Shown here: in pieces, positions 1-34,738 of the stretch
How the letters are laid out: every line of letters starts with the position of its first letter
How positions within the stretch are numbered: the stretch's first letter is position 1
Virus record (IMG/VR): IMGVR_UViG_2585427766_000001
DNA from: a virus
Taxonomy: Duplodnaviria; Heunggongvirae; Uroviricota; Caudoviricetes
Length of the DNA: 34,738 bases
Strand: one strand, 5' to 3'
Position numbers and translations under genes: made by a program
Notes under the pieces: model-generated
Databases searched by the model: none
Told to the model about the DNA's origin: nothing
The model's input: the letters and a program-made list of their open reading frames with translations, nothing else

Positions 1-42
1 TTAAGGGTTGTGGTATTACGCCTGATATGATTTAACGTGCCG

Positions 43-1155
43 ATGAATTACTCTCACGATAACTGGTCAGCAATTCTGGCCCATATTGGTAAGCCCGAAG
101 AACTGGATACTTCGGCACGTAATGCCGGGGCTCTAACCCGCCGCCGCGAAATTCGTGATGCTGCAACTCTGCTACGTCTGGGGCTGGCTTACGGCCCCGG
201 GGGGATGTCATTACGTGAAGTCACTGCATGGGCTCAGCTCCATGACGTTGCAACATTATCTGACGTGGCTCTCCTGAAGCGGCTGCGGAATGCCGCCGAC
301 TGGTTTGGCATACTTGCCGCACAAACACTTGCTGTACGCGCCGCAGTTACGGGTTGTACAAGCGGAAAGAGATTGCGTCTTGTCGATGGAACAGCAATCA
401 GTGCGCCCGGGGGCGGCAGCGCTGAATGGCGACTACATATGGGATATGATCCTCATACCTGTCAGTTCACTGATTTTGAGCTAACCGACAGCAGAGACGC
501 TGAACGGCTGGACCGATTTGCGCAAACGGCAGACGAGATACGCATTGCTGACCGGGGATTCGGTTCGCGTCCCGAATGTATCCGCTCACTTGCTTTTGGA
601 GAAGCTGATTATATCGTCCGGGTTCACTGGCGAGGATTGCGCTGGTTAACTGCAGAAGGAATGCGCTTTGACATGATGGGTTTTCTGCGCGGGCTGGATT
701 GCGGTAAGAACGGTGAAACCACTGTAATGATAGGCAATTCAGGTAATAAAAAAGCCGGAGCTCCCTTTCCGGCACGTCTCATTGCCGTATCACTTCCTCC
801 CGAAAAAGCATTAATCAGTAAAACCCGACTGCTCAGCGAGAATCGTCGAAAAGGACGAGTAGTTCAGGCGGAAACGCTGGAAGCAGCGGGCCATGTGCTA
901 TTGCTAACATCATTACCGGAAGATGAATATTCAGCAGAGCAAGTGGCTGATTGTTACCGTCTGCGATGGCAAATTGAACTGGCTTTTAAGCGGCTCAAAA
1001 GTTTGCTGCACCTGGATGCTTTGCGTGCAAAGGAACCTGAACTCGCGAAAGCGTGGATATTTGCTAATCTACTCGCCGCATTTTTAATTGACGACATAAT
1101 CCAGCCATCGCTGGATTTCCCCCCCAGAAGTGCCGGATCCGAAAAGAAGAACTAA
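43..1155 (+). CDS. insL: IS186 transposase (DDE, IS4 family)
   Basis: 370-aa product from ATG at 43 (the track ORF begins at an upstream GTG at 37). The sequence MNYSHDNWSAILAHIGKPEEL...YRLRWQIELAFKRLK matches my recollection of E. coli InsL; YRxRWxIE is the IS4-family C-terminal signature. Confidence 0.85.
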   Translation: MNYSHDNWSAILAHIGKPEELDTSARNAGALTRRREIRDAATLLRLGLAYGPGGMSLREVTAWAQLHDVATLSDVALLKRLRNAADWFGILAAQTLAVRAAVTGCTSGKRLRLVDGTAISAPGGGSAEWRLHMGYDPHTCQFTDFELTDSRDAERLDRFAQTADEIRIADRGFGSRPECIRSLAFGEADYIVRVHWRGLRWLTAEGMRFDMMGFLRGLDCGKNGETTVMIGNSGNKKAGAPFPARLIAVSLPPEKALISKTRLLSENRRKGRVVQAETLEAAGHVLLLTSLPEDEYSAEQVADCYRLRWQIELAFKRLKSLLHLDALRAKEPELAKAWIFANLLAAFLIDDIIQPSLDFPPRSAGSEKKN

Positions 1156-1303
1156 CTCGTTGTGGAGAATAACAAAAATGGTCATCTGGAGCTTACAGGT
1201 GGCCATTCGTGGGACAGTATCCCTGACAGCCTACAAAACGCAATTGAAGAACGCGAGGCATCGTCTTAACGAGGTACCGAGGCGTCGCATTCTTCAGATG
1301 GTT

Positions 1304-1326
1304 CAACCCTTAAGTTAGCGCTTATG
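1304..1326. repeat. IS186 right terminal inverted repeat
   Basis: CAACCCTTAAGTTAGCGCTTATG is the reverse complement of the repeat whose inner part opens the window. Indexing was checked against the stop codons of track ORFs 1130..1318 and 1315..1896. Confidence 0.8.
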
Positions 1327-1957
1327 GGTGTACCACCCCGCCAGGTGAGCAAAATCCCGCAGGGAGCTGTGTAGCGTGTTGCCGGACGGTCGACGATCTC
1401 CAGACATCTTCCTAAATGCTATTGAGGCGCTTTCGCCACCGCTGTGGTCGCTCGCCGCTGGCGTCGGCCACCCAATACGCTCTATCTCGGATATGCGGGG
1501 CACCGACGCCCGCAGCCGGAAACGGGACAAGCCCAAAGGCGTAGTCCACTGCTTCCACGTCAGTTTGTACAAGATCGAACCAGGCATTGACTCCCGCAAC
1601 CTGTTCGCCAAATACCAGCTTAGGGCGTCGCTCGCTGATGAGGTGGAATAGTGCTGGCCATAGGTGCCGCTCGTCATCAAACCCAGCGCCTTTACCAGCC
1701 GAGCTGAAAGGCTGGCACGGGCAACTTCCTGTCCAGACTGGTTTGTTATCCGGCCATCCGGCCAGACGCAGAGCATAAGACCAGACGCCGATCCCGGCGA
1801 AGAAATGGCACTGTGTGAATCCGCGCAAGTCGTCTGGTGCGACATCTTCGATACTCCTTTCATCAACTTCACCCGGGGCGATATGACCCGCAGCAATAAG
1901 GTTACGCAGCCATTGTGCTGCGTTAGGGTCTATTTCGTTGTAATAGGCTCCCCGCAC
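1327..1957 (-). pseudogene. Phage cytosine-5 DNA methyltransferase, C-terminally truncated by IS186
   Basis: Track ORF 1412..1957 carries C5-MTase motifs in canonical order: FFAGIGV (motif I-like), GSCPCQPFSSAGK (PCQ, motif IV), FGEQV (ENV-like, motif VI), HIRDRAYWV (motif VIII). The frame stops at 1412 and IS186 begins 85 nt further on, so the target-recognition domain and motifs IX-X are absent. Confidence 0.7.
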
Positions 1958-2223
1958 AATATCCCCTCCAGATTTTTGCTATCCAGCACCACTACGGTAA
2001 AGCCCAGCGCGCGCAGTCGTCCGTGTTCACGCAGTTGGCCGGCGCGTGGTGGCTTGCCGGGTGCTTTACATTCAACGAAAACGATACGACCACCGGGTAG
2101 CAGAACAATGCGATCTGGTACCGAGCGGCGACCGGGAGATATAAACTTAAAGGCCACTCCGCCAGCTTTTTTTACTTCAGCGACGAGGTGCTTTTCGATA
2201 AGGCTTTCACGTTCATAGGCCAT
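1930..2223 (-). CDS. VRR-NUC domain nuclease (PD-(D/E)XK superfamily)
   Basis: MAYERESLIEKHLVAEVKK...DRIVLLPGGRIVFVECKAPGKPPRAGQLREHGRLRALGFTVVVLDS; the E-x-K core and ~100-aa size fit VRR-NUC. Start taken at the internal Met that overlaps the upstream gene stop. Confidence 0.7.
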   Translation of the reverse strand: MAYERESLIEKHLVAEVKKAGGVAFKFISPGRRSVPDRIVLLPGGRIVFVECKAPGKPPRAGQLREHGRLRALGFTVVVLDSKNLEGILCGEPITTK

Positions 2224-2512
2224 CTGAATCCCACTCTTCAAAAAGCACATTCAATACCAGTTTCTCTGCCAACGCGTTTTCTGCACGTGCGCCGGCAGAG
2301 TACTCCCACTCTTTGAGCATATAAATCGTATCGGCACAGCGAAGCATTGCGAGGCAGATGTCCATGTACTGAGCCTGTGTCAAACCATCGGGTAAAGTTG
2401 CGGGGTTAAGCACAACATATCCCTTGTCCGTTAGCCTCTTTGCTGCGGAATGAAAGGCCGGGCGGTTAAATTGCTCGTAACCGCTCATCGGCCCGGCAAC
2501 GTAAACGATCAT
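2213..2512 (-). CDS. DUF4406 family protein (nucleoside 2-deoxyribosyltransferase-like fold)
   Basis: 99 aa starting MIVYVAGPMSGYEQFNRPAF, the typical DUF4406 N-terminus as I recall it. Its start overlaps the upstream stop by 4 nt. Confidence 0.6.
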   Translation of the reverse strand: MIVYVAGPMSGYEQFNRPAFHSAAKRLTDKGYVVLNPATLPDGLTQAQYMDICLAMLRCADTIYMLKEWEYSAGARAENALAEKLVLNVLFEEWDSDGL

Positions 2513-2724
2513 TCTTCGACCGCCTTACGCTTTTCACGCATATTCTGCATCAGGCAAAAATCAGATCTGCGTTCACTCCATTCCTGATTCAGTTCGTGAT
2601 GTGATTCGCGGTTGGCTTTTGCCCAGACCTTCGCTGCCCGGTCATATTCGCCGGATTGTTCAAGTCGCAAAGCCTCCCTTGCAGCCCTGTAATAAAGTGG
2701 ATTGTCCCGGTATTTAAATGACAT
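2509..2724 (-). CDS. Small hypothetical early protein (possibly ANR-like regulator)
   Basis: 71-aa ORF coupled between the DNA polymerase and DUF4406 genes; basic, helical. Family assignment from memory only. Confidence 0.45.
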   Translation of the reverse strand: MSFKYRDNPLYYRAAREALRLEQSGEYDRAAKVWAKANRESHHELNQEWSERRSDFCLMQNMREKRKAVEE

Positions 2725-2729
2725 AGGAG

Positions 2730-4793
2730 TTAATCCTTACGGTAGTGGTACGCCTCAAAACCGCCAGCGTTCAGTGGGATATCTGGCGCCCATTCGGGGT
2801 TAGTGGAGAGAAGCGCGGAAAGCGCTTTATCGTTGAAATCTTCTGTGTCAGGTGATTCGGTGATCACCTCGTCGTGTACCGTCAGCACAATGCTGTAACC
2901 GGCATCTTCGATAAGCGGCATGTTTCCGGCCAGAACGTCGCGGGCGGCCGCCTGGGTGACGTTCTCCACCAGCTTTCCGCCGTAGGTTTTGAGTCGTTGC
3001 CATTTACGCGAATAAGAGTTAACACCCATGTAGGTGATATTCCCTTGTTCGATAACCGGAGACGGGTAGCATACAGCGCGTCCGGATGGTAGCTGTATGC
3101 GCAGCCACGCGCCATCGCGGCGGATTTTAAGATAACCGCAATACAATGTTTTTTGCGGTGTGGCGATTGCTGTGCGGACGGTGCACTCCAGTTCGTACCA
3201 GAAATCACAGGTCGCGGGATGCGCCCGGCGCCAGAGACGTTTAAGTGAGTCGCAGGCGATAAATACCCGTTCAGAAAGCCCGTAGGTCGATTTACGTTTA
3301 ACCGATTCGTCGTACCAGCTTTTCGCCTCGCGGATAACATCGCGGGGAATGTTTGGCAGTGCGGCGTTCGCCAGCCCGTCGAGATCGAGACCGTAAACCA
3401 GAGCAAAAGTGATGAAAGCCGATACACCTCCTCCATAACCCAGACCGAGTTCCATGACTTTACCGATCTGACGCATGTGTTTATCAACATCATCTGGTGC
3501 AATATCGAAAGCTTTTGCATACGCCAGTTTATATAAGTCCGGACCCGTTCCGGCGTCGTACTCTCTGAATGCATTCAGTTTCCATTCTTCTCCCGCCAGC
3601 CATGCCAGCATACGGCCTTCAATGTTCGACAAGTCACTTACCACCAGCTTTTTGCCTGTTGGCGCGATAATGCAGCCACGTAACGCTGAACTGGTTAGTT
3701 CCATGATATTGTCAAACAGCAGGTCTGCACATCCGGCTTTCAGTGCTTCGATGCCTTCGTCTATTTGTTCCTGTTTTAGTGAAGGGCGGGGAAGGTTCTG
3801 GGGCTGGAATAGCCGTCCGGCCCAACGACCGGTACGTGACGCCCCGCAGAACTGTAGCGTACCGCGTAAGCGCCCGTCGTGGCTTACGCCTTTCATCAGT
3901 GCCTTGTATTTACTGGTGCTGGTAGTACTGGCCTGCAGGCGGATAGCCAGCAGTTCTTTCACGGCAGATGGTAAATCGGGGTCGGCAATACGACGTTCCA
4001 GAGTACTGCGTTGCATGTCTGGTAGCTCCACACCGTAGGATTCAACAATGTGCTTAATCAACGCGTCTCGTTGTGTGGCTGCCTGCACTTCGCCATCAGT
4101 CATTTCCTGTGTACGCTTTGCCAGGCGCTTTTGTTCCTGGTCTACCGCGTCGATCGCAGCGCGTGCGAGTTCCACGTCCATGCAGACGCCCCGGTCATTG
4201 ATCTGCTGATCACGATGCCAGAGCGCCAGTTCTGTCCCCTGATAATTCCACTTCGGCAGACGTTTATAGACTTCGCGCATTGCCTCGATATCCAGTCCGG
4301 CGTAAGCAACAAAGCGCCGCCATTCTTCCGGGTGGGTTTTGCTGGTGGCCCGGCGCAGTTTGCTGTTTTTCGGGCGTGGCTTACAGAACAGCTGGATCAG
4401 AGCTTTACCTTCTTTGTCCTTCGCTTTGTCTTGCGGGACGCCTAGTACTTCGCAGAGTTCCCCCAGAGCCCCCGGGAGACCGTGCGCCAGCGCCTGCACC
4501 ATCGTGTCGCGCCAACGTTCGACTGGCGGTGCCAGTCGCGGCATTGCATAACGCAGGACGGTGCGGTCGAAGTGAGAGTTATGAAAATAAAGCAGGGTTT
4601 CAGGGGCTGCGATTGCTTCGTATAAGCCGTGTGGAATACCACCACCGGCAGTGATATCCCATACGTTTACTGGCCCGTCGTTGATAGCCCATGCGAACAG
4701 CATCACTTCAACGCCTTCGGCATACGCATGGGTACCGTTCGTAATAGGGATTTCGCAATAGGTTTCCAGGTCGCCCCATAGTATATTGGACAT
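2730..4793 (-). CDS. Family A DNA polymerase with N-terminal 3'-5' exonuclease domain
   Basis: 687 aa. N-terminal WGDLETY (Exo I, D-x-E); polymerase motif B-like [16 protein letters not shown]; motif C LTVHDEV. Confidence 0.85.
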
Positions 4794-4839
4794 GTGTTTA
4801 CCTTGGTTTTTATTCTATTAACTGATTAAAAGATTAATT

Positions 4840-5469
4840 ATGCATATGATCCAATACTTGATTGACCATACAGAGCATCTGGAGAAAATAGCTGGATATA
4901 TTTTTTCATGTTTGATTGTTATGGGAGTCTGGATAAGAAAGATCATTTTTAATTATAAGTATAAAGAGCCTAAATATGTCAAGAAGTTAATTTTATATTT
5001 AGTTAAGTATGAACGTTATCTGGATAAGGAGGATAAGAGTGCCATAGAAAAAAGAATAAATGATAAAATTATTCGTGATGCGCTGAAATTGCAATCTTCT
5101 TATAACCGAAGTGATGTTATTTACATTTGCAATAGATTAGAAAAAAGACAGTATATAAATCAGGTGATTAAGCTTCAGAATTATATAGAGAAAGATAACG
5201 GAGTGTTTTTCATCAATGTTAATTTTTCAGGTTTTTTATTTATTATTAGTCGTCTGTTTTCCTTTCTGTGTTTTGTGCTGTTTATCCTTTTTTCTATTAT
5301 CTGCATTATTTCCATAGGGCAAAATGAAGGCCTTTTAAATTATCTTGTGTATATGGTTATGACAATAGTTTTAGAGACTGTTGGTTTTTGGATGTATGAT
5401 ACTTTCCCGTCTAAGAAGAAGATCTGTGAACTAAATAAAGAATTGAGGAAGATTAAGATTCCTGAGTGA
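4840..5469 (+). CDS. AT-rich hypothetical polytopic membrane protein (cargo gene)
   Basis: 209-aa ORF on the strand opposite to the surrounding operon. Hand count of three 60-nt lines gives about 27-32% G+C, against about 53% in a neighbouring polymerase line. One N-terminal hydrophobic helix (IAGYIFSCLIVMGVWI), a K/E/Y-rich segment, then C-terminal hydrophobic helices (FLFIISRLFSFLCFVLFILFSIICIISI, LVYMVMTIVLETVGFWMY). Confidence 0.6.
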   Translation: MHMIQYLIDHTEHLEKIAGYIFSCLIVMGVWIRKIIFNYKYKEPKYVKKLILYLVKYERYLDKEDKSAIEKRINDKIIRDALKLQSSYNRSDVIYICNRLEKRQYINQVIKLQNYIEKDNGVFFINVNFSGFLFIISRLFSFLCFVLFILFSIICIISIGQNEGLLNYLVYMVMTIVLETVGFWMYDTFPSKKKICELNKELRKIKIPE

Positions 5470-5487
5470 TTATACGCCTAATCAGCA

Positions 5488-5506
5488 GCCCGGTATTTAA
5501 CCGGGC
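5488..5506. other. Inverted repeat / hairpin between convergent genes
   Basis: GCCCGGT-ATTTAA-ACCGGGC palindrome between the 4840..5469 (+) and 5522..6070 (-) stops. No U-tract on either side, so not a canonical intrinsic terminator. Confidence 0.4.
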
Positions 5507-5521
5507 GTCTATGAAGTAGGG

Positions 5522-6070
5522 TTAAATCAGTGCTTCAGCATCAGCACCTTCGCTGATATCGTCGAAATCGTCAGCGCTTGCCACTCCGCCGCCAGCGAAT
5601 GCATCGCCGTCTCGCAGGAACTGGACTCCGCCGAGTGAGGCATTAATGCGTTTACCGAAATTATTGTCCTGTGCCCAGATATCGATAACGGCGTTTACAT
5701 AGCACCCTGCATAGGGACGTCCATCAGCCTGAATAAGTGGCGAACGATCGCGATCAAGAACAGCTGGGCGCGCTTTGTTAGCAGCATTCAGGAAGAAATT
5801 GCCGGGGAAGCCTTCATACTCTGCTTTTTCATCACCATCATGCAGGCACAGATTGAGTTTTTTCTCCAGTTGGTTATAAATGGGCTCCCACTTCTCTCCC
5901 CATTTTTCCTTCGCTACCTGCTTCATAGCTTTACGGATTTCTTCCAGTTGTGGGTGTTTGGGTGACATTAAAAATACTGCGGAGAAACGTGGATCGCCTT
6001 CGCCGTTTACAGTTTTAGCTTCAAACAGAGACGGGAAGGCCAGACGAACATTGTTCAGCTTCAGTTTCAT
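5522..6070 (-). CDS. DUF2815 family ssDNA-binding-like protein
   Basis: N-terminus MKLKLNNVRLAFPSLFEAK is typical of DUF2815; acidic SSB-like C-terminal tail DDFDDISEGADAEALI. Sits beside a DUF2800 gene, its usual partner. Confidence 0.7.
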   Translation of the reverse strand: MKLKLNNVRLAFPSLFEAKTVNGEGDPRFSAVFLMSPKHPQLEEIRKAMKQVAKEKWGEKWEPIYNQLEKKLNLCLHDGDEKAEYEGFPGNFFLNAANKARPAVLDRDRSPLIQADGRPYAGCYVNAVIDIWAQDNNFGKRINASLGGVQFLRDGDAFAGGGVASADDFDDISEGADAEALI

Positions 6071-6085
6071 GGGTATTTCCTTAAA

Positions 6086-7387
6086 TCAGATGAGGTCTGC
6101 GGTTAGCGTATCGTCGGATACGTCGTCGAAATCATTTACAGGGTTGATATTGAGTGCGGGGCGTGGGTCTGACTCGGGAACGATGGTGGGTTTACCATCA
6201 GCTCGTGTTATCAGTGCCTCGACTTTTGACCAACGGCGCGGACTGGCCTTTTTGATAAGTTTTTCGGCTTTTGTGGGGCTAATAAGTTTAAAGTCGAATA
6301 CTTCTTCAGTTTTGTACCTGAACTGGTCCTTCAGAAGTGCGCGAGCTGCCTCTTCATCACTCCAGGCCCGGTTACCTTGTTTTCCTGTTACCAGTTTAAA
6401 CCCCGGTACCGGATGTCCGGCATTGAGTTCATTGTGAACCCGGTCTCGTACTGCCTTTAGCCAGGATTCAATAAAGTCGGCCTGGCTATAGATCTCCGCA
6501 AGCTGCTCAATGGTTAACAGAGGTACACGTGCGCTGGCATTGGAGATTATTTCGCTGACAGGCTTTGTCAGATCTTCAAAATCGCTGGCCGCTGTTTGTA
6601 AATGCTGCATTTTCTGGGCAGTGCAAATAGCTTTTGCTTTACAGAAGCGGCACTGTTTTTCTCCAGGTATGAAGTTTTCCAGCGGTAGTGTCTCAATGCC
6701 TTCGCATTCAGCAATATTGAGAACAAGGATCGCACTGGTTGCGGCCTCCAGTGCCCGTTCACCGAAAGACTGAAGTTCCTGTACGGTTAACGACCATTCT
6801 GAAACGTGGTTGAGCCTTGGCTGGTGAATAAATAATCTTACAGTCTCAAAGTCATACAGCATGCTGAATTGTTCGAGCGCACCCAGAGCATACAGTTGTA
6901 GTTGCTCATTTTGTTCTGCATCAATGCGGACGCCTTTGCCATATTTCAGGTCGTGGATTTGTAATTCGCTACCAGCAATGATTATGCCGTCGGCAGTTCC
7001 GAAAGATTCTTCCACACCCGTTATATGTGAGAAATCAACACGTTGTTCAACCAATAGTTCATTATTCTGTGCAAGAGTCCAGACCGTATCAACATACCGG
7101 CCAACGGCTTCGACCATTTCATCATCCACCTGTGGGCCAGATGTATCATTAGGATTTTCGCGAAGGGGGTATGAGCCGAGAAACATAGAAACATTGCATC
7201 CGGCGTAGTGTTCCGGGTAGCTTTGCCTGTTTCGTAGAACTTTTTCAGCAAGCGCGTGCGCTGCAGTGCCCTCGATTGCAAAAGTTGTTTCTTTATCCGG
7301 TTGTGTGGCCTCCAGCGCCAGACTTCCTGGGCAGCGCATCCATCGATGCGCTGATGATGGAGAAAGTTGTGCATGAACGTCTGGCAT
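6086..7387 (-). CDS. DUF2800 family PD-(D/E)XK nuclease (Cas4/RecB-like)
   Basis: N-terminal [15 protein letters not shown] signature; C-terminal Cys cluster [10 protein letters not shown]. Confidence 0.75.
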
Positions 7388-7389
7388 GA

Positions 7390-8292
7390 TTAACCCTCCA
7401 GTGCTTTTTCAGCCAGGGTGATTACTTCAGCGAGATTTTCATCCGTTACTTCACCAAGTTTCCTGGCTCCCTGTTTTTCCAGAATTGCAATAGCTTCTGC
7501 CCGGTAACCCCCTTTTGCTAACTGGAGGATCAACCCTTCAGCTTGTTTGCGTAGTGCCGCGAAATCAATTGTATGGTCATCTTTGGCGTCATGATTCTGG
7601 CTGGAATTTGCTGCGTCTCTGCGTGCAAATTCTTCTTGCAGCTGAAGGTACTCAACACGGTTGATCTCGATATGGCCTTTTTTCAGCATCTCGTTCAACT
7701 TGCGTAAGGTGTGGAGTTCACTGGCTGCTGTGCCGGATACATTTTTGGCGTAAAACGGCCCCGTGCGTTCTCCATCTTTGTTACTGGCCTTTTTCGGCTT
7801 AACTTCATCACGCCCATCCGCAGGTGCATCAAGTAGCTGCTCGGCAAAAACACGTCGCTCGCCGATGGTTGGCAGGTCGTCCCAGAACTTAAGGATGTTA
7901 CGGGACAGGTCCAGGAGAGCAGGTTTAAGCAGCGCCCTGGCTCGTTTGACGCCCTGCAATGCGCTGTCGAGAGCATCAATCTGAACTACTCGTTTATCGC
8001 CTTCAGCATCACGGTAGGCAACAGCACGTTGCAGCATGTCTTCTGTGATAGGGGTGGCTACCGGGTAGAAACCAGCCAGTGCGATAACGTCGCTGAACTC
8101 CAGATCATCCAGTGTCATTGCCGCTGACATATTTTCAGTTTCAGTTGCTGTATCCCGACATTCCTGCACTCGTGAAATCGTGTCAGGATGCATAACAATG
8201 CCTGATGCCATTGTGCGGATAAGACGTTCAAGCAGCGCATTATGTTGTGCCAGAAGTTGATTATTAAGTTCGAGACTGGTTTCTAAACTCAT
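7390..8292 (-). CDS. Hypothetical early-left protein
   Basis: 300-aa ORF coupled to its neighbours; acidic and helical; no motif I can name. Confidence 0.5.
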
Positions 8293-8471
8293 ACTGTGGT
8301 CCTCGCTACAAGGAGAATGAAAGTGATGATCAGACCGAGCGCAGTGGCAACGGCCAGACCGGTCATCAAATCGAAGTTTTTACGGCGATAACGGAGAACA
8401 TCGCGCCCCGTCAGTCGATGGAGGTATTCAGGTTTCATCGGTTGTATTCCTTTTTTCATATCGGGGAGCAC
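8289..8471 (-). CDS. Small hypothetical membrane protein, first gene of the leftward operon
   Basis: 60 aa: basic N-terminal half, then one hydrophobic helix LMTGLAVATALGLIITFILLVA. Stop overlaps the downstream start. Confidence 0.5.
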   Translation of the reverse strand: MLPDMKKGIQPMKPEYLHRLTGRDVLRYRRKNFDLMTGLAVATALGLIITFILLVARTTV

Positions 8472-8496
8472 GCTGTTGCGAGTGCGCTTTCAGACA

Positions 8497-8523
8497 TAAA
8501 AAAGCCCGTCACTTGAGGCGGGC
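8497..8523 (-). terminator. Intrinsic-terminator-like hairpin about 25 nt upstream of the leftward operon start
   Basis: Read on the minus strand: GCCCGCC-TCAAGT-GACGGGC followed by TTTTTT. Confidence 0.5.
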
Positions 8524-8662
8524 AAAGGCTACACACAGCAATTACTTGGATGTCAGCGAATGCCTGCTTTTAACCACGTCAGACGAGATGGCTCTCTCTG
8601 TACCCCTACAGCGAGAATTCGGCTAATATCTCTTTACCCCTATAGTTTTAGAGAGAATTAAG

Positions 8663-9187
8663 ATGTCTGAAGAAAAAGGACTTGTACGGCGTATAACTGA
8701 GGCGGCCACTAGTGCTGGTGGTGCTTTGAAAGGTGCTGTTGATTTAGCAAAAGAAGTTAATGCGTTGCAGGTGGATTACAATGTTAAAAGTAAAACTATC
8801 GATCTACTTGATAAACTAATTGATGCGCGTACTGGACAATTCGCACTAACGGAGCTTTTGAACGAAGCTAAACAGCGCATTGTTGAACTCGAATCCCTTC
8901 TGGAAAAGAAACAGGATTGGGATAGTGAGAAAATGAACTATGAAATGTACCACCCGATTACCAATACGGTGGTCTATGTACTGAAGCCTACTGACGATCC
9001 TGAGTTCAAGCCTCATTATCTTTGTACTACATGCTATGAGTCGGGTATGAAGTCTATACTTCAATACCATACTTCTAATGCCGCTTATAAAATTCTCAAG
9101 TGTCATAAATGCTCCGCTGAATATAAATTTCCCCGAAATATAGAAGTCAGTGGCAAAACTCCTGCACCGTTACAACCTGCCAGATGA
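8663..9187 (+). CDS. Hypothetical coiled-coil protein with C-terminal CxxC...CxxC zinc-ribbon (immunity-region cargo)
   Basis: 174 aa, convergent with cI. N-terminal heptad-like helices (LQVDYNVKSKTIDLLDKLIDA, AKQRIVELESLLEKKQDW); C-terminal LCTTCYESG...LKCHKCSAEY. Hand count of three lines gives about 37-47% G+C. Confidence 0.55.
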   Translation: MSEEKGLVRRITEAATSAGGALKGAVDLAKEVNALQVDYNVKSKTIDLLDKLIDARTGQFALTELLNEAKQRIVELESLLEKKQDWDSEKMNYEMYHPITNTVVYVLKPTDDPEFKPHYLCTTCYESGMKSILQYHTSNAAYKILKCHKCSAEYKFPRNIEVSGKTPAPLQPAR

Positions 9188-9280
9188 TTAGCAGTTCTCT
9201 TTGGTGGTGGTGTAGTGGTAGATGCTGAACTTCGGATTGACTCAATGGACTGATCTTCACCCCACCCCAAAAGGAACTAA

Positions 9281-9305
9281 GCGCCCCATCGTCGGGGCGT
9301 TTCAA
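9281..9305 (+). terminator. Intrinsic terminator downstream of 8663..9187
   Basis: GCGCCCC-ATCGTC-GGGGCG followed by TTT; about 95 nt past the stop. Confidence 0.5.
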
Positions 9306-9339
9306 CTTGCGTGACTTATCAGTTTGTCGCGGTGTTGTC

Positions 9340-9430
9340 CTCTACGCTTACCGTACGCATACGGACTCGGCGCTTACCTCGATCCCATCGGGTGCTATTT
9401 CGTTTTGCCAGGAGTACTGCGGCTTACCTG
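9340..9430. repeat. Three direct repeats of (G/A)CGCTTACC plus a small palindrome
   Basis: ACGCTTACCG (~9345), GCGCTTACCT (~9371), GGCTTACCT (~9421); palindrome CCGTACGCATACGG at ~9350-9363. The unit resembles lambda boxA (CGCTCTTA) but on the plus strand. Confidence 0.4.
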
Positions 9431-9477
9431 TCACGCGGTTCAGTTTGTTAAAGAGCCAGTATTAAAAAACGCATTAA

Positions 9478-9521
9478 TTATGCGATATCGTATTTATATG
9501 CGTTATGGGATTTTGTGTTAA
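9478..9521 (-). promoter_or_regulatory. Candidate leftward early promoter (PL-like) overlapped by operator-like repeats
   Basis: On the minus strand: TTAACA (-35, plus 9516-9521), 17-nt spacer, TATAAA (-10, plus 9493-9498). Two copies of TATGCG(A/T)TAT(C/G)G overlap it (TTATGCGATATCG ~9478; ATATGCGTTATGG ~9496); a third (TTATGCGTTATCG) lies in the cI-cro intergenic region. Confidence 0.45.
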
Positions 9522-9540
9522 TACTAAAATGAATTATTTT

Positions 9541-9575
9541 GCAAATAAGAAAACCGCCCTTGTGGAGAGCGGTTT
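9541..9575 (-). terminator. Intrinsic terminator of the repressor gene
   Basis: On the minus strand: AAACCGC-(11-nt loop)-GCGGTTT followed by TCTTATTTGC; about 30 nt past the cI stop. Confidence 0.55.
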
Positions 9576-9605
9576 GATCAGAAGTAAGTTATCAGACTGT
9601 AAAGG

Positions 9606-10280
9606 TTAGTACATACGTAGCGCGGATTTGGCGATCCCCGCCACGTAATGGATTTTTTCAATGTTTTCGCGTGGTACTCTGACTGGTGGATGATCTTCAT
9701 TTACAGACATTAGATGGAACAGGCCATCGCGTTCGAACAAGAAGGTTTTAACCATGACCTCACCTTCCCGGGTAACCACAAGTACTTCATCACCAGGAGT
9801 GTAGTCGTGGTTGGGTTCGACGATTACGAACTCCCCCTCTTTGATTCTAGGCATCATTGAATCACCAACACATTTCAGGGCGTATGCATCTTCATCCTTT
9901 GTCGGCCAGTATATGAAACCATCACTGCTACCTACTGAATATTGGGTGTCGCTCCAAAGTCCTCCAACGCCTAGCTGAGTGTTTCCCAAAACAGGTACTT
10001 TATTAAACCTAAGAGAAATATACGTTTTTATACCTGTCGCGTCCTCTTTCTCCATTTCTTGAAGGCTCCTTTCTGCCAAGTCTATTGGTGACACGTGGAA
10101 GTAGTCGGCGATCTGCTTTAACGTTGCGTATTTCGGATCTTTCACCTCTCCTGATACCAGCCTGTGTAGCGTTGGTTGGTTCAGCTGTAACCGACGTGCC
10201 AGCTCAGTTATCGAGCTTATCTTGGCTTTGTCCATCAGGTACTTGATGTTTTGAGAAAGGATATCGGTAGTATCAATCAT
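9606..10280 (-). CDS. cI: CI-like repressor (HTH_XRE + S24/LexA-type autopeptidase)
   Basis: N-terminal helix-turn-helix ISSITELARRLQLNQPTLHRLVSG; C-terminal S24 domain with catalytic Ser in CVGDSMMP and a downstream Lys (EVMVKTF). Divergent from a Cro-like gene. Confidence 0.85.
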   Translation of the reverse strand: MIDTTDILSQNIKYLMDKAKISSITELARRLQLNQPTLHRLVSGEVKDPKYATLKQIADYFHVSPIDLAERSLQEMEKEDATGIKTYISLRFNKVPVLGNTQLGVGGLWSDTQYSVGSSDGFIYWPTKDEDAYALKCVGDSMMPRIKEGEFVIVEPNHDYTPGDEVLVVTREGEVMVKTFLFERDGLFHLMSVNEDHPPVRVPRENIEKIHYVAGIAKSALRMY

Positions 10281-10421
10281 TTGGATTCATCCATGTTGTA
10301 TACAGGGACGGTGATTATGCGTTATCGGATATTTTAATCTAGGATGACATAGAATTGCTGTATTGCTGAGTAATCCGTTTTCGTATAAATTTGCGCTATA
10401 GACGAAAGTGGAAACTTAAAT
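10281..10421. promoter_or_regulatory. Divergent cI/cro promoter-operator region
   Basis: Rightward TTGCTG (10363-10368), 15-16 nt spacer, TATAAAT (10384-10390) ahead of cro. Leftward TATACA about 18 nt from the cI ATG (short leader). Operator-like TTATGCGTTATCGG at 10314-10327; tandem ATTGCTG x2 at 10354-10368. Confidence 0.55.
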
Positions 10422-10622
10422 ATGTCCGGACTAACACCACAAGAGATGGTCAAAAGCTTGATTGATTCAGGGTATACCCAAAACCAAATTGCCGAAATTG
10501 CAGGCGTGAAGCAGTCTTCTATTAGTCGGCTTCTTACCGGGGTTCATTCTGACCCTCGCTTTTCTACAGTACGTGCGATAGAAAAACTTTTTCAGGAAGT
10601 GACAGCTAGACAAAAGGTGTAA
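10422..10622 (+). CDS. cro: Cro-like HTH regulator
   Basis: 66 aa with HTH YTQNQIAEIAGVKQSSISRLL; divergent from cI and first gene of the rightward operon. Confidence 0.75.
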   Translation: MSGLTPQEMVKSLIDSGYTQNQIAEIAGVKQSSISRLLTGVHSDPRFSTVRAIEKLFQEVTARQKV

Positions 10623-10625
10623 CCC

Positions 10626-12812
10626 ATGTCCGATAGCAAACCATGGGGAGCTACGCCTGATGAGTGGTTTCATTTCGACCTGGTATTGGGGCGGACTGCT
10701 CATCTTCTCCCAGTTGTATGTAACCCCAGTGCGACCATATCCCCTGATAGTAAATTGAAAGCGTTGGGTAAGACGCCGAGTCGCTATAACCGGGACCGCC
10801 AGGTCACAGGTATTGCTCAATGGACCGGGCATGTTGTTACTGAGCATGATTTTGCCCGCTGGTCGAATGAACCGGATTATGGCATCTGCGTGCGTACAGG
10901 CCATGGCTGGCTGGCGCTGGACTGCGATAGCGAAGATGAAGACATTCAGGCAGATATTCGCAAAACACTTGTGCAACTTCTGGGTGAGTCGCCGCCGCGA
11001 CGCTGGCGAGCAAACAGTAATAAGTGTCTGTATCTGCTGGCCGTTGATGGTGATTTCCGTAAGCGTATCCATCGCCTGGCGGGGGATATGGGCATTATCG
11101 AGTTGCTGGCGAACGGGCAGCAGTTCGTTGCCTGTGGTACGCACAGCAGCGGCGCGCGTATTGAATGGGACGGTGGTTTGCCGGATGAACCTCCGGCTAT
11201 TACAGGTGAGCAGCTTGAAACGCTGTGGCAGCGCCTGGCTGAACAACTCCCTGTGTCGGTAACCACCGAAGCGGGCAACACGAAGATGCGCGACCGTTCA
11301 GCATTCACGCCCGGCGCGACGGATGATACAGCTGAATATCTTGATGCCAATGGCTGGACGCTGCTGGATGGCGCAAACGGTGAACGATATATCCGCTGTC
11401 CGTTTGAAGACGGCCACAGTAGCGGAGGCGATCCAACAAGCACAGTTTATTTTCCTGCGGGAACCGCAGGCTTTGAGCAGGGGCATTTTAAATGCCTGCA
11501 TGCCAGTTGCGCGCATCGTGATGACGGAGATTTCCTGAATGCCATCGGGATCCGCAACGACGATTTCGAAGATCTGACCAGCATCGAAGTGGCGGAACCT
11601 TTACCGCTGCCTGCTTTCGAGCGTGATAAATGGGGGCGTATCGAGGCAACCATCAGCAATGCAGCCAAAGCAGTAGTACGCTCTGATTTTGTGGACATCG
11701 ATATTCGCTTTGACCAGTTCCGCGACGAAATCATGTTTGCCCCGGCAGGATCCGGACAATGGCGGGCATTCACCGATGCGGATTATGCGCGCCTGCGCAT
11801 CACGATGGAAAAGCGGGGATTTAAACCTGTTGGCCGTGAACTTATTCGCGATGTGGTGTTACTTGCAGCCGATGAACAACCATTCGATTCAGCGATCACC
11901 TGGCTGAACGGACTGGAGTGGGATGGCGTGCCGCGCATCGAATGTTTCTACCATACGCACTTCGGTACCGCCGACACGCCTTATACCCGTGCGGTGTCTA
12001 TGTACATGTGGACCGCGTTGGCGGGGCGAGTACTGGAGCCAGGCATCAAAGCGGATATGGTGCCGATCCTCGTTGGTCCGCAGGGCTGCGGTAAGTCTTC
12101 CGGAGTGGAGGCACTGAGCCCTGATCCTGCGTTTTTTACTGAAATCTCTTTTGCCGAAAAAGACGATGATCTCGCTCGAAAAATGCGTGGTCGGCTGGTG
12201 GCAGAGATTGGTGAACTGCGCGGGCTTAATACCAAAGAGCTGGAGTCAATCAAAGCGTTTGTGACGCGTACTCACGAAAACTGGATCCCGAAATACCGGG
12301 AGTTCGCCACCCAGTTTCCTCGTCGCCTGGTGTTCGTTGGTACCACTAATGAGGACGAATTCCTTGCGGACAAGACTGGTAACCGTCGCTGGCTCCCCGT
12401 GGAAGTGTCGAAAGTCGACGTGAAAGCGATAAAAAGAGATCTCCTTTTACTTTGGGCTGAGGCTCGTGAGGTGTTTCAGCGTCTGGGGGGTATCCAGTTC
12501 CGTGAGGCTGAACAACTGGCAGCGAGTGTCCATGAACAGTACACCATCAAGGATGCTTGGCTTGAAACGGTAGAGAAATGGCTCGACACGCCCGACCTGA
12601 TGACTAATGAACTTCCGCGAAATTGCGAATTTTTACGCGCAAGTGATGTTTTGCGTGATGCGATTGGGCTAAATCCTGACCGCATCGGAAAACGCGAAGA
12701 AATGCGAATTAGTAATGTTTTGCAAAATTGCGGGTATAAGCGTGCCCAAAGGCGAATTGGGGGGAAAAAATGCAAGGTTTGGGAACCGCTGGAACCACGC
12801 GGAACCACCTAG
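10626..12812 (+). CDS. Replication primase/helicase fusion (prim-pol N-terminus, zinc finger, VirE/D5-like P-loop NTPase)
   Basis: 728 aa. Catalytic acidic cluster GWLALDCDSEDED; Cys/His zinc-binding CPFEDGHSSGG...HFKCLHASCAH; Walker A ILVGPQGCGKSS; Walker B-like RRLVFVGTTNEDE. Confidence 0.8.
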   Translation: MSDSKPWGATPDEWFHFDLVLGRTAHLLPVVCNPSATISPDSKLKALGKTPSRYNRDRQVTGIAQWTGHVVTEHDFARWSNEPDYGICVRTGHGWLALDCDSEDEDIQADIRKTLVQLLGESPPRRWRANSNKCLYLLAVDGDFRKRIHRLAGDMGIIELLANGQQFVACGTHSSGARIEWDGGLPDEPPAITGEQLETLWQRLAEQLPVSVTTEAGNTKMRDRSAFTPGATDDTAEYLDANGWTLLDGANGERYIRCPFEDGHSSGGDPTSTVYFPAGTAGFEQGHFKCLHASCAHRDDGDFLNAIGIRNDDFEDLTSIEVAEPLPLPAFERDKWGRIEATISNAAKAVVRSDFVDIDIRFDQFRDEIMFAPAGSGQWRAFTDADYARLRITMEKRGFKPVGRELIRDVVLLAADEQPFDSAITWLNGLEWDGVPRIECFYHTHFGTADTPYTRAVSMYMWTALAGRVLEPGIKADMVPILVGPQGCGKSSGVEALSPDPAFFTEISFAEKDDDLARKMRGRLVAEIGELRGLNTKELESIKAFVTRTHENWIPKYREFATQFPRRLVFVGTTNEDEFLADKTGNRRWLPVEVSKVDVKAIKRDLLLLWAEAREVFQRLGGIQFREAEQLAASVHEQYTIKDAWLETVEKWLDTPDLMTNELPRNCEFLRASDVLRDAIGLNPDRIGKREEMRISNVLQNCGYKRAQRRIGGKKCKVWEPLEPRGTT

Positions 12813-12970
12813 AAGAGAAGGTGGTTCCACCTTGCAGACCTTGTGGCAAGCGGGGCGGAACTACTGGAACCACTGGAACCGCCTTTCTACTAGAAACCCC
12901 ATATATATATAAGTCGATTGAGGGAAAGGTTAGGAAAAGGTGGTTCCAGGTGGGGGCAGGTGGTTCCACT
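12780..12970. repeat. Putative replication origin: iteron array (GGAACCAC unit) flanking an AT-rich element
   Basis: Direct GGAACC(A/G)C copies at ~12782, 12791, 12801 and ~12857, 12866, 12875 with 9-10 bp phasing; inverted GGTGGTTCC copies at ~12820, 12939, 12960; (AT)n run ATATATATATAAG at ~12901-12913. The array starts inside the last codons of the primase/helicase gene. Confidence 0.65.
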
Positions 12971-13098
12971 CCGAATTAGCAACTTTTTGCATGTTGATAC
13001 ATGCAATATGCGGATCGGAACTGCGTTATCCACACCCACGGATAAACAGACGTAGTTCTCAGAAAAATTTTTCGTAGCAAAACGTAGAGGTCAGAGCT

Positions 13099-13521
13099 AT
13101 GCGTAATATTCAACAGGTTTTAGAGCGCTGGGGTGGCTGGGCAGCGAGTGAAGGTGGTAGCGTCTACTTTCCTCCTGTTGCAGCCGGGTTTAAGAATCTG
13201 CTACCCGCGACGCAGTCTGGAAGGCTGAAATGCAGTGACAATGACGGTCTTATCATCAACTCCGCTATGAGCTGCCTGAAGAAAAAAGATCCGTATCTGT
13301 GCACGCTCCTTGAGTGGCATTACGTCCAGGCCATGCCCGTGCGGGCGATGGGTGAGAAGCTCGGCGTATCTCACACCCACGTTCTGAAGAGGCTTCAGGC
13401 GGCAGAGGGATTTATTGACGGTTGCTTAGCCATGCTGGATGTGGTGCTCGAAATGGATCAGTCGGTTCAGTCAAAGCCTCAGGCTATCAGGACTTTGCGT
13501 AGGAGCTGCTCGGCGGCATAA
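13099..13521 (+). CDS. Late-gene antiterminator, Q-like (Phage_antitermQ family, from recollection)
   Basis: 140 aa. MRNIQQVLERWGGWAA...AAGFKNLLP...LQAAEGFIDGCLAMLDVVLEMD resembles the short Q-family antiterminators of enterobacterial prophages; position upstream of a terminator and the lysis cassette fits. Confidence 0.6.
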   Translation: MRNIQQVLERWGGWAASEGGSVYFPPVAAGFKNLLPATQSGRLKCSDNDGLIINSAMSCLKKKDPYLCTLLEWHYVQAMPVRAMGEKLGVSHTHVLKRLQAAEGFIDGCLAMLDVVLEMDQSVQSKPQAIRTLRRSCSAA

Positions 13522-13552
13522 TATCCAGCAATCAATCACGTAAGGGAACCAG

Positions 13553-13894
13553 ATGGCTCTGATCAGCGTTCGCAACAGATTTGAAAGCTTCATGGAACAG
13601 AGGTACCCAGACCTGTCGTTGCAGGTCAAAGGTAATATTGGCGCATCAATGAAGGCTCAACTTGGCATCAGGATTGAACGAGAATTGTACAGTGAAGATG
13701 TTACTTACTGTGATTCAGCAGTTCAGTTGATGTGGACACTCTTTCAGGCAGGTGTTCTGGCCGAACGAAGAGCTACCAGCGTTACGCTTCCTGCGCTGAA
13801 GGCAAAGCCGGATAGCTTCTACGATGCGGGTTATAACGAAGGTATTCAGGACTGTCGTAAACATCTGACGGCATCAGGCATCAAGGTAAGATAA
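13553..13894 (+). CDS. Hypothetical protein between Q-like gene and lysis cassette
   Basis: 113-aa ORF; no motif I can name. Confidence 0.45.
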   Translation: MALISVRNRFESFMEQRYPDLSLQVKGNIGASMKAQLGIRIERELYSEDVTYCDSAVQLMWTLFQAGVLAERRATSVTLPALKAKPDSFYDAGYNEGIQDCRKHLTASGIKVR

Positions 13895-14215
13895 AAAATA
13901 GTTGTGGAATTCCAAAAAGCCGATTAGCCTGATATCTGTTGAAAACAGTTCATCACGAAGAGGCTTCCGCAAGGGGGCCTTTTTTATTGCCCCATTCTGG
14001 GGAAAAGTTAATAAAACAGGGCTTTCGCTGCGAAAAAACGCTATGCAGTTTTTGCCCTTTTTTATGCACCTTTTATTCACTCGAATTTCGTCATTCTGGA
14101 CCACTTAAGTTGATTAAATAGGCCTTTCATCGCAAATCTATTGCGAGCGGGGATCGTGTGGTTCCTATAACGTACATTATGTTAAATAACTTCCTTTTTT
14201 AACAAATTTAACAAG

Positions 14216-14238
14216 GTTCGCTATGGCGAACTTTTTTT
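14216..14238 (+). terminator. Intrinsic terminator (tR'-like) upstream of the lysis genes
   Basis: GGTTCGC-TATG-GCGAAC followed by TTTTTTT; sits between the Q-like gene and the holin. Confidence 0.7.
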
Positions 14239-14339
14239 GTATTCAGGGCCCACCGAAGGACGGCTCATAACCCAATCCTACGGGCGTATACGCAGGGCCC
14301 GCCTTTCAACAACACCCCGTAATGGCGGAGGTGGGAAGT

Positions 14340-14681
14340 ATGAAAATGCACAATGCTCCTCATTCCTGGCCTGACTTACTGGAACTCTTACAAAGTTGGT
14401 GGCGTGGAGATACGCCGTTGGGCGCAGTGGTTATGTCAATTGTTATGGCTGGCTTGCGCATTGCCTATTTTGGCGGTGGCGGCGGCTGGAAACGAAAAAC
14501 GCTTGAGATTTTGCTCTGTGGTGCTCTGACGCTGACCTTTGCATCCGCTCTTGAGTATGTTGGATGGCCTAAATCTCTTTCTGTTGCCATTGGTGGTGGT
14601 GTTGGGCTGATCGGTGTCGATGCTATTCGTGGGGCTGCAATGCGAGTAATCGGTAACAAGTTTGGTGGCTCTAAGGAGTAA
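14340..14681 (+). CDS. S: Class I holin with lambda S-like Met-Lys-Met dual start
   Basis: GGAGG lies about 9 nt upstream of ATG 14340; the product begins MKM (ATG AAA ATG). Three hydrophobic segments and a charged C-terminus. The track ORF starts further up at 14322. Confidence 0.75.
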   Translation: MKMHNAPHSWPDLLELLQSWWRGDTPLGAVVMSIVMAGLRIAYFGGGGGWKRKTLEILLCGALTLTFASALEYVGWPKSLSVAIGGGVGLIGVDAIRGAAMRVIGNKFGGSKE

Positions 14682-14684
14682 TTC

Positions 14685-15161
14685 ATGCAGACACTAAATT
14701 CCCAACGCAAAGCTTTCCTGGATATGGTGGCATGGTCAGAAGGAACGGATAACGGGCGACAACCGACACGTAATCACGGTTATGACGTTATCGTCGGAGG
14801 TGAGTTGTTCACTGATTACTCCGATCACCCTCGCAAACTTGTCACGCTAAACCCGAAGCTTAAATCAACAGCCGCAGGCCGGTATCAGCTTCTTTCACGC
14901 TGGTGGGATGCCTACCGCAAGCAGCTTGGCCTGAAAGATTTTTCGCCAGAAAGTCAGGACGCTGTGGCGCTGCAGCAGATTAAAGAGCGTGGCGCTTTAC
15001 CGATGATTGACCGTGGCGATATTCGTCAGGCAATCGACCGTTGCAGCAATATCTGGGCGTCGTTACCTGGTGCAGGTTACGGTCAGTATGAACATAAAAT
15101 CGGTGACCTGATTTCCAGGTTTAAAGATGCTGGTGGGGTGGTAAATGAAGCTGACTTATAA
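14685..15161 (+). CDS. R: Endolysin, lambda R-type lytic transglycosylase
   Basis: 158 aa, near-identical over most of its length to lambda R as I recall it (QRKAFLDMVAWSEGTDNGRQ..RNHGYDVIVGGELFTDYSDHPRKLVTLNPKLKST..GRYQLLSRWWDAYRKQLGLKDFSP); catalytic Glu within AWSEGTD. Confidence 0.85.
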   Translation: MQTLNSQRKAFLDMVAWSEGTDNGRQPTRNHGYDVIVGGELFTDYSDHPRKLVTLNPKLKSTAAGRYQLLSRWWDAYRKQLGLKDFSPESQDAVALQQIKERGALPMIDRGDIRQAIDRCSNIWASLPGAGYGQYEHKIGDLISRFKDAGGVVNEADL

Positions 15162-15669
15162 GATTGTCATCGCGGCATTTTTCTTCTCTGCCTTTGGGGC
15201 GCTCGTCTGGTCTGCAAACCATTACCACAGCAAGTATCAGGCAGAAAAGTTGCGGGCTGATAAAGCGGAAGGTGAAGCTGAATATCAAGGGAAAGTGATA
15301 GCTAATCAGGCATTAAACTTCAATCGTTTTAACCAGATAGCAGAAAACGCAAGCCGATTAAATTCTCTGGTCGACATCGGTCACGAGAAGACAGTCATCA
15401 AATACCGTGAGGTTCTGCTCCGTGAAAAGAACTGTGATTTCCCTGTTCCTGTTGATATTGCTGTCGGGTTGCTCAACTACGCGAACCGTTTACGCGCCAG
15501 CGCATTGCACGCCGATTCCGGGGACATTGACTCAGCCGGTGATCGTGCCACTACCACCAGAACGTTGACATATTGCCAGGCTGTTCTGTGGATTAACCCA
15601 CTGTTGGCAGCCATCGAGAAGGCGAATAACCAATTGGCTGGTGTCCGACAAATAGAACAGTCCCGGTAA
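15145..15669 (+). CDS. Rz: Rz-like inner-membrane spanin (i-spanin)
   Basis: 174 aa with N-terminal transmembrane helix IVIAAFFFSAFGALVW followed by WSANHYH (compare lambda Rz AVNHY); start overlaps the endolysin stop. Confidence 0.75.
   Translation: MKLTYKIVIAAFFFSAFGALVWSANHYHSKYQAEKLRADKAEGEAEYQGKVIANQALNFNRFNQIAENASRLNSLVDIGHEKTVIKYREVLLREKNCDFPVPVDIAVGLLNYANRLRASALHADSGDIDSAGDRATTTRTLTYCQAVLWINPLLAAIEKANNQLAGVRQIEQSR
15422..15568 (+). CDS. Rz1: Rz1-like outer-membrane lipoprotein spanin, embedded in the +1 frame of Rz
   Basis: Hand translation, absent from the ORF track: GAGG about 9 nt upstream of GTG 15422, product MKRTVISLFLLILLSGCSTTRTVYAPAHCTPIPGTLTQPVIVPLPPER, stop TGA 15566-15568. 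Lipobox LLSGC; proline-rich mature part. Indexing verified against the Rz translation. Confidence 0.7.
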   Translation: MKRTVISLFLLILLSGCSTTRTVYAPAHCTPIPGTLTQPVIVPLPPER

Positions 15670-15730
15670 TAGCATTACAGAAGCTCTTCCAGGAGGGGCT
15701 TCGATAATGACCTGATAACTGGAAAATAAA

Positions 15731-16303
15731 ATGACTAAGAAGCTGAAAGCAAAACACGAGGTGTTTTGTCGCGAGTTTCTTGTCGATCTGAATGCTACAC
15801 AAGCAGCTATTCGCGCAGGCTACGTCTCCAGGCGAGCACATGTTACGGGGGCTGAACTATACGGTAAACCTGAGATACGCGCCCGTATTAACGAGCTAAA
15901 GCAGGAGCGTATTGATCAACTGGGCATTGATGCTAATTATGTGCTGATGCGACTGGTTGAGATCGACAGGCTCGATGTGGCTGACATCCTGGAGGACGAT
16001 TTAAGTATTAAGCCTCTGTCTGCGTGGCCGGAATCGTGGCGTCGGTACCTGAGTGGATTTAACCTCGCTGAAATGTTTGAGGGGCGAGGAGATGACAGAG
16101 AAATGGTCGGGATCCTTAAAAAGATTAAGTGGCCTGATAAGGTTAAAAACCTTGAGTTGCTTGGGCGTCATGTTTCTGTTCAGGCGTTTAAAGACAACGT
16201 CAAAAATGAAGTGACTGGCGCTGATGGAGGACCCGTCAGAACAGAAATTACCAACTTAACGCCGGAGCAGGCTGCAGAGGCGTATAGAAAAATGATGGGC
16301 TAA
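15731..16303 (+). CDS. Terminase small subunit (Terminase_2/P27-like)
   Basis: 190 aa; N-terminal [24 protein letters not shown]; immediately upstream of the large terminase. Confidence 0.7.
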
Positions 16304-16305
16304 GT

Positions 16306-17928
16306 ATGCCGTTACCATTCCCCTTCGATTTTAAACATCCTGATTACCAGATGGTTTTTGAATGGCGGATGGAACGCCTACAGCGCATTCGCCAGAATCC
16401 TGAAATATTGCCCGTATTGAAGCAGTTTTACCGAACCAATCCGGCTCAGTTCATCATCGACTGGGGCATGACAACGGACCCGCGTAATATTGATTATGGC
16501 CTGCCGGTGACCATTCCGTTTTTACTCTTCCCTAAGCAGGAGGAGTGGATCCACTGGATTATGGAACGCTGGGGCAATCGGGAGAATGGTATTACCGAAA
16601 AATCCCGTGAAATGGGGCTCAGTTGGACCGCGATCGGACTGGCCTGCTCGCTTTGTCTCTTCAACAAAGAAATGGTTATCGGTTTCGGCTCCCGTAAAGA
16701 GGAATACGTCGACAGCACCGGTGACCCGAAAGCATTGTTCTGGAAGGCACGCAAGTTCGTGGAAACGCTACCTGTAGAGTTTCGCGGTTCGTGGAGCGAG
16801 AAGAAGCACGCGCCATATATGCGTGTTGAGTTTCCTGAAACTGGTGCCGTTATCAAAGGCGAGGCTGGCGATAATATTGGTCGTGGTGACCGTACCACGC
16901 TTTATCTGGTTGATGAGGCTGCATTCCTTCAGCGTCCTCTGCTGATTGATGCGGCGTTGTCACAAACGACGCGTTGCCGTATCGACCTGAGTTCAGTTAA
17001 CGGCATGGCTAACCCGTTCGCTCAGAAGCGTCATGGCGGGAAGATACCGGTATTCACATTCCACTGGCGGGATGATCCTCGCAAGGATGAAGAGTGGTAT
17101 CGCAGGGAATGCGAGAAAATCGATAATCCGGTGGTGGTGGCACAGGAACTTGATCTGAACTACAGCGCATCAGCGGAAGGTGTTCTGATTCCATCCGAAT
17201 GGGTACAGGCTGCCGTTGATGCGCATATCAAACTGGGTATCCAGCCAACAGGCAAACGACTTGGCGCGATGGATGTCGCCGACGAAGGCAGGGACAAAAA
17301 TGCCTTTTCCACCCGTCATGGCTTCCTCCTGGAAAATGTGCGGGAATGGTCCGGTGTGGGCAGCGACATTTATCAGTCCGTCGAGAAGGTTTTCGGCTTT
17401 TGCGAACAGGACAACCTCGAAGAGTTTCGCTTTGACGAGGACGGGCTGGGCGCTGGCGTTCGCGGCGATGCACGCGCTATCAACGAACTGCGTAACGCTG
17501 CGCGTCGACCGTCAATACTTGCCACACCGTTTCGAGGTAGTGGCGCGGTATTTGATCCGGATGATGAAGCTGTTCGCGGGGACAACGGGCAAGCCGCACG
17601 TCTGAACAAGGACTTCTTCGCTAACGCCAAAGCCCAGAGCTGGTGGCGGTTACGTAAACTTTTTCAGAATACCTGGCGCGCCGTGGTTGAAGGTATGGCT
17701 TACAACCCGGACGAAATCATCTCAATCAGCAGTAGCATGGCACTCAAAGATAAACTCATCATCGAGCTTTCGCAGCCGACCTATTCCATTAATGGTGTGG
17801 GAAAAATCGTTATTGATAAACAGCCTGATGGAACCCGATCGCCAAACCTTGCCGACTCGGTGATGATCAACTATGCCCCAATGAATTCAGCCCTGAACAT
17901 CTGGGAGCTGCTAGGGAGACAGGCCTGA
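16306..17928 (+). CDS. Terminase large subunit
   Basis: 540 aa; ATPase Walker B-like [11 protein letters not shown]; C-terminal nuclease region; followed by the portal gene. Confidence 0.75.
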
Positions 17929-19394
17929 TGGCACGAAACAAACAAGCCCTGCGGCGAACTGCGCAGGCCACAGCTGATGGTTATGAGAATTTTATTGCCC
18001 GCGTAGGGATGCAGACACCTAACCAGCACTCAGCATCCACCTACCGGGCTAATTTCACCAGTCGTAACCGCATGCTGGTGGAATGGTCCTATCGTTCATC
18101 CTGGATCATCGGCGAAGCAGTCGATGCTATCCCGGATGATATGACCCGCAAAGGCATTCGCATCACGTCGGAAATTGATGCAAAAGATCGTGGCATTCTC
18201 GAATCACAACTGGATGAGTTGCAAATCTGGGATGCGCTGAATGACGTGCTGAAATGGTCGCGCCTCTACGGCGGCGCGGTGGGTTTCATCATGATTGAGG
18301 GGCAGGCACCAATGACCCCGCTGCGACCCGAAACCATCGGTAAGGGCAAGTTTAAGGGGATTCTCCCGCTCGACCGCTGGATGATCGACCCGGTACTGAC
18401 CCGCCGCATTAAAGATATGGGGCCGGACCTGGGTAAACCTGAGTTTTACGATGTGGTGACCACAGCAACGGGAATTCCTGCCTGGCGCATTCATCACAGT
18501 CGCCTGATTCGCTTTGATGGCGTCACGCTGCCATTTCAGCAGAAGATGACCGAGAACGAATGGGGAATGTCGGTTGTAGAGCGTATCTGGGATCGTCTTA
18601 CCGCGTTCGACAGCGCTACTGTCGGCGCGGCGCAGCTGGTCTACAAGGCGCATCTGCGCACCTACAGCGTGGAGAAGCTACGCGAGCTTATCGCACTTGG
18701 TGGTCCTGCGTATGAAGCGTTGCTGAAGAATATCGACCTGATTCGACAGTTCCAGAGCAATGAAGGTATGACACTCATGGACTCGCGGGATAAGTTTGAA
18801 ACGCATCAGTACAGCTTCAGTGGTCTGGATGACATCCTTTCGCAGTTTGCAGAACAGATTAGTGGCGCTGTTGGTATCCCACTGGTGCGGTTGTTCGGAC
18901 AGTCCCCGAAAGGATTTTCTACCGGCGATGCAGACCTTGCCAACTATTACGACCGGGTAAGCTCGTTACAGGAGAGGCGTTTACGTCTTCCGGTGCGGCG
19001 GATACTGGACATCATGCATCGTTCGGAGCTTGGCAAGCCGCTGCCGGACGATTTCACGTTTGAGTTTAACCCGCTCTGGCAAATGTCTGATGTCGATCGC
19101 TCAACGGTGGCGTTAAACACTACCAACGCAATCAGTACGGCGCTGGGTGATGGTCTGATGACACTGAAAGCCGCTATGACTGATTTGCGCGAAAATTCTG
19201 ACGTAACCGGCATCGGGGCATCCATTACCGACGAGGACATCGAGAATGCCGAAGATGAAGCGCCGCCCGGCATCGGCGAATCTGATGACGAACCGCAGGA
19301 ACCGTCAGGCGGAAATCCGCTATCGAACCAGCCTACGCAGGATAGCGCGGGCGGTCGGAGACATCGTAAATGGTCGCTACGATGGTTCAAATGA
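17928..19394 (+). CDS. Portal protein
   Basis: 488 aa directly after the terminase; acidic disordered C-terminus (DEDIENAEDEAPPGIGESDDEPQEP). Confidence 0.7.
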   Translation: MARNKQALRRTAQATADGYENFIARVGMQTPNQHSASTYRANFTSRNRMLVEWSYRSSWIIGEAVDAIPDDMTRKGIRITSEIDAKDRGILESQLDELQIWDALNDVLKWSRLYGGAVGFIMIEGQAPMTPLRPETIGKGKFKGILPLDRWMIDPVLTRRIKDMGPDLGKPEFYDVVTTATGIPAWRIHHSRLIRFDGVTLPFQQKMTENEWGMSVVERIWDRLTAFDSATVGAAQLVYKAHLRTYSVEKLRELIALGGPAYEALLKNIDLIRQFQSNEGMTLMDSRDKFETHQYSFSGLDDILSQFAEQISGAVGIPLVRLFGQSPKGFSTGDADLANYYDRVSSLQERRLRLPVRRILDIMHRSELGKPLPDDFTFEFNPLWQMSDVDRSTVALNTTNAISTALGDGLMTLKAAMTDLRENSDVTGIGASITDEDIENAEDEAPPGIGESDDEPQEPSGGNPLSNQPTQDSAGGRRHRKWSLRWFK

Positions 19395-20019
19395 CAGTAT
19401 CACGGAAATTATTGAGGCGCTGGAACGCTACAGTGAAATCATCACCCCCTGGGCGACAAAGGTCGCGGAAAACTTTACTGCGGACCTAACCCGGCAGAAC
19501 GAGAAAGTTTGGCGGCAACACAGCAAGAACATCAGTCGCGAGCTCCGCAATCTTGTGGAAAGCGCTCCTGTGGGCCAGGTGATGCAATCCATCATCGCCG
19601 AACAGGTCAAGTACATCAAATCGCTCCCCCTCGAGGCGGCTGACAGGGTGTACGACATCCAGAATCGGGCGACAGAAGCTGTTGTGACCGGTGGGAGAGC
19701 AGAATATTTTGCTAAAGAAATAGCCGCATCGGGTGATATAGCAAAGTCCAGAGCTGACCTGATTGCCCGTACTGAACTTGGACGTGCAACCGGCGCGCTG
19801 GATCAGGCGCGTGCGCTGTCAATTGGTTCGAATGGTTATATCTGGCGTACAGCCGAAGATGGTGACGTCAGGCATTCTCATCGGGAAATGGAAGGTAAAT
19901 TTGTCGAATGGGGCAAACCTCCAACGCTTGACGGCATGACAGGTCACGCTGGCGAGCTCCCGAATTGTCGCTGTTATAAAGAAATCGTTTTTCCCACCTC
20001 CCAATCTTATCCCGCCTGA
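19246..20019 (+). CDS. Head morphogenesis protein (Mu F / SPP1 gp7-like)
   Basis: Placed after portal; ARTELGRATGALDQARAL and WRTAEDGDVRHSHREMEGKF resemble the Mu F-like domain. In-frame ATGs lie only at 19246, 19255 and 19285, so the gene overlaps the portal 3' end by at least about 110 nt; the true start is uncertain. Confidence 0.6.
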   Translation: MPKMKRRPASANLMTNRRNRQAEIRYRTSLRRIARAVGDIVNGRYDGSNDSITEIIEALERYSEIITPWATKVAENFTADLTRQNEKVWRQHSKNISRELRNLVESAPVGQVMQSIIAEQVKYIKSLPLEAADRVYDIQNRATEAVVTGGRAEYFAKEIAASGDIAKSRADLIARTELGRATGALDQARALSIGSNGYIWRTAEDGDVRHSHREMEGKFVEWGKPPTLDGMTGHAGELPNCRCYKEIVFPTSQSYPA

Positions 20020-20033
20020 ATCGCAGGTAACAC

Positions 20034-21254
20034 ATGAAATATTTTTTCAATACCCGGCTGGGGGAAACCCGCTATCAGCTGGCTGACGGCTCGTTGCTGT
20101 GCAGAGACGTGCCGATAGGACGAACAGGTAAGCAGCTCTATGGTGCTGATGACCTGCCAAAACTGAAACCCGATAAGTTCGGTGAAATAGTCGTCACGCG
20201 TTCTCCTGAGCAGGTATTCCATCCGGCCACGCTTGCCTCATTCGAAGGGATGAGCATCACGATTCTGCATCCTGAAGATGAAAACGGGAATGTGCGGCTG
20301 GTAAATCCCGAGAACTGGAAAGAGCTTGCTGTCGGGCACCTCCAGAATGTCCGGCGCGGGACGGGTGAGCAGTCTGATTTGATGCTGGCTGACCTTATCG
20401 TCAAAGACGAAAACGCCATTCAGCTTATCGAAGATGGCCTGCGCGAAGTGTCGTGCGGCTATGACGCGGAGTACGAGCAGACCGAGCCAGGTAAAGCTGA
20501 GCAGGTCGATATTACCGGAAACCATGTGGCTCTTGTCCCTAAAGGCAGAGCCGGAAATCGTTGTGCAATTGGAGACAGAGACACAATGGCAAATCAAAAG
20601 AAAAACTGGTGGAACCGCATGCGTGCGGCCATCAAGACAGGAGATGCCGACACCATGAACGAACTGGTGGAGTCGGCTCCCGCATCGGTTACAGGAGATG
20701 AGGGGGATTTGCCGCAGGGCGTTAATCTCAATATCAACCTGTCCCCGCAGCAACCACTACCGGACAAAGCACCAGAGATGGGGGGAGGCCCAACCGGCGA
20801 CAGTGATGATGACCTCAAAACATTACTGAAAGCCCTGCTGGCTAAGCTGGAAGGAAATGCCACGGGCGATAACGATAATAAGCCTGACGATAATCCGACC
20901 GGTGACGGCGAGGACGATGAAGAGGAAACCACGATTACTGGTGACTCAGCCTGGCGTGCCGAAGTTATTGTTCCGGGTATCGATCTGAGCCGTAAGATGA
21001 AACCGACCGCGTTCAAACGCGAGGTTCTGGCTTCCGCTGACAAAACGCTGGTTCGCCAGATAGTCGGTGATGCGGATATCCGCAAATTGCCGAAACAATC
21101 GGTCGACATGGCGTTTAATGCCGTGTCTGAGATTGCCAAAGGGCGAAACACCCGCGCCACCACCGGCGATGCACAGCGCCTAAACATGGGCATGACCAGT
21201 ATCGCTTCCCTGAACAAACAAAACGCTGAATTCTGGGCAAACCGTAAAGGGTAA
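20034..21254 (+). CDS. Putative scaffold/prohead protein (DUF2213-like, from recollection)
   Basis: 406 aa between head-morphogenesis and capsid genes, with an acidic low-complexity centre (GDSDDD...DDEEE). Confidence 0.5.
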   Translation: MKYFFNTRLGETRYQLADGSLLCRDVPIGRTGKQLYGADDLPKLKPDKFGEIVVTRSPEQVFHPATLASFEGMSITILHPEDENGNVRLVNPENWKELAVGHLQNVRRGTGEQSDLMLADLIVKDENAIQLIEDGLREVSCGYDAEYEQTEPGKAEQVDITGNHVALVPKGRAGNRCAIGDRDTMANQKKNWWNRMRAAIKTGDADTMNELVESAPASVTGDEGDLPQGVNLNINLSPQQPLPDKAPEMGGGPTGDSDDDLKTLLKALLAKLEGNATGDNDNKPDDNPTGDGEDDEEETTITGDSAWRAEVIVPGIDLSRKMKPTAFKREVLASADKTLVRQIVGDADIRKLPKQSVDMAFNAVSEIAKGRNTRATTGDAQRLNMGMTSIASLNKQNAEFWANRKG

Positions 21255-21257
21255 AAA

Positions 21258-21764
21258 ATGAATAATGTATTTCTGTACCGGATGCCTGTTGGTATTGCCG
21301 GGGCTGTCTCTCGCCCGCAGGACTTAACCGTCGAACCGGTGGTCCTTAAATCCGATAACGCCTTCGCTGCCTATGGGCTGGCTGGTAAATACGATGATGA
21401 CGGTTTTTTCGTGCCGCTGGCAGATGGTGATACCGCAGACAAGGTGAAGGGGATCTACGTGCGCCCTTATCCGACCACGTCGCAGCCGGACATGGTTCGC
21501 CAGGTGGGAACAGGCAAGAACTTCCCGGGCGACGCCATGAAGCGTGGCTACGTGACCGTTAATCTCGGTTCTGATTTTGATGCCAGCACTATCAAAAAAG
21601 GCGACCCGGTATACGTTGTCGTCTCCACTGATGAATCCATCAAAGTGCCGCTGGGTGGATTCATGTCCACGTCAGTCAGTGGCAAAAATGTGGTGCTGAC
21701 CAACGCTGAATTCACAGGTGCCGGTGATGCTAACGGCAATGCAGAAATTTCCTGGAAGATTTAA
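21258..21764 (+). CDS. Putative head decoration / structural protein
   Basis: 168-aa ORF immediately upstream of the presumed major capsid gene. Positional inference. Confidence 0.45.
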   Translation: MNNVFLYRMPVGIAGAVSRPQDLTVEPVVLKSDNAFAAYGLAGKYDDDGFFVPLADGDTADKVKGIYVRPYPTTSQPDMVRQVGTGKNFPGDAMKRGYVTVNLGSDFDASTIKKGDPVYVVVSTDESIKVPLGGFMSTSVSGKNVVLTNAEFTGAGDANGNAEISWKI

Positions 21765-21775
21765 GGAACAGACGA

Positions 21776-22717
21776 ATGATTACTTTTGATCAGGCAACCG
21801 TTGACAGCTCTGGTGCCTTTCTCATCGGGGAGCTGGAGCGACTCGACCAGACGCTGAACCTGCCACTGGTGGGGTACACCTGGACCCGCGATATTCAGTT
21901 GCGTGAAGATGTCTCTATCGCAGATGACATTTCCAGCTGGACGAATACCAGCTTCGCCGCTGCGGGTACTGGTGCAAATCCGAATGGCAAAAACTGGGTA
22001 GGCAAAGACTCAACCGCTATTGCTGGCGTGAACGTGGATACCGGCAAATCCGGTAACCCGCTGAACCTGTGGGGGATGGAACTTGGCTGGACGGTCATAG
22101 AATTGCAGGCTGCTCAGCAGGTCGGCCGCCCGATTGATACGCAGAAGTATGACGGGATGCAACTGAAATGGCAGATGGATAACGATGAACAGGTATATGT
22201 TGGCGATTCCGCATTAAACCTGAAAGGCCTTGTTACCCTGGACGGCGTGCCTGTCAACAACGCTGCCAAAACGTGGGCAACCTCAACACCGGACGAAATC
22301 CGCGCAAGCATTAACCAGGTGCTGTCTGATGCGTGGGCCGCTTCCGGTTACTCTGTGGTCCCGCGTGATTTGCTGATCCCGCCTGAACAGTTTGCTCTGT
22401 TGTCCAGCATCATCGTTTCATCTGCGGGTAACCAGTCCCTGTTGACGTACCTTCAGACCAACACCATCAGCTATCACCAGAACGGTGTTCCGCTGAATAT
22501 CCGCGCGGTTAAATGGCTGAAAGGCCGTGGTGTGGGGAATAAGGATCGCATGGTTGCGTACACCAACGATAAAAAATACGTCCGCTACCCGCTGGTTCCG
22601 CTTCAGAGCGTGCCGGTGCAGTATCGCGGCCTGTATCAGATCGTCACTTACTACGGCAAGCTGGGTGCAGTCGAGCCAGTGTATAAAGAAACTCTGTCCT
22701 ATGTGGACGGTATCTGA
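21776..22717 (+). CDS. Putative major capsid protein
   Basis: 313-aa ORF in the canonical position after scaffold and decoration genes. Assignment by synteny and size. Confidence 0.55.
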   Translation: MITFDQATVDSSGAFLIGELERLDQTLNLPLVGYTWTRDIQLREDVSIADDISSWTNTSFAAAGTGANPNGKNWVGKDSTAIAGVNVDTGKSGNPLNLWGMELGWTVIELQAAQQVGRPIDTQKYDGMQLKWQMDNDEQVYVGDSALNLKGLVTLDGVPVNNAAKTWATSTPDEIRASINQVLSDAWAASGYSVVPRDLLIPPEQFALLSSIIVSSAGNQSLLTYLQTNTISYHQNGVPLNIRAVKWLKGRGVGNKDRMVAYTNDKKYVRYPLVPLQSVPVQYRGLYQIVTYYGKLGAVEPVYKETLSYVDGI

Positions 22718-22757
22718 TAACCAGAATGGCCCCGAAAGGGGCCTGAAGGAAACTGAA

Positions 22758-23126
22758 ATGGCGAAAGAAAAGCTGGTTACCATCCATGTTCACACCCCGT
22801 TTACGCTGACGCTCGGCGATCAGTCAAAACAGGAGTTTGGCCGGGGACGGCATAACGTACCGGAAGAGGTCGCGTCGCACTGGTTCACCCAGGCGCACTC
22901 TGAGCTTTCCGAAAGCGTGATTAGCGACACCGATGATCTGCAACCCATTATCGACGGCCTGCAAGCGCAGATTGCCGACAAAGATAAGCTGATTGCCGAT
23001 CTTAAAGATGCATTGCTCAAACTGCAGGAGCAGAACGACAGCCTGCAGGCGCAGATTACTGCCGCCCGGACTGGCGGTAATGGGGCTAAAGATGTCAAAG
23101 AATCAAAGTCTGCCAGCGGTAAGTGA
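22758..23126 (+). CDS. Hypothetical head-associated protein (coiled-coil C-terminus)
   Basis: Start taken at ATG 22758 with AAGGA upstream (track ORF begins at 22527, inside the capsid gene). C-terminal heptad-like [27 protein letters not shown]. Confidence 0.5.
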
Positions 23127-23499
23127 TTTTCGCCGCGACTTCCCGCAGTTTGCTGACCCGGCAAAATATCCCGACGCCCAAATCGGGTTCCGTCTGAATC
23201 TGGCCGATGAACTGCTGAGCGAAAATGTCACCGGCAAAAAGTTGTTTCCGTACTTTGCCGGGTTGTTCGTTGCTCACTACATGACGCTCTGGGCGGCTGA
23301 CAGCAGAGCGATGCTGGCTGGTGGTCCGGGCGGTTCAACCAATGGTGTTCAGTCCTCAAAGTCCGTGGATAAGGTAAGCGTCAGCTATGACACCAGCGCG
23401 ACGCTGAATCCTGATGCAGGTTTCTGGAATAACACCCGATATGGCGCTGAATTTTATCAGTTGATCACGATGTTCGGTGCAGGCGGTCGCCAGCTATGA
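23092..23499 (+). CDS. Putative head-tail connector protein (DUF4054-like)
   Basis: Start chosen at in-frame ATG 23092 (alternative 23080); [28 protein letters not shown]. Family from recollection. Confidence 0.45.
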
Positions 23500-24050
23500 G
23501 TTTCAAAAGCGGTGTAACAACGAGGGTGGATAACGCTAAGGCCATTCTGGATGCGCTCAGGTCGTTAACCAAAAAAGATGTGCTGGTCGGCATCCCTTCG
23601 GAAGACAGCGAACGGGATGATGTTCCGTTTGGTAATGCGGGCATCGGTTACCTCAACGAATACGGCTCACCAGAGCAGAACATCCCGCCACGACCTCACC
23701 TGGTCCCCGGCGTTAAATCGGCAGAAGAGCAGACGGTGCCGCAGCTTAAAGCCGCGGCGCAGGCTGCACTTGATGGTAATGCTGCGGGAGCAGAAAGTGC
23801 ACTCAACCGTGCCGGAACGCTGGCCGTTAATGGCGTCAGGCGTTACATGACCATTACCGGCTTTACGCCGCTTGCTGACAGTACTGTTGAAGCCCGGGCT
23901 CGTCGGGGGCGCAAGGGGGCAACACTGGAACTTGCCCGGCGTGTTGCTGGCGAATCTCCCGGAACCGATCTGGCGAAACCATTAATTGACACCGGGCAAT
24001 ATCGCAGAGCTATTACCCATGTAGTGAGGGATAAAGATGCCGACTCTTGA
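23496..24050 (+). CDS. Hypothetical head-tail joining protein
   Basis: 184-aa ORF coupled to neighbours in the head-tail junction block. Confidence 0.45.
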
Positions 24051-24426
24051 TGTAACAGATGTGCTTTTTGACCCCGATTTTTGCGACTTCAATTTGTGGG
24101 TAACACGCCGTGTGCAAACGGTGGATGAGGACGGAATCGGCAGCGACAGCGAAGTTAAAAAGCAGTTTGCCGGAGTCGTTACTGTTGATCGCTCTCTGGA
24201 AAACCGTCGTATGCAGGCCGGGCAGGTAATCAGTGGTGCAATTCTGATTGTGACGACTGAGCGACTGACGCAGGGACAGACTGGCCGTGATGCCGATATC
24301 GTGACGTATCAGGGCCGTGATTACCGTGTGACCTTCGTCGACCCGTATACAGCTTATGGGGCCGGATTCGTTCAGGCGCATTGTGAGTTGATGCCGTTTG
24401 ATGGGGGAACTCCGGTTGAGCAATAA
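24037..24426 (+). CDS. Hypothetical head-tail joining / tail completion protein
   Basis: 129-aa ORF with overlapping start and stop typical of structural operons. Confidence 0.45.
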   Translation: MPTLDVTDVLFDPDFCDFNLWVTRRVQTVDEDGIGSDSEVKKQFAGVVTVDRSLENRRMQAGQVISGAILIVTTERLTQGQTGRDADIVTYQGRDYRVTFVDPYTAYGAGFVQAHCELMPFDGGTPVEQ

Positions 24427-24964
24427 CACCAGTACAGAGCGCGGATGGTTAATACCAACCAGTGGCGATCCGGATTATGACGAAGCGCTCGACAGGCTGT
24501 TAAGCCAGTGGATACGTAACGTTTCCGGTCTGTCTGCCGGGATGGTTCGCCCGCGCTGGCAGAAAGAGCAGCCGCCACTGCTACCGGTTGAAACGAACTG
24601 GTGTGCGTTTGGGGTTATCGGATGGTCAGGTGATGACAGTCCGGCATTCACCAGACAGACCGATGATGGCTCTCAGCTCTGGCGGCATGAAACGATTGAG
24701 TGTATGGCTTCGTTTTATGGACCGGCGGGGATGGTGTATGCGTCCCGGTTTCGTGACGGTATATCTGTGCCGCAGAACAATGCAGCACTGAATGCGCTGG
24801 GGCTGTCTCTTGGCGATTACACAGGTCTGACTCCCTTCCCTGAACTTATTAATCAGCAATGGGTCCGCCGCTACGATATGACGGTGCGCCTGCGCCGGAA
24901 GGTTGTGCGCGAGTACGGTATTAAATCGCTGGTGGATGCACCAGTCATCTTTTTCGGAGATTAA
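24398..24964 (+). CDS. Hypothetical tail completion protein
   Basis: 188-aa ORF directly upstream of the sheath gene; start uncertain. Confidence 0.45.
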   Translation: MMGELRLSNNTSTERGWLIPTSGDPDYDEALDRLLSQWIRNVSGLSAGMVRPRWQKEQPPLLPVETNWCAFGVIGWSGDDSPAFTRQTDDGSQLWRHETIECMASFYGPAGMVYASRFRDGISVPQNNAALNALGLSLGDYTGLTPFPELINQQWVRRYDMTVRLRRKVVREYGIKSLVDAPVIFFGD

Positions 24965-24967
24965 GCT

Positions 24968-26113
24968 ATGGCACAGGGCTTGCCTGTATCAAACGTTGTT
25001 AATGTTGATGTGATCATGTCGCCGCGTGCAGCATCAGGGCGAAATTTTGGTGCATTACTCATTCTCGGCCCGTCCACAATCATTCCGGTAAGTGAGCGCA
25101 TTCGCCGTTATTCTGCCGCGGAAGATATTGGAAAAGATTTTGGCGTGGAATCACCAGAATATAAGGCTGCGCAGGTGTTTTTCTCTCAATCACCGAAACC
25201 TCAGGAGGTTTTTGTTGGTCGTTGGGTGAAAACGAAGGGAGACAGCGAACAGGCCACGCCTGAGACGCTGGAGCAGGCTGTGAATGCCATGCTTGATTAT
25301 ACTTCATGGTATGGGCTGGGGATTGCAGACGATGAAGATATTCAGGATGCAGACTGGCTGAAAGTGGCTGCGGCGATCGAATCCTCTTCTGTAAGCCGTA
25401 TTCTGGCGATTACGACAAGCGATGAGAAATGCCTGCAGACTGCATCCAGCGATGATTTGGCATCAAAACTGAAAACCGCCGGATATTCACGCAGTTTTAT
25501 TCAGTATTCATCGGGTAATAAATACGCTGCGTTATCTGCATTTGGCCGGGCATTCACGGTTAATTTCAATGGCAGTAATACCGCGATTACGCTCAAGTTT
25601 AAGCAGGAGCCGGGTATCGGGTATGAAACACTGACAGTCAGCCAGGCATCGGCACTTGATGCAAAAAACTGCAATGTATTCGTGTACTACCAGAATGATA
25701 CGGCTATCCTCCAGCAGGGAGTGATGGCTAACGGCGATTTCTTTGATGAACGCCACGGCCTGGACTGGTTACAGAATTATGTGCAGACCAACCTCTATAA
25801 CCTGCTTTATACCAGCACCACGAAAGTTCCCCAGACTGAAGCCGGTATTACCCGACTGTTATCAAATGTTGAAAAATCACTGGATCAGGCCGTTCAGAAT
25901 GGACTGATTGCTCCGGGCGTATGGAACGGGGGCGACCTTGGTCAGTTGTCATCAGGTGACACACTGCCCAAAGGTTATTACGTATACGCTCAGCCGCTGG
26001 ATGAACAGGCTCAATCAGAACGTGAAGCCCGTAAGGCTCCGGTGATTCAGGCTGCAATAAAACTTGCAGGCGCGGTTCATTACGCTGACGTACAGATTAA
26101 CGTTGTTCGCTAA
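24968..26113 (+). CDS. Putative contractile tail sheath protein (DUF3383-like)
   Basis: 381-aa ORF followed by a 146-aa tube-like ORF, a chaperone-like ORF and the tape-measure gene. Assignment by order and size. Confidence 0.55.
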
Positions 26114-26123
26114 GGGGAAGTGA

Positions 26124-26564
26124 ATGTCTACCTATTCTTTTATGGATGTCACTGCGACGCTGACCGGGCCGACAGGTTCGATTGACCTCGGGTACGGTTC
26201 GGCAAGTTCTGAAGAGGGGATTGTGGTTGCGATGGGCGGTCCTAAAAACACCATGACCATCGGTGCTGATGGCGAAGTGATGCACAGTCTCCATGCAGAT
26301 AAAAGCGGGACGATTACCGTTAACCTTCTGAAGACATCACCGACAAATAAAAAATTGTCGCTGGCGTATAACGCACAGAGCCAGTCTTCTGCCACATGGG
26401 GGAATAACGTTATCGTGATCCGCAACAAGGTCAGCGGCGACATCATCACGGCACGCAGTGTTGCGTTCCAGAAACAACCGGATAACGCCAACGCTAAAAC
26501 CGGTAATACGATGCCGTGGGTGTTTGACTGCGGCAAGATTGACCAGGTTCTCGGGGAGTTTTAA
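26124..26564 (+). CDS. Putative tail tube protein (DUF3277-like)
   Basis: 146-aa ORF immediately after the sheath gene. Confidence 0.55.
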   Translation: MSTYSFMDVTATLTGPTGSIDLGYGSASSEEGIVVAMGGPKNTMTIGADGEVMHSLHADKSGTITVNLLKTSPTNKKLSLAYNAQSQSSATWGNNVIVIRNKVSGDIITARSVAFQKQPDNANAKTGNTMPWVFDCGKIDQVLGEF

Positions 26565-26567
26565 TGC

Positions 26568-27020
26568 ATGGAATTCGAAATTAAAGGCGTGAAATATCGC
26601 ACGGCAAAACTCAGCGTTTTTGACCAGCTGAAAGTGACCCGCAAACTTCTGCCGGTGCTGGCAGGAATGATGTCAGATTTCGGGAGTATTCGCTCCCGTT
26701 TGCCTGCTGACGGCAAAATCGACACCGTGAAATTCGAACAGTTAAAACCGGTGTTTGAAACCATGCTCCCGCGTATCGCTGAGGAACTGTCTTCCCTGAC
26801 CGAAGATGACACCGATGCGATTATTCATCCCTGTCTTGCGGTGGTATCGCGGCGTCATATGGACGGATGGGTGCCGGTATTTACCCAGGGCGAACTGATG
26901 TTTGATGATATTGACTTGCTGGTCATGCTGCAGCTGGTGGCGCGGGTGGTCGCCGATTCGCTGGGAAATTTTTTGCCTACACCCCTTACCAGCACGACGC
27001 AGAGCCTGCAACAGGGCTGA
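26568..27020 (+). CDS. Putative tail assembly chaperone
   Basis: 150-aa acidic ORF between tube and tape-measure genes. Confidence 0.5.
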   Translation: MEFEIKGVKYRTAKLSVFDQLKVTRKLLPVLAGMMSDFGSIRSRLPADGKIDTVKFEQLKPVFETMLPRIAEELSSLTEDDTDAIIHPCLAVVSRRHMDGWVPVFTQGELMFDDIDLLVMLQLVARVVADSLGNFLPTPLTSTTQSLQQG

Positions 27021-27197
27021 CGTTTAACAGCCTGCCGGACGGGCTGTCCTACCTTCTCAATCCGGTTGACGCCGGGTTAATTCCTTATACAGCACTTAAA
27101 GATGGCTCTGTCGATTTGTATGACATTGCTCTCTTGAATGACCATCTGGCGGTAAAAGCGGATAACCAGCGACGCATTGAGAAATGGAGAGAGGATA

Positions 27198-29186
27198 ATG
27201 AACGCTGAAACTATTAAAGATTTCCTCGTCTCGCTTGGCTTCAGTGTGGATGATGCAGGAGCGAAAAAGTTCGGTTCTGTCCTCGCCGGTACAACTGCAA
27301 ATGTCATCAAAATGGGGCTGGCTGTTGAAGGAGCTGCGTTGTCCGTGGTGGCCTTCACGGCTAAGATCGCCTCCGGCCTGGATAATCTTTACTGGGCGTC
27401 ACAGCGCACCGGCGCGACAGTCCAGGGAATTCAGTCTATTGGCTATGCGGTTTCGCAGGTTGGCGGCAGCGTGGACGCTGCGCGATCTTCTCTGGAAAGC
27501 CTATCCCGGTTTATTCGTAACAATCCCGGTGCAGAAGGCTTTCTGAATCGCCTGGGCGTACAGACCCGTGATGCCAGCGGTAACATGCGTGACATGGCCG
27601 CTATTTTTACGGGCGTTGGACAGAAACTCAGCAGCATGCCGTATTACCGGGCTAACCAGTATGCGCAGATGCTGGGCATTGACGAAAATACCCTTATGGC
27701 GATGCGCCGGGGTGTGGGTGGCTTCTCCGGGCAGTACAGCGCAATGGCGAAAGCTATCGGCTTCAATGCTGACGAGGCGGCCAGAAGCTCCAACAAATTT
27801 ATGACCTCCCTGCGTGAGTTTGGCGCGATGGCAGGCATGGCCCGTGACAAAATCGGCTCTAATCTTGCGGGGGGGCTTGCGGGTTCGCTGGACACCCTGC
27901 GCCGCCATATCCTGGACAACTTCCCTCGTATCGAGCAGACCCTGACGAAAGCCATAAAAGGCATTCTGGCGCTCGGGGATATTATCGGGCGGCTGTTCTT
28001 CAGACTGATTGAGGGGACATCAGGTCTTATCACCTGGTGGCAATCGCTGGATAAGCAAACGCGGGAGTTGATCTCGCTGTTTGGCGCACTGACGATTGCG
28101 CTGCGCATTCTGAACAGTACGTTCTGGATGTCGCCGATTGGCCTCATTACCGCGCTGGCGGCGGGTATTGCCCTCCTGTGGGAGGACTATCAGACCTGGA
28201 AGGAAGGCGGCGACAGCCTGATTGACTGGGGCAAGTGGAAACCGGAGGTCGATGCCGCGCTGAAGATGGTTCGTGACCTTAAAACGACCGTTAACGACCT
28301 GGTGAAAGCGCTGGCGAAACTGCTCAATATTGACCCCAAATCATGGTCCCTGAAGTGGGATTTCAGCAACTTCATCGACCAGATGGGCGAATTCAGCAAA
28401 ATGCTGAACATGATCGCCGACCTGCTCAACGCTATCAAAGATGGCCGCTGGGCTGATGCCGTCAGCATCGGCAAACAGATACTTAATCAGGGCAGCGAAA
28501 ATCCGTCAGCGATGCCGATGGTTACAGACAGCGCTAACAGTACTGCCGACTGGATTAAAGAGCACTGGGGATTCGATCCCCGCAGTGTGAGCCGGACGGT
28601 ACGCGGCTGGTTTGGTGATGATGAGCCGGAACAACATGCACAGGCTACGAAACGAGGAGAACGGAATAACAATCCGGGAAACCTTAATTTTGCTGGTCAG
28701 GCAGGGGCTTCTCTTGAACGCCCGGGCGGGCGATTTGCCAGATTTGAAACTGCTTTTGATGGATTACGGGCTCTTGCTCGTCAGTTAATGCTGTACGCCG
28801 GACGGGGAATAAACAGTGTGGAGAAAATTATCTCTACCTGGGCACCTGCGTCTGATAATAACAACACAACTGCGTATATCAGGGCTGTATCGCAACGACT
28901 GGGAGTGGATCCCCGGGCTGCCCTGAATATGAGCGATCCGCAAACCATGTCAGCATTGATGAGCAGCATTATCCAGCATGAGAATGGAAGAAATATCTAT
29001 TCTCGGGAGCTGATTAATAAGGCTGCCGTGGCGGGAATTAGTGGCAAAGTGACAGAGGTTAACCAGCAAAATACCTACCACATTTACGGTGGTGGAGATC
29101 CGCACGCTGTCGGTAATGAGGTTGCACGTCGGCAACAGTCTGCAAATGCTCAGGTCATGCGAAGTAATCAGGTGAGGGTGGGTTAG
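27198..29186 (+). CDS. Tail tape measure protein
   Basis: About 660 aa from ATG 27198 (GGAGAGAGG upstream; track ORF starts at 27177); long helical, Ala/Gly-rich, with a hydrophobic central segment. Confidence 0.7.
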   Translation: MNAETIKDFLVSLGFSVDDAGAKKFGSVLAGTTANVIKMGLAVEGAALSVVAFTAKIASGLDNLYWASQRTGATVQGIQSIGYAVSQVGGSVDAARSSLESLSRFIRNNPGAEGFLNRLGVQTRDASGNMRDMAAIFTGVGQKLSSMPYYRANQYAQMLGIDENTLMAMRRGVGGFSGQYSAMAKAIGFNADEAARSSNKFMTSLREFGAMAGMARDKIGSNLAGGLAGSLDTLRRHILDNFPRIEQTLTKAIKGILALGDIIGRLFFRLIEGTSGLITWWQSLDKQTRELISLFGALTIALRILNSTFWMSPIGLITALAAGIALLWEDYQTWKEGGDSLIDWGKWKPEVDAALKMVRDLKTTVNDLVKALAKLLNIDPKSWSLKWDFSNFIDQMGEFSKMLNMIADLLNAIKDGRWADAVSIGKQILNQGSENPSAMPMVTDSANSTADWIKEHWGFDPRSVSRTVRGWFGDDEPEQHAQATKRGERNNNPGNLNFAGQAGASLERPGGRFARFETAFDGLRALARQLMLYAGRGINSVEKIISTWAPASDNNNTTAYIRAVSQRLGVDPRAALNMSDPQTMSALMSSIIQHENGRNIYSRELINKAAVAGISGKVTEVNQQNTYHIYGGGDPHAVGNEVARRQQSANAQVMRSNQVRVG

Positions 29187-29773
29187 TGGATATTCTCTCT
29201 ACACTTTTTCATCAGCAGAGCAGAAAAATAGGAATGATTGTTCCCTGTGTTGTTATTTCAGAGAAGCATACAGATATGCTTGAAATAACAGAGCATCCGG
29301 TAGAGGTCGGGGCCGCTGTCGCTGATCATGCCTATAAAAAACCGTCAGAAGTGGTGATGGAGGTTGGTTTCGCCGGTGGTGGCGCATTGCTGGATTTTGC
29401 CAGTAACCTGACGGCTACCAGCCTGCTCGGCCTGAGTCCTCAGCAGACGTATCAGGAGCTACTGGATCTGCAGGAAAGCCGTATCCCCTTCGATGTGGTA
29501 ACCGGTAAACGACTGTACAGCAACATGTTGATCCGGGCGCTGGAAGTGACGACGGACAAGACAACCGAAAACGTCCTGTCCGCCGTCCTCACCCTGAGGG
29601 AGGTCCTTATCTCCCGGACACAGCAGATTTCCGTCGCGGATAAAACCAACATGAAGGAAGGGGCCAGCACGTCGGCGGTACAGAACAGCGGCAACAAAAC
29701 CACCAAGCCTCCAGATACTTCACTGCTGAAAAGCATCACGGGTAACGTGGCGTCATTACTGGGGGGCGGCTAA
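29186..29773 (+). CDS. Hypothetical tail/baseplate protein
   Basis: 195-aa ORF, GTG start overlapping the tape-measure stop. Confidence 0.45.
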   Translation: MDILSTLFHQQSRKIGMIVPCVVISEKHTDMLEITEHPVEVGAAVADHAYKKPSEVVMEVGFAGGGALLDFASNLTATSLLGLSPQQTYQELLDLQESRIPFDVVTGKRLYSNMLIRALEVTTDKTTENVLSAVLTLREVLISRTQQISVADKTNMKEGASTSAVQNSGNKTTKPPDTSLLKSITGNVASLLGGG

Positions 29774-30075
29774 TGGCAATTCAGGAAATTCCGCTGACAG
29801 CGGACAACCAGCAGTTCAGCATCGTCCTGGGTGGTGTTACCTGGCGGATTAGCATCATATGGCGCGATCTGTACTGGATTATGGACCTGCAGAACGACAG
29901 AGGGGAGCCGGTAATCTCCGGTATTCCTCTCGTCACTGGTGCTGACCTGCTGGCGCAGTACGCCTGTATGGGGCTTGGTTTTAAGCTGGTGGTGGTCTGT
30001 GATGACAACACACAGGATTACCCCACAAAAACTGACCTGGGCGGTCGCAGCCATTTACTGGTATCAACGGAGTAA
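29773..30075 (+). CDS. Hypothetical tail/baseplate protein
   Basis: 100-aa ORF coupled to its neighbours. Confidence 0.45.
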   Translation: MAIQEIPLTADNQQFSIVLGGVTWRISIIWRDLYWIMDLQNDRGEPVISGIPLVTGADLLAQYACMGLGFKLVVVCDDNTQDYPTKTDLGGRSHLLVSTE

Positions 30076-30077
30076 GC

Positions 30078-31142
30078 ATGTCACAGAACTGGATGAGACA
30101 TTTCGAGCTGCAGCTTGTGGACGGGAACGGTCAGGGAATTGAGCTAAGTGATTTTAAAGTGACCTTTACGATCGACTGGTTCAACATCAGCAGCGCGTCC
30201 CGGGTAGGGACTATCAAAATTTATAACCTCTCGGCAGATACTGTGAACCGAATCACCGGGCGGGAGTTTTCGAAAGTGCGTCTGATTGCGGGTTACGACG
30301 GTATCGCGCCGGAGGTGTCGGCAAGCGACGTCGGGATCGTGCGGGAGGTTGATGCGGCGGACGTGGGCCAGAGTGATGGCCGCAACTACGGACTGATTTT
30401 CAGCGGTGAAATTCGCTACTCGGTTACAGGAAAAGACAGTCCGGTTGATTCCTACGTCCTGATTCAGGCAGCAGATACTGATCTGGCTTTTGCCACCAGT
30501 ATAACCTCACAGACGCTGGCTGCCGGTTACACGGTCGCTGATGTGAACCGTGCGCTGATGAAAGACTTCGAAGCCAAAGGTGCGACCGAAGGCCTGACGC
30601 CTGAAATGCCTGCTACTGTATTCCCCCGGGGGCGGGTGCTCTTTGGCATGACGCGGCATCTAATGGATAACGTAGCCGGGCAATGTGGCGCAACATGGCA
30701 ATTCGTAGACGGTCAGCGCCAGATGGTGGCGAATAATGAATATGTTCACGAAGCGATTGTGCTCAACAGCGCTACCGGGCTTATTGGCATGCCGCAGCAG
30801 ACCATCGGCAACGGCGTAAACGTTCGCGCGCTTATTAATCCGAACATCCGGGTTAATGGGCTCATTCAACTGGATCAGGCTTCCGTATATCGCACCGCGT
30901 TGTCGAACAACGATATCGCTATGGCTGGTGGGCAGATCACCGACCAGAACACGGACGGAAATATTACGCTAAGCGGCACCACATCGCAGCCTGCCAGCAT
31001 CGCAACGGATGGCGTTTATATTGTGCGCGGGATTATGTACACTGGCGATACAAGGGGCCAGGCGTGGTACATGGATATGATGTGCGAAGCGCGCGGTGCG
31101 CAGGATATGCCATCCAGCACTGCTTTTCAGAGAGGATTATAG
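30078..31142 (+). CDS. Putative baseplate hub protein (Mu P-like)
   Basis: 354-aa ORF before the spike and baseplate genes. Positional inference. Confidence 0.5.
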   Translation: MSQNWMRHFELQLVDGNGQGIELSDFKVTFTIDWFNISSASRVGTIKIYNLSADTVNRITGREFSKVRLIAGYDGIAPEVSASDVGIVREVDAADVGQSDGRNYGLIFSGEIRYSVTGKDSPVDSYVLIQAADTDLAFATSITSQTLAAGYTVADVNRALMKDFEAKGATEGLTPEMPATVFPRGRVLFGMTRHLMDNVAGQCGATWQFVDGQRQMVANNEYVHEAIVLNSATGLIGMPQQTIGNGVNVRALINPNIRVNGLIQLDQASVYRTALSNNDIAMAGGQITDQNTDGNITLSGTTSQPASIATDGVYIVRGIMYTGDTRGQAWYMDMMCEARGAQDMPSSTAFQRGL

Positions 31143-31144
31143 AA

Positions 31145-31492
31145 ATGAAACGATGGATATTTTCATTGCTGGCATTAGTGTCTGTTGGTGTAAGTGCAAA
31201 CACCATAACGATGCAATGCGGCAACTTTCGTATGGATGCGATCCCTGATTCATTATTTAAAATCAATGGCGAAACAGTAACGTCCCAAAAAGTAAAAATG
31301 TTGGGTAAAGACGGTACAGGCATGCAGATCAAAATGGACCTGATGCCTGCCAAAGATGGCAACAATTATGGGTTCGAGTATATCCATCGACCTGGCACTA
31401 AAACGCGTTTCCTGAACGTCCAGTTGTTGCAGAACAGCATGGATGCTCCGAAAATTATTGGCTCTTTCCCGTGTAAGAAATTTGTTGGTTGA
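31145..31492 (+). CDS. Small secreted protein with cleavable signal peptide (cargo cassette gene 1)
   Basis: Start at ATG 31145, 2 nt after the hub stop (the track ORF 31064..31492 includes an upstream extension). MKRWIFSLLALVSVGVSA then NTIT: basic n-region, hydrophobic core, A-x-A-like cleavage site. Two Cys (QCGNF, FPCKKF). AT-shifted. Confidence 0.6.
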   Translation: MKRWIFSLLALVSVGVSANTITMQCGNFRMDAIPDSLFKINGETVTSQKVKMLGKDGTGMQIKMDLMPAKDGNNYGFEYIHRPGTKTRFLNVQLLQNSMDAPKIIGSFPCKKFVG

Positions 31493-31499
31493 TTGAGAA

Positions 31500-32054
31500 A
31501 TGAGCAAGCGTTCGTCAATAGATACAACAGAAGAACAAAAGGCAATTGAGACTATAGGCGCTGATTTTATTTCGTCATATTATAAAGATAGATATGAGGA
31601 AGCAAAATCAACATATCGTCGTCTTGAGGACAAAGTTAACTACCTTCTTGCTATTTTAGCTGTAGAAACCTCTGCTCTACTGGCTGTATTTGGGACTGTT
31701 GATTTCAAAAGTGGGCTAAAGAGTAATTGGTTTTTAACATTATCTATACTTTGTGCATATCTGTGCTTTGTTTGTATTGTTATGTGCTTTTTTTTCCTAT
31801 GGCGTACTTGGGGACTGAAAGATATACCAAAAATGCCTATTCATAAGCGAAAAGAAGAGCATGATTTTTTATTTTACGGTGATAAAATTAAAACGCTTAG
31901 ATACCATATGTTTCAGTATGGTAAAGCTGTTGAATTGATCGAAAGTCTTCATAAAGAAAAGGCAGTTTACGCTCGTTATCTTTTTGAAGGAATTGCGTTA
32001 TCTTTCGGTTTTTTCATATTATCGGTTACTTTTCTTTTGATAAATAAGGCATAG
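31500..32054 (+). CDS. Hypothetical integral membrane protein (cargo cassette gene 2)
   Basis: 184 aa with hydrophobic helices YLLAILAVETSALLAVFG, WFLTLSILCAYLCFVCIVMCFFFLW and IALSFGFFILSVTFLLI. Hand count of three lines gives about 25-42% G+C. Confidence 0.6.
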   Translation: MSKRSSIDTTEEQKAIETIGADFISSYYKDRYEEAKSTYRRLEDKVNYLLAILAVETSALLAVFGTVDFKSGLKSNWFLTLSILCAYLCFVCIVMCFFFLWRTWGLKDIPKMPIHKRKEEHDFLFYGDKIKTLRYHMFQYGKAVELIESLHKEKAVYARYLFEGIALSFGFFILSVTFLLINKA

Positions 32055-32057
32055 TTG

Positions 32058-32228
32058 ATGACAACATCAAATAATGACAACTCACAGCAAAGCAAGCCAA
32101 CGCAAGCAGAGCAATCCATGGCTGATTATGAAAGCAGTATAATGCTTGAAGTACCTTTTGGTGGATTGGATTACATGACAGAAAGCGTTAAAGAACCTGA
32201 GTTGGACAATTTTAAACAGAAAAAATAA
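32058..32228 (+). CDS. Small acidic hypothetical protein (cargo cassette gene 3)
   Basis: Hand-translated 56-aa ORF (MTTSNNDNSQQSKPTQAEQSMADYESSIMLEVPFGGLDYMTESVKEPELDNFKQKK), ATG 3 nt after the gene-2 stop; below the track length cutoff. Indexing checked against the antisense track ORF 32082..32336. Confidence 0.4.
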   Translation: MTTSNNDNSQQSKPTQAEQSMADYESSIMLEVPFGGLDYMTESVKEPELDNFKQKK

Positions 32229-32249
32229 ACTTAGAGTTGTTCCTGTAGA

Positions 32250-32271
32250 CCCGCCACTTGGCGGGTTTTTT
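32250..32271 (+). terminator. Intrinsic terminator closing the cargo cassette
   Basis: CCCGCC-ACTT-GGCGGG followed by TTTTTTGTTTT, directly upstream of the spike gene's ribosome-binding site. Confidence 0.7.
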
Positions 32272-32290
32272 GTTTTCAGGAGTTTATCAA

Positions 32291-33043
32291 ATGGCCATAT
32301 CAGACCAGACTCGTAGCGGCGACCTTGCCGAAACATTCAAATCCGAGCGGGAAACCACAAAGAACCAGATCCGCGTCGCTTTGCCTGGCATCGTTCAGTC
32401 ATTCGATCCTGACGCGGTGACGGCGGTTGTGCAGCCTGCTATTCGTTCGGTTGAAACCGACAACGACGGCAACCGCGTAACCAAAAATTACCCGCTGCTG
32501 GTGGATGTGCCGGTGGTATTTCCGCGCGGCGGCGGCTGCACGTTAACTTTCCCGGTAAAAGCCGGCGATGAATGCCTGGTGATTTTTGCCGATCGCTGCA
32601 TCGATTTCTGGTGGCAGAGTGGCGGGATACAGGAGACGGTCGATGACAGAATGCATGATTTATCGGATGCGTTTTGTATTGTCGGTCCCCAGTCGCAGGC
32701 AAGGAGGATTAGCGGTATTAATACCAGTGCCACACAGTTGCGTAGTGATGACGGCAGCACCTATTTTGAGCTTAATCCTGATACCAGGAAAATTAAAATT
32801 GTCGCTCCGGGTGGTCTTGATGTGGTTGCCCCTCTGGCTGATTTTTCTGAGAAAGTAACCATTCATGGCCTGTTAACCTGGATGGGGGGCATGGTGGGGT
32901 CTGTGGTTTCTGGTGTGGCTTCAAAAATCACTGGTGCTGTTGAGTTTTTGGGGAGCGTGAAGGCTAACGGCAAGCCAATCGATGATACGCACACTCATGG
33001 CGGTGTTCAGCGCGGTGGAAGCAATACCGATAGGGTAAACTGA
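32291..33043 (+). CDS. Baseplate spike / assembly protein V-like (Mu gp45-like)
   Basis: ATG 32291 after CAGGAG; the track ORF begins at a TTG inside the terminator. C-terminal HTHGGVQRGG as recalled for gp45/gpV-type spikes. Confidence 0.6.
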   Translation: MAISDQTRSGDLAETFKSERETTKNQIRVALPGIVQSFDPDAVTAVVQPAIRSVETDNDGNRVTKNYPLLVDVPVVFPRGGGCTLTFPVKAGDECLVIFADRCIDFWWQSGGIQETVDDRMHDLSDAFCIVGPQSQARRISGINTSATQLRSDDGSTYFELNPDTRKIKIVAPGGLDVVAPLADFSEKVTIHGLLTWMGGMVGSVVSGVASKITGAVEFLGSVKANGKPIDDTHTHGGVQRGGSNTDRVN

Positions 33044-33396
33044 TGCGATACAGACGTGAAGACGCCGATGGCGATTACACCTTTGGCAGCGGTGATGACA
33101 CCTGGCTGATTAACTCACCGGAGGCCGTGGCGCAGGCGGTAAAAACGCGATTTGAATTGTGGTATGGGCAATGGTTTCTCGACACCACCGAAGGGACCCC
33201 GTGGATCCAGTCTGTGCTCGGTAAGCAGAAGCCGGAAACCTACAACCTGGCGATCCGTAAGCGCATCCTCGAAACGCGGGGCGTTAAATCAATCCTCTCT
33301 TTCAATACGACGGTGGATACCACGACCCGACGTGTCATGTTTTCCGCTGAAATCGACACTCTCTATGGAATAATGACTGTTAAATCGGAGGCGTAA
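33043..33396 (+). CDS. Baseplate protein (Mu gp46-like)
   Basis: 117-aa ORF coupled between the spike and baseplate J genes. Confidence 0.5.
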   Translation: MRYRREDADGDYTFGSGDDTWLINSPEAVAQAVKTRFELWYGQWFLDTTEGTPWIQSVLGKQKPETYNLAIRKRILETRGVKSILSFNTTVDTTTRRVMFSAEIDTLYGIMTVKSEA

Positions 33397-34595
33397 TGGC
33401 TCTGAACCTTGATTCTCTCGGTTTATCTGCAAAGGTAACCGCGGAGGGGATCAGTGCGCCTGATTATCAGACGATACTCAGCACCCTGATTAGCTATTTT
33501 CAGCAGATTTATGGCAGTGATGCCTACCTCGAACCGGATAGTAAAGACGGCCAGATGGTGGCTCTGATGGCGCTGGCGATTCATGATGCCAATAATACTG
33601 CGATAACTGTCTACAACTGTTTTTCACCGGCAACCGGCTATGGGGCCGCACTGACCAGTAACGTGAAAATAAATGGTATTTCACGTAAAGGCGCGACGAA
33701 TTCTACGGTTGATTTGCTTCTTACAGGAACTGCCGGAACAACCATCATTAATGGCAGCGTGAAAGACAGTAATAGTGTGATATGGCGTTTGCCTGCTTCA
33801 GTGGTGGTCGGCGTGGATGGTACAGTGATGGCGACCGCAACATGTTCCGTCAGTGGTGCAGTGGCGGCGCTGGCTGGAACTATCACTGAAATTAATACGC
33901 CAACCCGTGGCTGGGTTTCGGTAACTAATCCTGCTGCGGCTACTGTTGGCTCTCCGGCAGAAACTGATGCGGAGTTACGTATCCGCCAGTCGCAAAGTGT
34001 TGCGTTGCCATCAATAACCCCATTTGAAGCACTGGATGGTGCTGTTTCTAATGTTACCGGTGTAACCCGCCACAAACTCTATGAAAACGATACTGGTTCG
34101 GAGGACGGTAACGGGTTACCGCCACACTCTGTTGCTGTAATTGTGGATGGCGGTGATGTGATGGATATTGCTCAGGCTATCAGAGGGAATAAAGGCCAGG
34201 GGACAGCCACTCACGGTACAACATCCGTTACGGTTCCGGATAAATACGGCAATCCCCATGTAATCAAATTCTCGCGTTCCAGTGATGTGCCTGTTTATGC
34301 CCGGATTAAATTAAAAGTTTTTACGGGTTATACCTCACAGATAGGGCAGCAGATCCAGCAGGCTATTTCCGACTATATCAATAGTCTGATGATTGGTGAT
34401 TCGGTCCTTTTAAGTCGCATTTACTCACCGGCGAATCTTGGCGTGGTGAGTGGCGGGAATGCACGCTATTACGATATTCAGGAACTGACGATTGGGAAAT
34501 CTCCGGGGGCTTTGTCGTCATCAAACATTGATATCAGATACAACGAATCTGCGTCCTGTACCCCGGAAAATATCGTTATAACGGTGGAGTCATGA
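33396..34595 (+). CDS. Baseplate J-like protein (Mu gp47-like)
   Basis: 399-aa ORF in the canonical position after the gp46-like gene. Confidence 0.55.
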   Translation: MALNLDSLGLSAKVTAEGISAPDYQTILSTLISYFQQIYGSDAYLEPDSKDGQMVALMALAIHDANNTAITVYNCFSPATGYGAALTSNVKINGISRKGATNSTVDLLLTGTAGTTIINGSVKDSNSVIWRLPASVVVGVDGTVMATATCSVSGAVAALAGTITEINTPTRGWVSVTNPAAATVGSPAETDAELRIRQSQSVALPSITPFEALDGAVSNVTGVTRHKLYENDTGSEDGNGLPPHSVAVIVDGGDVMDIAQAIRGNKGQGTATHGTTSVTVPDKYGNPHVIKFSRSSDVPVYARIKLKVFTGYTSQIGQQIQQAISDYINSLMIGDSVLLSRIYSPANLGVVSGGNARYYDIQELTIGKSPGALSSSNIDIRYNESASCTPENIVITVES

Positions 34596-34738
34596 GCAAA
34601 TACACCGAACTAATCACGAACTACCACGCCACCAAACCTAAATTTCTTGCACATGTTGATCTGATGACCCGGCCGCTTATTGATGTTGCGGCGGCCACCA
34701 GAGGGCTGATTACTGCATTTGATATTGACTCTGCGGTT
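34592..34738 (+). CDS. Baseplate/tail protein (Mu gp48-like), 5' fragment running off the window
   Basis: ATG 34592 overlaps the baseplate J stop (ATGA); the frame is open to the window end. Confidence 0.45.
   Translation, partial: MSKYTELITNYHATKPKFLAHVDLMTRPLIDVAAATRGLITAFDIDSAV

Follow-up and report, generated by a model that had tools for sequence, protein, structure and literature searches.

IS186 truncates a prophage cytosine-5 methyltransferase locus with evidence of two overlapping genes

Introduction

What did a prophage lose when IS186 entered its cytosine-5 (C5) methyltransferase locus: one protein, or two? The window, that is, the whole stretch of DNA that was analyzed (34,738 nucleotides; IMG/VR record IMGVR_UViG_2585427766_000001), begins with an IS186 copy that runs into a minus-strand methyltransferase frame, and the initial annotation proposed that the insertion had truncated the enzyme and probably silenced the self-methylation of the phage. 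The host element is an E. coli prophage that is integrated at yfhL and encodes PolA. Here, the methyltransferase frame is referred to as alpha, and an open reading frame nested within it, in its +1 frame, as beta.

Results

Comparison of positions 1–1340 with E. coli genomes revealed 99.8% identity to copies that PGAP names 'IS4-like element IS421 family transposase'. A copy of this family is present in over 2,100 E. coli genomes, with 2,147 genomes possessing a place that covers at least 80% of the 1340-nt query. The encoded transposase matched Pfam DDE_Tnp_1 (1.6e-26) and the NCBIfam IS4 transposase (1.1e-38), scoring 133 bits against transpos_IS4_1, for which the cut-off is 115. The right end, initially placed at 1326, was confirmed by setting the terminal inverted repeat against a complete copy (L088), and the prophage flank begins at 1327 (Table 1). 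The G at 1326 can be assigned to either the IS or its target. The left end is incomplete because the window represents an entire draft contig (JOQO01000045.1; GCA_000714135.1) that is broken inside the repeat; the first 13 nt of IS186 (CATAAGCGCTAAC) are missing, and the left inverted repeat is represented by its final 10 nt only (1–10).

Table 1. Coordinates of the features at the IS186/methyltransferase locus of the window
Feature	Position	Strand	Basis
IS186/IS421 copy (IS4 family)	1..1326	+	99.8% identity to annotated IS421-family copies; ends set against complete copy L088
IS186 transposase gene, 370 aa	43..1155	+	ORF list, called gene; GTG at 37 is a possible alternative start
IS186 right 23-bp terminal inverted repeat, CAACCCTTAAGTTAGCGCTTATG	1304..1326	+	Reverse complement of L088 left end
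Retained part of IS186 target GGGG(TGTACCA)CCCC	1327..1339	.	Junction versus L001; intact allele GGTTGGGGTGTACCACCCCGCC
Alpha remnant, codons 1-210 of a 337-codon C5-methyltransferase, GTG start at 1957	1327..1957	-	ORFs, intact alleles, PF00145, M.HhaI
Alpha motif I	~1804-1787	-	
Alpha PCQ	1720-1712	-	
Alpha GEQV (motif VI)	1609-1598	-	
Alpha HIRDR	1495-1481	-	
Premature TAG, alpha E182*	1412..1414	-	Substitution at 1414: A in window, C in intact alleles and in IS-bearing sister contig L091
Beta remnant, codons 1-173 of a 277-codon ORF, +1 frame of alpha, ATG 1845-1843	1327..1845	-	ORF 1315..1896, intact beta in L001, family search, start site
Beta Shine-Dalgarno AAGGAG, 8 nt upstream of ATG	1854..1859	-	Alpha codons GAA-AGG-AGT (E-R-S)

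On the minus strand, the alpha frame is read as an ORF of 181 aa (1412..1957) that matched PF00145 (2e-12) and the chains of M.HhaI (7e-12), and hhalign aligned it to M.HhaI residues 8–174 with a probability of 97%. Motifs I, IV, VI, and VIII were thereby recovered in the order given by the initial annotation. Intact alleles in E. coli O103:H2 12009 (ECO103_RS16485) and ETEC H10407, 99.8% identical over 1404 nt, encode a full-length protein of 337 aa, and the similarity of the window to these alleles breaks exactly at the IS end, with the loss of the last 127 of the 337 codons, the putative motif X (YGNAIV) among them. These alignments bore out the proposed truncation by IS186, and the 1412–1957 frame is not a naturally short protein. 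Since the C-terminal part of alpha with motif X is missing, the suspected inactivity of the phage self-methylation function is a reasonable expectation.

The intact alpha protein terminates in a motif-X-like segment (…RVGRLRAYGNAIVAP…) that is invariant in 71 homologues and was not recovered by hhalign against HhaI. Upstream of it, residues ~175–290 displayed no constraint in the alpha frame, were predicted to be disordered, and fell outside both the Pfam and the HhaI alignments. As judged from constraint, Pfam, and the HhaI alignment, alpha possesses neither an in-frame target-recognition domain nor a motif IX between motifs VIII and X. Because no selected sequence extends from motif VIII to the C-terminus, alpha would lack a target-recognition domain of its own. 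The initial annotation had further held that the recognition domain and motifs IX–X are absent from this side of the IS; motifs IX and X are indeed absent, but the first third of beta's repeat region remains within 1327–1845.

The stop at 1412, which had been read as the end of the methyltransferase frame, is real, but it is neither the natural end of the gene nor caused by the IS. It is an independent, later mutation: the substitution at 1414 turns GAG into TAG on the coding strand (Leu to Phe in the beta frame), and a natural gene end was rejected since this change is private when set against the intact alleles. Without the nonsense mutation, the alpha frame would continue through two codons of IS sequence and terminate as …GGVVHP*, giving the 211-aa IS-truncated form (P0139/P0250). 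Contig L091 displays the same junction in the same orientation and is identical to the window over 4.8 kb except at positions 1274 and 1414; as it shares the junction but not the stop, the stop arose later than the IS186 insertion. The 211-aa allele is indexed in 44 blocks, and the 181-aa allele was found on 2 contigs. A chimeric assembly at the IS junction was also considered and rejected, given the same junction in the independently assembled L091 and window and the 44 indexed blocks.

IS186 targets the consensus GGGG(N6/N7)CCCC, and at its hot spots in fimA, menC, and the lon promoter it inserts in either orientation, with the same site independently re-hit (PMC5009759). In the uninterrupted allele, the junction sequence is GGGG TGTACCA CCCC, in keeping with this consensus. 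In a prophage that is 7% divergent (L087), left-end IS sequence occurs at the same base as the window junction and would therefore denote the opposite orientation; thus, IS186 appears to have entered this prophage at the identical base in reverse, a call that rests on 5 nt past the inverted repeat in a short-read contig. The prophage methyltransferase site is a canonical and apparently recurrently used IS186 hot spot. It resembles the fimA, menC, and lon-promoter insertions in its GGGG(N6/N7)CCCC target and, apparently, in the use of both orientations, but differs from them in that the hot spot sits in a prophage gene. It is the codons GCG GGG TGG TAC ACC CCA, which specify the conserved A-G-W-Y-T-P repeat motif of beta, that give rise to the target.

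For a simple insertion, the left junction was predicted to read …GGTTGGGGTGTACCA(C)|CATAAGCGC…, a pattern with 0 exact matches in genome contigs and metagenome contigs, and no IS/methyltransferase junction occurred among the complete E. coli genomes searched. The IS-truncated allele was read in 24 contigs, grouped as one place, and all blocks with the allele have contigs below 50 kb; neither the left junction nor the target duplication was recovered from the contigs carrying this allele, which are short-read only. The inspected contigs L087 and L091 stop within or just beyond the IS end, L091 after 189 nt of IS sequence. On the left side of IS186, DNA may have been deleted or rearranged through the action of the IS.

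The nested frame was compared across 66 distinct viral loci, in a set spanning 21 lineages below 70% nucleotide identity. In these loci, alpha contained 0 stops and the +2 frame 10–28, whereas the stops of the +1 frame were confined to the first ≤35 and last ≤30 codons. Synonymous-codon shuffles that kept the alpha protein and its codon usage led to an expectation of 3.75 +1-frame stops per locus, whereas ~0 were observed. For the stretch of the alpha frame that spans the beta-only middle, shuffles gave 2.9 expected stops per locus, and the 54 loci examined contained 0. Codon-position entropy was highest at alpha position 3 toward the N-terminus and at beta position 3 in the middle, and all three positions were damped where both proteins are conserved. 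Because it is beta's third position that varies in the middle of the gene, beta is the selected frame there; the first ~40–70 beta residues displayed no protein-level constraint of their own.

The beta start carries a similar signature. Its ATG is present in 57/66 loci and a Shine-Dalgarno sequence in 37/66, and the overlying alpha codons are strongly biased: AGG makes up 42% (27/64) at the Shine-Dalgarno position versus 5% elsewhere, and the Asp that forms the ATG is encoded by GAT in 62 of 65 cases versus 38% elsewhere. In addition, the beta-motif repeats are gained and lost as whole units. At the level of comparative sequence evidence, these observations show that the methyltransferase locus comprises two same-strand genes with separate starts and ~85% overlap, and beta is predicted to be translated from its own Shine-Dalgarno sequence and ATG.

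Across the family, alpha consists of motifs I–VIII, an unconstrained but always-open linker, and a conserved C-terminus with the putative motif X. In beta (~280 aa), a hairpin (LYKLTWKxW...RLRAS) and the C-terminal segment are conserved, and the (L)AGWPTP..D repeats vary in number. In the window, the truncated beta reads three codons (H-K-R) into the IS, up to a stop at 1317–1315, and has lost its last 104 aa, which include two more units of the (L)AGWPTx repeat and the C-terminus that resembles motif IX. The beta family numbers 6,983 clusters at 90% identity and 18,342 clusters at 50% identity, and the best 150 of these 18,342 cluster representatives mostly share the same profile position at their start. 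No Pfam or NCBIfam match was obtained for beta, including 85 members searched at E≤10, its profile matched no PDB sequence, and Foldseek of the beta model against the PDB returned nothing below E=0.7. AlphaFold2 models of the single chains, built with family alignments, had low pLDDT (55.7 for beta and 49.0 for alpha); the alpha linker was disordered, and beta alone was largely disordered with a confident helix-hairpin.

RefSeq/PGAP annotates alpha only, and Prodigal-type callers often report beta only, as a domain-less 'hypothetical protein'. Our literature search retrieved no paper describing a nested beta gene of phage methyltransferases. Traces in the literature were limited to the M.EcoHK31I precedent and to the +1 ORF of phage K1G, which has been labelled 'Mte8-like protein'.

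Several observations bear on a possible link of beta to methylation. Aligned to M.HhaI by hhalign, beta gave a sole, weak match (E=0.38) of residues 252–270 to HhaI 273–291, which is motif IX, with the identical spacing L-x-P-x5-[VL]-M-G-x-P-x2-[YW]; the alpha C-terminus matched the start of HhaI motif IX equally weakly (E=0.28). A tblastn search with the beta C-terminus gave matches in 258 phage genomes, all of them to methyltransferase genes. Each of five remote matches fell within a short CDS of the alpha type, read in its +1 frame; one such CDS is mycobacteriophage Che9d gp80, in which only ~75 aa separate motifs VIII and X. Beta was always accompanied by an alpha gene (80/80 viral loci and 5/5 remote phage matches). 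No monomeric 'Rosetta-stone' enzyme with an in-frame beta-like region was found in the best 150 representatives or the 5 remote phage matches.

Discussion

Three other readings of the locus were weighed against a two-subunit enzyme. An ordinary monomeric methyltransferase may have been cut by IS186, with the +1 ORF being a functionless by-product of GC-rich codon usage and alpha conservation. Such a by-product would agree with the annotation of alpha alone in RefSeq, with a beta N-terminal variation that fits selection on alpha only, and with the lack of a domain-library match for beta. It is hard to reconcile with a +1 frame that stays open in 66/66 loci, when the +2 frame has 10–28 stops and shuffles lead one to expect 3.75 per locus, or with a mid-gene variable position that is beta's third, biased alpha codons that maintain the beta Shine-Dalgarno sequence and ATG, and repeats of the beta motif that come and go as entire units. 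We consider it scarcely credible. Programmed frameshifting could instead yield one polypeptide that reads motifs I–VIII in alpha, passes into the +1 frame to read the recognition region and motif IX, and returns for motif X. The conserved segments (I–VIII, repeats plus IX-like, and X) do follow the order of a monomeric enzyme along the DNA, and fusion proteins occur in the databases, such as P0018 (…APHIRDR|RIGWPTP…). However, these fusions are rare and their join points differ (P0015, P0017, and P0018, with P0014 reversed), as for indel mutants or sequencing errors; beta is already open ~125 codons before the point of the putative shift, where its conserved ATG and Shine-Dalgarno sequence lie, and alpha is open across the ~117-codon beta-only region. 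Moreover, the motif-IX-like segment and the conserved alpha C-terminal segment are encoded by the same nucleotides, so that one chain cannot hold both. A single frameshifted chain was rejected on the variable joins, beta's own start, and these shared nucleotides, and we regard it as very improbable.

The remaining reading accepts beta as a real protein and assigns it a role unrelated to methylation (e.g. anti-defence, DNA-binding, or regulatory), overprinted on a self-sufficient alpha. It draws on a beta motif-IX similarity that lies below statistical significance, on the weak IX-like stretch in alpha itself, and on the largely disordered prediction for beta alone. Nevertheless, beta never occurs apart from alpha in the 80 viral loci and five remote phage matches, alpha carries no selected sequence from motif VIII to its C-terminus, the ~75 aa between motifs VIII and X of Che9d gp80 are the only ones available there, and the sole characterized nested case, M.EcoHK31I, is a methyltransferase subunit. 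An unrelated function is therefore, in our judgment, unlikely.

In the two-subunit model that we propose, beta would supply in trans the small DNA-recognition domain and the motif IX that are missing from alpha, and the active enzyme would combine alpha and beta in a heteromer like that of M.EcoHK31I. IS186 entered the GGGG(N7)CCCC hot spot of the prophage locus and removed the last 127 codons, and the GAG to TAG change would represent the decay of an already dead gene. Because the IS takes motif X from alpha and 104 C-terminal residues, with the motif-IX-like segment, from beta, the prophage enzyme is presumably dead twice over. Taken jointly, the hot-spot truncation, the later nonsense mutation, the two overlapping genes, and the alpha/beta heteromer form a reading that we hold to be probable. 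More broadly, we lean slightly toward the view that the C5 methyltransferases of phages and prophages include a very large class of obligate two-subunit enzymes encoded by one DNA in two frames over ~280 codons, in which beta provides the recognition domain and motif IX and the number of repeats tunes specificity. The proposed class would hold at least 18,000 clusters at 50% identity and include epsilon15, N15, BcepC6B, the K1G group, Vequintavirinae phages, a T4-like Krischvirus, and mycobacteriophage Che9d.

By itself, the window shows nothing out of the ordinary: IS186 inserted at a hot spot and killed a prophage methyltransferase, which then began to decay. Yet thousands of phage genes annotated as 'DNA cytosine methyltransferase' appear to be two genes, of which the second is almost never annotated, and owing to the double coding of the locus, lesions such as this insertion destroy two proteins, both of them truncated here. 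If beta does prove to be the recognition subunit, attempts to predict the specificity of these orphan methyltransferases, to clone them, and to express them would fail whenever one frame is dropped, and so would the reading of phage methylomes and of anti-restriction. As a natural example of long dual coding, the locus has alpha-only, beta-only, and doubly constrained segments adjacent to one another. Should the two-subunit class prove true, few known long same-strand overlapping gene pairs of bacterial viruses would be as widespread.

Compared with known methyltransferases, alpha resembles the monomeric M.HhaI (PF00145) in its motifs I, IV, VI, and VIII, its catalytic PCQ, and its motif-X-like YGNAI end, but differs in that its motif-II-like segment (AYYNEIDPYAAQWL) is located upstream of motif I rather than after it and that its motif VI reads GEQV rather than ENV. 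M.AquI is reportedly a naturally split, two-subunit C5 methyltransferase encoded by consecutive genes, with a beta subunit that is said to carry motifs IX and X. As in M.AquI, two polypeptides that are divided within the variable region would here make up the C5-methyltransferase fold; unlike in M.AquI, one gene lies inside the other in a different frame, and motif X resides on alpha. In M.EcoHK31I, the beta polypeptide carries motif IX and is encoded in an alternate frame within alpha, and activity needs both chains (PMC2836561). By its published description, M.EcoHK31I (an isoschizomer of M.EaeI) resembles the present locus in that a second polypeptide is encoded wholly inside the methyltransferase gene in another frame. 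In contrast to the present locus, the alpha of M.EcoHK31I keeps its target-recognition domain and its beta is small (reportedly ~61 aa), whereas the beta described here spans ~280 aa and overlaps ~85% of alpha. Furthermore, between motifs VIII and X, selection is seen on beta alone, in its repeats and hairpin, the corresponding alpha region being an unconstrained linker.

IS186 insertion and decay of the methyltransferase gene

The window is the entire draft contig JOQO01000045.1 (GCA_000714135.1, E. coli 5-172-05_S3_C3), which lacks the first 13 nt of the IS186 left inverted repeat owing to an assembly break in the repeat. The IS copy, whose annotated name IS421 we take to denote an IS186 isoform, shares 99.8% identity with those of more than 2,100 complete E. 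coli genomes. As the initial annotation had stated, its right end lies against the methyltransferase gene, with prophage DNA running from 1327. The prophage replication module that starts there (methyltransferase, VRR-NUC, DUF4406, ANR regulator, PolA, DUF2815/Enc34 SSB, DUF2800 and others) is 99.8% identical to that of the prophages adjoining yfhL/shoB in O103:H2 12009 and ETEC H10407. In the H10407 prophage (L002 3181-4575, 7404-9478), the methyltransferase locus is intact, but the annotation lists the SNF2 helicase, which has an internal stop, and PolA, which is frameshifted, as pseudogenes; PolA of the window (2730-4793) is intact, unlike that of H10407.

Features of the IS186 junction and of the overlapping reading frame
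Feature	Coordinates	Strand	Remark
IS186 copy	1-1326		PGAP label 'IS4-like element IS421 family'
IS4-family DDE transposase gene	43..1155	+	ORF, called gene, domain matches
Right inverted repeat of IS186, 23 bp	1304-1326
Putative beta ATG	1845-1843	-
Putative beta SD	1859-1854	-

In both reference strains the intact gene on the minus strand, whose product we call alpha (beta being the protein of the overlapping +1 frame), comprises 337 codons (WP_001213770; L001, the O103:H2 allele, 5618-6631). Alignment of the window to these intact homologues, a check proposed in the initial annotation, was gapless from the GTG start at 1957 down to 1327, where IS sequence takes over; 210 alpha codons are kept and 127 are lost, among them the conserved RVGRLRAYGNAIVAP (putative motif X). 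The remnant matches PF00145 and aligns to positions 8-174 of the reference monomeric C5 methyltransferase M.HhaI, spanning motifs I, IV (PCQ), VI and VIII, the same four that had been read from this frame. Since the retained part carries these matches and the lost part holds motif X, the central claim that IS186 truncated the prophage methyltransferase is correct, the break in the otherwise 337-codon gene falling at the IS end. The accompanying claim that the recognition domain and motifs IX-X are missing on this side holds for motifs IX and X, but the putative recognition region partly survives, in the other frame. Taken alone, the window locus is an ordinary IS-inactivated prophage gene.

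The alpha frame does stop at 1412, but this is not an effect of the IS: it is a separate lesion, in which a point substitution at 1414 converts GAG (E182) to TAG. It is one of three differences from the intact alleles in the 1404 nt compared. L091, an ENA contig whose IS junction and IS orientation match those of the window, retains GAG at codon 182; over 4.8 kb it departs from the window only at 1274 and 1414. Moreover, 44 blocks of the collection index the 211-aa product (…GGVVHP, whose stop lies two codons inside the IS), and the 181-aa product was found on two contigs. From this distribution, the insertion was the first, shared event and the nonsense mutation a later, private one, as fits a gene already dead and decaying. 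The other two substitutions that set the window apart from the O103:H2 and H10407 alleles are at 1739 (silent in alpha, Arg to Gln in beta) and at 2173 (in the VRR-NUC gene); both are common to L091 and are therefore lineage markers rather than private changes.

In the uninterrupted allele the junction reads GGTT-GGGG-TGTACCA-CCCC-GCC and so conforms to GGGG(N7)CCCC, the target of IS186. An E. coli genome has just 54 sites of this kind, which are recurrently used, in either orientation (PMC5009759). In a Logan contig (L087, SRR15343458) whose prophage is ~7% divergent from the window, the stretch at 3700-3739, equivalent to window 1327, ends …GGTACACCC and, across the junction, ATAAGCGCTAACTTAAGGGTTG-TGGTA, so that the IS sequence at exactly the same base is the left end, not the right. 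Although the support is limited to 5 nt (TGGTA) past the inverted repeat, this points to a second, independent insertion event, oppositely oriented, at the same hot spot. The left junction and target duplication of the window's own insertion were not found in complete E. coli genomes or in genome and metagenome contigs. On the coding strand, the target GGGGTGGTACACCCC (window 1327-1341; L001 5995-6015) arises from codons of the conserved beta A-G-W-Y-T-P repeat motif, and further GC-rich (L)AGWPTP repeat units in this family might likewise serve as targets for IS186.

A predicted second protein encoded in the +1 frame

Read in the +1 frame relative to the methyltransferase, the minus strand has an ORF at 1315..1896. 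In the intact allele the +1 frame stays open over ~300 codons and encodes …LYKLTWKQWTTPLGLSRFRLRAS…GWPTPAASD…LAGWYTP…LAGWPTV…; the window keeps 173 of 277 beta codons and then reads H-K-R-stop from the IS. The beta family is very large, with 6,983 clusters at 90% identity and 18,342 at 50% identity (E<=1e-3 for the latter), and no Pfam or NCBIfam model matched it. A Klebsiella P2-like prophage and Herbaspirillum carry the overlapping ORF pair as well. Among 80 IMG/VR loci retrieved by beta, at least 76 contain an alpha ORF (PCQ near the start, GNAx near the end) overlapping beta, always at offset +1.

Across 66 distinct loci, alpha contains no stops, stops in the +1 frame fall only within the first <=35 and last <=30 alpha codons, and the +2 frame contains 10-28. 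Synonymous shuffling of alpha codons predicts 3.75 +1-frame stops per locus against ~0 observed, the fraction of shuffles with none averaging 0.019 per locus. Synonymous shuffling of beta codons in the middle region predicts 2.9 alpha-frame stops per locus against 0 observed (54 loci). In a locus set spanning 21 lineages below 70% nucleotide identity, these statistics are strong sequence evidence for dual coding, and the locus appears to belong to a very widespread, essentially unannotated class of dual-coded two-protein methyltransferases. Membership of this class lends the locus more interest than its inactivation by the IS does.

Under the beta match, alpha alone is annotated in epsilon15, BcepC6B and RefSeq E. 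coli prophages, beta often stands alone and nameless in Prodigal-type collections, and PHROGs holds separate 'DNA methyltransferase' families, one per frame. Of the records inspected, only that of phage K1G (GU196277) annotates the two overlapping ORFs (573-1397 and 661-1353), naming ORF31 'C-specific methylase' and ORF30 'Mte8-like protein'. Our literature search found no functional account, origin or meaning for the name 'Mte8', and the nested gene is undescribed in the literature searched, although such absence is not proof of novelty.

Predicted translation start of beta and selection on the two frames

Just downstream of the +1-frame opening, 57 of the 66 loci contain an ATG for beta, formed by the alpha E-D-V codons (GAT-G); in loci where a stop follows it, a second ATG lies four codons downstream. 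An SD (AAGGAG, AGGAG or GGAG), formed by the alpha E-R-S codons, is located ~8 nt upstream in 37 of 66. GAT is used at the ATG-forming codon in 62/65 loci versus 38% elsewhere (Fisher p ~1e-21), and AGG at the SD-forming codon in 27/64 versus 5% elsewhere (p ~6e-17), the sequences being non-independent in both comparisons. This strongly skewed codon usage suggests that beta possesses its own start. Alternatively, a fixed programmed frameshift could join the two frames. Database 'fusions' of both frames exist, but they are sporadic and their joins lie at differing positions, which argues against a fixed frameshift. Several such alpha/beta chimeras from E. coli and Enterobacter (P0014, P0015, P0017, P0018 and P0136) switch frame at differing points, one of them twice, and have the appearance of indel mutants or of sequencing errors in the locus; some chimeras are named 'DNA (cytosine-5-)-methyltransferase'.

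Entropy per codon position, computed on a beta-guided codon alignment, points to different selection along the gene. From alpha codon 1 to ~105 the alpha third position varies most, indicating selection on alpha only. At codons ~105-165 (motifs VI-VIII; beta LYKLTWK…RLRAS…GWPTP) the third positions of both frames are damped, indicating constraint on both. Throughout the repeat region the beta third position varies most; here only beta is selected, and alpha is an unconstrained linker, yet an open one. Where the conserved beta segment overlaps alpha …DWLLCRDGKWRPVEPGTFPL…RVGRLR, hardly any variation is left at any of the three positions, again indicating constraint on both frames, and downstream of the beta stop the alpha third position is variable again.

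Beta homologues (P0004, P0042 and their alignment A1) contain between 2 and at least 6 (L)AGWPTP…D units and differ from one another by entire units (255-394 aa), extra units being simply a longer linker in alpha. This variation might be linked to target specificity.

A putative two-chain methyltransferase

Alpha aligns to M.HhaI through motif VIII only, and neither codon entropy nor this alignment revealed selected sequence in its expected recognition-domain and motif-IX region, the motif-X-like end excepted. In hhalign, beta aligned to M.HhaI solely through its most conserved segment, against KLHPRECARVMGYPDSY (motif IX) with the same spacing, at a non-significant E=0.38. Structure prediction for alpha and beta and a fold search with the beta model were of no help on the role of beta. 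A tblastn search with the last 48 residues of the beta consensus matched 258 phage genomes, always within annotated methyltransferase genes, and all five remote matches inspected (Che9d gp80, Klebsiella phage SBP, Salmonella phage NINP13076, vB_Eco_Alma and T4-like Delraymugoa) fall inside alpha-type CDS that are short (253-286 aa), and do so in the +1 frame. In Che9d gp80 the stretch from motif VIII to motif X is only ~75 residues long and could not accommodate a recognition domain as well as motif IX.

The alpha N-terminus (window 1957-1820, residues 4-45, alignment A2), AYYNEIDPYAAQWL…G.VDERSIEDV, resembles M.HhaI motifs II-III (VYSNEWDKYAQEVY; hhalign E=0.011). This segment precedes motif I, however, and motif IV follows motif I almost directly; the N-terminal half of the AdoMet domain may be permuted in alpha, whereas Che9d gp80 has the canonical motif order.

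A precedent exists in M.EcoHK31I, whose beta chain carries motif IX and is encoded inside alpha in another frame, both chains being needed (PMC2836561). Given this precedent, the missing recognition domain and motif IX in alpha, and the tie of beta to methyltransferase genes, we infer that beta is probably a subunit of an alpha/beta methyltransferase. The active enzyme would be the alpha/beta complex, in which beta would supply a small recognition domain and motif IX. In contrast to M.EcoHK31I, beta is here large and repeat-bearing, and the variable region of alpha would be no more than a tether.

Follow-up and report, generated by a model that had tools for sequence, protein, structure and literature searches.

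Why does a lone, AT-rich gene lie against the direction of transcription in the replication operon of a temperate phage, and what might its product do for the bacterium that carries it? The window analysed here is the whole stretch of viral DNA, 34,738 nucleotides long, in which an earlier note had placed an open reading frame of 209 aa antisense between the start of the DNA polymerase gene (4793) and the stop of the DUF2815 gene (5522). These coordinates were confirmed. The frame occupies 4840–5469 on the plus strand, begins with ATG and encodes a product of 209 aa that is identical to the RefSeq entry WP_000551021.1, annotated as 'hypothetical protein'. The features of the region are as follows.

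2730–4793, minus strand: family-A DNA polymerase (PF00476), 687 aa, left flank; cassette homology breaks at its start codon.
4794–4839, plus strand: cassette-specific leader between the polymerase ATG and the ORF, 46 nt, 22% G+C.
4840–5469, plus strand: the 209-aa gene, encoding a predicted inner-membrane protein with three transmembrane (TM) helices (from the ORF list, hydropathy, the AF2 model and homologues).
5488–5506, no strand assigned: stable hairpin GCCCGGT-ATTTA-ACCGGGC (z -4.6) in the 52-nt gap between the convergent stops; no U tract.
5522–6070, minus strand: Enc34-type ssDNA-binding protein (PF10991, formerly DUF2815), right flank; cassette homology breaks at its stop codon.
6086–7387, minus strand: DUF2800/PD-(D/E)XK nuclease (Pfam).

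The strong AT-richness reported for the gene was borne out, its G+C content being 0.295 compared with 0.507 for the window. In 400-nt windows the value is 0.28–0.29 over 4801–5400 and 0.47–0.57 on either side, and the drop is abrupt and restricted to the cassette. The idea that the ORF is a random AT-rich frame is ruled out by its length and by the conservation of full-length homologues: with the base composition of 4794–5521, the probability of 209 open codons is 8.6e-9, and no open run in 2000 shuffles exceeded 146 codons, compared with 215 observed. The improbability of such a frame by chance, the full-length homologues and the pN/pS ratios described below show that the ORF is a genuine gene. 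Reading frame, base composition, hydropathy and context thus agree with its description as a lone, compositionally foreign membrane-protein gene lying antisense in a replication operon.

The carrier is a prophage of E. coli, from a temperate myovirus. Across the 728 bases that separate the flanking genes it matches the chromosomes of O103:H2 12009, ETEC H10407 and others at 100% identity, and window positions 1326–25518 are 99.9% identical to the O103:H2 locus (25518 is the end of the fetched locus), where the prophage is integrated beside yfhL. Among 5426 complete E. coli genomes, 159 have the flanks (window 4100–6200). The 209-aa gene was found in 67 of these 159 backbones, always in the slot between the polymerase and DUF2815 genes, and 66 of the 67 copies are annotated as intact, the one inspected exception carrying a nonsense codon. 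When the cassette is compared with the other 92 genomes, homology ends at the polymerase start codon (4793/4794) and resumes at the DUF2815 stop (5521/5522), or at 5489 in variants that have the backbone hairpin. The BRO-N and Ant cassette variants have this hairpin too, so it is part of the phage backbone.

In 20 more genomes the identical slot holds, in the same orientation, a gene of G+C 0.32–0.35 that encodes an antisense protein of 199 aa, with the layout of the 209-aa protein (a charged middle that follows one TM helix and precedes two others). This 199-aa type consists of two sub-types that share 80% DNA identity. Pairwise BLASTP between the 199-aa and 209-aa proteins gives marginal E values (0.005–0.018), and hhalign of the two subfamilies gives 98.4% (E 9e-15; 17% identity in 191 columns); judged by this profile comparison, the 199-aa protein is a remote homologue of the 209-aa protein. 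Because the two are homologous, 87 of the 159 backbones (55%) hold a family member, in three very divergent forms. Family carriage among complete E. coli genomes is then 87 of 5426 (about 1.6%) and includes EHEC O103:H2, ETEC H10407 and the commensal IAI1. The remaining cargo of the slot consists of BRO-N or Ant antirepressor-like genes, or of Nmad5 accompanied either by an antisense 89-aa protein with two TM helices or by a 229-aa soluble protein. The gap between the polymerase and DUF2815 genes is a swap site for accessory cargo, and the 209-aa gene has the properties of an exchangeable cassette (a 'moron'): carriage by a part of the backbones only (67 of 159), alternative cargo at the same place, breakpoints at the gene ends and a G+C content of 0.295 vs 0.51. 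This defines a new accessory-gene slot between polymerase and Enc34-type SSB genes, already common to Nmad5, BRO-N, Ant and small membrane proteins, which could be mined for further defence or counter-defence cargo.

The antisense orientation of the gene, possibly with a promoter of its own, may allow its expression even when repression keeps the replication operon silent. The only promoter-like match upstream agrees with the consensus at 9 of 12 positions (TGGACA at 4787–4792, an 18-nt spacer and TATTCT at 4811–4816), and matches of this quality are no rarer in shuffled sequence. It straddles the polymerase start codon (4787–4816), the leader holding only its -10 half. Read on the other strand, the leader supplies the ribosome-binding site of the polymerase gene (AAGG before the ATG). 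The window copy of the gene is without a clear Shine-Dalgarno sequence, and several homologues have good ones. Downstream of the gene no canonical terminator was found, only the hairpin without a U tract. With its G+C content of 29%, the gene is a possible target of H-NS silencing in E. coli.

How widely the gene is distributed depends on the search. A word-indexed search returned only near-identical sequences from E. coli and Enterobacteriaceae, and a scan of the genome collection with a narrower alignment gave two loci only, while exhaustive HMMER searching of 1.84 billion representatives gave ten relatives of about 210 aa at 22–43% identity. Seven of the ten are full-length (209–261 aa, 25–43% identity); the relatives align end to end with the 209-aa protein and have the same architecture. 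The gene was found in none of 72,556 plasmids and in 3 of 50,697 deposited phage genomes, all three being sister phages of the E. coli prophage. As far as sequence similarity can define it, this is a small uncharacterised family carried on mobile elements of Enterobacterales.

Selection on the gene is purifying but relaxed, as judged from small counts. Among six E. coli alleles pN/pS is 0.24–0.42 in most pairs, with small counts, and three pairs of near-identical alleles give a ratio of about 1 (1 synonymous vs 4–5 nonsynonymous changes); for the flanking polymerase and SSB genes the ratio is 0.0–0.26, with one outlier. Broken alleles are occasional: codon 63 of the O55:H7 DEC5B allele is a nonsense codon, and the cluster represented by P0002 is frameshifted. 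If the gene were a silent or decaying passenger that does nothing in E. coli at present, this would account for pN/pS values above those of the flanking genes, for these nonsense and frameshift alleles and for the weak translation signals of the window copy. We nevertheless consider this explanation very improbable, given that the exact 209-aa protein occurs on at least 1000 contigs, that all but one of the complete-genome copies are annotated as intact, that architecture and signature motif are conserved down to 17% identity and that several homologues are preceded by good ribosome-binding sites.

The earlier note had proposed to look for the same gene in unrelated prophage contexts, and the family does occur in P2-like and lambdoid phages, in a phage with a RecT module and at non-phage sites. 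In six P2-like loci (in Rahnella, in an Enterobacterales MAG and in four IMG/VR contigs) the members, 38% identical, lie in the gap between gpS and gpV, which is the position of the nonessential orf30 of P2. An Erwiniaceae lambdoid prophage has a member just upstream of the Q antiterminator gene; a dGTPase gene, assigned to defence by PADLOC (E 5e-144), is two genes away. In the early operon of another phage the member is antisense between a PAPS-reductase-like gene and RecT. One relative (P0004, 43% identity) belongs to a conjugative element, about 750 bp from a TraG_N operon, and a member in a Serratia integrase island adjoins a Septu-like PtuA/PtuB pair and a type I R-M specificity gene. 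In Xenorhabdus the member is at the edge of a prophage remnant, and elsewhere a lone member lies between an SLT gene and thrS. The 199-aa type is found in the same prophage slot in Klebsiella aerogenes; in Enterobacter cloacae an intact gene of this type is flanked by only 110 bp of the polymerase gene and about 24 bp of the DUF2815 gene; and in Pluralibacter a lone gene of this type stands between eutC and the gene of a LysR-family regulator. Of about 12 contexts, only 2 had defence genes as neighbours. Each distant member stands as a single gene, and no partner recurs; the 363-aa neighbours at two of the loci (L009 and L024), considered as a conserved partner, are unrelated to each other. 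Of nine loci, eight have a member of 28–35% G+C and one (L012) a member of 40%, always below the G+C content of the flanks (41–54%).

These contexts bear on the possibility that the protein serves the life cycle of the phage or element itself, by anchoring replication, timing lysis or excluding entry during conjugation. The location of the gene inside a replication module here and in the RecT-module phage is what such a role would produce, as are the family member in the slot of 55% of the E. coli backbone prophages and the proximity of one member to a TraG_N operon. Yet the gene is antisense to the operon, the other 45% of the backbones have unrelated cargo instead, members occur in tail operons and at non-phage chromosomal sites, the prophage already has its own holin, endolysin and spanin set, and plasmids are devoid of the family in the collection searched; overall we regard a role of this kind as highly unlikely. 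Its most specific form, that homologues would prove to be replication accessory proteins of this phage family, was not borne out: a replication-accessory role is excluded because members reside in tail operons and in non-phage contexts (the conjugative element, the defence island, lone chromosomal copies).

The contexts also show that hosts keep the gene once the phage is gone, because intact lone copies remain in decayed prophages. This retention would be explained by a lysogenic-conversion membrane protein that acts outside phage defence, for example in immunity to a pore-forming bacteriocin or a contact-dependent toxin, or as a stress or colonisation factor of use to the host. No toxin gene or phage-specific partner is conserved alongside, as expected of such a factor, and immunity proteins against pore formers are AT-rich, small and polytopic, like the 209-aa protein. 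However, no similarity to colicin or CDI immunity families was found in Pfam or NCBIfam, toxin genes are nearby in none of the contexts examined, and the recurrence at phage accessory slots, with divergent alleles in one slot, fits an arms race between phages better. Lysogenic conversion unrelated to defence is therefore a distinctly unlikely explanation in our view.

Known families offered little guidance, in agreement with the remark in the earlier note that no named family is recognisable. No consistent match to Pfam, NCBIfam or PADLOC was obtained with the 209-aa protein, its 21 relatives or the isolated central domain, and the 209-aa protein alone matched no PADLOC-DB v2 family at E<=1 (5027 models). 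In PADLOC the 21 relatives gave isolated weak matches only, to PDC-S47 (4e-4, one member) and to REase_II (0.005, three members). Weak matches to DUF2207_C, RbsU and crAss_PVA are low-complexity or TM noise, and an RTasSLATT match (E 0.085, one of 21 members) is also noise. Searches of PDB sequences with the single protein and with the family profile returned nothing below E 0.6, fold searches of PDB and BFVD returned no match, Rfam gave no RNA family across the whole window, and nothing was found in the literature on the protein family. The only match to a defined family is to PHROG 10579 (E 2e-109, residues 28–209), whose function is unannotated and whose start corresponds to Met28. The long form that includes TM1 is the real start, because distant homologues align from residues 1–6 and keep the N-terminal helix.

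The layout described earlier (one N-terminal helix, a K/E/Y-rich segment and a C-terminal hydrophobic cluster) is supported concordantly by hydropathy, an AF2 model and charge. Hydropathy gives a hydrophobic stretch at about residues 14–37, a K/E/Y-rich middle and a hydrophobic cluster at 122–183. The AF2 model, built on the 21-sequence family alignment (pLDDT 79.8, pTM 0.55), has a helix at 11–37, a helical middle, a beta hairpin at 116–125, helices at 132–160 and 165–188 and a short C-terminal helix at 192–202. The N-terminus is predicted to be periplasmic, and the middle and the tail cytoplasmic, because of the positive-inside rule; this N-out/C-in charge pattern fits 21 of 21 members. On the plus strand the parts of the protein are encoded as follows.

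Before 4888, plus strand: residues 1–16, acidic N-terminal peptide, predicted periplasmic (charge counts, AF2).
4888–4950, plus strand: TM1, codons 17–37 (hydropathy, AF2, charge counts).
4951–5220, plus strand: predicted basic cytoplasmic domain, codons 38–127, 20 K/R and 12 D/E (hydropathy, AF2, charge, conservation).
5221–5397, plus strand: predicted TM2–TM3 hairpin with a short periplasmic loop, codons 128–186 (hydropathy, AF2, charge).
5398–5466, plus strand: predicted basic cytoplasmic tail, codons 187–209, with the signature FP-x4-I-x3-N-x-E-L-x-K (alignment).

In the AF2 model, domain 38–127 comprises a beta hairpin as well as four helices, and most of the residues conserved in the family lie in it (L54, D65, N74, D75, R79, R90, Y95 and I125). 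In the TM hairpin, about 11 residues form the loop between TM2 (about 128–151) and TM3 (about 163–186). Across the family N199 and L202 never vary, and L54, R90, I125, F151, P190, I195 and K204 are nearly invariant. R138 in TM2 and E179 in TM3 are invariant in the 209-aa subfamily and unconserved in the 199-aa subfamily.

This distribution of conserved residues could be that of an abortive-infection protein, in which the cytoplasmic domain would sense a phage cue (DNA or protein at the membrane) and the TM2–TM3 hairpin, with its buried R138 and E179, would oligomerise into a pore, causing depolarisation and death or arrest before phage release. The majority of the conserved residues are indeed predicted to be cytoplasmic, the 209-aa subfamily keeps the charged pair within TM2 and TM3, and the family appears as a single gene next to Septu and R-M genes in the Serratia island and near the dGTPase gene in the Erwiniaceae prophage. 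The antisense position in an early operon is also that of P22 sieB, an Abi-type gene. On the other hand the buried E179 is missing in the 199-aa subfamily, and no member matches SLATT, RexB, SieB or other known membrane effectors, so that we consider abortive infection unlikely.

By anatomy and population pattern, the closest known parallel is SieA of phage P22, which blocks DNA transfer across the inner membrane (PMC10883804). SieA has 164 aa, is located in that membrane through three predicted transmembrane domains and carries a conserved motif at its cytoplasmic C-terminus. In the P22 record sieA has a G+C content of 0.337, compared with 0.471 for P22, and is antisense to its neighbour; like the members of the present family, it is a single AT-rich prophage gene transcribed against a neighbouring operon. 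The SieA sequence has one N-terminal helix, a charged segment and two C-terminal helices, as is predicted for the 209-aa protein, and both proteins end in a conserved tail, which in the 209-aa protein is predicted to be cytoplasmic (SieA ...YPGEANGFNKEFIK; 209-aa protein ...FPSKKKICELNKELRK). The tail motifs differ, being FxRYPxEAxxFNK in SieA and FPx4Ix3NxELxK in the family, with a P-to-N spacing that is off by two residues, and the cytoplasmic middle is of about 90 residues in the 209-aa protein compared with about 50 in SieA. SieA is also confined to P22-like podoviruses, whereas the 209-aa family is present in myoviruses, lambdoid phages, a conjugative element and chromosomal islets, and the function of SieA is proven, whereas an exclusion role is an inference for the family. 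Homology with SieA (types A to C) was rejected: hhalign gave 0.2–0.5% for the family alignments against a nine-member SieA alignment and 0.3% against the single P22 sequence. The Pfam set that we searched did not contain the SieA family PF26849, and P22 SieA itself was unmatched there.

SieB resembles the 209-aa protein in being a membrane-associated protein of about 190 aa, and in the P22 record its gene lies antisense within the early-left operon, where it has its own promoter. The hydrophobic helices of SieB are N-terminal, unlike the topology predicted for the 209-aa protein. Homology with SieB was also rejected, as none of the 21 members matches PF14163 at E<=0.1 (the P22 SieB control gave E 4e-29) and hhalign gave 0.15%. 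By these comparisons the family appears SieA-like in design and is a member of neither the SieA nor the SieB family. The P2 orf30 locus resembles the polymerase/DUF2815 slot as an accessory position between conserved genes. Rousset and colleagues, in 2022, are said to have placed the P2 hotspots with defence systems at loci other than orf30.

Based on context and on this SieA-like anatomy, we would give some role in exclusion or defence about an even chance. Slot variability, allelic divergence, mobility, the two contexts with defence neighbours, retention after prophage decay and SieA-like design make defence the best available reading, on inferential grounds. We favour, at a little under even chances, the view that the gene is an exchangeable accessory cassette whose inner-membrane product protects the carrier against incoming foreign DNA in the manner of SieA. 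The candidate protein would sit in the inner membrane and guard mainly against other phages; its cytoplasmic face and membrane hairpin may stop the DNA-delivery apparatus of a superinfecting phage from completing transfer across the inner membrane, and the infected carrier cell would survive. Within the defence reading, a SieA-like entry block is the mechanism that we prefer, though it is less likely than not and only slightly ahead of abortive infection. The predicted topology leaves little periplasm-facing protein, which is less expected for a partner of an injection apparatus. A lock-and-key block of one injection machine is disfavoured because the family is common to phages with different tails and to non-phage elements.

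A broader proposal, which we hold only tentatively, is that the 209-aa protein is the founding member of an undescribed single-gene inner-membrane anti-phage family of Enterobacterales. Its alleles, down to 17% identical, would be swapped at one slot, and the gene would move between myoviruses, lambdoid phages, conjugative elements and defence islands and be retained by hosts. The protein would act through a previously unseen cytoplasmic domain of about 90 residues, possibly one with a winged-helix-like fold that is tethered to the membrane and encounters DNA as it enters, either as an entry block or as the trigger of a pore. Assignment of this middle domain as a winged helix is kept as a lead only; it came from the order of secondary structures and a PadR match at rank 25, and no profile match supports it.

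Should phage exclusion prove true, this would be a new system consisting of one compact gene (0.6 kb) and carried by about 1.6% of complete E. coli genomes, relevant to host range in phage therapy and to competition between prophages. As a candidate it is cheap to test and unsurprising in kind. A SieA parallel without detectable homology would show that one layout, from TM helix through cytoplasmic segment and TM hairpin to basic tail, recurs among guards of the inner membrane, and if there is no anti-phage effect the gene would be a well-delimited example of an orphan membrane moron.

A last observation concerns PDC-S47, a single-gene candidate in PADLOC that has no description and on which nothing was found in the literature. 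The one relative that matches it among the 21 members (P0010) gives no more than a lead, because it does so weakly, at profile positions 30–109, about a third of the profile, with its residues 18–94 (E 4e-4), a match that spans TM1 and the start of the cytoplasmic domain.

The slot between pol, the family-A DNA polymerase gene, and DUF2815, the Enc34-type SSB gene, carries other cargo in sister prophages:

L003 1051..2026, pol/DUF2815 slot
L004 1056..2380, pol/DUF2815 slot
L005 1064..1966, pol/DUF2815 slot
L007 1067..1828, pol/DUF2815 slot
L008 6721..8196, pol/DUF2815 slot

This cargo includes Nmad5, a nucleotide-modification domain, whose partner is either an antisense two-TM protein of 89 aa or a soluble one of 229 aa, and also BRO-N and Ant antirepressors. 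Some sister prophages have, in addition, insertions of homing-endonuclease-like genes (HNH and NUMOD4) adjoining DUF2815 or DUF2800. In the window, the 52-nt gap separating the convergent stops holds a hairpin:

window 5488..5506, both strands, G+C-rich hairpin (z-score -4.6)

This hairpin lacks a U tract and is shared by the BRO-N and Ant variants of the cassette, and is thus part of the phage backbone rather than of the 209-aa gene cassette.

The same operon has a second variable slot, flanked by the ANR regulator and pol. The window has no cargo there; sister phages, among them the isolated phage vB_EcoM-689R2, have a TIR-domain protein gene:

L008 3805..4566, TIR-domain protein gene
L023 3105..3866, TIR-domain protein gene

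Genes of the 199-aa type, a remote homologue subfamily of the 209-aa protein, are found intact in two loci where they are the sole recognisable remains of this prophage type:

L027 4874..5640, Enterobacter cloacae, region with 199-aa family gene
L028 4960..5584, Pluralibacter gergoviae, region with 199-aa family gene

In L027, remnants of pol (110 bp) and DUF2815 (about 24 bp) still adjoin the gene, which has a YjhX toxin gene in its neighbourhood. A member of the 209-aa protein's family (44% identity) is carried by an integrase island of Serratia sp. Ag1:

L024 4805..5404 and 6805..11592, integrase island features

This island also encodes a membrane protein of 199 aa assigned to DUF6338 (E 3e-33), and a Septu-like PtuA/PtuB pair nested next to a type I R-M specificity gene.

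A second candidate for an accessory gene expressed in the lysogen is an ORF of the window that separates the cI-like repressor from the head of the replication operon, which runs leftward:

window 8663..9187, + strand, 174-aa ORF (about 41% G+C)
window 9606..10280, - strand, cI-like repressor

Its product, coiled-coil in the N-terminal half and with a CxxC...CxxC pattern in the C-terminal part, matches PHROG 1244 (unknown function) and no family in Pfam or PADLOC.

The left end of the window is taken up by a transposase, and a shortened prophage gene follows:

window 37..1155, + strand, IS4-family transposase (NCBIfam NF033592, E 1e-38)
window 1315..1957, - strand, region of the DNA cytosine methyltransferase remnant

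Given this transposase, and because homology to the O103:H2 12009 prophage starts only from 1326, the prophage methyltransferase is truncated, with only its N-terminal 181 aa left (1412..1957).

What the first reader, a model, noticed from the sequence alone, without database searches (positions are those of the whole stretch)
8663..9187. Convergent coiled-coil / zinc-ribbon gene in the immunity-region cargo slot
A 174-aa ORF sits on the plus strand between the leftward early genes and cI, the position occupied by rexAB or sieB-type cargo in lambdoid phages. Unlike those it is convergent with cI, with terminators from both sides between the two genes. It has heptad-like N-terminal helices and a C-terminal CxxC(n)CxxC ribbon. 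Leftward transcription from the candidate promoter near 9500 would run antisense through it, which suggests expression mainly in the repressed lysogen.
Basis: partly seen in the sequence, partly recalled or inferred. Interest (0 to 1): 0.65.

Follow-up and report, generated by a model that had tools for sequence, protein, structure and literature searches.

The report
Prophage Rip1 pore-forming defence gene
The ORF is real and belongs to the recently described Rip1 family of prophage proteins that kill an infected cell by forming a membrane pore around ring-shaped phage assembly proteins; here it sits behind the same promoter and antisense-RNA switch that phages P22 and lambda use for their sieB exclusion gene.

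Summary
The 174-aa ORF (8663-9187, +) is real, under purifying selection (dN/dS 0.09) and low in GC (41% vs 51%). It is a full-length homologue (48% identity, E=8e-45) of phage HK446 Rip1, solved in PDB 9oox bound to the T6 small terminase. An AlphaFold model matches only that structure (Foldseek E=3e-11). The four cysteines are invariant across the family. Rip1 (Patel et al. 2026, Nature) is a single-protein prophage defence that assembles a pore around ring-shaped phage proteins.

New here: the ~110 nt upstream of the gene are homologous to the P22/lambda sieB promoter and, on the opposite strand, to the P22 antisense RNA sas. The same module precedes Rip1, SieB or unknown genes in other phages. 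Covariation and wobble bias assign its conserved stem-loops to the antisense RNA. A cI-operator-flanked leftward promoter near 9500 and a nutL-like boxA would send early transcription antisense through the gene. This probably shuts Rip1 off on induction (inferred).

Verdict: a new member of a known family, with a possibly unreported regulatory link. Moderate interest.

The parts
8663..9187 (+). rip1 homologue CDS (174 aa): N-terminal amphipathic/helical region (about 1-92) and C-terminal beta domain with a 4-Cys ribbon (93-157)
   Evidence: ORF. phrog_1244 E=1.8e-43. PDB 9oox_L Rip1 E=8.4e-45 over residues 3-159. 9oox_L is identical to HK446 gp37, to which the ORF is 47.8% identical. AF2 mean pLDDT 78.8. 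Foldseek 9oox_M E=3.1e-11, probability 1.0. Four Cys invariant. dN/dS 0.093.
8599..8629 (+). sieB-type promoter for rip1: -35-like TGTACC (8599-8604), 19-nt spacer, -10 TAATAT (8624-8629); predicted mRNA start near 8636, giving a 5' UTR of about 27 nt
   Evidence: Homology to the promoter and RNA start site annotated in the curated P22 record BK000583. The -10 is TAnnnT in 18 of 18 aligned leaders at fixed spacing. The consensus scan does not detect it, and no transcript data exist for this locus.
8545..8667 (-). sas-like antisense RNA region, complementary to the rip1 start codon, 5' UTR and promoter; three conserved stem-loops
   Evidence: Aligns with the published P22 sas RNA sequence (PMC13397905 Table 2; alignment A7). 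Covariation: 88% of cells paired vs 26-39% in slid controls; 7 pairs changed on both sides, reached by 0 of 500 shuffles. Wobble bias of 18 vs 3 favours the minus-strand RNA. The ends are taken from P22 by homology, not measured here.
8498..8551 (-). RprA-like 3' segment with an intrinsic terminator (hairpin 8523-8504, U6 8503-8498), directly downstream of the sas-like region and upstream of the first leftward gene
   Evidence: Rfam RF00034 sub-threshold match, 45.5 bits vs gathering 70, E=7.5e-5; the 3' half is nearly identical to the consensus. Conserved in all sister prophages as the left boundary of the cassette.
8552..9280 (.). Variable cargo cassette (promoter/sas module, rip1 and its 3' UTR) that is swapped in sister prophages
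   Evidence: Alignment of the window with L009-L012 and with phage 689R2. Alternative contents are a 189-aa rip1 allele of 45% identity or unrelated minus-strand small ORFs.
9279..9302 (+). Hairpin downstream of rip1 (likely its terminator, with a weak U-tract); right boundary of the cassette
   Evidence: Fold of -16.5 kcal/mol, z = -2.26. Conserved in all relatives. Not called by the terminator scan.
9445..9456 (-). boxA-like sequence GCTCTTTAACAA (nutL-like) in the leftward leader
   Evidence: Single exact match in the window, 0.16 expected by chance. The core GCTCTTTAAC is identical to the boxA within P22's annotated nutL. The boxB resemblance is weak.
9479..9521 (-). PL-like early leftward promoter (-35 TTAACA 9521-9516, -10 TATAAA 9498-9493) overlapped by two tandem operator-like 18-mers (9479-9496, 9497-9514)
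   Evidence: Repeat family D1, with a third copy at 10316-10333 in the cI-cro intergenic region. Immunity-specific sequence begins at about 9460 in heteroimmune relatives. The hexamers were read by eye.
9551..9575 (-). Intrinsic terminator of the cI repressor gene
   Evidence: Terminator scan. Fold of -13.4 kcal/mol, z = -3.6.
9606..10280 (-). cI-type repressor (HTH plus S24 peptidase), convergent with rip1
   Evidence: Pfam PF00717 and PF13443; phrog_4.

Best explanation
The ORF encodes a Rip1-family ('ring interacting pore') antiphage protein carried as cargo by an E. coli prophage.

By homology to HK446 Rip1, the protein is made in the lysogen and is harmless alone. When an infecting phage produces a ring-shaped oligomer (small terminase or portal), the C-terminal 4-Cys domain binds around that ring. 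About 12 Rip1 subunits assemble, and their N-terminal amphipathic helices form a membrane pore. The pore kills or prematurely lyses the cell before progeny mature.

The gene is expressed from a sieB-type promoter (predicted mRNA start near 8636) that it shares with sieB of P22 and lambda.

On induction, or on infection by a phage carrying the same module, cI-controlled leftward early transcription from about 9490 runs antisense through rip1. It yields a sas-like structured antisense RNA covering the rip1 5' UTR and start codon, ending at the RprA-like terminator. This should block new Rip1 synthesis and so limit self-killing.

Shown here: family membership, fold, conserved residues, cassette nature, promoter/sas homology, and RNA covariation on the minus strand.

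Inferred: the defence phenotype and trigger of this particular allele, actual transcription, and the antisense shut-off.
For: Family and fold:
- phmmer against the PDB finds Rip1 9oox_L at E=8.4e-45, nearly full length.
- 9oox_L is HK446 gp37, 158 of 158 residues identical.
- Foldseek of the AF2 model finds only 9oox (E=3.1e-11, probability 1.0); the next hit has E above 1.
- C121, C124, C147, C150, Y93 and Y105 are invariant in 32 diverse homologues.
- The N-terminal 30 residues have the highest hydrophobic moment, and there is no transmembrane segment.

Published mechanism: review PMC13434031 section 5, summarising Patel et al. 2026.

Cargo behaviour:
- The exact allele occurs in 26 of 5426 complete E. 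coli genomes. Sister prophages carry a 45%-identical allele or unrelated inserts, independent of repressor type.
- GC is 41% against 51% for the window, and dN/dS is 0.09.

Orientation: the gene lies antisense to the lytic operon in HK446, JBD30, Pantoea and Edwardsiella prophages.

Regulatory module:
- The leader is homologous to P22 sas and the sieB promoter.
- The same leader precedes Rip1 in 20 of 28 viral contigs and SieB in 4.
- Covariation and minus-strand wobble bias.
- Operators, promoter and boxA for leftward transcription.
- Relatives carry minus-strand ORFs in the same slot.
Against: - No experiment exists on this allele. It is only 48% identical to HK446 Rip1 and 30% to the Pseudomonas protein, so trigger specificity is unknown.
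- I could not read the primary paper. The mechanism is taken from a review and from PDB titles.
- No transcript data exist. The rip1 promoter and the leftward promoter are not consensus matches.
- The origin of sas, whether read-through, processing or its own promoter, is unresolved.
- No conserved internal start that could give an Esc-like antidote. Antisense shut-off alone would not neutralise Rip1 protein already present.
- The boxA match alone is weakly significant: 15% of shuffles give at least one match.
- Zinc binding was not tested.
Confidence: 0.8

Rival explanations
1. A Rip1-fold protein that serves the prophage's own development and is not a defence. For example, it could interact with the phage's own terminase or portal ring to time lysis or packaging.
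For: Rip1 binds packaging-ring proteins. In Pseudomonas phages the gene lies between the small and large terminase genes. The window's prophage encodes its own small terminase and portal.
Against: - In every context examined the gene is on the strand opposite to the surrounding lytic operon.
- It is absent or swapped in otherwise near-identical prophages, so it is dispensable for growth.
- Here it uses the promoter of a lysogen-expressed exclusion gene.
- The review reports a defence phenotype with escape mutants.
Confidence: 0.05
2. A zinc-ribbon nucleic-acid-binding regulator of the immunity region, such as an antirepressor or transcription factor.
For: A CxxC...CxxC ribbon and a position next to cI. 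Weak sub-threshold similarities to zinc-finger families: DM domain E=0.13, ECs_2282 CxxC E=0.18.
Against: - No significant match to any regulator family.
- Strong full-length homology and fold match to Rip1 only.
- The gene does not co-vary with repressor type.
- The repressor has its own S24 autocleavage domain, so no antirepressor is required.
Confidence: 0.03
3. A functional Rip1 defence that is constitutively expressed. The upstream homology to sieB/sas would be only an inherited promoter, with no working antisense control at this locus. Self-protection would rest entirely on the prophage's own ring proteins not triggering it.
For: - No consensus minus-strand promoter for a sas RNA.
- No Esc analogue.
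- The plus-strand hairpin at 9279-9302 and the RprA-like terminator could impede leftward read-through.
- The Pseudomonas Rip1 locus lacks the module altogether.
Against: - Compensatory changes and a wobble bias specific to the minus strand show selection on the antisense RNA structure across Rip1-linked copies.
- A boxA/nutL-like site suggests antiterminated leftward transcription.
- Relatives place minus-strand ORFs in the slot with no evident promoter of their own.
Confidence: 0.2

Closest known systems
Rip1 (ring interacting pore 1) of Escherichia phage HK446 (gp37; PDB 9oox, complex with the T6 small terminase) and of Pseudomonas aeruginosa JBD-type prophages (Patel et al. 2026, Nature 651:1060)
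   Same: Full-length homology: 48% to HK446 and 30% to JBD30 gp30. Same predicted fold, invariant 4-Cys motif, N-terminal amphipathic helices, about 165-175 aa. A single gene in a prophage, on the strand opposite to the neighbouring lytic genes.
   Different: - It is a diverged allele, and its trigger is untested.
- The phage backbone differs (DNA polymerase A / DUF2800 / VapE replication module).
- The position differs: between the first leftward gene and cI, convergent with cI. In HK446 the gene lies between N and a ral-like gene, and in Pseudomonas phages between the small and large terminase genes.
- It has a C-terminal tail of about 15 extra residues.
SieB / Esc / sas superinfection-exclusion module of phages P22 and lambda (Ranade & Poteete 1993; curated P22 record BK000583)
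   Same: Homologous promoter, short 5' UTR and antisense-RNA region (82.6% identity over 85 nt to P22). The same antisense placement relative to early leftward transcription. The same slot logic: lysogen-expressed exclusion cargo.
   Different: - The protein is unrelated to SieB: no PF14163 match, whereas alternative cargo behind the same leader does match.
- There is no conserved internal start equivalent to Esc.
- Here the sas-like region runs into an RprA-like terminator that is absent from P22.
RexAB of phage lambda
   Same: Immunity-region cargo expressed in the lysogen that aborts infection by compromising the membrane (established knowledge).
   Different: RexAB is a two-protein system co-transcribed with cI. 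There is no sequence or fold similarity, and the trigger differs.
Other defences that sense packaging proteins (Avs1-3 sense the large terminase; TerI senses the small terminase)
   Same: They recognise conserved phage DNA-packaging proteins by direct binding (PMC13601566).
   Different: Those are STAND NTPases or other architectures with separate effector domains. Rip1 is a small protein that combines sensor and pore.

Membership tests
Rip1 (ring interacting pore 1) family | Significant full-length sequence homology to an experimentally characterised Rip1 | tested here: met
   phmmer E=8.4e-45, query 3-159 vs chain 3-160 of 9oox_L. 9oox_L is HK446 gp37; the ORF is 47.8% identical to it. It is 29.9% identical to JBD30 gp30.
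Rip1 (ring interacting pore 1) family | Fold: N-terminal helical region plus a C-terminal ring-binding domain as in PDB 9oox | tested here: met
   AF2 model, mean pLDDT 78.8. Foldseek against the PDB: 9oox_M E=3.1e-11, probability 1.00, TM(target) 0.61, 121 columns; no other hit below E=1. The first 30 residues have pLDDT of only about 60.
Rip1 (ring interacting pore 1) family | N-terminal amphipathic helix (the pore-forming part, according to the review) | tested here: met
   Hydrophobic moment of 0.38-0.49 over residues 1-30, the highest in the protein. Maximum Kyte-Doolittle 19-residue mean of 0.67, so no constitutive transmembrane helix. Helices at 2-16 and 21-34 in the model.
Rip1 (ring interacting pore 1) family | Conserved 4-Cys (CxxC...CxxC) motif in the C-terminal domain | tested here: met
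   C121, C124, C147 and C150 are invariant in 32 sequences down to 22% identity. Metal binding itself was not tested.
Rip1 (ring interacting pore 1) family | Single-gene system carried by prophages | tested here: met
   Prophage context at yfhL in E. coli. Lone plus-strand gene between minus-strand neighbours. The same holds in HK446, JBD30, Pantoea and Edwardsiella.
Rip1 (ring interacting pore 1) family | Binds oligomeric ring proteins (small terminase or portal) and forms a roughly 12-mer pore | not testable with these tools
   Needs biochemistry or a multimer prediction. The prophage's own small terminase shows no sequence match to any 9oox chain at E<=0.01.
Rip1 (ring interacting pore 1) family | Confers phage resistance, with escape mutations in the small terminase or portal | not testable with these tools
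   Phenotype known only for homologues.
sieB promoter / sas antisense regulatory module (P22, lambda) | Sequence homology of the upstream region to the P22 sieB promoter, RNA start and sas RNA | tested here: met
   blastn 82.6% over 85 nt, E=1e-13, overlapping the annotated sieB promoter and RNA start in BK000583. Alignment to the published sas sequence.
sieB promoter / sas antisense regulatory module (P22, lambda) | Conserved -10 element at fixed distance from the mRNA start | tested here: met
   TAnnnT in 18 of 18 leaders. The window has TAATAT at 8624-8629, 7 nt before the predicted start.
sieB promoter / sas antisense regulatory module (P22, lambda) | Structured antisense RNA under selection | tested here: met
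   7 pairs with compensatory changes, reached by 0 of 500 shuffles; 88% paired vs 26-39% slid. Wobble bias of 18 vs 3 favours the minus strand. Only 18 related sequences, so the support is moderate.
sieB promoter / sas antisense regulatory module (P22, lambda) | Truncated in-frame antidote (Esc) from an internal start | tested here: not met
   M91 and M95 of the window protein are not conserved in the family alignment. No Esc analogue is evident.
sieB promoter / sas antisense regulatory module (P22, lambda) | Antisense RNA is actually produced and switches translation | not testable with these tools
   No transcript data. No consensus minus-strand promoter in rip1 or in the 5' end of P22 sieB. 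A leftward promoter with operators and boxA lies upstream.
SieB protein family (PF14163) | Match to the SieB profile and an N-terminal transmembrane segment | tested here: not met
   No PF14163 hit for the ORF. No transmembrane segment. SieB proteins found behind the same leader do match.
RprA sRNA (RF00034), for the minus-strand element at 8494-8607 | Score at or above the Rfam gathering threshold over the full model | tested here: not met
   45.5 bits vs 70. Only the 3' 55 nt or so resemble RprA. The 5' half of the match is the sas-like region.

The most novel reading that the evidence does not exclude
Rip1 has been plugged into the sieB/sas switch. The roughly 110-nt sieB promoter plus sas antisense module would be a portable expression-and-immunity platform for exclusion cargo: Rip1, SieB and at least three uncharacterised proteins. 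Early leftward transcription would produce a structured antisense RNA, here fused to an RprA-like terminator, that blocks Rip1 translation on induction. This would give the prophage self-immunity to its own suicide pore. Any incoming phage carrying a sas homologue could use that RNA as a trans-acting anti-defence key against resident Rip1 or SieB.
Probability: 0.4. Interest if true: 0.6.

Novelty: new member of a known kind. Interest (0 to 1): 0.38.

Why it matters
The protein is explained by a family published in 2026, so it is not a new kind of system.

Three points add value:
- It shows that Rip1 is polymorphic cargo. In one E. coli prophage lineage, two alleles only 45% identical, or unrelated genes, sit in otherwise 97%-identical flanks. 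The C-terminal (sensor) half is the more diverged. This pattern is expected if ring-protein specificity diversifies, and it offers natural allele pairs for mapping that specificity.
- It links Rip1 to the sieB/sas antisense switch. That suggests a testable answer to how a prophage avoids being killed by its own late-protein sensor when it is induced.
- The shared promoter/sas module can serve as bait for finding further exclusion genes. Several uncharacterised ORFs already turned up behind it.

Tried and rejected
- **Family libraries:** Pfam, NCBIfam and PADLOC (2023) gave no significant family for the ORF. Only PHROGs (unknown function) and the PDB sequence search were informative.
- **Primary paper:** Patel et al. 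could not be retrieved by DOI or PubMed id. A search for papers linking Rip1 with sieB returned only unrelated human RIP1 hits.
- **Empty slots:** I first took the shorter slots in L011 and L012 to be empty. Alignment showed other inserts with minus-strand ORFs.
- **RprA hit:** I first considered the Rfam match a full RprA-like sRNA. Only its 3' 55 nt or so are RprA-like and part of the prophage backbone; the 5' half is the sas-like region.
- **mRNA leader hairpin:** I proposed that the conserved stems form an mRNA leader whose third hairpin sequesters the Shine-Dalgarno sequence. I rejected this because the homologous P22 mRNA starts downstream of the 5' arm and the wobble bias favours the minus strand.
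- **The TACCCCTACAG repeats:** by eye I considered them as sigma-54 or sigma-32 promoter elements or LexA boxes. Spacing and sequence do not fit (CTGT-N6-ACAG against CTGT-N8-ACAG for LexA).
- **RNAalifold:** it preferred an invariant GCCUG/CAGGC stem, which cannot be tested by covariation.
- **Locus search:** The search for related loci failed with the diverse alignment A2. A closer alignment gave only 6 loci.
- **Esc-like start:** I looked for an internal start analogous to Esc and found none conserved.
- **Own small terminase:** it matches SF6/SPP1-type small terminases in the PDB, not the T6 protein in 9oox. This says nothing decisive about self-triggering.

Full report
**1. The observation**

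The window has an ATG-initiated ORF at 8663-9187 on the plus strand encoding 174 aa. It lies between a leftward block of early genes and a leftward cI-type repressor at 9606-10280. The early block comprises a 49-60-aa membrane protein ending at 8289, a 300-aa protein, a DUF2800 exonuclease and further genes. The repressor has an HTH plus an S24 peptidase domain. The gene is therefore convergent with cI.

The CxxC...CxxC motif is present at C121/C124 and C147/C150.

A minus-strand intrinsic terminator for cI lies at 9575-9551. A strong plus-strand hairpin lies at 9279-9302, at -16.5 kcal/mol. Only three U follow its stem, so the scan did not call it a terminator.

The ORF is real coding sequence. 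Against an Edwardsiella orthologue (76% amino-acid identity) dN/dS is 0.093. The ORF has 41% GC against 51% for the window.

**2. What the protein is**

Pfam, NCBIfam and PADLOC (2023) give nothing significant. PHROGs places the protein in phrog_1244, of unknown function.

A sequence search of the PDB gives one strong hit, chain L of 9oox, 'ring interacting pore 1 (Rip1)'. The E-value is 8.4e-45, covering residues 3-159 of the query. The residues of 9oox_L shown in that alignment are identical, 158 of 158, to gp37 of Escherichia phage HK446. The window protein is 47.8% identical to gp37.

An AlphaFold2 model built from a 16-sequence alignment has a mean pLDDT of 78.8. It shows helices at 2-16, 21-34 and 39-92 and a beta-rich domain at 93-157. 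Foldseek against the PDB finds only 9oox, described as 'HK446 Rip1 in complex with the T6 small terminase'. That match has E=3.1e-11, probability 1.00 and 47% identity. The next hit has E above 1.

An exhaustive profile-free search finds 1697 clusters at E<=1e-3. In a 32-sequence alignment reaching 22% identity, the four Cys plus Y93 and Y105 are invariant.

Residues 1-30 have the highest helical hydrophobic moment in the protein, and there is no transmembrane segment.

**3. What Rip1 does (from the literature, not tested here)**

The primary paper (Patel et al. 2026, Nature 651:1060) is not held in the library. A review (PMC13434031, section 5) summarises it as follows:
- Rip1 is a prophage-encoded single protein that is not toxic alone.
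- Escape mutants map to the portal in Pseudomonas phages and to the small terminase in E. coli phages.
- Cryo-EM shows 12 Rip1 subunits around an 11-mer small-terminase ring.
- The N-terminal half forms an amphipathic helix structure and the C-terminal half contacts the ring.
- The complex forms a pore that releases dye from liposomes and lyses infected cells prematurely.
- Homologues are widespread in proteobacterial prophages.

Two other papers agree in outline.

**4. Genomic context**

The window is an E. coli prophage integrated next to yfhL. It has a DNA polymerase A / DUF2815 / DUF2800 / VapE replication module and Q-type late control.

The 1.1-kb region containing the ORF (8480-9600) is at least 98.6% identical in 26 of 5426 complete E. 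coli genomes. Another 122 genomes match only parts of that region.

Alignment of sister prophages defines a variable cassette at about 8552-9280 between conserved flanks. Its contents are one of the following:
- this 174-aa allele;
- a 189-aa Rip1 allele only 45% identical, in flanks that are 97% identical;
- unrelated sequence with small ORFs on the minus strand.

These states occur with at least three repressor types. So the gene is accessory cargo and is not tied to immunity specificity.

Between the two alleles the C-terminal half is more diverged (33-39% identity) than the N-terminal half (49-57%).

**5. Orientation is a family trait**

| Phage or prophage | Position of the Rip1 gene |
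|---|---|
| HK446 | Between N and a ral-like gene, opposite to the PL operon |
| Pantoea prophage | Convergent with N |
| Edwardsiella prophage | Convergent with an S24 repressor, as in the window |
| Pseudomonas phage JBD30 | Between a small-terminase-like gene and the large terminase, opposite to both |

**6. The upstream region is the sieB promoter / sas module**

About 110 nt upstream of the ATG are conserved in several settings. These are the two E. coli alleles, HK446, and Pantoea, Photorhabdus and Arsenophonus prophages, with a variant form in Providencia.

A pattern scan of viral contigs found 28 copies. The ORF about 102 nt downstream of the leader is:
- Rip1-family in 20 contigs;
- SieB (PF14163) in 4;
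- a small hydrophobic protein in 2;
- a 166-aa phrog_3983 protein in 1;
- a probable chance match in 1.

blastn finds the leader in 136 phage records, including lambda and P22.

In the curated P22 record, the match overlies the annotated sieB promoter and the sieB RNA start site. That start is 31 nt before the sieB ATG. The record also shows sieB lying antisense inside the PL operon, downstream of gene 24.

The reverse complement of the leader aligns with the published sequence of the P22 antisense RNA sas (PMC13397905 Table 2). According to reviews, sas pairs with sieB mRNA and switches translation from SieB to its antidote Esc.

By homology, the window's rip1 promoter has a -35-like TGTACC at 8599-8604 and a -10 TAATAT at 8624-8629. 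The mRNA start falls near 8636. The -10 is TAnnnT in all 18 aligned leaders.

**7. The conserved structure belongs to the antisense RNA**

On an 18-sequence alignment, the proposed helices pair in 88% of cells, against 26-39% when the 3' partners are slid. Seven pairs show changes on both sides, and none of 500 shuffles reached that count.

Mismatches that would be G·U on the minus-strand RNA outnumber those that would be G·U on the plus strand by 18 to 3. Most of the stems also lie upstream of the predicted mRNA start. The element under selection is therefore the sas-like RNA.

A third stem-loop has arms of very different sequence in different phages, but individually these stems are only weakly better than shuffled sequence.

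**8. Where antisense transcription would come from**

- Two tandem 18-nt operator-like repeats (9479-9514) recur in the cI-cro intergenic region. They overlap a minus-strand promoter read by eye: TTAACA, 17 nt, TATAAA.
- Sequence becomes immunity-specific at about 9460 in heteroimmune relatives.
- About 30 nt downstream of the predicted start lies GCTCTTTAACAA, the only such match in the window. Its core is identical to the boxA within P22's annotated nutL.
- No consensus minus-strand promoter lies inside rip1 or inside the 5' end of P22 sieB.

Leftward early transcripts would therefore cross rip1 antisense and pass the sas-like region. They would then meet an intrinsic terminator (hairpin 8523-8504, U6 at 8503-8498) just before the first leftward gene.

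That terminator and the 30 nt before it are nearly identical to the 3' end of the host sRNA RprA. This produced a sub-threshold Rfam match of 45.5 bits against a gathering score of 70. The piece is a backbone feature of this prophage family.

All of section 8 is inference from sequence. No transcript data were available.

**9. Verdict**

The gene is a new member of the Rip1 family.

What may be new is its coupling to the sieB/sas switch, together with the cassette polymorphism. I could not establish whether the primary paper already covers these.

The main gap for the self-immunity model is the absence of an Esc-like antidote.

Noticed in passing
window 8498-8551 (minus strand): The last 55 nt or so before the first leftward gene are nearly identical to the 3' end of the host sRNA RprA (AAUUGCUGUGUGUAGCCUUUGCCCG...CGGGCUUUUUU), terminator included. 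The Rfam match is sub-threshold at 45.5 of 70 bits. The piece is conserved in all sister prophages whatever their cargo, so a phage transcript may end in an RprA-like module.
   Followed up: partly
window 9306-9460 (minus-strand sense): The leader of about 155 nt between the putative leftward promoter and the cassette is almost invariant even in heteroimmune relatives. It contains a boxA-like site and three GGTAAGC(G/C) repeats, has no Rfam match, and its folding energy is not unusual. It could be a nutL-type or other antitermination element.
   Followed up: partly
L024 and L028 (105-111 aa, hydrophobic), L030 (166 aa, phrog_3983), each about 100 nt downstream of the leader match listed: Uncharacterised ORFs sit behind the same sieB-type promoter/sas module at the same offset as Rip1 and SieB. 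None matches PADLOC. They are candidates for further exclusion genes.
   Followed up: partly
L012 1576-1770 (minus) and L011 1587-1796 (minus): In sister prophages the slot holds a 64-aa Cys-rich ORF (CPAC...CPEC) or a 69-aa ORF in the leftward orientation. Neither has a family match in PADLOC or PHROGs.
   Followed up: partly
L014 (Providencia alcalifaciens), about 4888-5003: In this copy of the leader both TACCCCTACAG repeats have changed together to CCGCAACGTAA. The first hairpin changed on both sides (AACCAC/GTGGTT to ACCTCA/TGAGGT) while keeping its loop. The concerted change of the two repeats is unexplained.
   Followed up: no
L005 4406-5938 (Edwardsiella ictaluri prophage): A 510-aa protein with a faint ORC/CDC6-like AAA signature lies directly upstream of the rip1 orthologue on the same strand. 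This copy lacks the sieB/sas leader, so it may be a two-gene cargo unit.
   Followed up: no
window 8289-8438 (minus): The first gene of the leftward operon encodes a 49-aa protein (phrog_11981) with a C-terminal hydrophobic helix, conserved in all relatives. The longer 60-aa GTG-start reading is probably an over-extension.
   Followed up: no
L002 (ETEC H10407), locus 2017-3411 and 6240-8314: In H10407 the same prophage carries a frameshifted DNA polymerase and an SNF2 gene with an internal stop, yet the rip1 region is 99.8% identical. The defence gene may outlive the prophage's ability to replicate.
   Followed up: no

Follow-up and report, generated by a model that had tools for sequence, protein, structure and literature searches.

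Early antitermination in temperate phages depends either on the protein N acting at nut sites, together with Nus factors, or on put RNA, which acts without factors. The locus described here raises the question of how leftward transcripts get past a terminator that stands directly in front of the first leftward gene when no N-like gene is visible. A preliminary description of this DNA had remarked on the missing N, and PHROG and Pfam scans of the 10 neighboring ORFs agree: they recognized only Q and no N-like protein (a novel N that these scans would not recognize is possible). We lean, by a small measure, towards the view that the promoter-proximal leader is an N-less equivalent of nutL that would recruit Nus factors.

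The early-left control region

The window, by which we mean the whole stretch of 34.7 kb that was analyzed, is an E. coli prophage. Its positions 8400-9620 are 99.8% identical to prophages of ETEC H10407, O103:H2 12009, and others, and the induced phages vB_EcoM-606R2, 689R2, 611R5, and 683R1 are relatives of the window prophage. The local gene order around 9281-9521 is lambda-like, with these features:

8289..8471, minus strand: first conserved left-operon gene, phrog_11981, function unknown (RefSeq start at 8438)
9479..9490, plus strand: operator-like copy TATGCGATATCG, which covers the predicted start (pattern search)
9493..9498, minus strand: -10 hexamer TATAAA, with a 17-nt spacer (direct reading)
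9497..9508, plus strand: operator-like copy TATGCGTTATGG, which lies in the promoter spacer and reaches over the -10
9516..9521, minus strand: -35 hexamer TTAACA of the PL-like promoter (direct reading)
9551..9575, minus strand: intrinsic terminator for the cI-like repressor gene, immediately upstream of the early-left promoter (terminator scan)
9606-10280, minus strand: cI-like repressor gene, with Peptidase_S24 and HTH domains (Pfam)
10316..10327, plus strand: operator-like copy TATGCGTTATCG, in the cI/cro divergent control region
10422-10622, plus strand: cro-like gene
10626-12812: VapE-type primase gene
13099-13521: Q antiterminator gene

The terminator of the repressor gene folds at -13.4 kcal/mol (z = -3.7). 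On the minus strand, the left operon encodes, in order, a small membrane protein, a 300-aa protein, a DUF2800 nuclease, a Gp2.5-like ssDNA-binding protein, and a DNA polymerase. The first product is tail-anchored in the membrane: it has 45-60 aa, an invariant HRLTGxD motif, a stretch of basic residues, and a membrane helix at its C-terminus. We considered whether this small protein could be an analogue of N or Nun and rejected the idea, as its conserved part is HRLTGxD plus the membrane helix and not an arginine-rich motif. Within the left operon, between the genes for the ssDNA-binding protein and the DNA polymerase, there is also an accessory gene on the opposite strand (4840-5469, plus strand) for a predicted membrane protein of 209 aa (phrog_10579), so leftward transcripts must cross these positions in antisense too. 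The H10407 copy carries a frameshift in the DNA polymerase gene and an internal stop in the SNF2 gene, and decay may therefore be under way in some of these prophages.

A leftward PL-like promoter had been proposed here, and reading the minus strand we find it at 9521..9493, where it matches the consensus at 10 of 12 positions. Near-identical prophages (for example that of ETEC H10407) align with TTGACA at the -35, for a match at 11 of 12, and the TTAACA of the window may be a promoter-down change. The -10 hexamer TATAAA is kept in the alignment of Yersinia phage YeP4 and of phage 606R2. Our consensus scanner demands a T at position 6 of the -10, which is why it did not list this promoter. The leftward transcription start is predicted at about 9486-9488.

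The operator-like motif TATGCGWTATSG occurs exactly three times in the 34.7 kb (at 9479, 9497, and 10316), and allowing one mismatch adds no further copy. By chance we would expect 0.52 copies, and three were reached in 1 of 100 shuffles. This exact pattern search agrees with the earlier report of two copies at PL and one at the cI/cro switch. Both of the PL copies are placed as operators would be, one in the spacer and over the -10 and the other at the predicted start; the latter, TATGCGATATCG, is part of an imperfect palindrome, ATGCGATATCGTAT (inverted repeat I24). The copies support the proposal of a leftward, repressor-controlled, PL-type promoter whose operators are common to the cI/cro switch. 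We also tried the 5' hairpin CGCAUAAUUAAUGCG with its U6 as an RNA element or attenuator and rejected it: relatives that have the same repressor do not keep the stem intact, and operator DNA is the likelier identity. On our reading, positions 9281-9521 hold the PL-type early-left controls of a lambda-like immunity module and, with them, the 5' leader RNA of the left (replication/recombination) operon.

A boxA and a covarying RNA domain

Past the predicted start, on the minus strand, the leader contains the following:

9445..9456, minus strand: boxA GCUCUUUAACAA, exact, about 31 nt past the predicted start
9309..9436, minus strand: structured RNA domain of about 130 nt with multiple helices (covariance model and covariation)
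9436..9430 paired with 9315..9309, minus strand: helix P1
P2-P4, minus strand: irregular rod
9413..9394, closed by AGGA at 9341..9338, minus strand: junction core UCCUGGCAAAACGAAAUAGC
9393..9376, minus strand: P6 hairpin, with a bulged A
9364..9351, minus strand: optional P7 arm, a hairpin
9282..9299, minus strand: terminal hairpin CGCCCC-GACGAU-GGGGCG, kept in types A, B, and E

All of the features that the preliminary description listed near PL are present, but it overlooked the exact boxA at 9445-9456. There is a single exact copy of GCUCUUUAACAA within the window. This 12-mer is identical to the boxA of E. coli rrn operons: a 62-nt rrn leader sequence that includes it is found in all 5426 E. 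coli genomes, with a median of 7 copies. The same 12-mer is present in the rrn leaders of Idiomarina, after a promoter and a boxB hairpin. When we retrieved elements by the core motif alone, 43 of the 44 genuine ones had the exact boxA. The folded domain always starts 8-11 nt from boxA (8 nt in the window), in a promoter-proximal position.

Single-sequence folds of every type converge on the same order: boxA, a spacer of 8-11 nt, P1, the rod P2-P4, the junction, P6, and an optional P7. P1 is a long-range helix of 7 bp that encloses about 115 nt, and P1-P4 form a rod, a coaxial helix of about 23 bp that is broken by internal loops. The junction loop sequence is AAAACGAAAUA, and the junction core is invariant across types. 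We model the domain as a three- or four-way-junction RNA.

Covariation supports this fold. A covariance model built on 26 type-A sequences found 84 instances, including types B-E, and it matches the window at 9307-9456 (minus strand) with 182 bits. On the covariance-model alignment, 94.5% of cells are paired and 31 of the 41 base pairs have compensatory changes (on both sides), in an alignment that had been fitted to the model. None of 500 shuffles reached the observed values, and controls with slid partners were 19-35% paired. RNAalifold, run de novo on the same alignment, gave 33 pairs, of which 25 are compensatory. Folding the leader and looking for covariation across related prophages had been suggested as a check, and the double changes and RNAalifold both bear the fold out. 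For example, P1 is GCGUGAC/GUCACGC in types A and B, GCAUGAC/GUCAUGC in C, CACAGCAGC/GCUGCUGUG in E, and GCACUG/CAGUGC in D. P6 is CCCGAU/AUCG-A-GG in A, CCGCGA/UCGC-A-GG in B, and CCGGUA/UACC-A-GG in C and E. Type D is without P7 and keeps the remaining fold. One locus (L057, 6498-6621) has a natural deletion of 26 nt between two GGUAAGCG (GGTAAGCG) direct repeats, which removes P7 and keeps the other helices; it amounts to a natural deletion test of the P7 arm.

The preliminary description had instead reported three direct repeats, a small palindrome, and hairpins containing CCCATCG. The palindrome (CCGTA/TACGG at 9351-9364) and the hairpins (9282-9299 and 9376-9393) are real. Two of the repeats are exact, with RCGCTTACC at 9344 and 9370, but the third, at about 9420-9427, matches in GCTTACC only. 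As separate motifs, none of these stands. Because of the compensatory fold and the loss of P7 in L057 and in type D, we read them as strands of P2/P3, P6, P7, and the terminal hairpin, and the repeats are found in one type only.

We favor the minus strand as the functional one, given that boxA and the promoters of every type point leftward and that G-U cells exceed C-A cells 2:1 on that strand (128 vs 66). The fold energy of the minus strand is no more stable than that of shuffled sequences (z = +0.68). The plus strand folds better (z = -2.4), some positions of helix 3 are C-A on the minus strand and G-U on the plus strand (the 66 cells), GCTTACC occurs three times, and GenBank phage records have a hypothetical plus-strand CDS across the element. 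So one might suppose that the plus strand acts as an antisense RNA to the leader, or that this is a DNA element (iterons, an origin, or a site of single-strand initiation for the VapE-type primase). We consider this extremely unlikely. The boxA and about 10 promoter types are all leftward, most architectures lack the context of a plus-strand promoter, and in the window the transcript of the plus-strand accessory gene reaches the conserved hairpin before it reaches the domain. We rejected iterons or DNA repeats because the GCTTACC repeats are specific to type A (types B-E keep the helices but have lost or altered the repeats), because they map on helix strands, and because the L057 deletion between two of them costs only the optional P7. 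We rejected a plus-strand protein because the reading frame is not conserved: there are indels of +1, -1, and -26 nt, and three different frames are open across types.

The shape of the rod raises another question, which is whether P1-P4 is a processing and stability element for RNase III or RNase E that tunes the left operon and has no effect on polymerase. A coaxial helix with internal loops would suit this role, and the stem of the lambda N leader is a precedent for processing (Kameyama 1991, as it is cited in PMC11893012). Nevertheless, processing would not explain the invariant junction core, the A-rich loop, or the tight linkage to boxA. Also, the first gene is about 1 kb away in the window, so local effects on its ribosome-binding site are impossible. 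We think this reading distinctly unlikely.

Returning to the leader as an antitermination element, its distribution is informative about what varies with it. The boxA and domain are nearly invariant in 84 prophage or viral loci. A pattern of boxA plus the downstream conserved block identified 76 viral contigs, and related patterns yielded more. In the RNA sense, the sequence is near-invariant from boxA to the hairpin about 165 nt downstream. Upstream of boxA there are about 10 unrelated types of promoter and operator, and in each, a -35/-10 pair with the same orientation precedes boxA by 25-45 nt. This implies that the leader is a module that is independent of repressor specificity. The operator copies travel with the repressor.

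Five sequence types (A-E) have a common architecture, and homologues of the first left-operon gene accompany all types of the element. A sixth, type F, has boxA with a different fold. Type F (L103 and L116) has the same boxA and the same small first gene, and its folded leader was missed by the covariance model; the leader hairpin CUGG-CGCAUAACGAAAA-CCAG shows a similar A-rich loop. The stretch of leader between promoter and boxA is collinear with that of a P22-type nutL in types C, E, and F; in this P22-type counterpart, boxB and an N-like gene stand in place of the domain. Yersinia phage YeP4, which has type D, shows the same gene order with just 370 bp between the repressor and the first left gene.

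Of 5426 complete E. coli genomes, 92 (about 1.7%) carry the element, each in a single copy and none with an annotation for it. Carriers include ETEC H10407 and STEC O103:H2. In GenBank phages it occurs in four records, and the YeP4-6 phages carry the type D version. Species-representative genomes gave only two true matches, in Trabulsiella and Erwinia. Searching the whole window against Rfam 15 gave no match to the element at the gathering score, and searching 8400-10500 gave none on its minus strand at E <= 10; a tRNA/tmRNA scan found none either. In the literature that we searched, there is no description of the element, of a phage RprA-like RNA, or of N-independent antitermination by boxA. 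It looks like an undescribed RNA family, of the promoter-proximal antitermination leader kind.

From the leader to the first left-operon gene

Between the domain and the left operon, the window contains:

9188..9270, minus strand: variable cargo element, with a long closing helix of GGGGUGNGGUG paired with CACNNCACCNCC, outside the conserved leader
8663..9187, plus strand: accessory gene, 174 aa, phrog_1244, inserted in the left-operon leader
8494..8607, minus strand: candidate RprA-like small RNA (Rfam RF00034, 45.5 bits, E = 6e-4, below the gathering threshold of 70)
8543..8498, minus strand: seed AUUGCUGUGUGUAG, terminator hairpin, and U6

An A/U-rich, single-stranded linker (AAGUUGAAAC) lies between P1 and the terminal hairpin, and in the window CUUAGUUCCUUUU (9281..9269) comes directly after that hairpin. 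In most variants, no U-tract follows. The terminal hairpin may be a weak leftward terminator, and may also be a terminator or insulator for the plus-strand accessory gene. Past it there is variable cargo: long hairpins, a second structured element, a tRNA-like gene, or accessory genes on the opposite strand. The cargo element of the window is about 70 nt, and seven variants of it show covariation in the 13-bp closing helix (UUUGGGGUGNGGUG/CACNNCACCNCCAAAG). The second structured element is also found in L017, L026, L047, L055, L066, and L132, while L038 has a tRNA-like gene at the cargo position (Rfam tRNA, 33.4 bits) that ends in CCGCACCACCA.

The layout in the preliminary description left out the plus-strand gene at 8663-9187, between the leader and the first leftward gene. 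The phrog_1244 protein has a coiled-coil N-terminus and a C-terminal CxxC...CxxC. The 85 bp upstream of its gene (8560-8645) match the sequence upstream of lambda sieB at 82% identity, and phage 606R2 has a different gene in its place. In the window, the promoter is about 1 kb from the first left gene; across 57 architectures, between 167 and 2077 nt separate boxA from this gene. Some loci have very short reading frames here. In L020 and L108 (types C and E), start-stop mini-ORFs follow the domain, with an SD-like GGAGGA or GAGGAG, an AUG, and an immediate stop; L043 and L072 have a three-codon ORF at a similar place after the element.

The terminator that had been reported at 8497-8523 is real, with a hairpin and U6 on the minus strand. 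That it lies before the first leftward gene, so that read-through is needed, also holds in about 41 of the 57 architectures. It is not a bare barrier, however, as it forms the 3' end of the RprA-like sRNA. The 3' part of this RNA, AUUGCUGUGUGUAG(U/C)CUUUGCCC plus the terminator, is near-identical to that of host RprA, and the 5' part is unrelated. Its identity to the annotated rprA of essentially all E. coli genomes is 82.6% over 46 nt. We found no match to RF00034 at the gathering score in 12 related loci. The RprA-like seed is present in those roughly 41 architectures, directly before the first left-operon gene. An RprA-like RNA is also seen in L039, L023, L025, L064, and others. Type D (Yersinia) has only a non-canonical hairpin and U-run, without the RprA-like element. 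Whatever the cargo, a strong terminator stands 20-100 nt ahead of the first left gene in most of the 57 architectures. Several of them have a Shine-Dalgarno sequence directly after the U-tract, with no space left for a promoter, so the polymerases that enter the operon must have passed the terminator. We suggest that the phage RNA may be an RprA mimic that is released on induction.

A leader that gathers RNA genes in this way (the tRNA-like gene of L038, the second structured element, and the RprA-like sRNA) might itself be a small "ncRNA operon" of the domain, the cargo RNAs, and the RprA mimic. The boxA would then be merely anti-Rho, and the domain would be a separate, stable ncRNA that is cut from the leader and acts in trans as a decoy, sponge, or guide for a factor of the host or the phage. 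The linker AAGUUGAAAC could be the processing site, and a junction core that is invariant across types is what we would expect of a binding surface. On the other hand, the conserved loop has no complementary site within the window that could be its antisense target. And a free-standing RNA gene would have no need to be promoter-proximal and always 8-11 nt from boxA. Our impression is that a role in trans is rather unlikely.

The arrangement also brings riboswitches to mind, as P1 closes a multi-way junction with an invariant core and variable or optional peripheral helices, and terminator-like hairpins follow. If the domain were an aptamer for a ligand or factor, it could set the ratio of terminated to read-through transcripts according to the physiology of the host. 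We consider this very unlikely: no type has a mutually exclusive pairing of antiterminator and terminator, the hairpin that follows is without a U-tract in most variants, and there is no match to an Rfam riboswitch even at E <= 10.

A proposed N-less leader and its relation to known systems

The rival explanations (a trans-acting RNA, a processing element, a sensor, or a function of the plus strand or of the DNA) are less well supported than the N-less leader. The leader probably lets transcription pass terminators and reach the replication genes without a phage N protein. We envision that in the lysogen, the cI-like repressor would bind the two operator copies that overlap the promoter and keep PL off. 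Upon derepression, the minus-strand transcript would display the rrn-identical boxA at about +31 and, 8 nt past it, the junction RNA of about 130 nt, which is where boxB is located in nutL of lambda and P22. The boxA would bring the host's NusB/NusE, and via them NusG, NusA, and SuhB, onto RNA polymerase, and the modified polymerase would resist Rho over about 1 kb of untranslated RNA, including the antisense of the accessory gene. The folded domain would stabilize or extend this modification, in the manner of an oversized boxB that needs no protein, or of put. Some polymerases would then pass the RprA-like intrinsic terminator and enter the left operon, while the remainder would terminate and yield the small RNA.

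Complexes of Nus factors that depend on boxA shield long non-coding transcripts from Rho, both in rRNA and in CRISPR arrays (PMC4807359, PMC7665894). The untranslated and antisense RNA of about 1 kb between PL and the first gene fits with this kind of protection. Complexes at rrn-type boxA work chiefly against Rho and less against intrinsic terminators, so read-through of the RprA-like terminator rests on the role that we infer for the domain. That the domain would also confer resistance to intrinsic terminators is the central point of the model. Counting against the model, there is no second copy of the element for the rightward operon, unlike in lambda or HK022; searches of the window with the exact boxA and with the covariance model found neither a second boxA nor a second element. 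A bolder version, which we hold only tentatively and think less likely to be right than wrong, is that boxA plus the junction RNA of about 130 nt replaces both boxB and N, as a new class of processive antiterminator that resists Rho and intrinsic terminators alike. This device would split the transcripts from PL between a terminated leader that ends in the RprA mimic, which would reprogram host control of RpoS and biofilms, and read-through into the replication genes.

How does this leader compare with known systems? The nutL sites of lambda and P22, which act with N or gp24 of the phage and with Nus factors of the host (NusA/B/E/G for the lambda-type site), also lie close to the promoter, in the early leftward operon of a cI/cro immunity region. 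Like the lambda-type nut, the leader has a boxA (of the CGCUCUUUA type) in an early transcript, here GCUCUUUAACAA, which is of the consensus type as in a P22-like nutL (L107). Again as in nutL of lambda and P22, a spacer of 8-11 nt leads to a helix, and terminators lie downstream. Unlike them, the element is without the 15-nt boxB hairpin with its purine-rich pentaloop, and P1 opens after boxA instead; boxB hairpins of the P22 or lambdoid type are seen in other loci (L107 and L096). Also unlike them, no N-like, arginine-rich protein was found near the element, and in contrast to lambda nut, there is one copy of the element per genome and no equivalent of nutR. We considered whether the mEpimmI "Nus-dependent non-lambdoid" coliphages belong to the same group and rejected this, because they have the N-like Gp17 (PMC11893012).

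Like HK022 put, the leader is a candidate for protein-independent action, a folded RNA just downstream of PL in a phage without N. The put RNA works in cis on RNA polymerase, at the beta' zinc-binding domain, with no help from protein factors. HK022 put is about 70 nt, with two stems and no boxA; it does not need Nus factors, and it suppresses both intrinsic and Rho-dependent terminators (PMC9378689). The element exceeds put in size and, unlike put, combines a closing helix with a junction and a fused boxA. We searched HK022 24000-32000 with the covariance model, with filters off, and rejected homology: the best hit had 7.4 bits and E = 2.8. The preliminary description had proposed a nut- or put-type antitermination region. 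Of these two ideas, nut has been strengthened by the rrn boxA and the covarying fold, while a homologue of put was not found by the covariance-model search.

As in rrn leaders and CRISPR arrays, whose boxA assembles a complex of NusB/E/A/G/SuhB, a boxA identical to that of the host's rrn heads a long untranslated transcript, and as in pre-rRNA, one strand of a long-range helix follows immediately 3' of this boxA. Unlike the rrn leader, there is no boxC (UGUGUGGG), that is, no GU-rich block after boxA (by reading the sequence, in comparison with the rrn leaders of Idiomarina). Also, the hairpin CGCAUAAUUAAUGCG upstream of boxA is disrupted in relatives, and the context is a phage operon with intrinsic terminators. 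As for RprA (RF00034), the likeness lies in the 3' part, with AUUGCUGUGUGUAG(U/C)CUUUGCCC followed by a terminator and a U-tail. Only the 3' half aligns well, and the 5' two-thirds are unrelated. The RNA of the window also differs in being carried by a phage, within the PL leader and immediately in front of the first left gene.

A host rrn boxA joined to a large, conserved, folded RNA, with no recognizable N, would if true be a third solution to early antitermination. The leader would then be a natural test case for how far an RNA can go in reprogramming the Nus complex by itself, and the RprA-like RNA suggests that prophage induction feeds straight into the RpoS/CsgD small-RNA network of the host.

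Follow-up and report, generated by a model that had tools for sequence, protein, structure and literature searches.

A putative Pri-Rep-ori-type replication origin directly 3′ of a primase-helicase gene in a temperate Escherichia coli prophage

The window analyzed here, a 34,738-nucleotide stretch of a Caudoviricetes genome (IMG/VR record IMGVR_UViG_2585427766_000001), contains a primase-helicase gene whose 3′ end runs into a cluster of short repeats lying around an AT-rich tract. This arrangement raises the question of whether the repeats form the origin at which the product of the adjacent gene starts replication, as the original prediction proposed. We address this question through the anatomy of the array, the affinities of the protein, and the comparison of related loci.

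Anatomy of the iteron array

Across the whole window, GGAACCRC occurs as 11 exact matches, against 2.48 ± 1.39 expected, and none of 100 shuffles of the window reaches 11. Eight of these copies fall within the 186 bp from 12782 to 12967, on the plus strand at 12782, 12791, 12801, 12866, and 12875 and on the minus strand at 12821, 12940, and 12960; a ninth, GGAACTAC at 12857, carries one mismatch, and a tenth, at 12950–12957, is degenerate. The original description holds for the repeats and their phasing, for the AT run, and for the overlap with the coding sequence, with the proviso that “at least nine copies” holds if the one-mismatch copy at 12857 is counted but not on exact copies (8). Direct copies, originally described as phased at 9 to 10 bp, are spaced at 9 and 10 bp in an outer group and at 9 and 9 bp in an inner group, and the right-hand inverted copies follow at 10 and 10 bp. 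A scan of the whole window for clustered 7-mers found none besides the iteron that reaches five copies within 250 bp; this absence and the enrichment exclude a chance origin of the repeats. Elsewhere, a small CGGTAAC cluster at 33919–34121 sits inside a structural gene and, for this reason, was dropped as a candidate for a second cluster resembling the crr site of phage P4.

The outer group begins with three direct iterons on the plus strand (12782–12808: GGAACCGC at 12782, GGAACCAC at 12791, and GGAACCAC at 12801), which overlap codons 719–728 and whose counterpart in relatives lies at −100/−90 from the AT run. It ends with an inverted iteron on the minus strand (12821–12828), which is conserved at −70 among relatives and forms, together with 12801–12810, a perfect inverted repeat whose 10-bp arms are separated by 8 nt. 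The inner-left iterons (12857–12882, plus strand) are three direct copies at 9-bp spacing (GGAACTAC, GGAACCAC, and GGAACCGC), found in relatives of every iteron class at −34/−25/−16 from the AT run. The inner-right iterons (12940–12967, minus strand) are inverted copies at 12940 and 12960, with the degenerate copy at 12950 completing the 10-bp spacing, and their counterparts lie at +27/+36–37/+46–47. [quoted passage not shown]

Between the inner groups lies a conserved core of ~57 bp (12883–12939), whose sequence (...AACCCCATATATATATAAGTCGATTGGGGAAAGGTTAGAAAA) remains constant across iteron classes while the iterons change. It includes the (AT)5 run (ATATATATATA, 12901–12911), and 30-bp windows starting at 12880–12900 rank among the least stable 1.3 to 2.9% of the whole window by nearest-neighbor energy. 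The AT run had been put forward as an unwinding element, a proposal that the low stability favors and that we refine: the probable DNA-unwinding element is the conserved core as a whole, of which the (AT)5 run makes up just a portion. The module also extends beyond the 12970 at which it was first thought to end, its conserved part reaching about 12991. Its likely right edge is a conserved TTTTTGCA motif (12984–12991, plus strand) at a fixed distance from the array; among 82 distinct loci, 62 have T(T/A)TTGC(A/G) at +73/74 from the AT run, and the downstream contexts in which it stands are of at least three kinds.

The claim that the first three iterons encode the end of the protein is literally true, in that open reading frame 10626–12812 ends in ...KVWEPLEPRGTT and a stop, with its last 10 codons and stop codon spanning those copies. 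The overlap is nonetheless incidental, since the position of the stop floats among relatives and the encoded tail is not conserved: most relatives have their stop codon at or before the first iteron, and the iteron-encoded tail varies in length and sequence (WVSA-stop, FEPV-stop, and frameshifted variants). Only 3 of about 10 iteron copies lie in coding sequence. On these grounds, we set aside the idea that it matters for function that some iterons fall within the gene.

The initiator protein and its counterparts in known replicons

The putative initiator gene (10626–12812, plus strand) encodes a 728-amino-acid protein that combines a Prim-Pol primase, a VapE-type (SF3-like) helicase, and a predicted C-terminal winged helix. 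The Pfam VapE-like domain covers residues 427–639 (E = 2.4e-60), and the Prim-Pol domain (PF09250) covers residues 48–185 (E = 5.5e-10; 40.4 bits, with a cut-off of 22.8); NCBIfam models returned no match to the protein. The helicase is recognizably related to SaPI1 Rep (PDB 7PDS) by phmmer (E = 7.5e-34), as is the whole chain by Foldseek (E = 2.7e-20 over about 450 columns, with ~22% identity in the helicase), and fold matches also include the pRN1 prim-pol (1RNI). Two protein features of a Pri-Rep-ori replicon are present, namely, a Rep-type (VapE/D5-like AAA+) helicase and a primase upstream of or fused to it, here fused at the N terminus. The winged helix is predicted for codons 644–721 (12555–12788, plus strand), with helices at 644–653, 672–680, and 689–701 and wing strands at 704–711 and 714–721; the second predicted wing strand contains a candidate specificity determinant, codons 715–719 (K-C-K-V-W; 12768–12782, plus strand).

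The closest parallels are with staphylococcal pathogenicity islands (SaPIs), whose Rep is a self-loading initiator-helicase that binds, via a C-terminal winged helix, iterons immediately 3′ of rep whose orientation is reversed from one side of an AT-rich center to the other (PMC9371898; PMC7581432). With SaPI1 Rep1 and SaPI5 PriRep5, the window protein shares a homologous helicase core and, by prediction, the C-terminal winged helix, and with SaPI5 it shares the fusion of primase to helicase. The likeness extends to the placement directly 3′ of the gene, to the short opposed iterons around an AT-rich center, and to allelic initiator/iteron specificities. The differences are that the host element is a complete temperate Enterobacterales phage that has cI/cro/Q control and encodes a DNA polymerase of its own, that the iterons are 9 bp long with a constant CCACC/CAACC half, and that a further, outer group of iterons sits at the stop codon. 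The AT-rich center of SaPI origins is also considerably longer than the core here, whose AT run covers just 11 bp of a 57-bp spacer, and this shortness counts against the origin reading. Whereas phage-inducible chromosomal islands (PICIs), including SaPIs, are helper-dependent satellites without structural genes, the window carries terminase, portal-like, head, sheath, baseplate-region, and lysis genes as well as a DNA polymerase gene, and it is therefore a phage that uses a Pri-Rep-ori replicon rather than a PICI.

Autonomous plasmid replication has been demonstrated for the pri-rep-ori of EcCICFT073, a PICI of E. coli whose Pri-Rep is reported to be distantly related to P4 alpha, and autonomous replication driven by rep-ori has also been shown for SaPIs (PMC6092414). 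EcCICFT073 shares its host species with the present phage and has two iteron sets flanking an AT-rich region after pri-rep; the two are likened by anatomy, one being a satellite island and the other a phage. P4 alpha also joins primase, helicase, and a C-terminal origin-binding domain, which is a winged helix (PDB 1KA8), in one polypeptide, and it recognizes 8-bp “type 1” repeats, both direct and inverted and some spaced at 9 bp, of which one cluster follows its gene directly on the 3′ side. The window protein is, however, excluded from the P4 alpha family by sequence (no similarity detectable by BLASTP, E = 0.68) and by Pfam domain content, alpha having zinc ribbon, Toprim, and D5 (D5_N/Pox_D5) domains and the window protein Prim-Pol and VapE.

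Several other types of origin were considered and rejected. The O-type origins of lambdoid phages (lambda O, P22 gp18, and phage L gp18) occupy the same place in the early right operon, between cro and Q. Lambdoid phages have modular, phage-specific initiator/iteron alleles and an origin overlapping the initiator coding sequence, with iterons of about 11 to 20 bp in the middle of the O gene (PMC8022706). Modular alleles and an origin/initiator-gene overlap also occur here, but the first iteron begins at codon 719 of 728, most of the array lies past the stop, and the initiator has a helicase and a primase of its own. Lambda O, in contrast, has no helicase and relies on P to recruit host DnaB; no second replication gene exists between the present initiator gene and Q. 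Iteron plasmid origins (RepA/pi/TrfA) have iterons of 17 to 22 bp and a WH1-WH2 Rep without a helicase, as opposed to 9-bp iterons at 9- to 10-bp spacing and an initiator that is itself a helicase, and conserved DnaA boxes are wanting here (a box at 13026 is present in 20 of 95 relatives, as part of a Q-leader module). A nearer case is Cch2 of SCCmec, a D5/VapE-like helicase that loads itself and whose binding sites are direct repeats a short way downstream of the gene encoding it (PMC7581432). It resembles the present system in helicase type and repeat location but has only three 5-nt iterons and a separate polymerase-primase, and it belongs to a non-phage element.

Covariation of the predicted wing with the iterons

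The geometry of the array is shared by about 80 distinct related loci, and it is kept in relatives that include E. coli prophages, Yersinia YeP4, APSE-1, and Caulobacter phage Jess A. These relatives have at least 10 different iteron sequences (classes), and in all of them the iterons keep fixed distances from the AT run. Residues 715–719 show the highest mutual information with iteron class, and across 84 distinct proteins, this wing pentapeptide maps one-to-one onto iteron class (for example, KCKVW with GGAACCAC, VQRVW with GTAACCAC, LMKVW with GTTACCAC, MTRIF with GTACCAAC, KMRIF with GTCCCAAC, QQRVF with TAGACAAC, and QIRVW with TAGACCAC). Prediction from the nearest backbone neighbor, by comparison, gives the right class only 35 times in 74. 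Within a class, the wing motif is kept despite 3 to 11 synonymous codon changes in the 25 codons compared. In a 69-sequence sample, W or F at position 719 tracks C or A at one iteron position (CCAC versus CAAC), but as a general rule, this relation fails with APSE-1, which combines a wing tryptophan with GTAACAACC iterons.

Three loci (L014, L016, and L073) have 98 to 100% nucleotide identity to the window on both flanks but only 40 to 75% in 12770–13000. The L014 protein has four differences from that of the window in residues 1–714, followed by MTRIF for KCKVW, and its iterons read GTACCAAC in place of GGAACCAC; after residue 353, positions 715–719 are the sole differences, apart from the iteron-encoded tail after W719. 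From these sequence comparisons, the wing strand and iterons appear to be exchanged together among relatives as a cassette of ~230 bp, and origin specificity appears to be set mainly by the five wing residues. Of course, the wing codons lie 0 to 40 bp from the iterons, such that physical linkage alone could yield much of the covariation.

We advance only tentatively, at somewhat less than even chances, the stronger proposition that these five residues of a single β-strand, and not the nearly invariant recognition helix, are sufficient for specificity, that the classes form an orthogonal series, and that cassettes are selected to prevent cross-talk. If this is true, nature would have produced, among the relatives, at least 10 initiator/origin pairs that are orthogonal to one another and yet are built on backbones that hardly differ, and selection against cross-talk between co-resident phages and satellites would drive the exchange of the ~230-bp cassette. 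Near-isogenic pairs, which differ only in the five-residue wing strand, the nonconserved tail, and the iterons, offer a natural experiment on how a winged helix reads DNA, and the allelic series is a possible source of orthogonal replicons.

Function of the array

Taken as a whole, the evidence makes it very probable that 12782–12991 is a replication origin, of the Pri-Rep-ori type, of a temperate E. coli myovirus-type prophage. The prediction of an iteron origin bound by the adjacent primase/helicase is thereby upheld on the basis of the homology of the protein to SaPI Rep initiator-helicases, which have origins of the same anatomy in the same position; the retention of the geometry in relatives whose repeat sequences differ; and the strict tie between repeat class and the wing of the predicted winged helix. 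We infer both the binding of Rep to its cognate iterons and the melting of the origin and initiation at this site. By analogy with SaPI Rep, the 728-amino-acid product would form hexamers, and its C-terminal winged helix would bind the 9-bp iterons (core TGGAACCAC). The convergent triplets (12857–12882, direct, and 12940–12967, inverted) would seat two hexamers, one to the left and one to the right of the 57-bp core, the (AT)5-containing core would melt, and the helicase would load onto the single strands, the initiator doubling as a helicase that loads itself. The fused Prim-Pol would then prime synthesis, which the phage family-A DNA polymerase (2730–4793, minus strand) would probably extend, and the outer group (12782–12828) may act as an auxiliary Rep-binding site.

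An array bound by Rep could also be a cis element distinct from the start site, such as a crr-like enhancer or a copy-control or autoregulatory site, with synthesis starting elsewhere. In P4, which needs two separated cis sites, the iteron cluster directly 3′ of alpha is crr (4291–4590), at which synthesis does not start, and the annotated ori is ~2 kb upstream. The outer group has no AT-rich center, so at least part of the present array may be auxiliary, and the window may be less than the whole prophage, in which case a second site could lie outside it. We regard this reading as unlikely, given that the 34.7-kb window contains no second iteron cluster and that the core enclosed by the inner triplets is conserved and easily melted, an arrangement that matches tested SaPI/PICI origins exactly. 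It is very improbable that the repeats serve as a transcriptional control element (a terminator, a roadblock, or the operator of another regulator), even though they sit between an early gene and the Q antiterminator gene (13099–13521) and the inverted iterons form a stable single-strand fold (z = −3.8). Consensus scans of 12400–13400 yielded no terminator-like or promoter-like sites, which led us to drop those two possibilities, and the region between cI and cro contains no copy of the iteron. Moreover, the array covaries in sequence with the Rep wing and moves with the primase-helicase gene and not with Q, downstream genes differing in YeP4, Jess A, and many other loci.

There is scarcely any likelihood that the repeats bind some other protein, be it a host factor or one for partition or packaging, or that they are functionless products of chance or coding constraint. 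A perfect DnaA box (TTATCCACA) lies nearby at 13026–13034, but such boxes occur at chance level window-wide, and this one, found in only 20 of 95 loci and moving with the Q-leader module, was rejected as part of the origin. Against a partition site, all 142 of 142 E. coli matches are chromosomal, and the RefSeq annotation of the matching 27 kb lists no partition-type product; against a packaging site, the small terminase gene is about 3 kb from the array. As for a lack of function, chance is excluded, and the few coding copies lie in a nonconserved tail.

The putative origin is, then, a further case of a known kind of replicon, Pri-Rep-ori, and it would indicate that full temperate phages of Proteobacteria, too, rely on the self-loading replicon studied in staphylococcal islands. 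In the literature consulted, we found no earlier account of such an origin for enterobacterial phages or for APSE, which is no proof of absence. The prophage family, for which the array provides a concrete, testable origin, occurs in 141 complete E. coli genomes out of 5,426, O103:H2 and O45:H2 strains among them, and also includes Yersinia phages and the aphid-symbiont phage APSE. In the annotation of these genomes, the origin stretch carries no origin label and is assigned at least one doubtful open reading frame.

The iteron array and the adjoining, probable initiator gene

The GGAACCRC array that follows the gene for the 728-aa primase-helicase (10626–12812, plus strand) is, very probably, a Pri-Rep-ori (SaPI/PICI)-type iteron origin, bound by Rep, from which a complete temperate Escherichia coli phage replicates. 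The octamer occurs exactly 11 times in the 34,738-bp window, versus 2.48 ± 1.39 times in shuffles (none of 100 reached 11), and 8 of these matches fall inside 186 bp: at 12782, 12791, 12801, 12866, and 12875 on the plus strand and at 12821, 12940, and 12960 on the minus strand. With a one-mismatch ninth copy at 12857 (GGAACTAC) and a degenerate tenth at 12950, the "at least nine" copies of the original prediction are present; its sequence description otherwise also matches the window as read, including the 9- to 10-bp iteron spacing and the (AT)n run amid the iterons (ATATATATATA, 12901–12911). The iteron consensus, flanks included, is cTGGAACCACCt. A scan of all 7-mers returned the array as the sole motif with at least 5 copies per 250 bp window-wide, and the ~55-bp core that holds the AT run (12883–12939) is among the least stable 1.3 to 2.9% of 30-bp windows.

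The 728-aa protein matches Pfam Prim-Pol at residues 48 to 185 (E = 5.5e-10) and a VapE-like domain at residues 427 to 639 (E = 2.4e-60). By sequence, only one relative has a solved structure: 7PDS, the SaPI1 Rep-DNA complex (PMC9371898), matched at E = 7.5e-34 over query residues 393 to 657. An AF2 model of the full-length protein (mean pLDDT, 74) matched the same structure across the entire chain (Foldseek E = 2.7e-20), with ASFV PrimPol, NrS-1, MPXV E5, and pRN1 prim-pol as the next hits. The modeled C terminus (helix 644–653, a short strand, helices 672–680 and 689–701, and a hairpin, 704–711/714–721) has the predicted topology of a winged helix.

SaPI Reps are stable hexamers and self-loading initiator-helicases whose C-terminal winged helix binds 5- to 6-nt iterons directly downstream of rep; their origins have an AT-rich center with at least two iterons per side, oppositely directed, where binding and melting do not require ATP and two hexamers, one per side, are thought to load (PMC9371898; PMC7581432). 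E. coli PICIs share the pri-rep-ori anatomy, and a segment of EcCICFT073 drives plasmid replication (PMC6092414). The kind of replicon is already known, and the probable origin here is an added case; in the literature searched, we found no earlier description of this origin, either in these phages or in APSE.

Layout of the probable origin among relatives

Viral contigs, genomes, and phage records supplied the relatives compared here. The 82 distinct regions downstream of the gene share a repeat of the form TG-NNN-C(C/A)ACCT, in at least 10 variants (GGAACCAC, GTAACCAC, GTTACCAC, GTATCCAC, GTCACCAC, TAGACCAC, GTACCAAC, GTCCCAAC, TAGACAAC, and GTAACAAC), and the ~55-bp core is kept while the iterons vary. 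In the 78 distinct regions whose (AT)n run has 4 or more units, direct inner iterons end at −34/−25/−16 from the run, inverted inner iterons start at +27/+36–37/+46–47, and an outer group sits at −100/−90 (direct) and −70 (inverted). Only one inverted copy (in locus L086) was found in the inner-left sets of these 78 regions, and direct-strand matches in the inner-right sets stem solely from the near-palindromic GGAACC/GGTTCC core.

The plan extends to APSE-1 and to Yersinia phage YeP4, whose protein is 73% identical and whose layout after the stop codon matches that of the window; its repeat differs (AGACAACC). Caulobacter phage Jess A (L107, 3420–3700), which infects an alphaproteobacterium and is GC-rich, encodes a protein of only 46% identity and has the same layout with iterons of the same family (TGTAACCACCT), so the iteron's constant CCACCT half is ancient. 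In Xenorhabdus, Photorhabdus, and APSE relatives (L091 to L093, L100, and APSE records), likeness to the window protein begins only at about residue 312, taking in the helicase and the C-terminal half; toward the N terminus, the sequence either has diverged or is of a different type, and the annotated APSE-1 gene is still one long CDS. Since the layout is unchanged in these relatives, it follows the helicase/winged-helix half. The APSE-1 CDS "P4" (L105, 2861–3082; NC_000935, 3445–3666) overlies the AT-rich core and right-hand GTAACAACC iterons of the corresponding origin, and this hypothetical protein is probably a spurious ORF.

To the right of the array, 62 of 82 distinct loci keep T(T/A)TTGC(A/G) (window, 12984–12991) at a constant position past the last inverted iteron, +73/74 relative to the AT run. 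The motif is shared by loci with at least three unrelated downstream contexts and by a Burkholderiales relative. A priming site and an origin edge are both possibilities for this motif. Directly after the origin, and sharing bases with the TTTTTGCA motif, is a perfect 8-bp palindrome (TTGCATGT-N4-ACATGCAA, 12987–13006), in place of which relatives have another, imperfect one (TTGCAGGTAGCGATATGCAA).

Covariation of the predicted wing and the iterons

Mutual information with iteron class, computed over 69 distinct proteins, is concentrated at residues 707–708, 710, and 715–719, on both predicted wing strands; residues 689–701, the putative recognition helix, are almost invariant. Each wing pentapeptide (residues 715–719) pairs with one iteron class among 84 distinct proteins, with mixed GTAACC/GTATCC arrays counted as one class, and the closest backbone (residues 1 to 700) predicts the right iteron class just 35 times in 74. 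Three loci (L014, L016, and L073) share 98 to 100% nucleotide identity with the window over 10670–12770 and again from 13002, versus only 40 to 75% in between. The L014 protein has four differences from that of the window over residues 1 to 714, all N-terminal; it then ends MTRIF+EAVSQPVPTSK versus KCKVW+EPLEPRGTT in the window, and its iterons are GTACCAAC versus GGAACCAC. With 0 to 40 bp between the wing codons and the iterons, part of the association stems from linkage. Within a class, backbones as little as 76% identical retain the wing motif even with 3 to 11 synonymous codon differences per 25 codons compared, which argues for selection besides linkage. This natural allelic series, the most interesting by-product of the origin analysis, points to the five-residue wing strand as the putative specificity determinant. 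Mixed arrays occur in L024, L028, L032, L039, and L042 (−3 to +180 from the stop), where GTAACCAC copies occupy the outer group and most GTATCCAC copies the inner sets. The wing motif is VLKVW at all five loci, suggesting that either one base is read less strictly or the origin is recombinant.

The iterons had also been proposed to encode the last residues of the replication protein and thereby to tie origin to initiator. The first part holds: the ORF ends KVWEPLEPRGTT before its stop, placing the first three iterons within codons 719 to 728. In most iteron classes, the reading frame closes at or just ahead of the first iteron (tails WVSA, FEPV, and FVKQ, each followed by the stop), and in the window class it stays open nine codons longer. 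In its relatives L013 and L062, a frameshift moves the stop to +24 from the usual position, carrying the ORF ~8 codons deeper into the iterons with longer tails (LEPPKREGGSTLQAL/LEPPKSEGGSPSQPL), which shows that the protein can do without its iteron-encoded tail. Because stop position and tails vary among relatives, the overlap is real but not conserved; origin is tied to initiator by adjacency and by co-inheritance of wing and iterons rather than by overlap.

Alternative origins and the prophage

A consensus scan of 12400–13400 gave no terminator or promoter match. A perfect DnaA box lies ~60 bp past the last iteron (TTATCCACA, 13026–13034); it is at chance level, which speaks against a DnaA-dependent origin. 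It was also rejected as an origin part, since no more than 20 of the 95 related loci have it, and there it travels with this particular Q-leader module and not with the origin. A lambda O-type initiator is not known to carry a helicase. Lambda O-type origins, whose iterons lie mid-gene (PMC8022706), were likewise rejected. Membership in the P4 family fails on P4 alpha, which is unrelated in both sequence and primase type. P4 has two separated sites, that directly 3′ of alpha being crr, and the array in the window could by analogy play a crr-like role; the 34,738-bp window holds no second iteron cluster, and we leave this reading a slight residual probability beside that of a Rep-bound origin.

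The window is a prophage in the E. coli chromosome; it matches strain 2011C-4251 at 100% identity, and the region is found in 141 of 5,426 complete E. coli genomes. Its gene order runs from an S24/HTH cI-like repressor (9606–10280, minus strand) and a Cro-like HTH protein (10422–10622, plus strand) through the 728-aa protein and the repeats to a Q antiterminator (13099–13521). In the stretch around the repeats, RefSeq annotates just a "VapE domain-containing protein" and an "antiterminator Q family protein," leaving the interval between them blank. The phage counts as complete and temperate because its gene set includes replication, lysis, terminase, head, and contractile-tail genes. The replication/repair module on the minus strand (~1–8300) encodes a family-A DNA polymerase (2730–4793), DUF2815 and DUF2800 proteins, a VRR-NUC protein, a DEAD-box helicase, and a cytosine methyltransferase; after initiation, the phage may thus supply most of its own replisome. 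Within this operon, on the opposite strand, a 209-aa ORF (4840–5469, plus strand) falls where the window's DNA is least stable and most AT-rich (4796–5429); it has the appearance of an accessory gene that was inserted. Directly downstream of the cI-like repressor gene lies a tandem 18-bp repeat (TATGCGATATCGGATTTA, 1.9 copies, 9479–9513).

Follow-up and report, generated by a model that had tools for sequence, protein, structure and literature searches.

An embedded Rz1-type o-spanin gene of the HK225 family in a mosaic lysis cassette, and its relation to LysC-type o-spanins

The ORF at positions 15422–15568 of IMG/VR record IMGVR_UViG_2585427766_000001 (Caudoviricetes; the whole stretch of 34,738 nt that was analysed is referred to here as the window) is very probably the Rz1-type o-spanin of a two-component spanin, with the surrounding Rz-type protein as its partner; this is the best explanation of the evidence as a whole. 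The gene is already known, as its product has been deposited and its family was catalogued in 2018. While the Rz1 gene itself is nothing new biologically, its relatives amount to a natural experiment, with one helix carried on either of the two spanin subunits. The gene order of the region is holin, endolysin, Rz (with Rz1 inside it) and then terminase, and the features relevant to this analysis are as follows.

14340–14681, + strand: holin of the lambda S family (PF05106, 96.7 bits; TIGR01594, 135.5 bits)
14685–15161, + strand: endolysin of the lambda R type (88% identity to lambda R over 158 aa; PHROG 90, E 2e-63)
15145–15669, + strand: Rz-type i-spanin gene, 174 aa, with an N-terminal transmembrane segment and a helical periplasmic domain
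15409–15412, + strand: Shine-Dalgarno-like GAGG for Rz1, 9 nt before GTG 15422, read from the sequence
15422–15568, + strand: gene for the Rz1-type o-spanin, 48 codons and a TGA stop, inside Rz and in its +1 frame
15422–15469, + strand: putative lipoprotein signal peptide VKRTVISLFLLILLSG, read from the sequence, with the lipobox L-S-G-C at 15461–15472
15470–15565, + strand: predicted mature o-spanin, 32 aa, with the acylated Cys, a TRTVY motif and a proline-rich tail running to PLPPER
15508–15558, + strand: variable Rz linker, residues 122–138, HADSGDIDSAGDRATTT, opposite the conserved proline-rich part of Rz1
15559–15666, + strand: Rz C-terminal helix, residues 139–174, TLTYCQAVLWINPLLAAIEKANNQLAGVRQIEQSR, homologous to the C-terminal half of LysC-type o-spanins
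15560–15570, + strand: frame-switch junction, where the Rz1 stop TGA (15566–15568) overlaps the Rz codons TTG ACA that open LTYC

The Rz1 ORF lies entirely within Rz, and as (15422 − 15145) leaves a remainder of 1 on division by 3, it is in the +1 frame relative to Rz. The first-pass annotation had described a 48-codon ORF here, preceded by GAGG and opening with GTG, and this was recovered. Its statement that the ORF falls below the length cutoff of the ORF track is also plausible, since an ORF of 48–53 aa would be lost from a track filtered at 60 aa; the ORF list itself opens this frame at GTG 15407 (15407–15568, 53 aa). Comparative data support GTG 15422 as the start. The alternative start at GTG 15407 was rejected, being GGG in relatives rather than conserved, and overlapping the Shine-Dalgarno-like motif. 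It should also be noted that the mature Rz1 is identical with either start. No unusual RNA structure was detected in the Rz1 initiation region (z = −0.28), and on this value regulation by RNA structure where Rz1 starts was rejected; an Rfam search of the window gave no match.

The predicted precursor consists of the signal peptide VKRTVISLFLLILLSG, with K and R in its n-region and a core without charge, followed by the mature part CSTTRTVYAPAHCTPIPGTLTQPVIVPLPPER. The presumed lipobox Cys is Cys17 (codon 15470–15472). This assignment was made with a rule, the motif [LVI][ASTVI][GAS]C, to which LSGC conforms, together with a weak match to the Pfam lipid-attachment site LPAM_1 that lies below threshold (13.6–17.7 bits, cutoff 20). 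The residue at +2 after Cys17 is Ser, and Ser or Thr in the homologues listed; lipoproteins without Asp at +2 after the acylated Cys are sorted to the outer membrane. Seven of the 32 residues of the mature protein are Pro, and a second Cys is encoded at 15506–15508 (C29 of the precursor). The signal peptide with lipobox and the proline-rich mature part with a Cys, both read by the first-pass annotation, are thus borne out at the level of sequence. The protein matches PHROG 456 ‘Rz-like spanin’ (E 8.5e-7), and when the same lipoprotein criteria were applied to all six frames of the 34.7-kb window, the Rz1 ORF was the sole match. Synonymous recoding of Rz yielded any lipoprotein-like embedded ORF in 56 of 20,000 cases (0.28%).

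The surrounding Rz matches PHROG 214 ‘Rz-like spanin’ (E 1.6e-58) over positions 7–176 of 176, and its two periplasmic Cys residues are encoded at 15433–15435 (Cys97) and 15574–15576 (Cys144). An AlphaFold2 model of Rz from the single sequence had a pLDDT of 53.7 and served as a rough helix map only.

Conservation was examined in 165 related loci drawn from IMG/VR and from the Enterobacterales of GTDB. Of these, 163 retain the +1 ORF and its lipobox, with 98 distinct mature Rz1 sequences, and the two loci without it are N-masked artefacts. The lipobox Cys is retained in 163/163 loci with the ORF, and of the 110 distinct variants listed, all except 3 have a mature part of 32 aa. ORF, lipobox and 32-aa length span Escherichia to Providencia and Pectobacterium, with Cys C29 of Rz1 and C97 and C144 of Rz each kept in nearly all members. 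The third codon positions of Rz give a similar picture, with a wobble entropy of 1.47 bits upstream of the overlap (synonymous-difference fraction 0.48), 0.63, 0.34 and 0.46 bits inside it (0.10–0.19) and 1.39 bits downstream (0.55). The limits of this suppression coincide with the Rz1 GTG (Rz codon 93) and the Rz1 stop (codon 141). The footprint of the ribosome-binding site could also be recognised, as wobble variability was lowered at Rz codons 87–89 (GAGG) in 134 unique homologues, with the spacer codons 90–92 free to vary. At −16, the position of GTG 15422, a start codon is present in 91 of 111 distinct contexts, 79 of these 91 having a Shine-Dalgarno-like motif, and the remainder of the 111 all have TTG or ATG at −24. 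Within Rz codons 122–141 the codon periodicity follows the Rz1 frame, position 1 of the Rz codons being the most variable (1.30 bits), and the amino-acid entropy of Rz here is 1.83 bits versus 0.81 in the Rz helix. This substitution pattern demonstrates purifying selection in a second reading frame on the ORF of Rz1 as well as on the ribosome-binding site, the lipobox and the fixed 32-aa mature length, and on these alignments the ORF is a genuine gene.

By analogy with lambda, the Rz1 precursor would be exported, lipid-modified at Cys17 and relieved of its signal peptide by signal peptidase II, and with Ser rather than Asp at +2 it would be sorted to the outer membrane. Its proline-rich C-terminal part would bind the periplasmic end of Rz, giving a complex that spans the periplasm through the murein. 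After the holin has fired and the endolysin has removed the murein, such complexes would fuse the inner and outer membranes as the last step of lysis. As in lambda, the complex is probably stabilised by intermolecular disulfides involving Rz C97 and C144 and Rz1 C29; a requirement for periplasmic Cys has been reported for the lambda and T4 spanins (PMC6139136). The amphipathic helix at the C-terminus of Rz is read in the Rz frame and is joined to Rz by the variable linker. It is from lambda that we infer the lysis function of HK225-type Rz/Rz1 pairs.

The HK225/ZF40/mEp237 embedded spanin family was catalogued by Kongari et al. (2018) in the SpaninDataBase, where family membership requires ≥40% identity across ≥40% of the length (PMC6139136). 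The window Rz shares 64% identity with that of HK225 across residues 36–174 (80% of its length) and the window Rz1 is 70.8% identical over 100% of its length (48 residues) to the Rz1 of HK225 and mEp237. On its sequence the pair belongs to this HK225/mEp237/ZF40 family, which is related to the lineage of P2 LysB/LysC, Mu and SfV. The window pair shares with these phages the embedded +1 architecture, the 32-aa mature lipoprotein, the Cys positions and a C-terminal LTYCQAVLW helix carried on Rz. It differs in the first ~39 codons of Rz, membrane anchor included, which are SfV/SfIV-like in DNA and unlike HK225, and in details of the mature Rz1 (VYAPAHC versus VYVPAQC, and the end PLPPER). The surroundings also differ: the window pair is preceded by a holin of the lambda family and a transglycosylase of the lambda R type, those of HK225, mEp237 and LLS by different holins and by lysozymes or a SAR endolysin.

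Existing annotation of the family is uneven. The identical 53-aa product has been deposited as ‘putative lipoprotein Rz1 precursor’ (BAI31869.1, E. coli O103:H2 12009), another existing annotation of Rz1 is KRR57707.1, the homologous ORF of phage LLS is annotated as o-spanin (gp56, of the pair gp55/gp56) and that of Serratia phages as ‘lipoprotein Rz1 precursor’. The four phage records closest to the window leave the o-spanin without annotation. Matches to the family number at least 595 stretches in IMG/VR, and the i-spanin is present in 124 complete E. coli genomes out of 5,426; it is a ‘hypothetical protein’ in the RefSeq E. coli records listed, none of which has an o-spanin feature. Isolated phages of the family are HK225, mEp237, LLS, ZF40 and the vB_EcoM series; no experimental paper on the HK225/mEp237/ZF40 spanins was found in the literature searched.

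The lysis cassette had been described in the first-pass annotation as essentially lambda-derived in a virion that otherwise is not. For the virion, the annotation of phage vB_EcoM-689R2 (99.4% identical) agrees, with a baseplate J protein and a DUF3383 protein, which we take to be marks of a contractile tail. For the cassette, the near-lambda R endolysin is upheld, as is the dual-start holin, in which an M-K-M start (ATG 14340 and ATG 14346) follows GGAGGTG, the ORF list extending the frame to ATG 14322. The holin, however, is only 24% identical to lambda S, and its DNA is SfV/SfIV-like (88–89%). Aligned to their lambda counterparts, Rz and Rz1 are ~24% and ~23% identical over partial lengths, and neither matched Pfam Phage_lysis (PF03245) or Rz1 (PF06085) at E ≤ 1, whereas the lambda proteins, used as positive controls, scored 183.2 bits (Rz against PF03245) and 72.2 bits (Rz1 against PF06085). 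Since an HK225-type Rz/Rz1 pair stands beside a lambda R-type endolysin and an SfV/SfIV-like holin, the cassette is better described as a mosaic.

The likeness of the pair to lambda Rz/Rz1 is one of arrangement, as the first-pass annotation had pointed out. In both, an S-R-Rz cassette closes with an o-spanin gene that lies entirely inside the i-spanin gene in its +1 frame, Rz1 has a lipobox and a proline-rich mature part (about 22–25% Pro), and two periplasmic Cys in Rz (97/144 in the window, 99/152 in lambda) accompany one in Rz1 (29 in both); the mode of action would also be the same. They differ in length (mature Rz1 of 40 aa in lambda versus 32 in the window, Rz of 153 aa versus 174), in the absence of a family-level match and in the end of the window Rz, a helix that relatives carry on the o-spanin. 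The shared architecture, lipobox, proline-rich part and Cys layout, along with an R that is 88% identical and a lambda S-family holin with an MKM dual start, could be taken to mean that all of S-R-Rz-Rz1 descends from the lambda cassette by divergence and that Rz1 is an orthologue of lambda Rz1. This is very unlikely given the low identities and the unmatched Pfam families. Moreover, Rz1 and the Rz C-terminus tile the Pfam LysC profile, the nearest relatives are HK225/mEp237-type pairs beside unrelated holins and endolysins, and the DNA similarity to SfV-type cassettes stops inside Rz.

The relation to LysC became apparent from the profile matches. Rz1 covers positions 1–33 of the 69 positions of Pfam LysC (PF23793) with 16.6 bits, the gathering score being 27, and Rz residues 136–173 match positions 31–68. 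A read-through chimera of Rz1 and the Rz tail covers positions 1–68 and, at 41.9 bits (E 9e-11), passes the cutoff of 27. With one half of the profile on Rz1 and the other on the Rz tail, the Rz1 ORF is a split relative of the LysC family and not a full member. The Rz of SfIV covers positions 7–131 of the 176 of PHROG 214, against 7–176 for the window Rz.

Overlapped homologues of the window pair are found in P2, Mu and SfV/SfIV/SfII (LysB/LysC types) and in a clade of 16 Providencia-type prophage loci (L176, L177 and L181–L194) with the helix on the o-spanin. In these overlapped types the i-spanin ends ~50 codons earlier (125–130 aa) and the mature o-spanin is 74–91 aa long. The o-spanin ORF of the Providencia-type clade is open in 13 unique sequences, with a wobble excess in the o-spanin frame. 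The window Rz1 is 62.5% identical to the N-terminal part of the L176 o-spanin (E 2e-13) and the window Rz helix 58% identical to its C-terminal part over 36 aa (E 2e-10), while Rz 12–127 is 35% identical to the L176 i-spanin (E 1.5e-19); the L176 o-spanin in turn is 41% identical to SfV Rz1 over 81 aa (E 2e-14). In the DNA alignment of the junction, the overlapped relatives have 8 + 5 = 13 extra nucleotides, a net shift of one frame. As the Providencia-type clade is overlapped with its helix on the o-spanin, a frameshift would have moved the helix between subunits, making it a covalent part of the outer-membrane subunit in that clade and of the inner-membrane subunit in the window pair. It is likely, then, that embedded HK225-type and overlapped LysB/LysC-type pairs form one lineage in which a 13-nt indel at the boundary between PLPP and LTY moved a conserved amphipathic helix of ~35 aa between the C-termini of the two subunits. 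The embedded family would be a frame-shifted derivative of the LysB/LysC-type overlapped spanins, or conceivably their parent. Neighbour-joining trees built to polarise the switch conflict with each other, one being of the i-spanin part and one of the o-spanin together with the helix; outgroup comparison alone favours an ancestral overlapped state, as the P2, Mu and SfV outgroups are all overlapped.

Coverage of only the N-terminal half of the LysC profile would also be expected if the Rz1 ORF were the decayed front half of a LysC-type o-spanin, cut by a frameshift and leaving a defective spanin, and isolated lesions do exist in the set (a 1-nt frameshift in L168 and an IS insertion in L180). 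The shifted form, however, is the norm in the ≥595 IMG/VR stretches and 124 complete E. coli genomes mentioned above and is carried by the isolated phages of the family, and purifying selection acts on Rz1, on the position of its stop and on the helix in the Rz frame, so that decay is highly improbable. Programmed −1 frameshifting by ribosomes finishing Rz1, which would produce a full LysC-like o-spanin beside the short form, was considered because the helix follows the last Rz1 codons directly in the −1 frame and the fusion gives a complete LysC domain. It was rejected because the slippery heptamer (X XXY YYZ) is absent from CCA CTA CCA CCA GAA CGT TGA and from the family consensus. In addition, the Rz1 initiation region, which was the region folded, lacks unusual RNA structure (z = −0.28), and the overlapped clade reaches the fusion by a fixed 13-nt difference and not by recoding; such frameshifting is accordingly given almost no credence. 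That the Rz1 ORF is an untranslated chance open frame can practically be dismissed, for although Pro-, Leu- and Cys-rich alternative frames are common, the ORF is short, starts with GTG and was left uncalled by PGAP and by the annotators of the closest phages, and ~0.3% of recodings give a similar one, the ORF, lipobox and 32-aa mature length are common to 98 distinct sequences, the Rz wobble is frozen exactly inside the ORF with the periodicity turning to the Rz1 frame, and the footprint of Shine-Dalgarno motif and start is conserved.

With the ORF read as the o-spanin of a frame-switched lineage, sister clades keep both states under selection, which suggests that the point at which the chain is broken within the periplasm-spanning complex is movable. 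If this is true, the intermolecular interface of one clade is intramolecular in the other. It would also be a documented transition between embedded and overlapped spanins, unlike the 2018 survey, which has no such transition and derives the architectures from unrelated parallel routes (PMC6139136); no report of a frame-switch link between HK225-type Rz1 and LysC was found in the searchable literature. A helix carried on either subunit makes both the location of the Rz–Rz1 interface and the origin of the embedded architecture testable, and a model with a movable break predicts that the helix contacts the same Rz segment (GLLNYANRLRASA) and the proline-rich segment in the window pair and in L176. 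For annotation, a simple rule that looks in the +1 frame for a lipobox-bearing ORF with its stop at the LTYCQ motif would recover the gene in Enterobacterales prophages.

The Rz tail itself was also used as a query. In a tblastn search of a 2.3-Gb phage collection with the 42-aa tail, the significant matches were family members only, and a narrow HMM of Rz tails run against six-frame ORFs of all loci gave SfIV/SfV Rz1 as the best outsiders (E 0.04–0.07); decisive for the relation were the curated Pfam LysC profile and the Providencia-type clade. Tail matches in a Yersinia myophage, supportive although not significant by themselves (E = 1), were seen to lie within an unannotated overlapped o-spanin that ends in ASIRQIEQSR.

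The late-gene block of the window is compact and lies entirely on the + strand, with the following features:

14322/14340–14681, +, holin (S; Pfam PF05106)
14685–15161, +, endolysin (R; PHROG 90)
15145–15669, +, Rz-like i-spanin, 174 aa (PHROG 214, E 1.6e-58)
15409–15412, +, SD-like GAGG, 9 nt upstream of GTG 15422
15422–15568, +, Rz1 o-spanin ORF inside Rz, +1 frame, 48 codons from GTG 15422 to TGA 15566–15568
15731–16303, +, small terminase
from 16306, +, large terminase

As (15422 − 15145) mod 3 = 1, the Rz1 ORF is read in the +1 frame relative to Rz. Its product consists of a signal peptide, VKRTVISLFLLILLSG, whose n-region carries K/R, whose core is uncharged and whose lipobox is LSGC with Ser at +2, followed by a mature part of 32 aa, CSTTRTVYAPAHCTPIPGTLTQPVIVPLPPER, containing seven prolines and one Cys besides the acylated one. 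The first-pass annotation had described an embedded lambda-type Rz1 here, and each of the elements on which it drew (GTG, GAGG, signal peptide, lipobox, proline-rich part and Cys) was found in place. In the ORF list this frame is also open from an earlier GTG at 15407 (53 aa). It should also be noted that the holin start region (14322–14350, ATG GCG GAG GTG GGA AGT ATG AAA ATG) carries an SD-like GGAGGTG followed by an M-K-M start pair at 14340 and 14346, comparable to lambda S107/S105, with the holin of the closest phage record being annotated much shorter (249 nt). The holin gene is preceded, at a distance of approximately 100 nt, by a terminator-like hairpin (14213–14243, 9-bp stem and T-run), a placement like that of lambda tR' in the late leader; in a related phage, a Q antiterminator gene is located ahead of the holin gene.

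A tblastn search with the 48-aa Rz1 found the frame to be open in HK225, mEp237, Flotzy, LLS, PHB10, Hafnia phage yong2, Serratia phages BZS1 and OS31, Providencia phage PSTCR3 and Pectobacterium phage ZF40, among others, with Rz1 (61–71% identity) being better conserved than Rz (37–64%). Scanning of IMG/VR and GTDB genomes with an Rz alignment added 160 further loci. A +1 ORF with a lipobox was present in 163 of the 165 loci where the Rz motif could be placed, the two exceptions being N-masked artefacts. The related loci hold 98 distinct mature Rz1 sequences (consensus CSxTRTVYVPAQCTPIPxxLTQPxxxPLPPxx), and only three of the 110 distinct sequence variants listed depart from a mature length of 32 aa. 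Dual coding was assessed on a codon alignment of 134 unique Rz genes using the third-position entropy of Rz and the fraction of synonymous differences, and third-position variability was found to change sharply across the overlap.

Third-position entropy and synonymous-difference fraction along Rz (134 unique genes)
Codons 41–92, upstream: 1.47 bits; 0.48
Codons 93–108, signal peptide: 0.63 bits; 0.19
Codons 109–121, mature N part: 0.34 bits; 0.14
Codons 122–141, mature C part: 0.46 bits; 0.10
Codons 143–174, downstream helix: 1.39 bits; 0.55

The per-codon pattern shows the footprint of the Rz1 initiation region: Rz codons 87–89 (TAC CGG GAG, the SD) are constrained, codons 90–92 (the spacer) vary freely, and in 97 of 134 sequences codon 93 is CGT with a G after it, which forms the GTG. 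The third position is free to vary again from codon 142, directly past the Rz1 stop. Codons 122–141 have the periodicity of the Rz1 frame; therefore selection there acts mainly on Rz1, with Rz tolerating a variable linker. Chance was evaluated with 20,000 synonymous recodings of the Rz protein at the codon usage of the window itself, requiring an embedded ORF with a start codon, charged n-region, uncharged core and a lipobox with 20 or more codons after it. This filter was passed by 56 recodings (0.28%), and when it was applied to the whole 34.7-kb window in six frames the Rz1 ORF was its sole match. Rz1 is a real gene. A start codon at the position equivalent to 15422 occurs in 91 of 111 distinct contexts (79 of the 91 with an SD-like motif), and all of the remaining 20 have TTG or ATG at a site eight codons before it. 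The GTG at 15407 is not conserved, being GGG in relatives; the mature lipoprotein would be identical from either start.

The gene is also already known, as an ordinary, catalogued embedded o-spanin which automated annotation skips. Its 53-aa form is identical to BAI31869.1, the "putative lipoprotein Rz1 precursor" of E. coli O103:H2 12009, and to KRR57707.1. The homolog in phage LLS is annotated as an o-spanin with the same 48-codon extent, and that of the Serratia phages as an Rz1 precursor. HK225, ZF40 and mEp237 form an embedded family for i-spanins and o-spanins alike (Kongari et al., 2018; PMC6139136), and under the 40%/40% rule of that study the Rz/Rz1 pair of the window is a member. Rz1 is absent from the annotation of the four nearest phage records, which are 99.4% identical (vB_EcoM-606R2, -689R2, -611R5 and -683R1; ON470579/582/588/593). 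The window-type Rz was found in 124 of 5,426 complete RefSeq E. coli genomes (for example NZ_CP027388.1, 5132969–5133493); among the 25 E. coli records listed, Rz is a "hypothetical protein" (PGAP) with no feature in the Rz1 frame. Three proteins make up the 90%-identity cluster of the 53-aa precursor; the presence among them of a 766-aa Arf-GAP protein from a bird (UniRef100_A0A8C0V0H0) is evidently an artefact of clustering in the collection.

The lysis cassette had been regarded as essentially lambda-derived, which holds for its architecture and for R but not for the spanin module.

Identity of lysis proteins to their lambda counterparts
R: 88% over 158 aa
S: 24% over 79 aa (lambda holin family, MKM dual start)
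Rz: 24% over 82 aa
Rz1: 23%

The Pfam Phage_lysis and Rz1 profiles did not match Rz or Rz1 of the window at E ≤ 1, with the lambda proteins scoring 183 and 72 bits as positive controls. DNA similarity to SfV, SfIV and SfII (88–89%) covers S, R and only approximately the first 39 codons of Rz, and then ends. The holins and endolysins that precede this spanin family in HK225, mEp237 and LLS are quite different ones. The cassette is therefore a mosaic of lambda architecture and a lambda-type R with a non-lambda spanin module. A mosaic joint is visible at approximately 15250–15261 in Rz, just past the i-spanin membrane anchor, between an SfV-type front and an HK225-type periplasmic domain with Rz1.

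Position, partner and anatomy identify the Rz1 product as the o-spanin of a two-component spanin. By analogy with lambda (mechanism summarised in PMC6139136), Rz1 would be exported, then acylated and directed to the outer membrane, where it would form a periplasm-spanning complex with membrane-anchored Rz. Homotypic disulfides may stabilise this complex, which, after holin and endolysin have acted, would fuse the inner and outer membranes. The arrangement of Cys residues is parallel, with C97 and C144 of Rz and C29 of Rz1 in the window against C99, C152 and C29 in lambda. A literature search found no experimental test of these steps for the HK225/mEp237/ZF40 family.

The unexpected part is a frame-switch link with the overlapped spanins of LysC type, which is seen in the relatives and not in the window alone. 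The Pfam family LysC (P2 LysC o-spanins, 69 positions) matches Rz1 over positions 1–33, while positions 31–68 are matched separately by the last 38 residues of Rz. An in silico read-through of Rz1 1–48 with Rz 140–174 matches LysC end to end (41.9 bits, cutoff 27; E 9e-11). The spanins of SfIV, which is closely related in S and R, are overlapped, unlike the embedded pair of the window: its Rz (130 aa) covers only positions 7–131 of the 176 in PHROG 214 and its Rz1 continues through PLTYAGSLDLNVSLLSALGQCNLDKAGIRRIE. Decisive evidence came from an overlapped clade of 16 Providencia-type prophage loci (L176, L177 and L181–L194; for example L176, 1477–2014). Its i-spanin is 125 aa long and ends in ELRSRAMRANSSNAN, and its o-spanin, reading CSSTQTNYVPAQCVPIPATLTNLVIPPLPPDSDGKTLSPEASVLWNKLLLAAIEKANEQLDAIREIE, carries the helix that ends Rz in the window.

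Pairwise BLAST comparisons with the overlapped spanins of L176
Window Rz1, o-spanin N-terminal part: 62.5%, E 2e-13
Window Rz 139–174, o-spanin C-terminal part: 58%, E 2e-10
Window Rz 12–127, i-spanin: 35%, E 1.5e-19
PSTCR3 Rz (embedded), i-spanin: 54%, E 2e-50
SfV Rz1, o-spanin: 41% over 81 aa, E 2e-14

By Pfam, the o-spanin of L176 belongs fully to the LysC family (36.2 bits). At the junction, the DNA alignment shows an 8 + 5 = 13 nt difference between the PLPP and VLW codons, hence a net shift of one frame between the two arrangements. The long o-spanin ORF is open in 13 unique nucleotide sequences with a third-position excess in that frame; the overlapped state in this clade is real. [quoted passage not shown] By i-spanin sequence, the embedded Providencia members are nearest to the overlapped clade (54% to PSTCR3).

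This relation appears to be unreported. Kongari et al. (PMC6139136) found no family mixing embedded with overlapped or separated members and favoured "parallel, unrelated pathways", and no later paper on an embedded–overlapped link was found in a literature search to which most subscription journals were out of reach. Comparison with the outgroups P2, Mu and SfV, all of them overlapped, would favour an overlapped ancestral state. Neighbour-joining trees of the two partitions (i-spanin; o-spanin plus helix) conflict, suggesting either recombination or multiple switches. The helix probably keeps its place in the mid-periplasmic junction, the chain break alone moving, and in the embedded form the proline-rich end of Rz1 would bind a helix once carried by its own ancestor.

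HK225-family spanins were also found in phages recorded from other hosts, Stenotrophomonas phage BUCT708 (L013) and Elizabethkingia phage EKP1 (L017), at 52% (Rz) and 61–66% (Rz1) identity to the enterobacterial pair of the window; either the module occurs in unexpected hosts or the recorded hosts are in doubt. In Yersinia phage vB_YenM_29.18 (L196, OM046621.1, approximately 1150–1420) the lysis genes carry wrong names, namely "lysozyme R" for the holin, "endopeptidase Rz" for the endolysin and "Rz1 lytic protein" for the i-spanin, with the overlapped o-spanin (...LLTSCGSTQIKYVQVP...ASIRQIEQSRIESK) unannotated. Two copies are decayed: in Kluyvera genomosp. 3 (L168, CP022114.1) a 1-nt frameshift in the overlap fuses Rz to the Rz1 frame, and in Enterobacter hormaechei (L180, CP169086.1) an IS element lies directly past the TYC codons of Rz.

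Follow-up and report, generated by a model that had tools for sequence, protein, structure and literature searches.

An accessory-gene hotspot in the baseplate hub-spike gap of SEN34/Brunovirus-like prophages, and a mobile gene pair of possible defensive function

The interval separating the baseplate hub gene from the membrane-puncturing spike gene is a hotspot for accessory genes in SEN34/Brunovirus-like temperate myoviruses. One such virus, a prophage integrated in Escherichia coli O103:H2 12009, makes up the DNA analyzed here (34,738 nucleotides, hereafter called the window). The hotspot structure was established by comparing 53 related loci spanning the hub-spike gap. The reading favored on balance is that the AT-rich 1.1 kb found in the gap of the window is the occupied state of this recombination hotspot, that two separate units, the gene orfA and the gene pair orfB-orfC, are stacked in it, and that orfB-orfC serves as a membrane-acting defense against other phages.

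All features described lie on the plus strand. The hub gene (30078 to 31142), which is the conserved left anchor of the hotspot, encodes 354 aa matching PHROG 196 'baseplate hub' (E 8e-89) and, weakly, Pfam E217_GP41. Of the 5426 complete genomes of E. coli searched, 353 have it, and the tail module is carried by about 6.5%. The spike gene (32291 to 33043), the conserved right anchor, encodes 250 aa featuring the Pfam spike N-terminal domain (E 7e-44) and the GpV Apex motif. Three ORFs are packed between the two, and gaps measure 2 nt from hub to orfA, 7 nt from orfA to orfB, and 3 nt from orfB to orfC. The first, orfA (31145 to 31492), lies directly 3' of the hub gene and encodes a predicted exported protein of 115 aa with two cysteines. 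Variable cargo follows: orfB (31500 to 32054), encoding 184 aa with three hydrophobic, putative transmembrane (TM) helices, and its partner orfC (32058 to 32228), encoding an acidic, hydrophilic protein of 56 aa with a net charge of -5. An intrinsic terminator (32247 to 32278), made by a stem at 32247-32268 and a T-run, marks the right edge of the hotspot. The sequence-only reading of this DNA had placed three ORFs of about 115, 184 and 56 aa between the hub stop at 31142 and the spike ATG at 32291, and had described their products as a secreted two-cysteine protein with a signal peptide, a membrane protein and an acidic protein. All these features are present.

The AT shift noticed earlier holds on a windowed G+C calculation. 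The 1127-nt stretch hosting the three ORFs measures 37.4% G+C, whereas all equal-sized windows together average 50.7% (sd 4.0); no other part of the 34.7 kb falls below it, and a second island, at about 4500-5600, equals it. Values for the single genes are 42.2% in orfA (GC3 47%), 33.7% in orfB (GC3 25%) and 36.8% in orfC; the hub and spike genes measure 54.3% and 52.7%, respectively, and GC3 ranges from 55 to 63% in the neighbors. The composition is foreign to the surrounding operon. The same trend is found across loci: in almost all of the 53, G+C is lower in the hub-spike gap than in the hub gene, the exceptions being among the three loci free of inserts.

Hub and spike genes are adjacent in these three loci (L052, L058, L062), which feature a gap of 85-96 nt and no ORF in between. 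The gap measures about 360-400 nt in seven loci, where orfA is the sole gene, and 700-2150 nt in the other 43, where orfA, or a substitute gene, is accompanied by variable cargo. About 40 different cargo protein clusters were counted across the 53 loci. Sister prophages carry in the slot PD-lambda-1/SNIPE, PDC-S42, a TM-Mrr_cat (Mrr-type) nuclease, and a YafO toxin-antitoxin pair. PD-lambda-1 resides in the identical slot of a Pantoea dispersa prophage (L043; E 3e-82), and corresponds to the validated SNIPE nuclease, a membrane-bound enzyme cutting phage DNA during injection (PMC13190303). Other cargo genes encode small membrane or exported proteins, such as DUF4282 and DUF2335 members and the signal-peptide proteins of L006, L021 and L028. 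Adjacency of hub and spike in three loci supports the view that these ORFs of the window are non-structural accessory cargo, and the company of PD-lambda-1/SNIPE, the YafO pair, the TM-Mrr nuclease and PDC-S42 makes the earlier suggestion of a role in phage exclusion or defense plausible. Since the majority of the hotspot cargo lacks functional annotation, guilt by association is only partial. No description of the hub-spike hotspot, or of the three genes, was found in the searchable literature.

Together with the T-run, the hairpin at 32247-32268 has a folding energy of -20.2 kcal/mol (z = -4.2 relative to 200 shuffled sequences). Of 48 loci, 41 have the same hairpin immediately upstream of the spike gene, regardless of the cargo, and three of its seven base pairs feature compensatory changes across loci. 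Because loci without insert are included in this set, the terminator is assigned to the phage backbone. The clean terminator that had been noted after orfC is therefore real and strong, but is not the cassette's own. A consensus scan for sigma-70 promoters upstream of orfA or orfB found none; the best site detected by a PWM (31015-31043) has a score of 8.2, which is reached about once per kb. The genes orfA to orfC are tightly coupled to the late operon and may be expressed in the lytic cycle only; their expression in the lysogen is presumed.

The orfA product has a signal-peptide-like N-terminal segment and exactly two cysteines (C25, C110), both invariant. The protein is probably exported by the Sec pathway, and the two residues are probably disulfide-bonded; structure modeling suggests a small periplasmic beta-barrel. 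Directly after the hub gene, orfA is found in about 44 of the 53 relatives, next to many different downstream cargos, and one orfA allele occurs with three different cargos. The gene is an old, quasi-core accessory addition, and a unit separate from orfB-orfC. Searches of Pfam, NCBIfam, PHROGs and PADLOC assigned orfA to no named family, and a profile search of PDB sequences returned nothing credible. Compared with the PliC/MliC lysozyme inhibitors, orfA exhibits neither a family match nor the inhibitory loop motif.

The partnership of orfB and orfC is strict. In every allele examined, down to 26% identity in orfB, orfC directly follows orfB; orfC products show 19-47% aa identity, and that of the window carries the motif VPFGG..TES and matches no named family in the same four libraries. 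Remote orfB relatives feature either a 32-53-aa ORF in the place of orfC, or a hydrophilic extension of the protein itself beyond its final TM helix. A small adjacent ORF was found in 4 of 5 two-gene remote contexts, and fused tails, measuring 39-86 aa, in 12 of 73 remote relatives. When an HMM made from close orfC sequences was applied to 17 partner peptides or tails of remote relatives, only 4 scored better than shuffled controls, so that conserved architecture, not conserved sequence, is claimed for remote partners. Two other views of orfC were discarded. Stop-codon read-through could generate an OrfB-OrfC fusion in the window, where the orfC start is in frame with the orfB TAG, but in other alleles the two genes are in different frames or overlap at ATGA. 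The VPFGG residues do not mark a double-glycine leader peptide, as the GG is not conserved and flanking residues deviate from the leader consensus.

A single orfB-orfC allele can be accompanied by differing alleles of orfA and of the spike gene (L079), and the pair is found also next to unrelated upstream genes in the place of orfA. Among the 353 E. coli genomes that have the tail module, no more than 21 carry the orfA-orfB-orfC set of the window, and 8 others carry an allele in which orfB is about 50% identical in protein. Carriers of orfB-orfC include EHEC O103:H2, O45:H2 and O55:H7, and ETEC H10407. The pair is a rare, mobile two-gene module, strictly linked and independent of orfA. The sequence-only reading had envisaged a single three-gene cassette, and within it a secreted protein and a membrane protein taken as a pair. 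Neither unit survives the comparison of loci: orfA holds its position next to many cargos, orfB-orfC moves separately, orfA and orfB assort independently, and the pair conserved is orfB plus orfC.

OrfB is predicted to span the membrane at residues 49-67, 81-99 and 163-181. Its structure model (pLDDT 80) is all-helical, and helices 21-66 and 77-104 form a hairpin. The first two TM predictions hold in 17 of 19 homologues examined; the arrangement is that of a SLATT-type two-TM hairpin with cytoplasmic helices, plus a third TM segment. The positive-inside rule would place the C-terminus, and with it fused tails, in the periplasm; free OrfC, however, has no signal peptide. Homologues are rare, amounting to 12 clusters among 5.8 billion sequences. 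The orfB of the window has no match in Pfam or NCBIfam, a marginal one to PADLOC PycTM (E 2.6e-4, profile positions 8-109 of 165) and a weak one to a '2TM effector' model (E 7e-3), in keeping with the earlier statement that no named family could be recognized among the three genes. Among 73 relatives found by profile, 21 match PycTM (best 1e-8), 6 match NCBIfam SLATT_1 (best 1.2e-6), and one matches PADLOC RT-SLATT. Matches to PycTM, SLATT, CBASS-2TM and CARF-TM are enriched in the orfB superfamily in two independent libraries. Matches to Pfam '8xMP' are weak, the best being 1.8e-4, and 0.019 in 6 of 11 closer family members. Foldseek comparison of the model with PDB and BFVD gave only generic long-helix matches, all with E > 0.09; a profile search of PDB sequences found nothing credible, and tblastn against deposited phage genomes and plasmids no match. 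Some remote relatives are cargo of mobile elements, being located at the end of a Tn7-like element, in a prophage with a toxSAS gene, and beside an Acb2/Tad1-like gene. OrfB appears to be an inner-membrane protein, distantly related to PycTM/SLATT membrane effectors. In abortive infection, PycTM is said to act by impairing the integrity of the membrane (PMC11224242).

The partners expected for such effectors are absent. No Pycsar cyclase (PycC) is annotated anywhere in the prophage, or within 4 kb of 7 remote orfB homologues. Similarly, CD-NTase, reverse transcriptase and CARF partners are missing both from the prophage and from the same 7 remote contexts. In the absence of a nucleotide cyclase, the trigger would not be a Pycsar/CBASS-type second messenger made by a neighboring gene. 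An anti-phage role, a pore activity of OrfB and a regulatory role of OrfC are inferred. OrfB would oligomerize in the inner membrane, and either compromise membrane integrity or block phage entry. OrfC, a free peptide here and a fused C-terminal tail in some remote relatives, would restrain OrfB or couple it to an infection cue. A broader scheme can be advanced only tentatively. According to it, orfB-orfC would be a self-contained anti-phage system of two genes, in which a SLATT/PycTM-like effector is gated by a short peptide, free or tail, instead of a nucleotide second messenger, the peptide both restraining it and sensing infection; OrfA would act in the periplasm, in the manner of Spackle, to inhibit the endolysin-like domain of incoming tape measures; and the slot would be a dedicated hotspot for envelope-stage immunity in a widespread enterobacterial prophage family.

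The genes may alternatively mediate superinfection exclusion without suicide of the host. OrfB would block genome entry at the inner membrane, as P22 SieA, T4 Imm and HK97 gp15 do, with OrfC as an accessory. OrfA would independently interfere in the periplasm, where it might, like T4 Spackle, inhibit the muralytic domain borne by a tail. The genes are located within the tail module, beside those for envelope penetration; the SNIPE nuclease of the same slot acts during genome injection, several slot cargos are the small membrane or exported proteins mentioned above, and the C-terminus of the tape-measure protein, encoded in the same tail-gene block as orfA, is endolysin-like. Still, no match to superinfection-exclusion families was obtained in PHROG, Pfam or PADLOC (PHROG and Pfam gave no sequence-family match to SieA/SieB, Imm, Sp, Cor, Llp or HK97 gp15), the PHROGs matched (3443, 18554, 18231) lack functional annotation, and the sole family signal of orfB points to pore-forming suicide effectors. 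This explanation is deemed unlikely. Addiction of the toxin-antitoxin type, with OrfB as membrane toxin and OrfC as labile antitoxin stabilizing the prophage or its cargo, and no dedicated anti-phage role, is harder to credit. The two genes are small and tightly or translationally coupled (ATGA overlaps in L018, L074), the YafO pair occupies the same slot in other prophages, and orfB is frameshifted in one strain, as expected of a costly gene. However, the stable in-frame partner fusions of remote relatives suit a tail with an autoinhibitory or sensing role better than they suit a labile antitoxin, OrfC lacks a DNA-binding domain that could serve autoregulation, and neither gene matches a toxin-antitoxin family.

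A function in the cycle of the phage itself, such as membrane conditioning, lysis timing, or blocking re-adsorption of the progeny, would imply transcription solely by read-through of the Q-antiterminated late operon. The Q-family antiterminator encoded by the prophage would pass through the terminator, no autonomous promoter was found, and the gaps of 2-7 nt tie the genes to the preceding late gene. Yet the genes are dispensable: most relatives lack them and carry unrelated cargo instead. A holin, an endolysin and a downstream lysis-region gene are encoded separately by the prophage, and remote relatives are found outside phages, as in the Tn7-like cargo. Such a function is judged improbable. 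That the products are structural or assembly parts of the baseplate deserves hardly any credence: position inside the baseplate gene block is the only point in favor, and it is countered by the adjacency of hub and spike in L052, L058 and L062, by the interchangeable cargo, and by the predicted cleavable signal peptide of OrfA and the integral membrane nature of OrfB.

Prophage hotspots are a productive source of new anti-phage systems. The slot belongs to a tail module present in about 6.5% of complete E. coli genomes and in many other Enterobacterales, and its dozens of uncharacterized cargos make up a list of candidates. If orfB-orfC is active, PycTM/SLATT-type effectors can work without a nucleotide-synthesizing partner, which bears on how such pores are gated. 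As orfA is a very common exported prophage protein encoded beside a tape measure with a muralytic domain, Spackle-like exclusion is directly testable.

Resemblances to known systems are found at several levels. T4 Spackle is helical. OrfA has no sequence-family match to it or to PliC/MliC, and the barrel modeled for OrfA is a generic fold. OrfB resembles PycTM and SLATT proteins, as well as CBASS 2TM, CARF-TM and DRT-associated SLATT proteins, in its predicted build, as a small helical protein of the inner membrane whose N-terminal helix, on the cytoplasmic side, leads into a TM hairpin; it differs from PycTM/SLATT in the third TM helix and in the obligate partner, a hydrophilic peptide of 32-65 aa, sometimes fused. 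CapRel SJ46 is a fused toxin-antitoxin sensor. Its inhibitory or sensor element may be viewed as the counterpart of OrfC-like tails, in that such an element can either stand alone as a polypeptide or extend the effector at its C-terminus; the two systems are not related in fold or activity, and the likeness would be one of logic only. SNIPE/PD-lambda-1 shares with OrfB the hub-spike slot (L043) and anchoring to the membrane, but is a nuclease encoded by one gene (DUF4041 + T5orf172), which is homologous to neither orfB nor orfC. The closest known counterparts of the hotspot as a whole are the defense hotspots of P2 prophages and P4 satellites, reportedly described by Rousset et al. in 2022, and the morons of lambdoid late operons (HK97/HK022; lambda lom and bor; HK97 gp15). 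In contrast to these, the slot described here lies between hub and spike genes, in a SEN34/Brunovirus-like lineage, its terminator belongs to the backbone, and the search for cargo promoters gave none for the allele of the window. Shared by all are conserved late flanks, exchangeable AT-shifted cargo, a downstream terminator, and the presence of validated defense genes.

The three AT-rich ORFs lying between the baseplate hub gene (stop at 31142) and the spike gene (ATG at 32291) are two stacked units, orfA and orfB-orfC, set in a hotspot, and not one three-gene cassette as proposed in the sequence-only reading. orfA (31145–31492, + strand) encodes 115 aa, with a signal-peptide-like N-terminal segment ending VSA/N and exactly two Cys. 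orfB (31500–32054, +) encodes 184 aa, with hydrophobic helices at residues 49–67, 81–99 and 163–181, and orfC (32058–32228, +) a hydrophilic 56-aa product of net charge -5. A terminator hairpin (32247–32268, +; -20.2 kcal/mol, z = -4.2 vs shuffles) and a T-run follow. Intergenic gaps from hub to orfC measure 2, 7 and 3 nt, and ribosome-binding sites are good. ORFs, sizes, spacing and presence of a terminator match the sequence-only description, which was also right on the accessory nature of the island. G+C content is 42.2% in orfA, 33.7% in orfB (GC3 25%) and 36.8% in orfC, as against 54.3% in the hub and 52.7% in the spike gene. The foreign, AT-shifted character of the DNA is upheld by a windowed calculation, the 1127-nt orfA-orfC stretch (37.4%) being the minimum at that size in the 34.7 kb (mean 50.7%, sd 4.0), a place shared with one other island near 4500–5600. 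A second AT-rich island (~28% G+C; 4840–5469, +) carries a 209-aa ORF with TM segments (WP_000551021.1), on the strand opposite to the flanking DNA polymerase (2730–4793) and DUF2815 (5522–6070) genes. The ORF matched nothing in Pfam and PADLOC, and looks like another moron, of the early region.

A prophage of E. coli O103:H2 str. 12009, adjoining yfhH/mltF/purL, matches the window at 99.9% identity. Relatives of this temperate myovirus include Salmonella phage SEN34 (genus Brunovirus), Yersinia phage YP3, Klebsiella phage Mulock, and Escherichia phages vB_EcoM-606R2, -689R2, -611R5 and -683R1. Tail genes are ordered as tape measure, Dit-like, Pam3-gp18-like plug, hub, the three ORFs, membrane-puncturing spike, sheath-initiator-like (a label taken from homologues in related loci) and baseplate J. 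Besides a Q-family antiterminator, the prophage encodes a holin and an endolysin of its own; no nucleotide cyclase is annotated anywhere in it. It may be defective in strain 12009, because RefSeq marks as frameshifted pseudogenes the minor head protein gene (9285–10020 of locus L001, or ~19284–20019 of the window) and pinE (L001 27544–28097, beyond the window end). An invertible tail-fibre segment with opposed tfa genes adjoins pinE.

The hub-spike module marks 353 of 5426 complete E. coli genomes, only 21 of which carry the orfA-orfB-orfC cassette. In most others the module aligns as two pieces split by inserts differing in length and annotation (DUF4282, DUF2335, YafO toxin, DUF4236, hypotheticals). 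Fifty-three loci were surveyed, from E. coli, deposited phages, and, for 46 loci, a search of a one-genome-per-species collection. Hub and spike genes adjacent without the cassette, the arrangement sought among relatives, were seen in L052, L058 and L062, where the gap is empty of genes and measures 85–96 nt. Gaps of ~360–400 nt hold an orfA homologue only (L046, L047, L050, L051, L054, L055, L060), and gaps of 700–2150 nt, found in 43 loci, orfA (occasionally another gene) followed by variable cargo. Cargo proteins fall into ~40 unrelated clusters. PD-lambda-1 resides in the slot of a Pantoea dispersa prophage (L043, E 2.8e-82); later work characterised it as SNIPE, a nuclease bound to the membrane that cuts phage DNA during injection (PMC13190303). 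Elsewhere the slot is filled by PDC-S42, a defence candidate (L044), by an Mrr_cat nuclease with a TM anchor (L035), by a YafO toxin preceded by a partner (L005, L030) or by a tRNA_anti-like OB-fold exported protein (L021); most remaining cargo was assigned to no family in the searches. Conserved flanks and interchangeable cargo, some with identifiable defence function, are the signature of a hotspot, and the hub-spike gap is thus a prophage accessory or defence hotspot. A recurrent two-gene cargo, C2 + C3 (~250 aa and ~130–140 aa; L003, L019, L020, L025, L037), is another candidate system of the same slot. Neither protein matched Pfam or PADLOC; by our own reading, the second features a HEPN-like R..YY..H motif. 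Hub genes 92% and 98% identical to that of the prophage were also met under the names of unrelated taxa, in an assembly labelled Chryseobacterium sp. 18061 (L024) and in a 255-nt contig labelled Bacillus sp. (L061), likely by contamination or mislabelling.

The terminator had been viewed as the cassette's own. When the 90 nt preceding the spike start codon were compared in 48 loci, the hairpin AACCCGCC-N4-GGCGGGTTTTTT emerged directly 5' of the spike ribosome-binding site in 41, with any cargo, all three insert-free loci included. It is absent mainly from Rahnella, Serratia and Pantoea loci in which orfA directly adjoins the spike gene. A 20-sequence alignment retains the 7-bp stem, with compensatory changes in 3 of the 7 pairs. 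Being conserved whatever the cargo, the terminator is therefore a backbone element marking the right edge of the slot, and cargo enters between the orfA stop codon and the hairpin.

orfA is quasi-core and separate from the pair that follows it. In ~44 of the 53 loci a full-length homologue (110–122 aa) starts a few nt after the hub gene. The family spans Enterobacterales and numbers at least 386 clusters at the 90% identity level, with no Pfam domain in any of them. All members feature an N-terminal signal peptide and two invariant Cys (C25, C110). Cargo of three kinds accompanies the window allele (93–96% aa identity): orfB-orfC in the window, in L006 an exported protein of 121 aa, and in L018 an orfB-orfC pair with an orfB only 26% identical. 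In every orfA-only locus the G+C content of orfA is below that of the hub gene. The cleavable signal peptide, absence from some relatives and lower G+C point to a predicted accessory periplasmic protein rather than a virion part. The C-terminus of the tape measure (~28650–29050, within gene 27177–29186, +) is homologous to solved Endolysin 7q47_A (E 1e-13) and to Gp29 of 9vvp (E 2e-20), which indicates a putative tail-borne muralytic domain; Pfam did not detect it. T4 Spackle inhibits gp5 lysozyme. By analogy, and because of the endolysin homology, OrfA could conceivably be a periplasmic inhibitor of the tape-measure domain, which would exclude related phages, a rather doubtful proposal.

The actual cargo is the orfB-orfC pair. 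The orfB family is very small (12 clusters among 5.8 billion sequences), and a search of deposited phage and plasmid records gave no match. Every relative of at least 36% aa identity occupies the slot behind hub/orfA and ahead of spike, with an orfC homologue starting -4 to +13 nt after it (L011, L013, L015, the degraded remnant L017, L074, and 14 IMG/VR contigs, L075–L088). The pair and its flanks recombine independently: in L079, orfB-orfC is 98% identical beside an orfA of 65% and a spike of 68%; in L087, orfB is 50% identical beside an orfA of 94%; in Klebsiella aerogenes and Serratia the upstream protein is a different one, of 296 or 224 aa. The 186-aa orfB relative of Citrobacter L018 keeps the RRLEDK motif, and the next ORF (61–65 aa) carries VPGSKVVTESY, the window counterpart being VPFGGLDYMTESV. 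Eight complete E. coli genomes, IAI1 included (L074, NC_011741.1; 1706–2236 and 2233–2412), host an intact pair in the same slot, with orfB ~50% identical in protein, unannotated in RefSeq. In E. coli strain 2000-3039 (NZ_CP101302.1) a 1-nt indel truncates the orfB product to 115 aa (P0006; H67), and may denote inactivation of a costly gene. In the window (32052–32060) the TAG ending orfB is in frame with the orfC TTG/ATG start; conserved read-through into a fusion is unlikely, since in other alleles the two genes differ in frame or share an ATGA overlap.

From 1.84 billion proteins a family profile retrieved 78 representatives, and the alignment covered nearly all of them end to end. A common plan was found in 17 of 19 examined: a charged N-terminal helix (30–60 aa) leads into TM1, which a short loop joins to TM2, and a basic helical loop (52–75 aa) then connects TM2 with a third TM helix. 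Two residues, K45 and K154, hardly vary. When window orfB and 72 of the relatives were scanned, PADLOC PycTM models matched 21 of the 73 (best E 1.1e-8), NCBIfam SLATT_1 six (best E 1.2e-6), and CBASS '2TM' effectors, CARF-TM and RT-SLATT a few; any other family matched at most two. Window orfB itself matches PycTM at no better than E 2.6e-4, and nothing in Pfam at E <= 0.1, only 8xMP, weakly, emerging at looser thresholds. The orfB model is confident (pLDDT 80; helices 21–66, 77–104, 129–183), and has no significant structural neighbours in PDB and BFVD. By these sequence matches OrfB probably belongs, as a distant member, to the small membrane effectors of PycTM/SLATT class; PycTM is described as disrupting membrane integrity and thereby killing infected cells (PMC11224242). 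A Pycsar or CBASS system was rejected, because neither the prophage nor the surroundings of seven remote relatives contain a cyclase or CD-NTase. In the short metagenomic contig L066, a gene with an Acb2/Tad1-hairpin domain (241–732; anti-CBASS/anti-Thoeris sponge fold) lies directly upstream of a fused-tail orfB relative (P0137).

Partners of orfC type accompany remote relatives also. A hydrophilic ORF of 32–53 aa abuts or overlaps the stop codon in 4 of 5 remote two-gene relatives examined; one such pair is at the cargo end of a Tn7-like element (L070), another in a prophage also carrying a toxSAS gene and a Panacea-domain gene (L071/L072). In 12 of the 73 sequences a hydrophilic tail of 39–86 aa is fused after TM3, often with Met at the would-be start of a separate gene, and two such proteins were confirmed as single ORFs on their own contigs. 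Occurrence of the partner split or fused argues that OrfB and OrfC may act together physically. Sequence evidence for the partner is weaker than that from architecture, the close-orfC HMM beating shuffled controls for just four (L018, L072, L064, P0148) of 17 peptides or tails from remote relatives. According to the positive-inside rule OrfB is N-in with the C-terminus out, so fused tails are expected to be periplasmic; free OrfC lacks an export signal, and Lys and Arg abound in some tails. Either the third OrfB helix is non-spanning at rest, or free and fused forms of OrfC work differently.

Membrane-level protection against other phages is the most likely function of orfB-orfC, and defence of any kind is somewhat favoured. 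Within defence, a pore that causes abortive infection and is restrained or triggered by way of OrfC is a tentative choice, and a non-suicidal entry block less probable. The pair might instead be a plain addiction module, which we hold improbable. Consensus and PWM scans upstream of orfA or orfB gave no promoter above background and the genes are packed against the late operon, so that Q-antiterminated late transcription is expected; a late phage-cycle function is still less probable than addiction. A lysogen-protective role would require, above all, expression from the repressed prophage. The moderate interest of the finding lies chiefly in the slot, which is common, includes one validated system already and supplies many further candidates. 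Set against known systems, this is a prophage defence/moron hotspot, of known kind, carrying a SLATT/PycTM-like effector with an unusual peptide partner.
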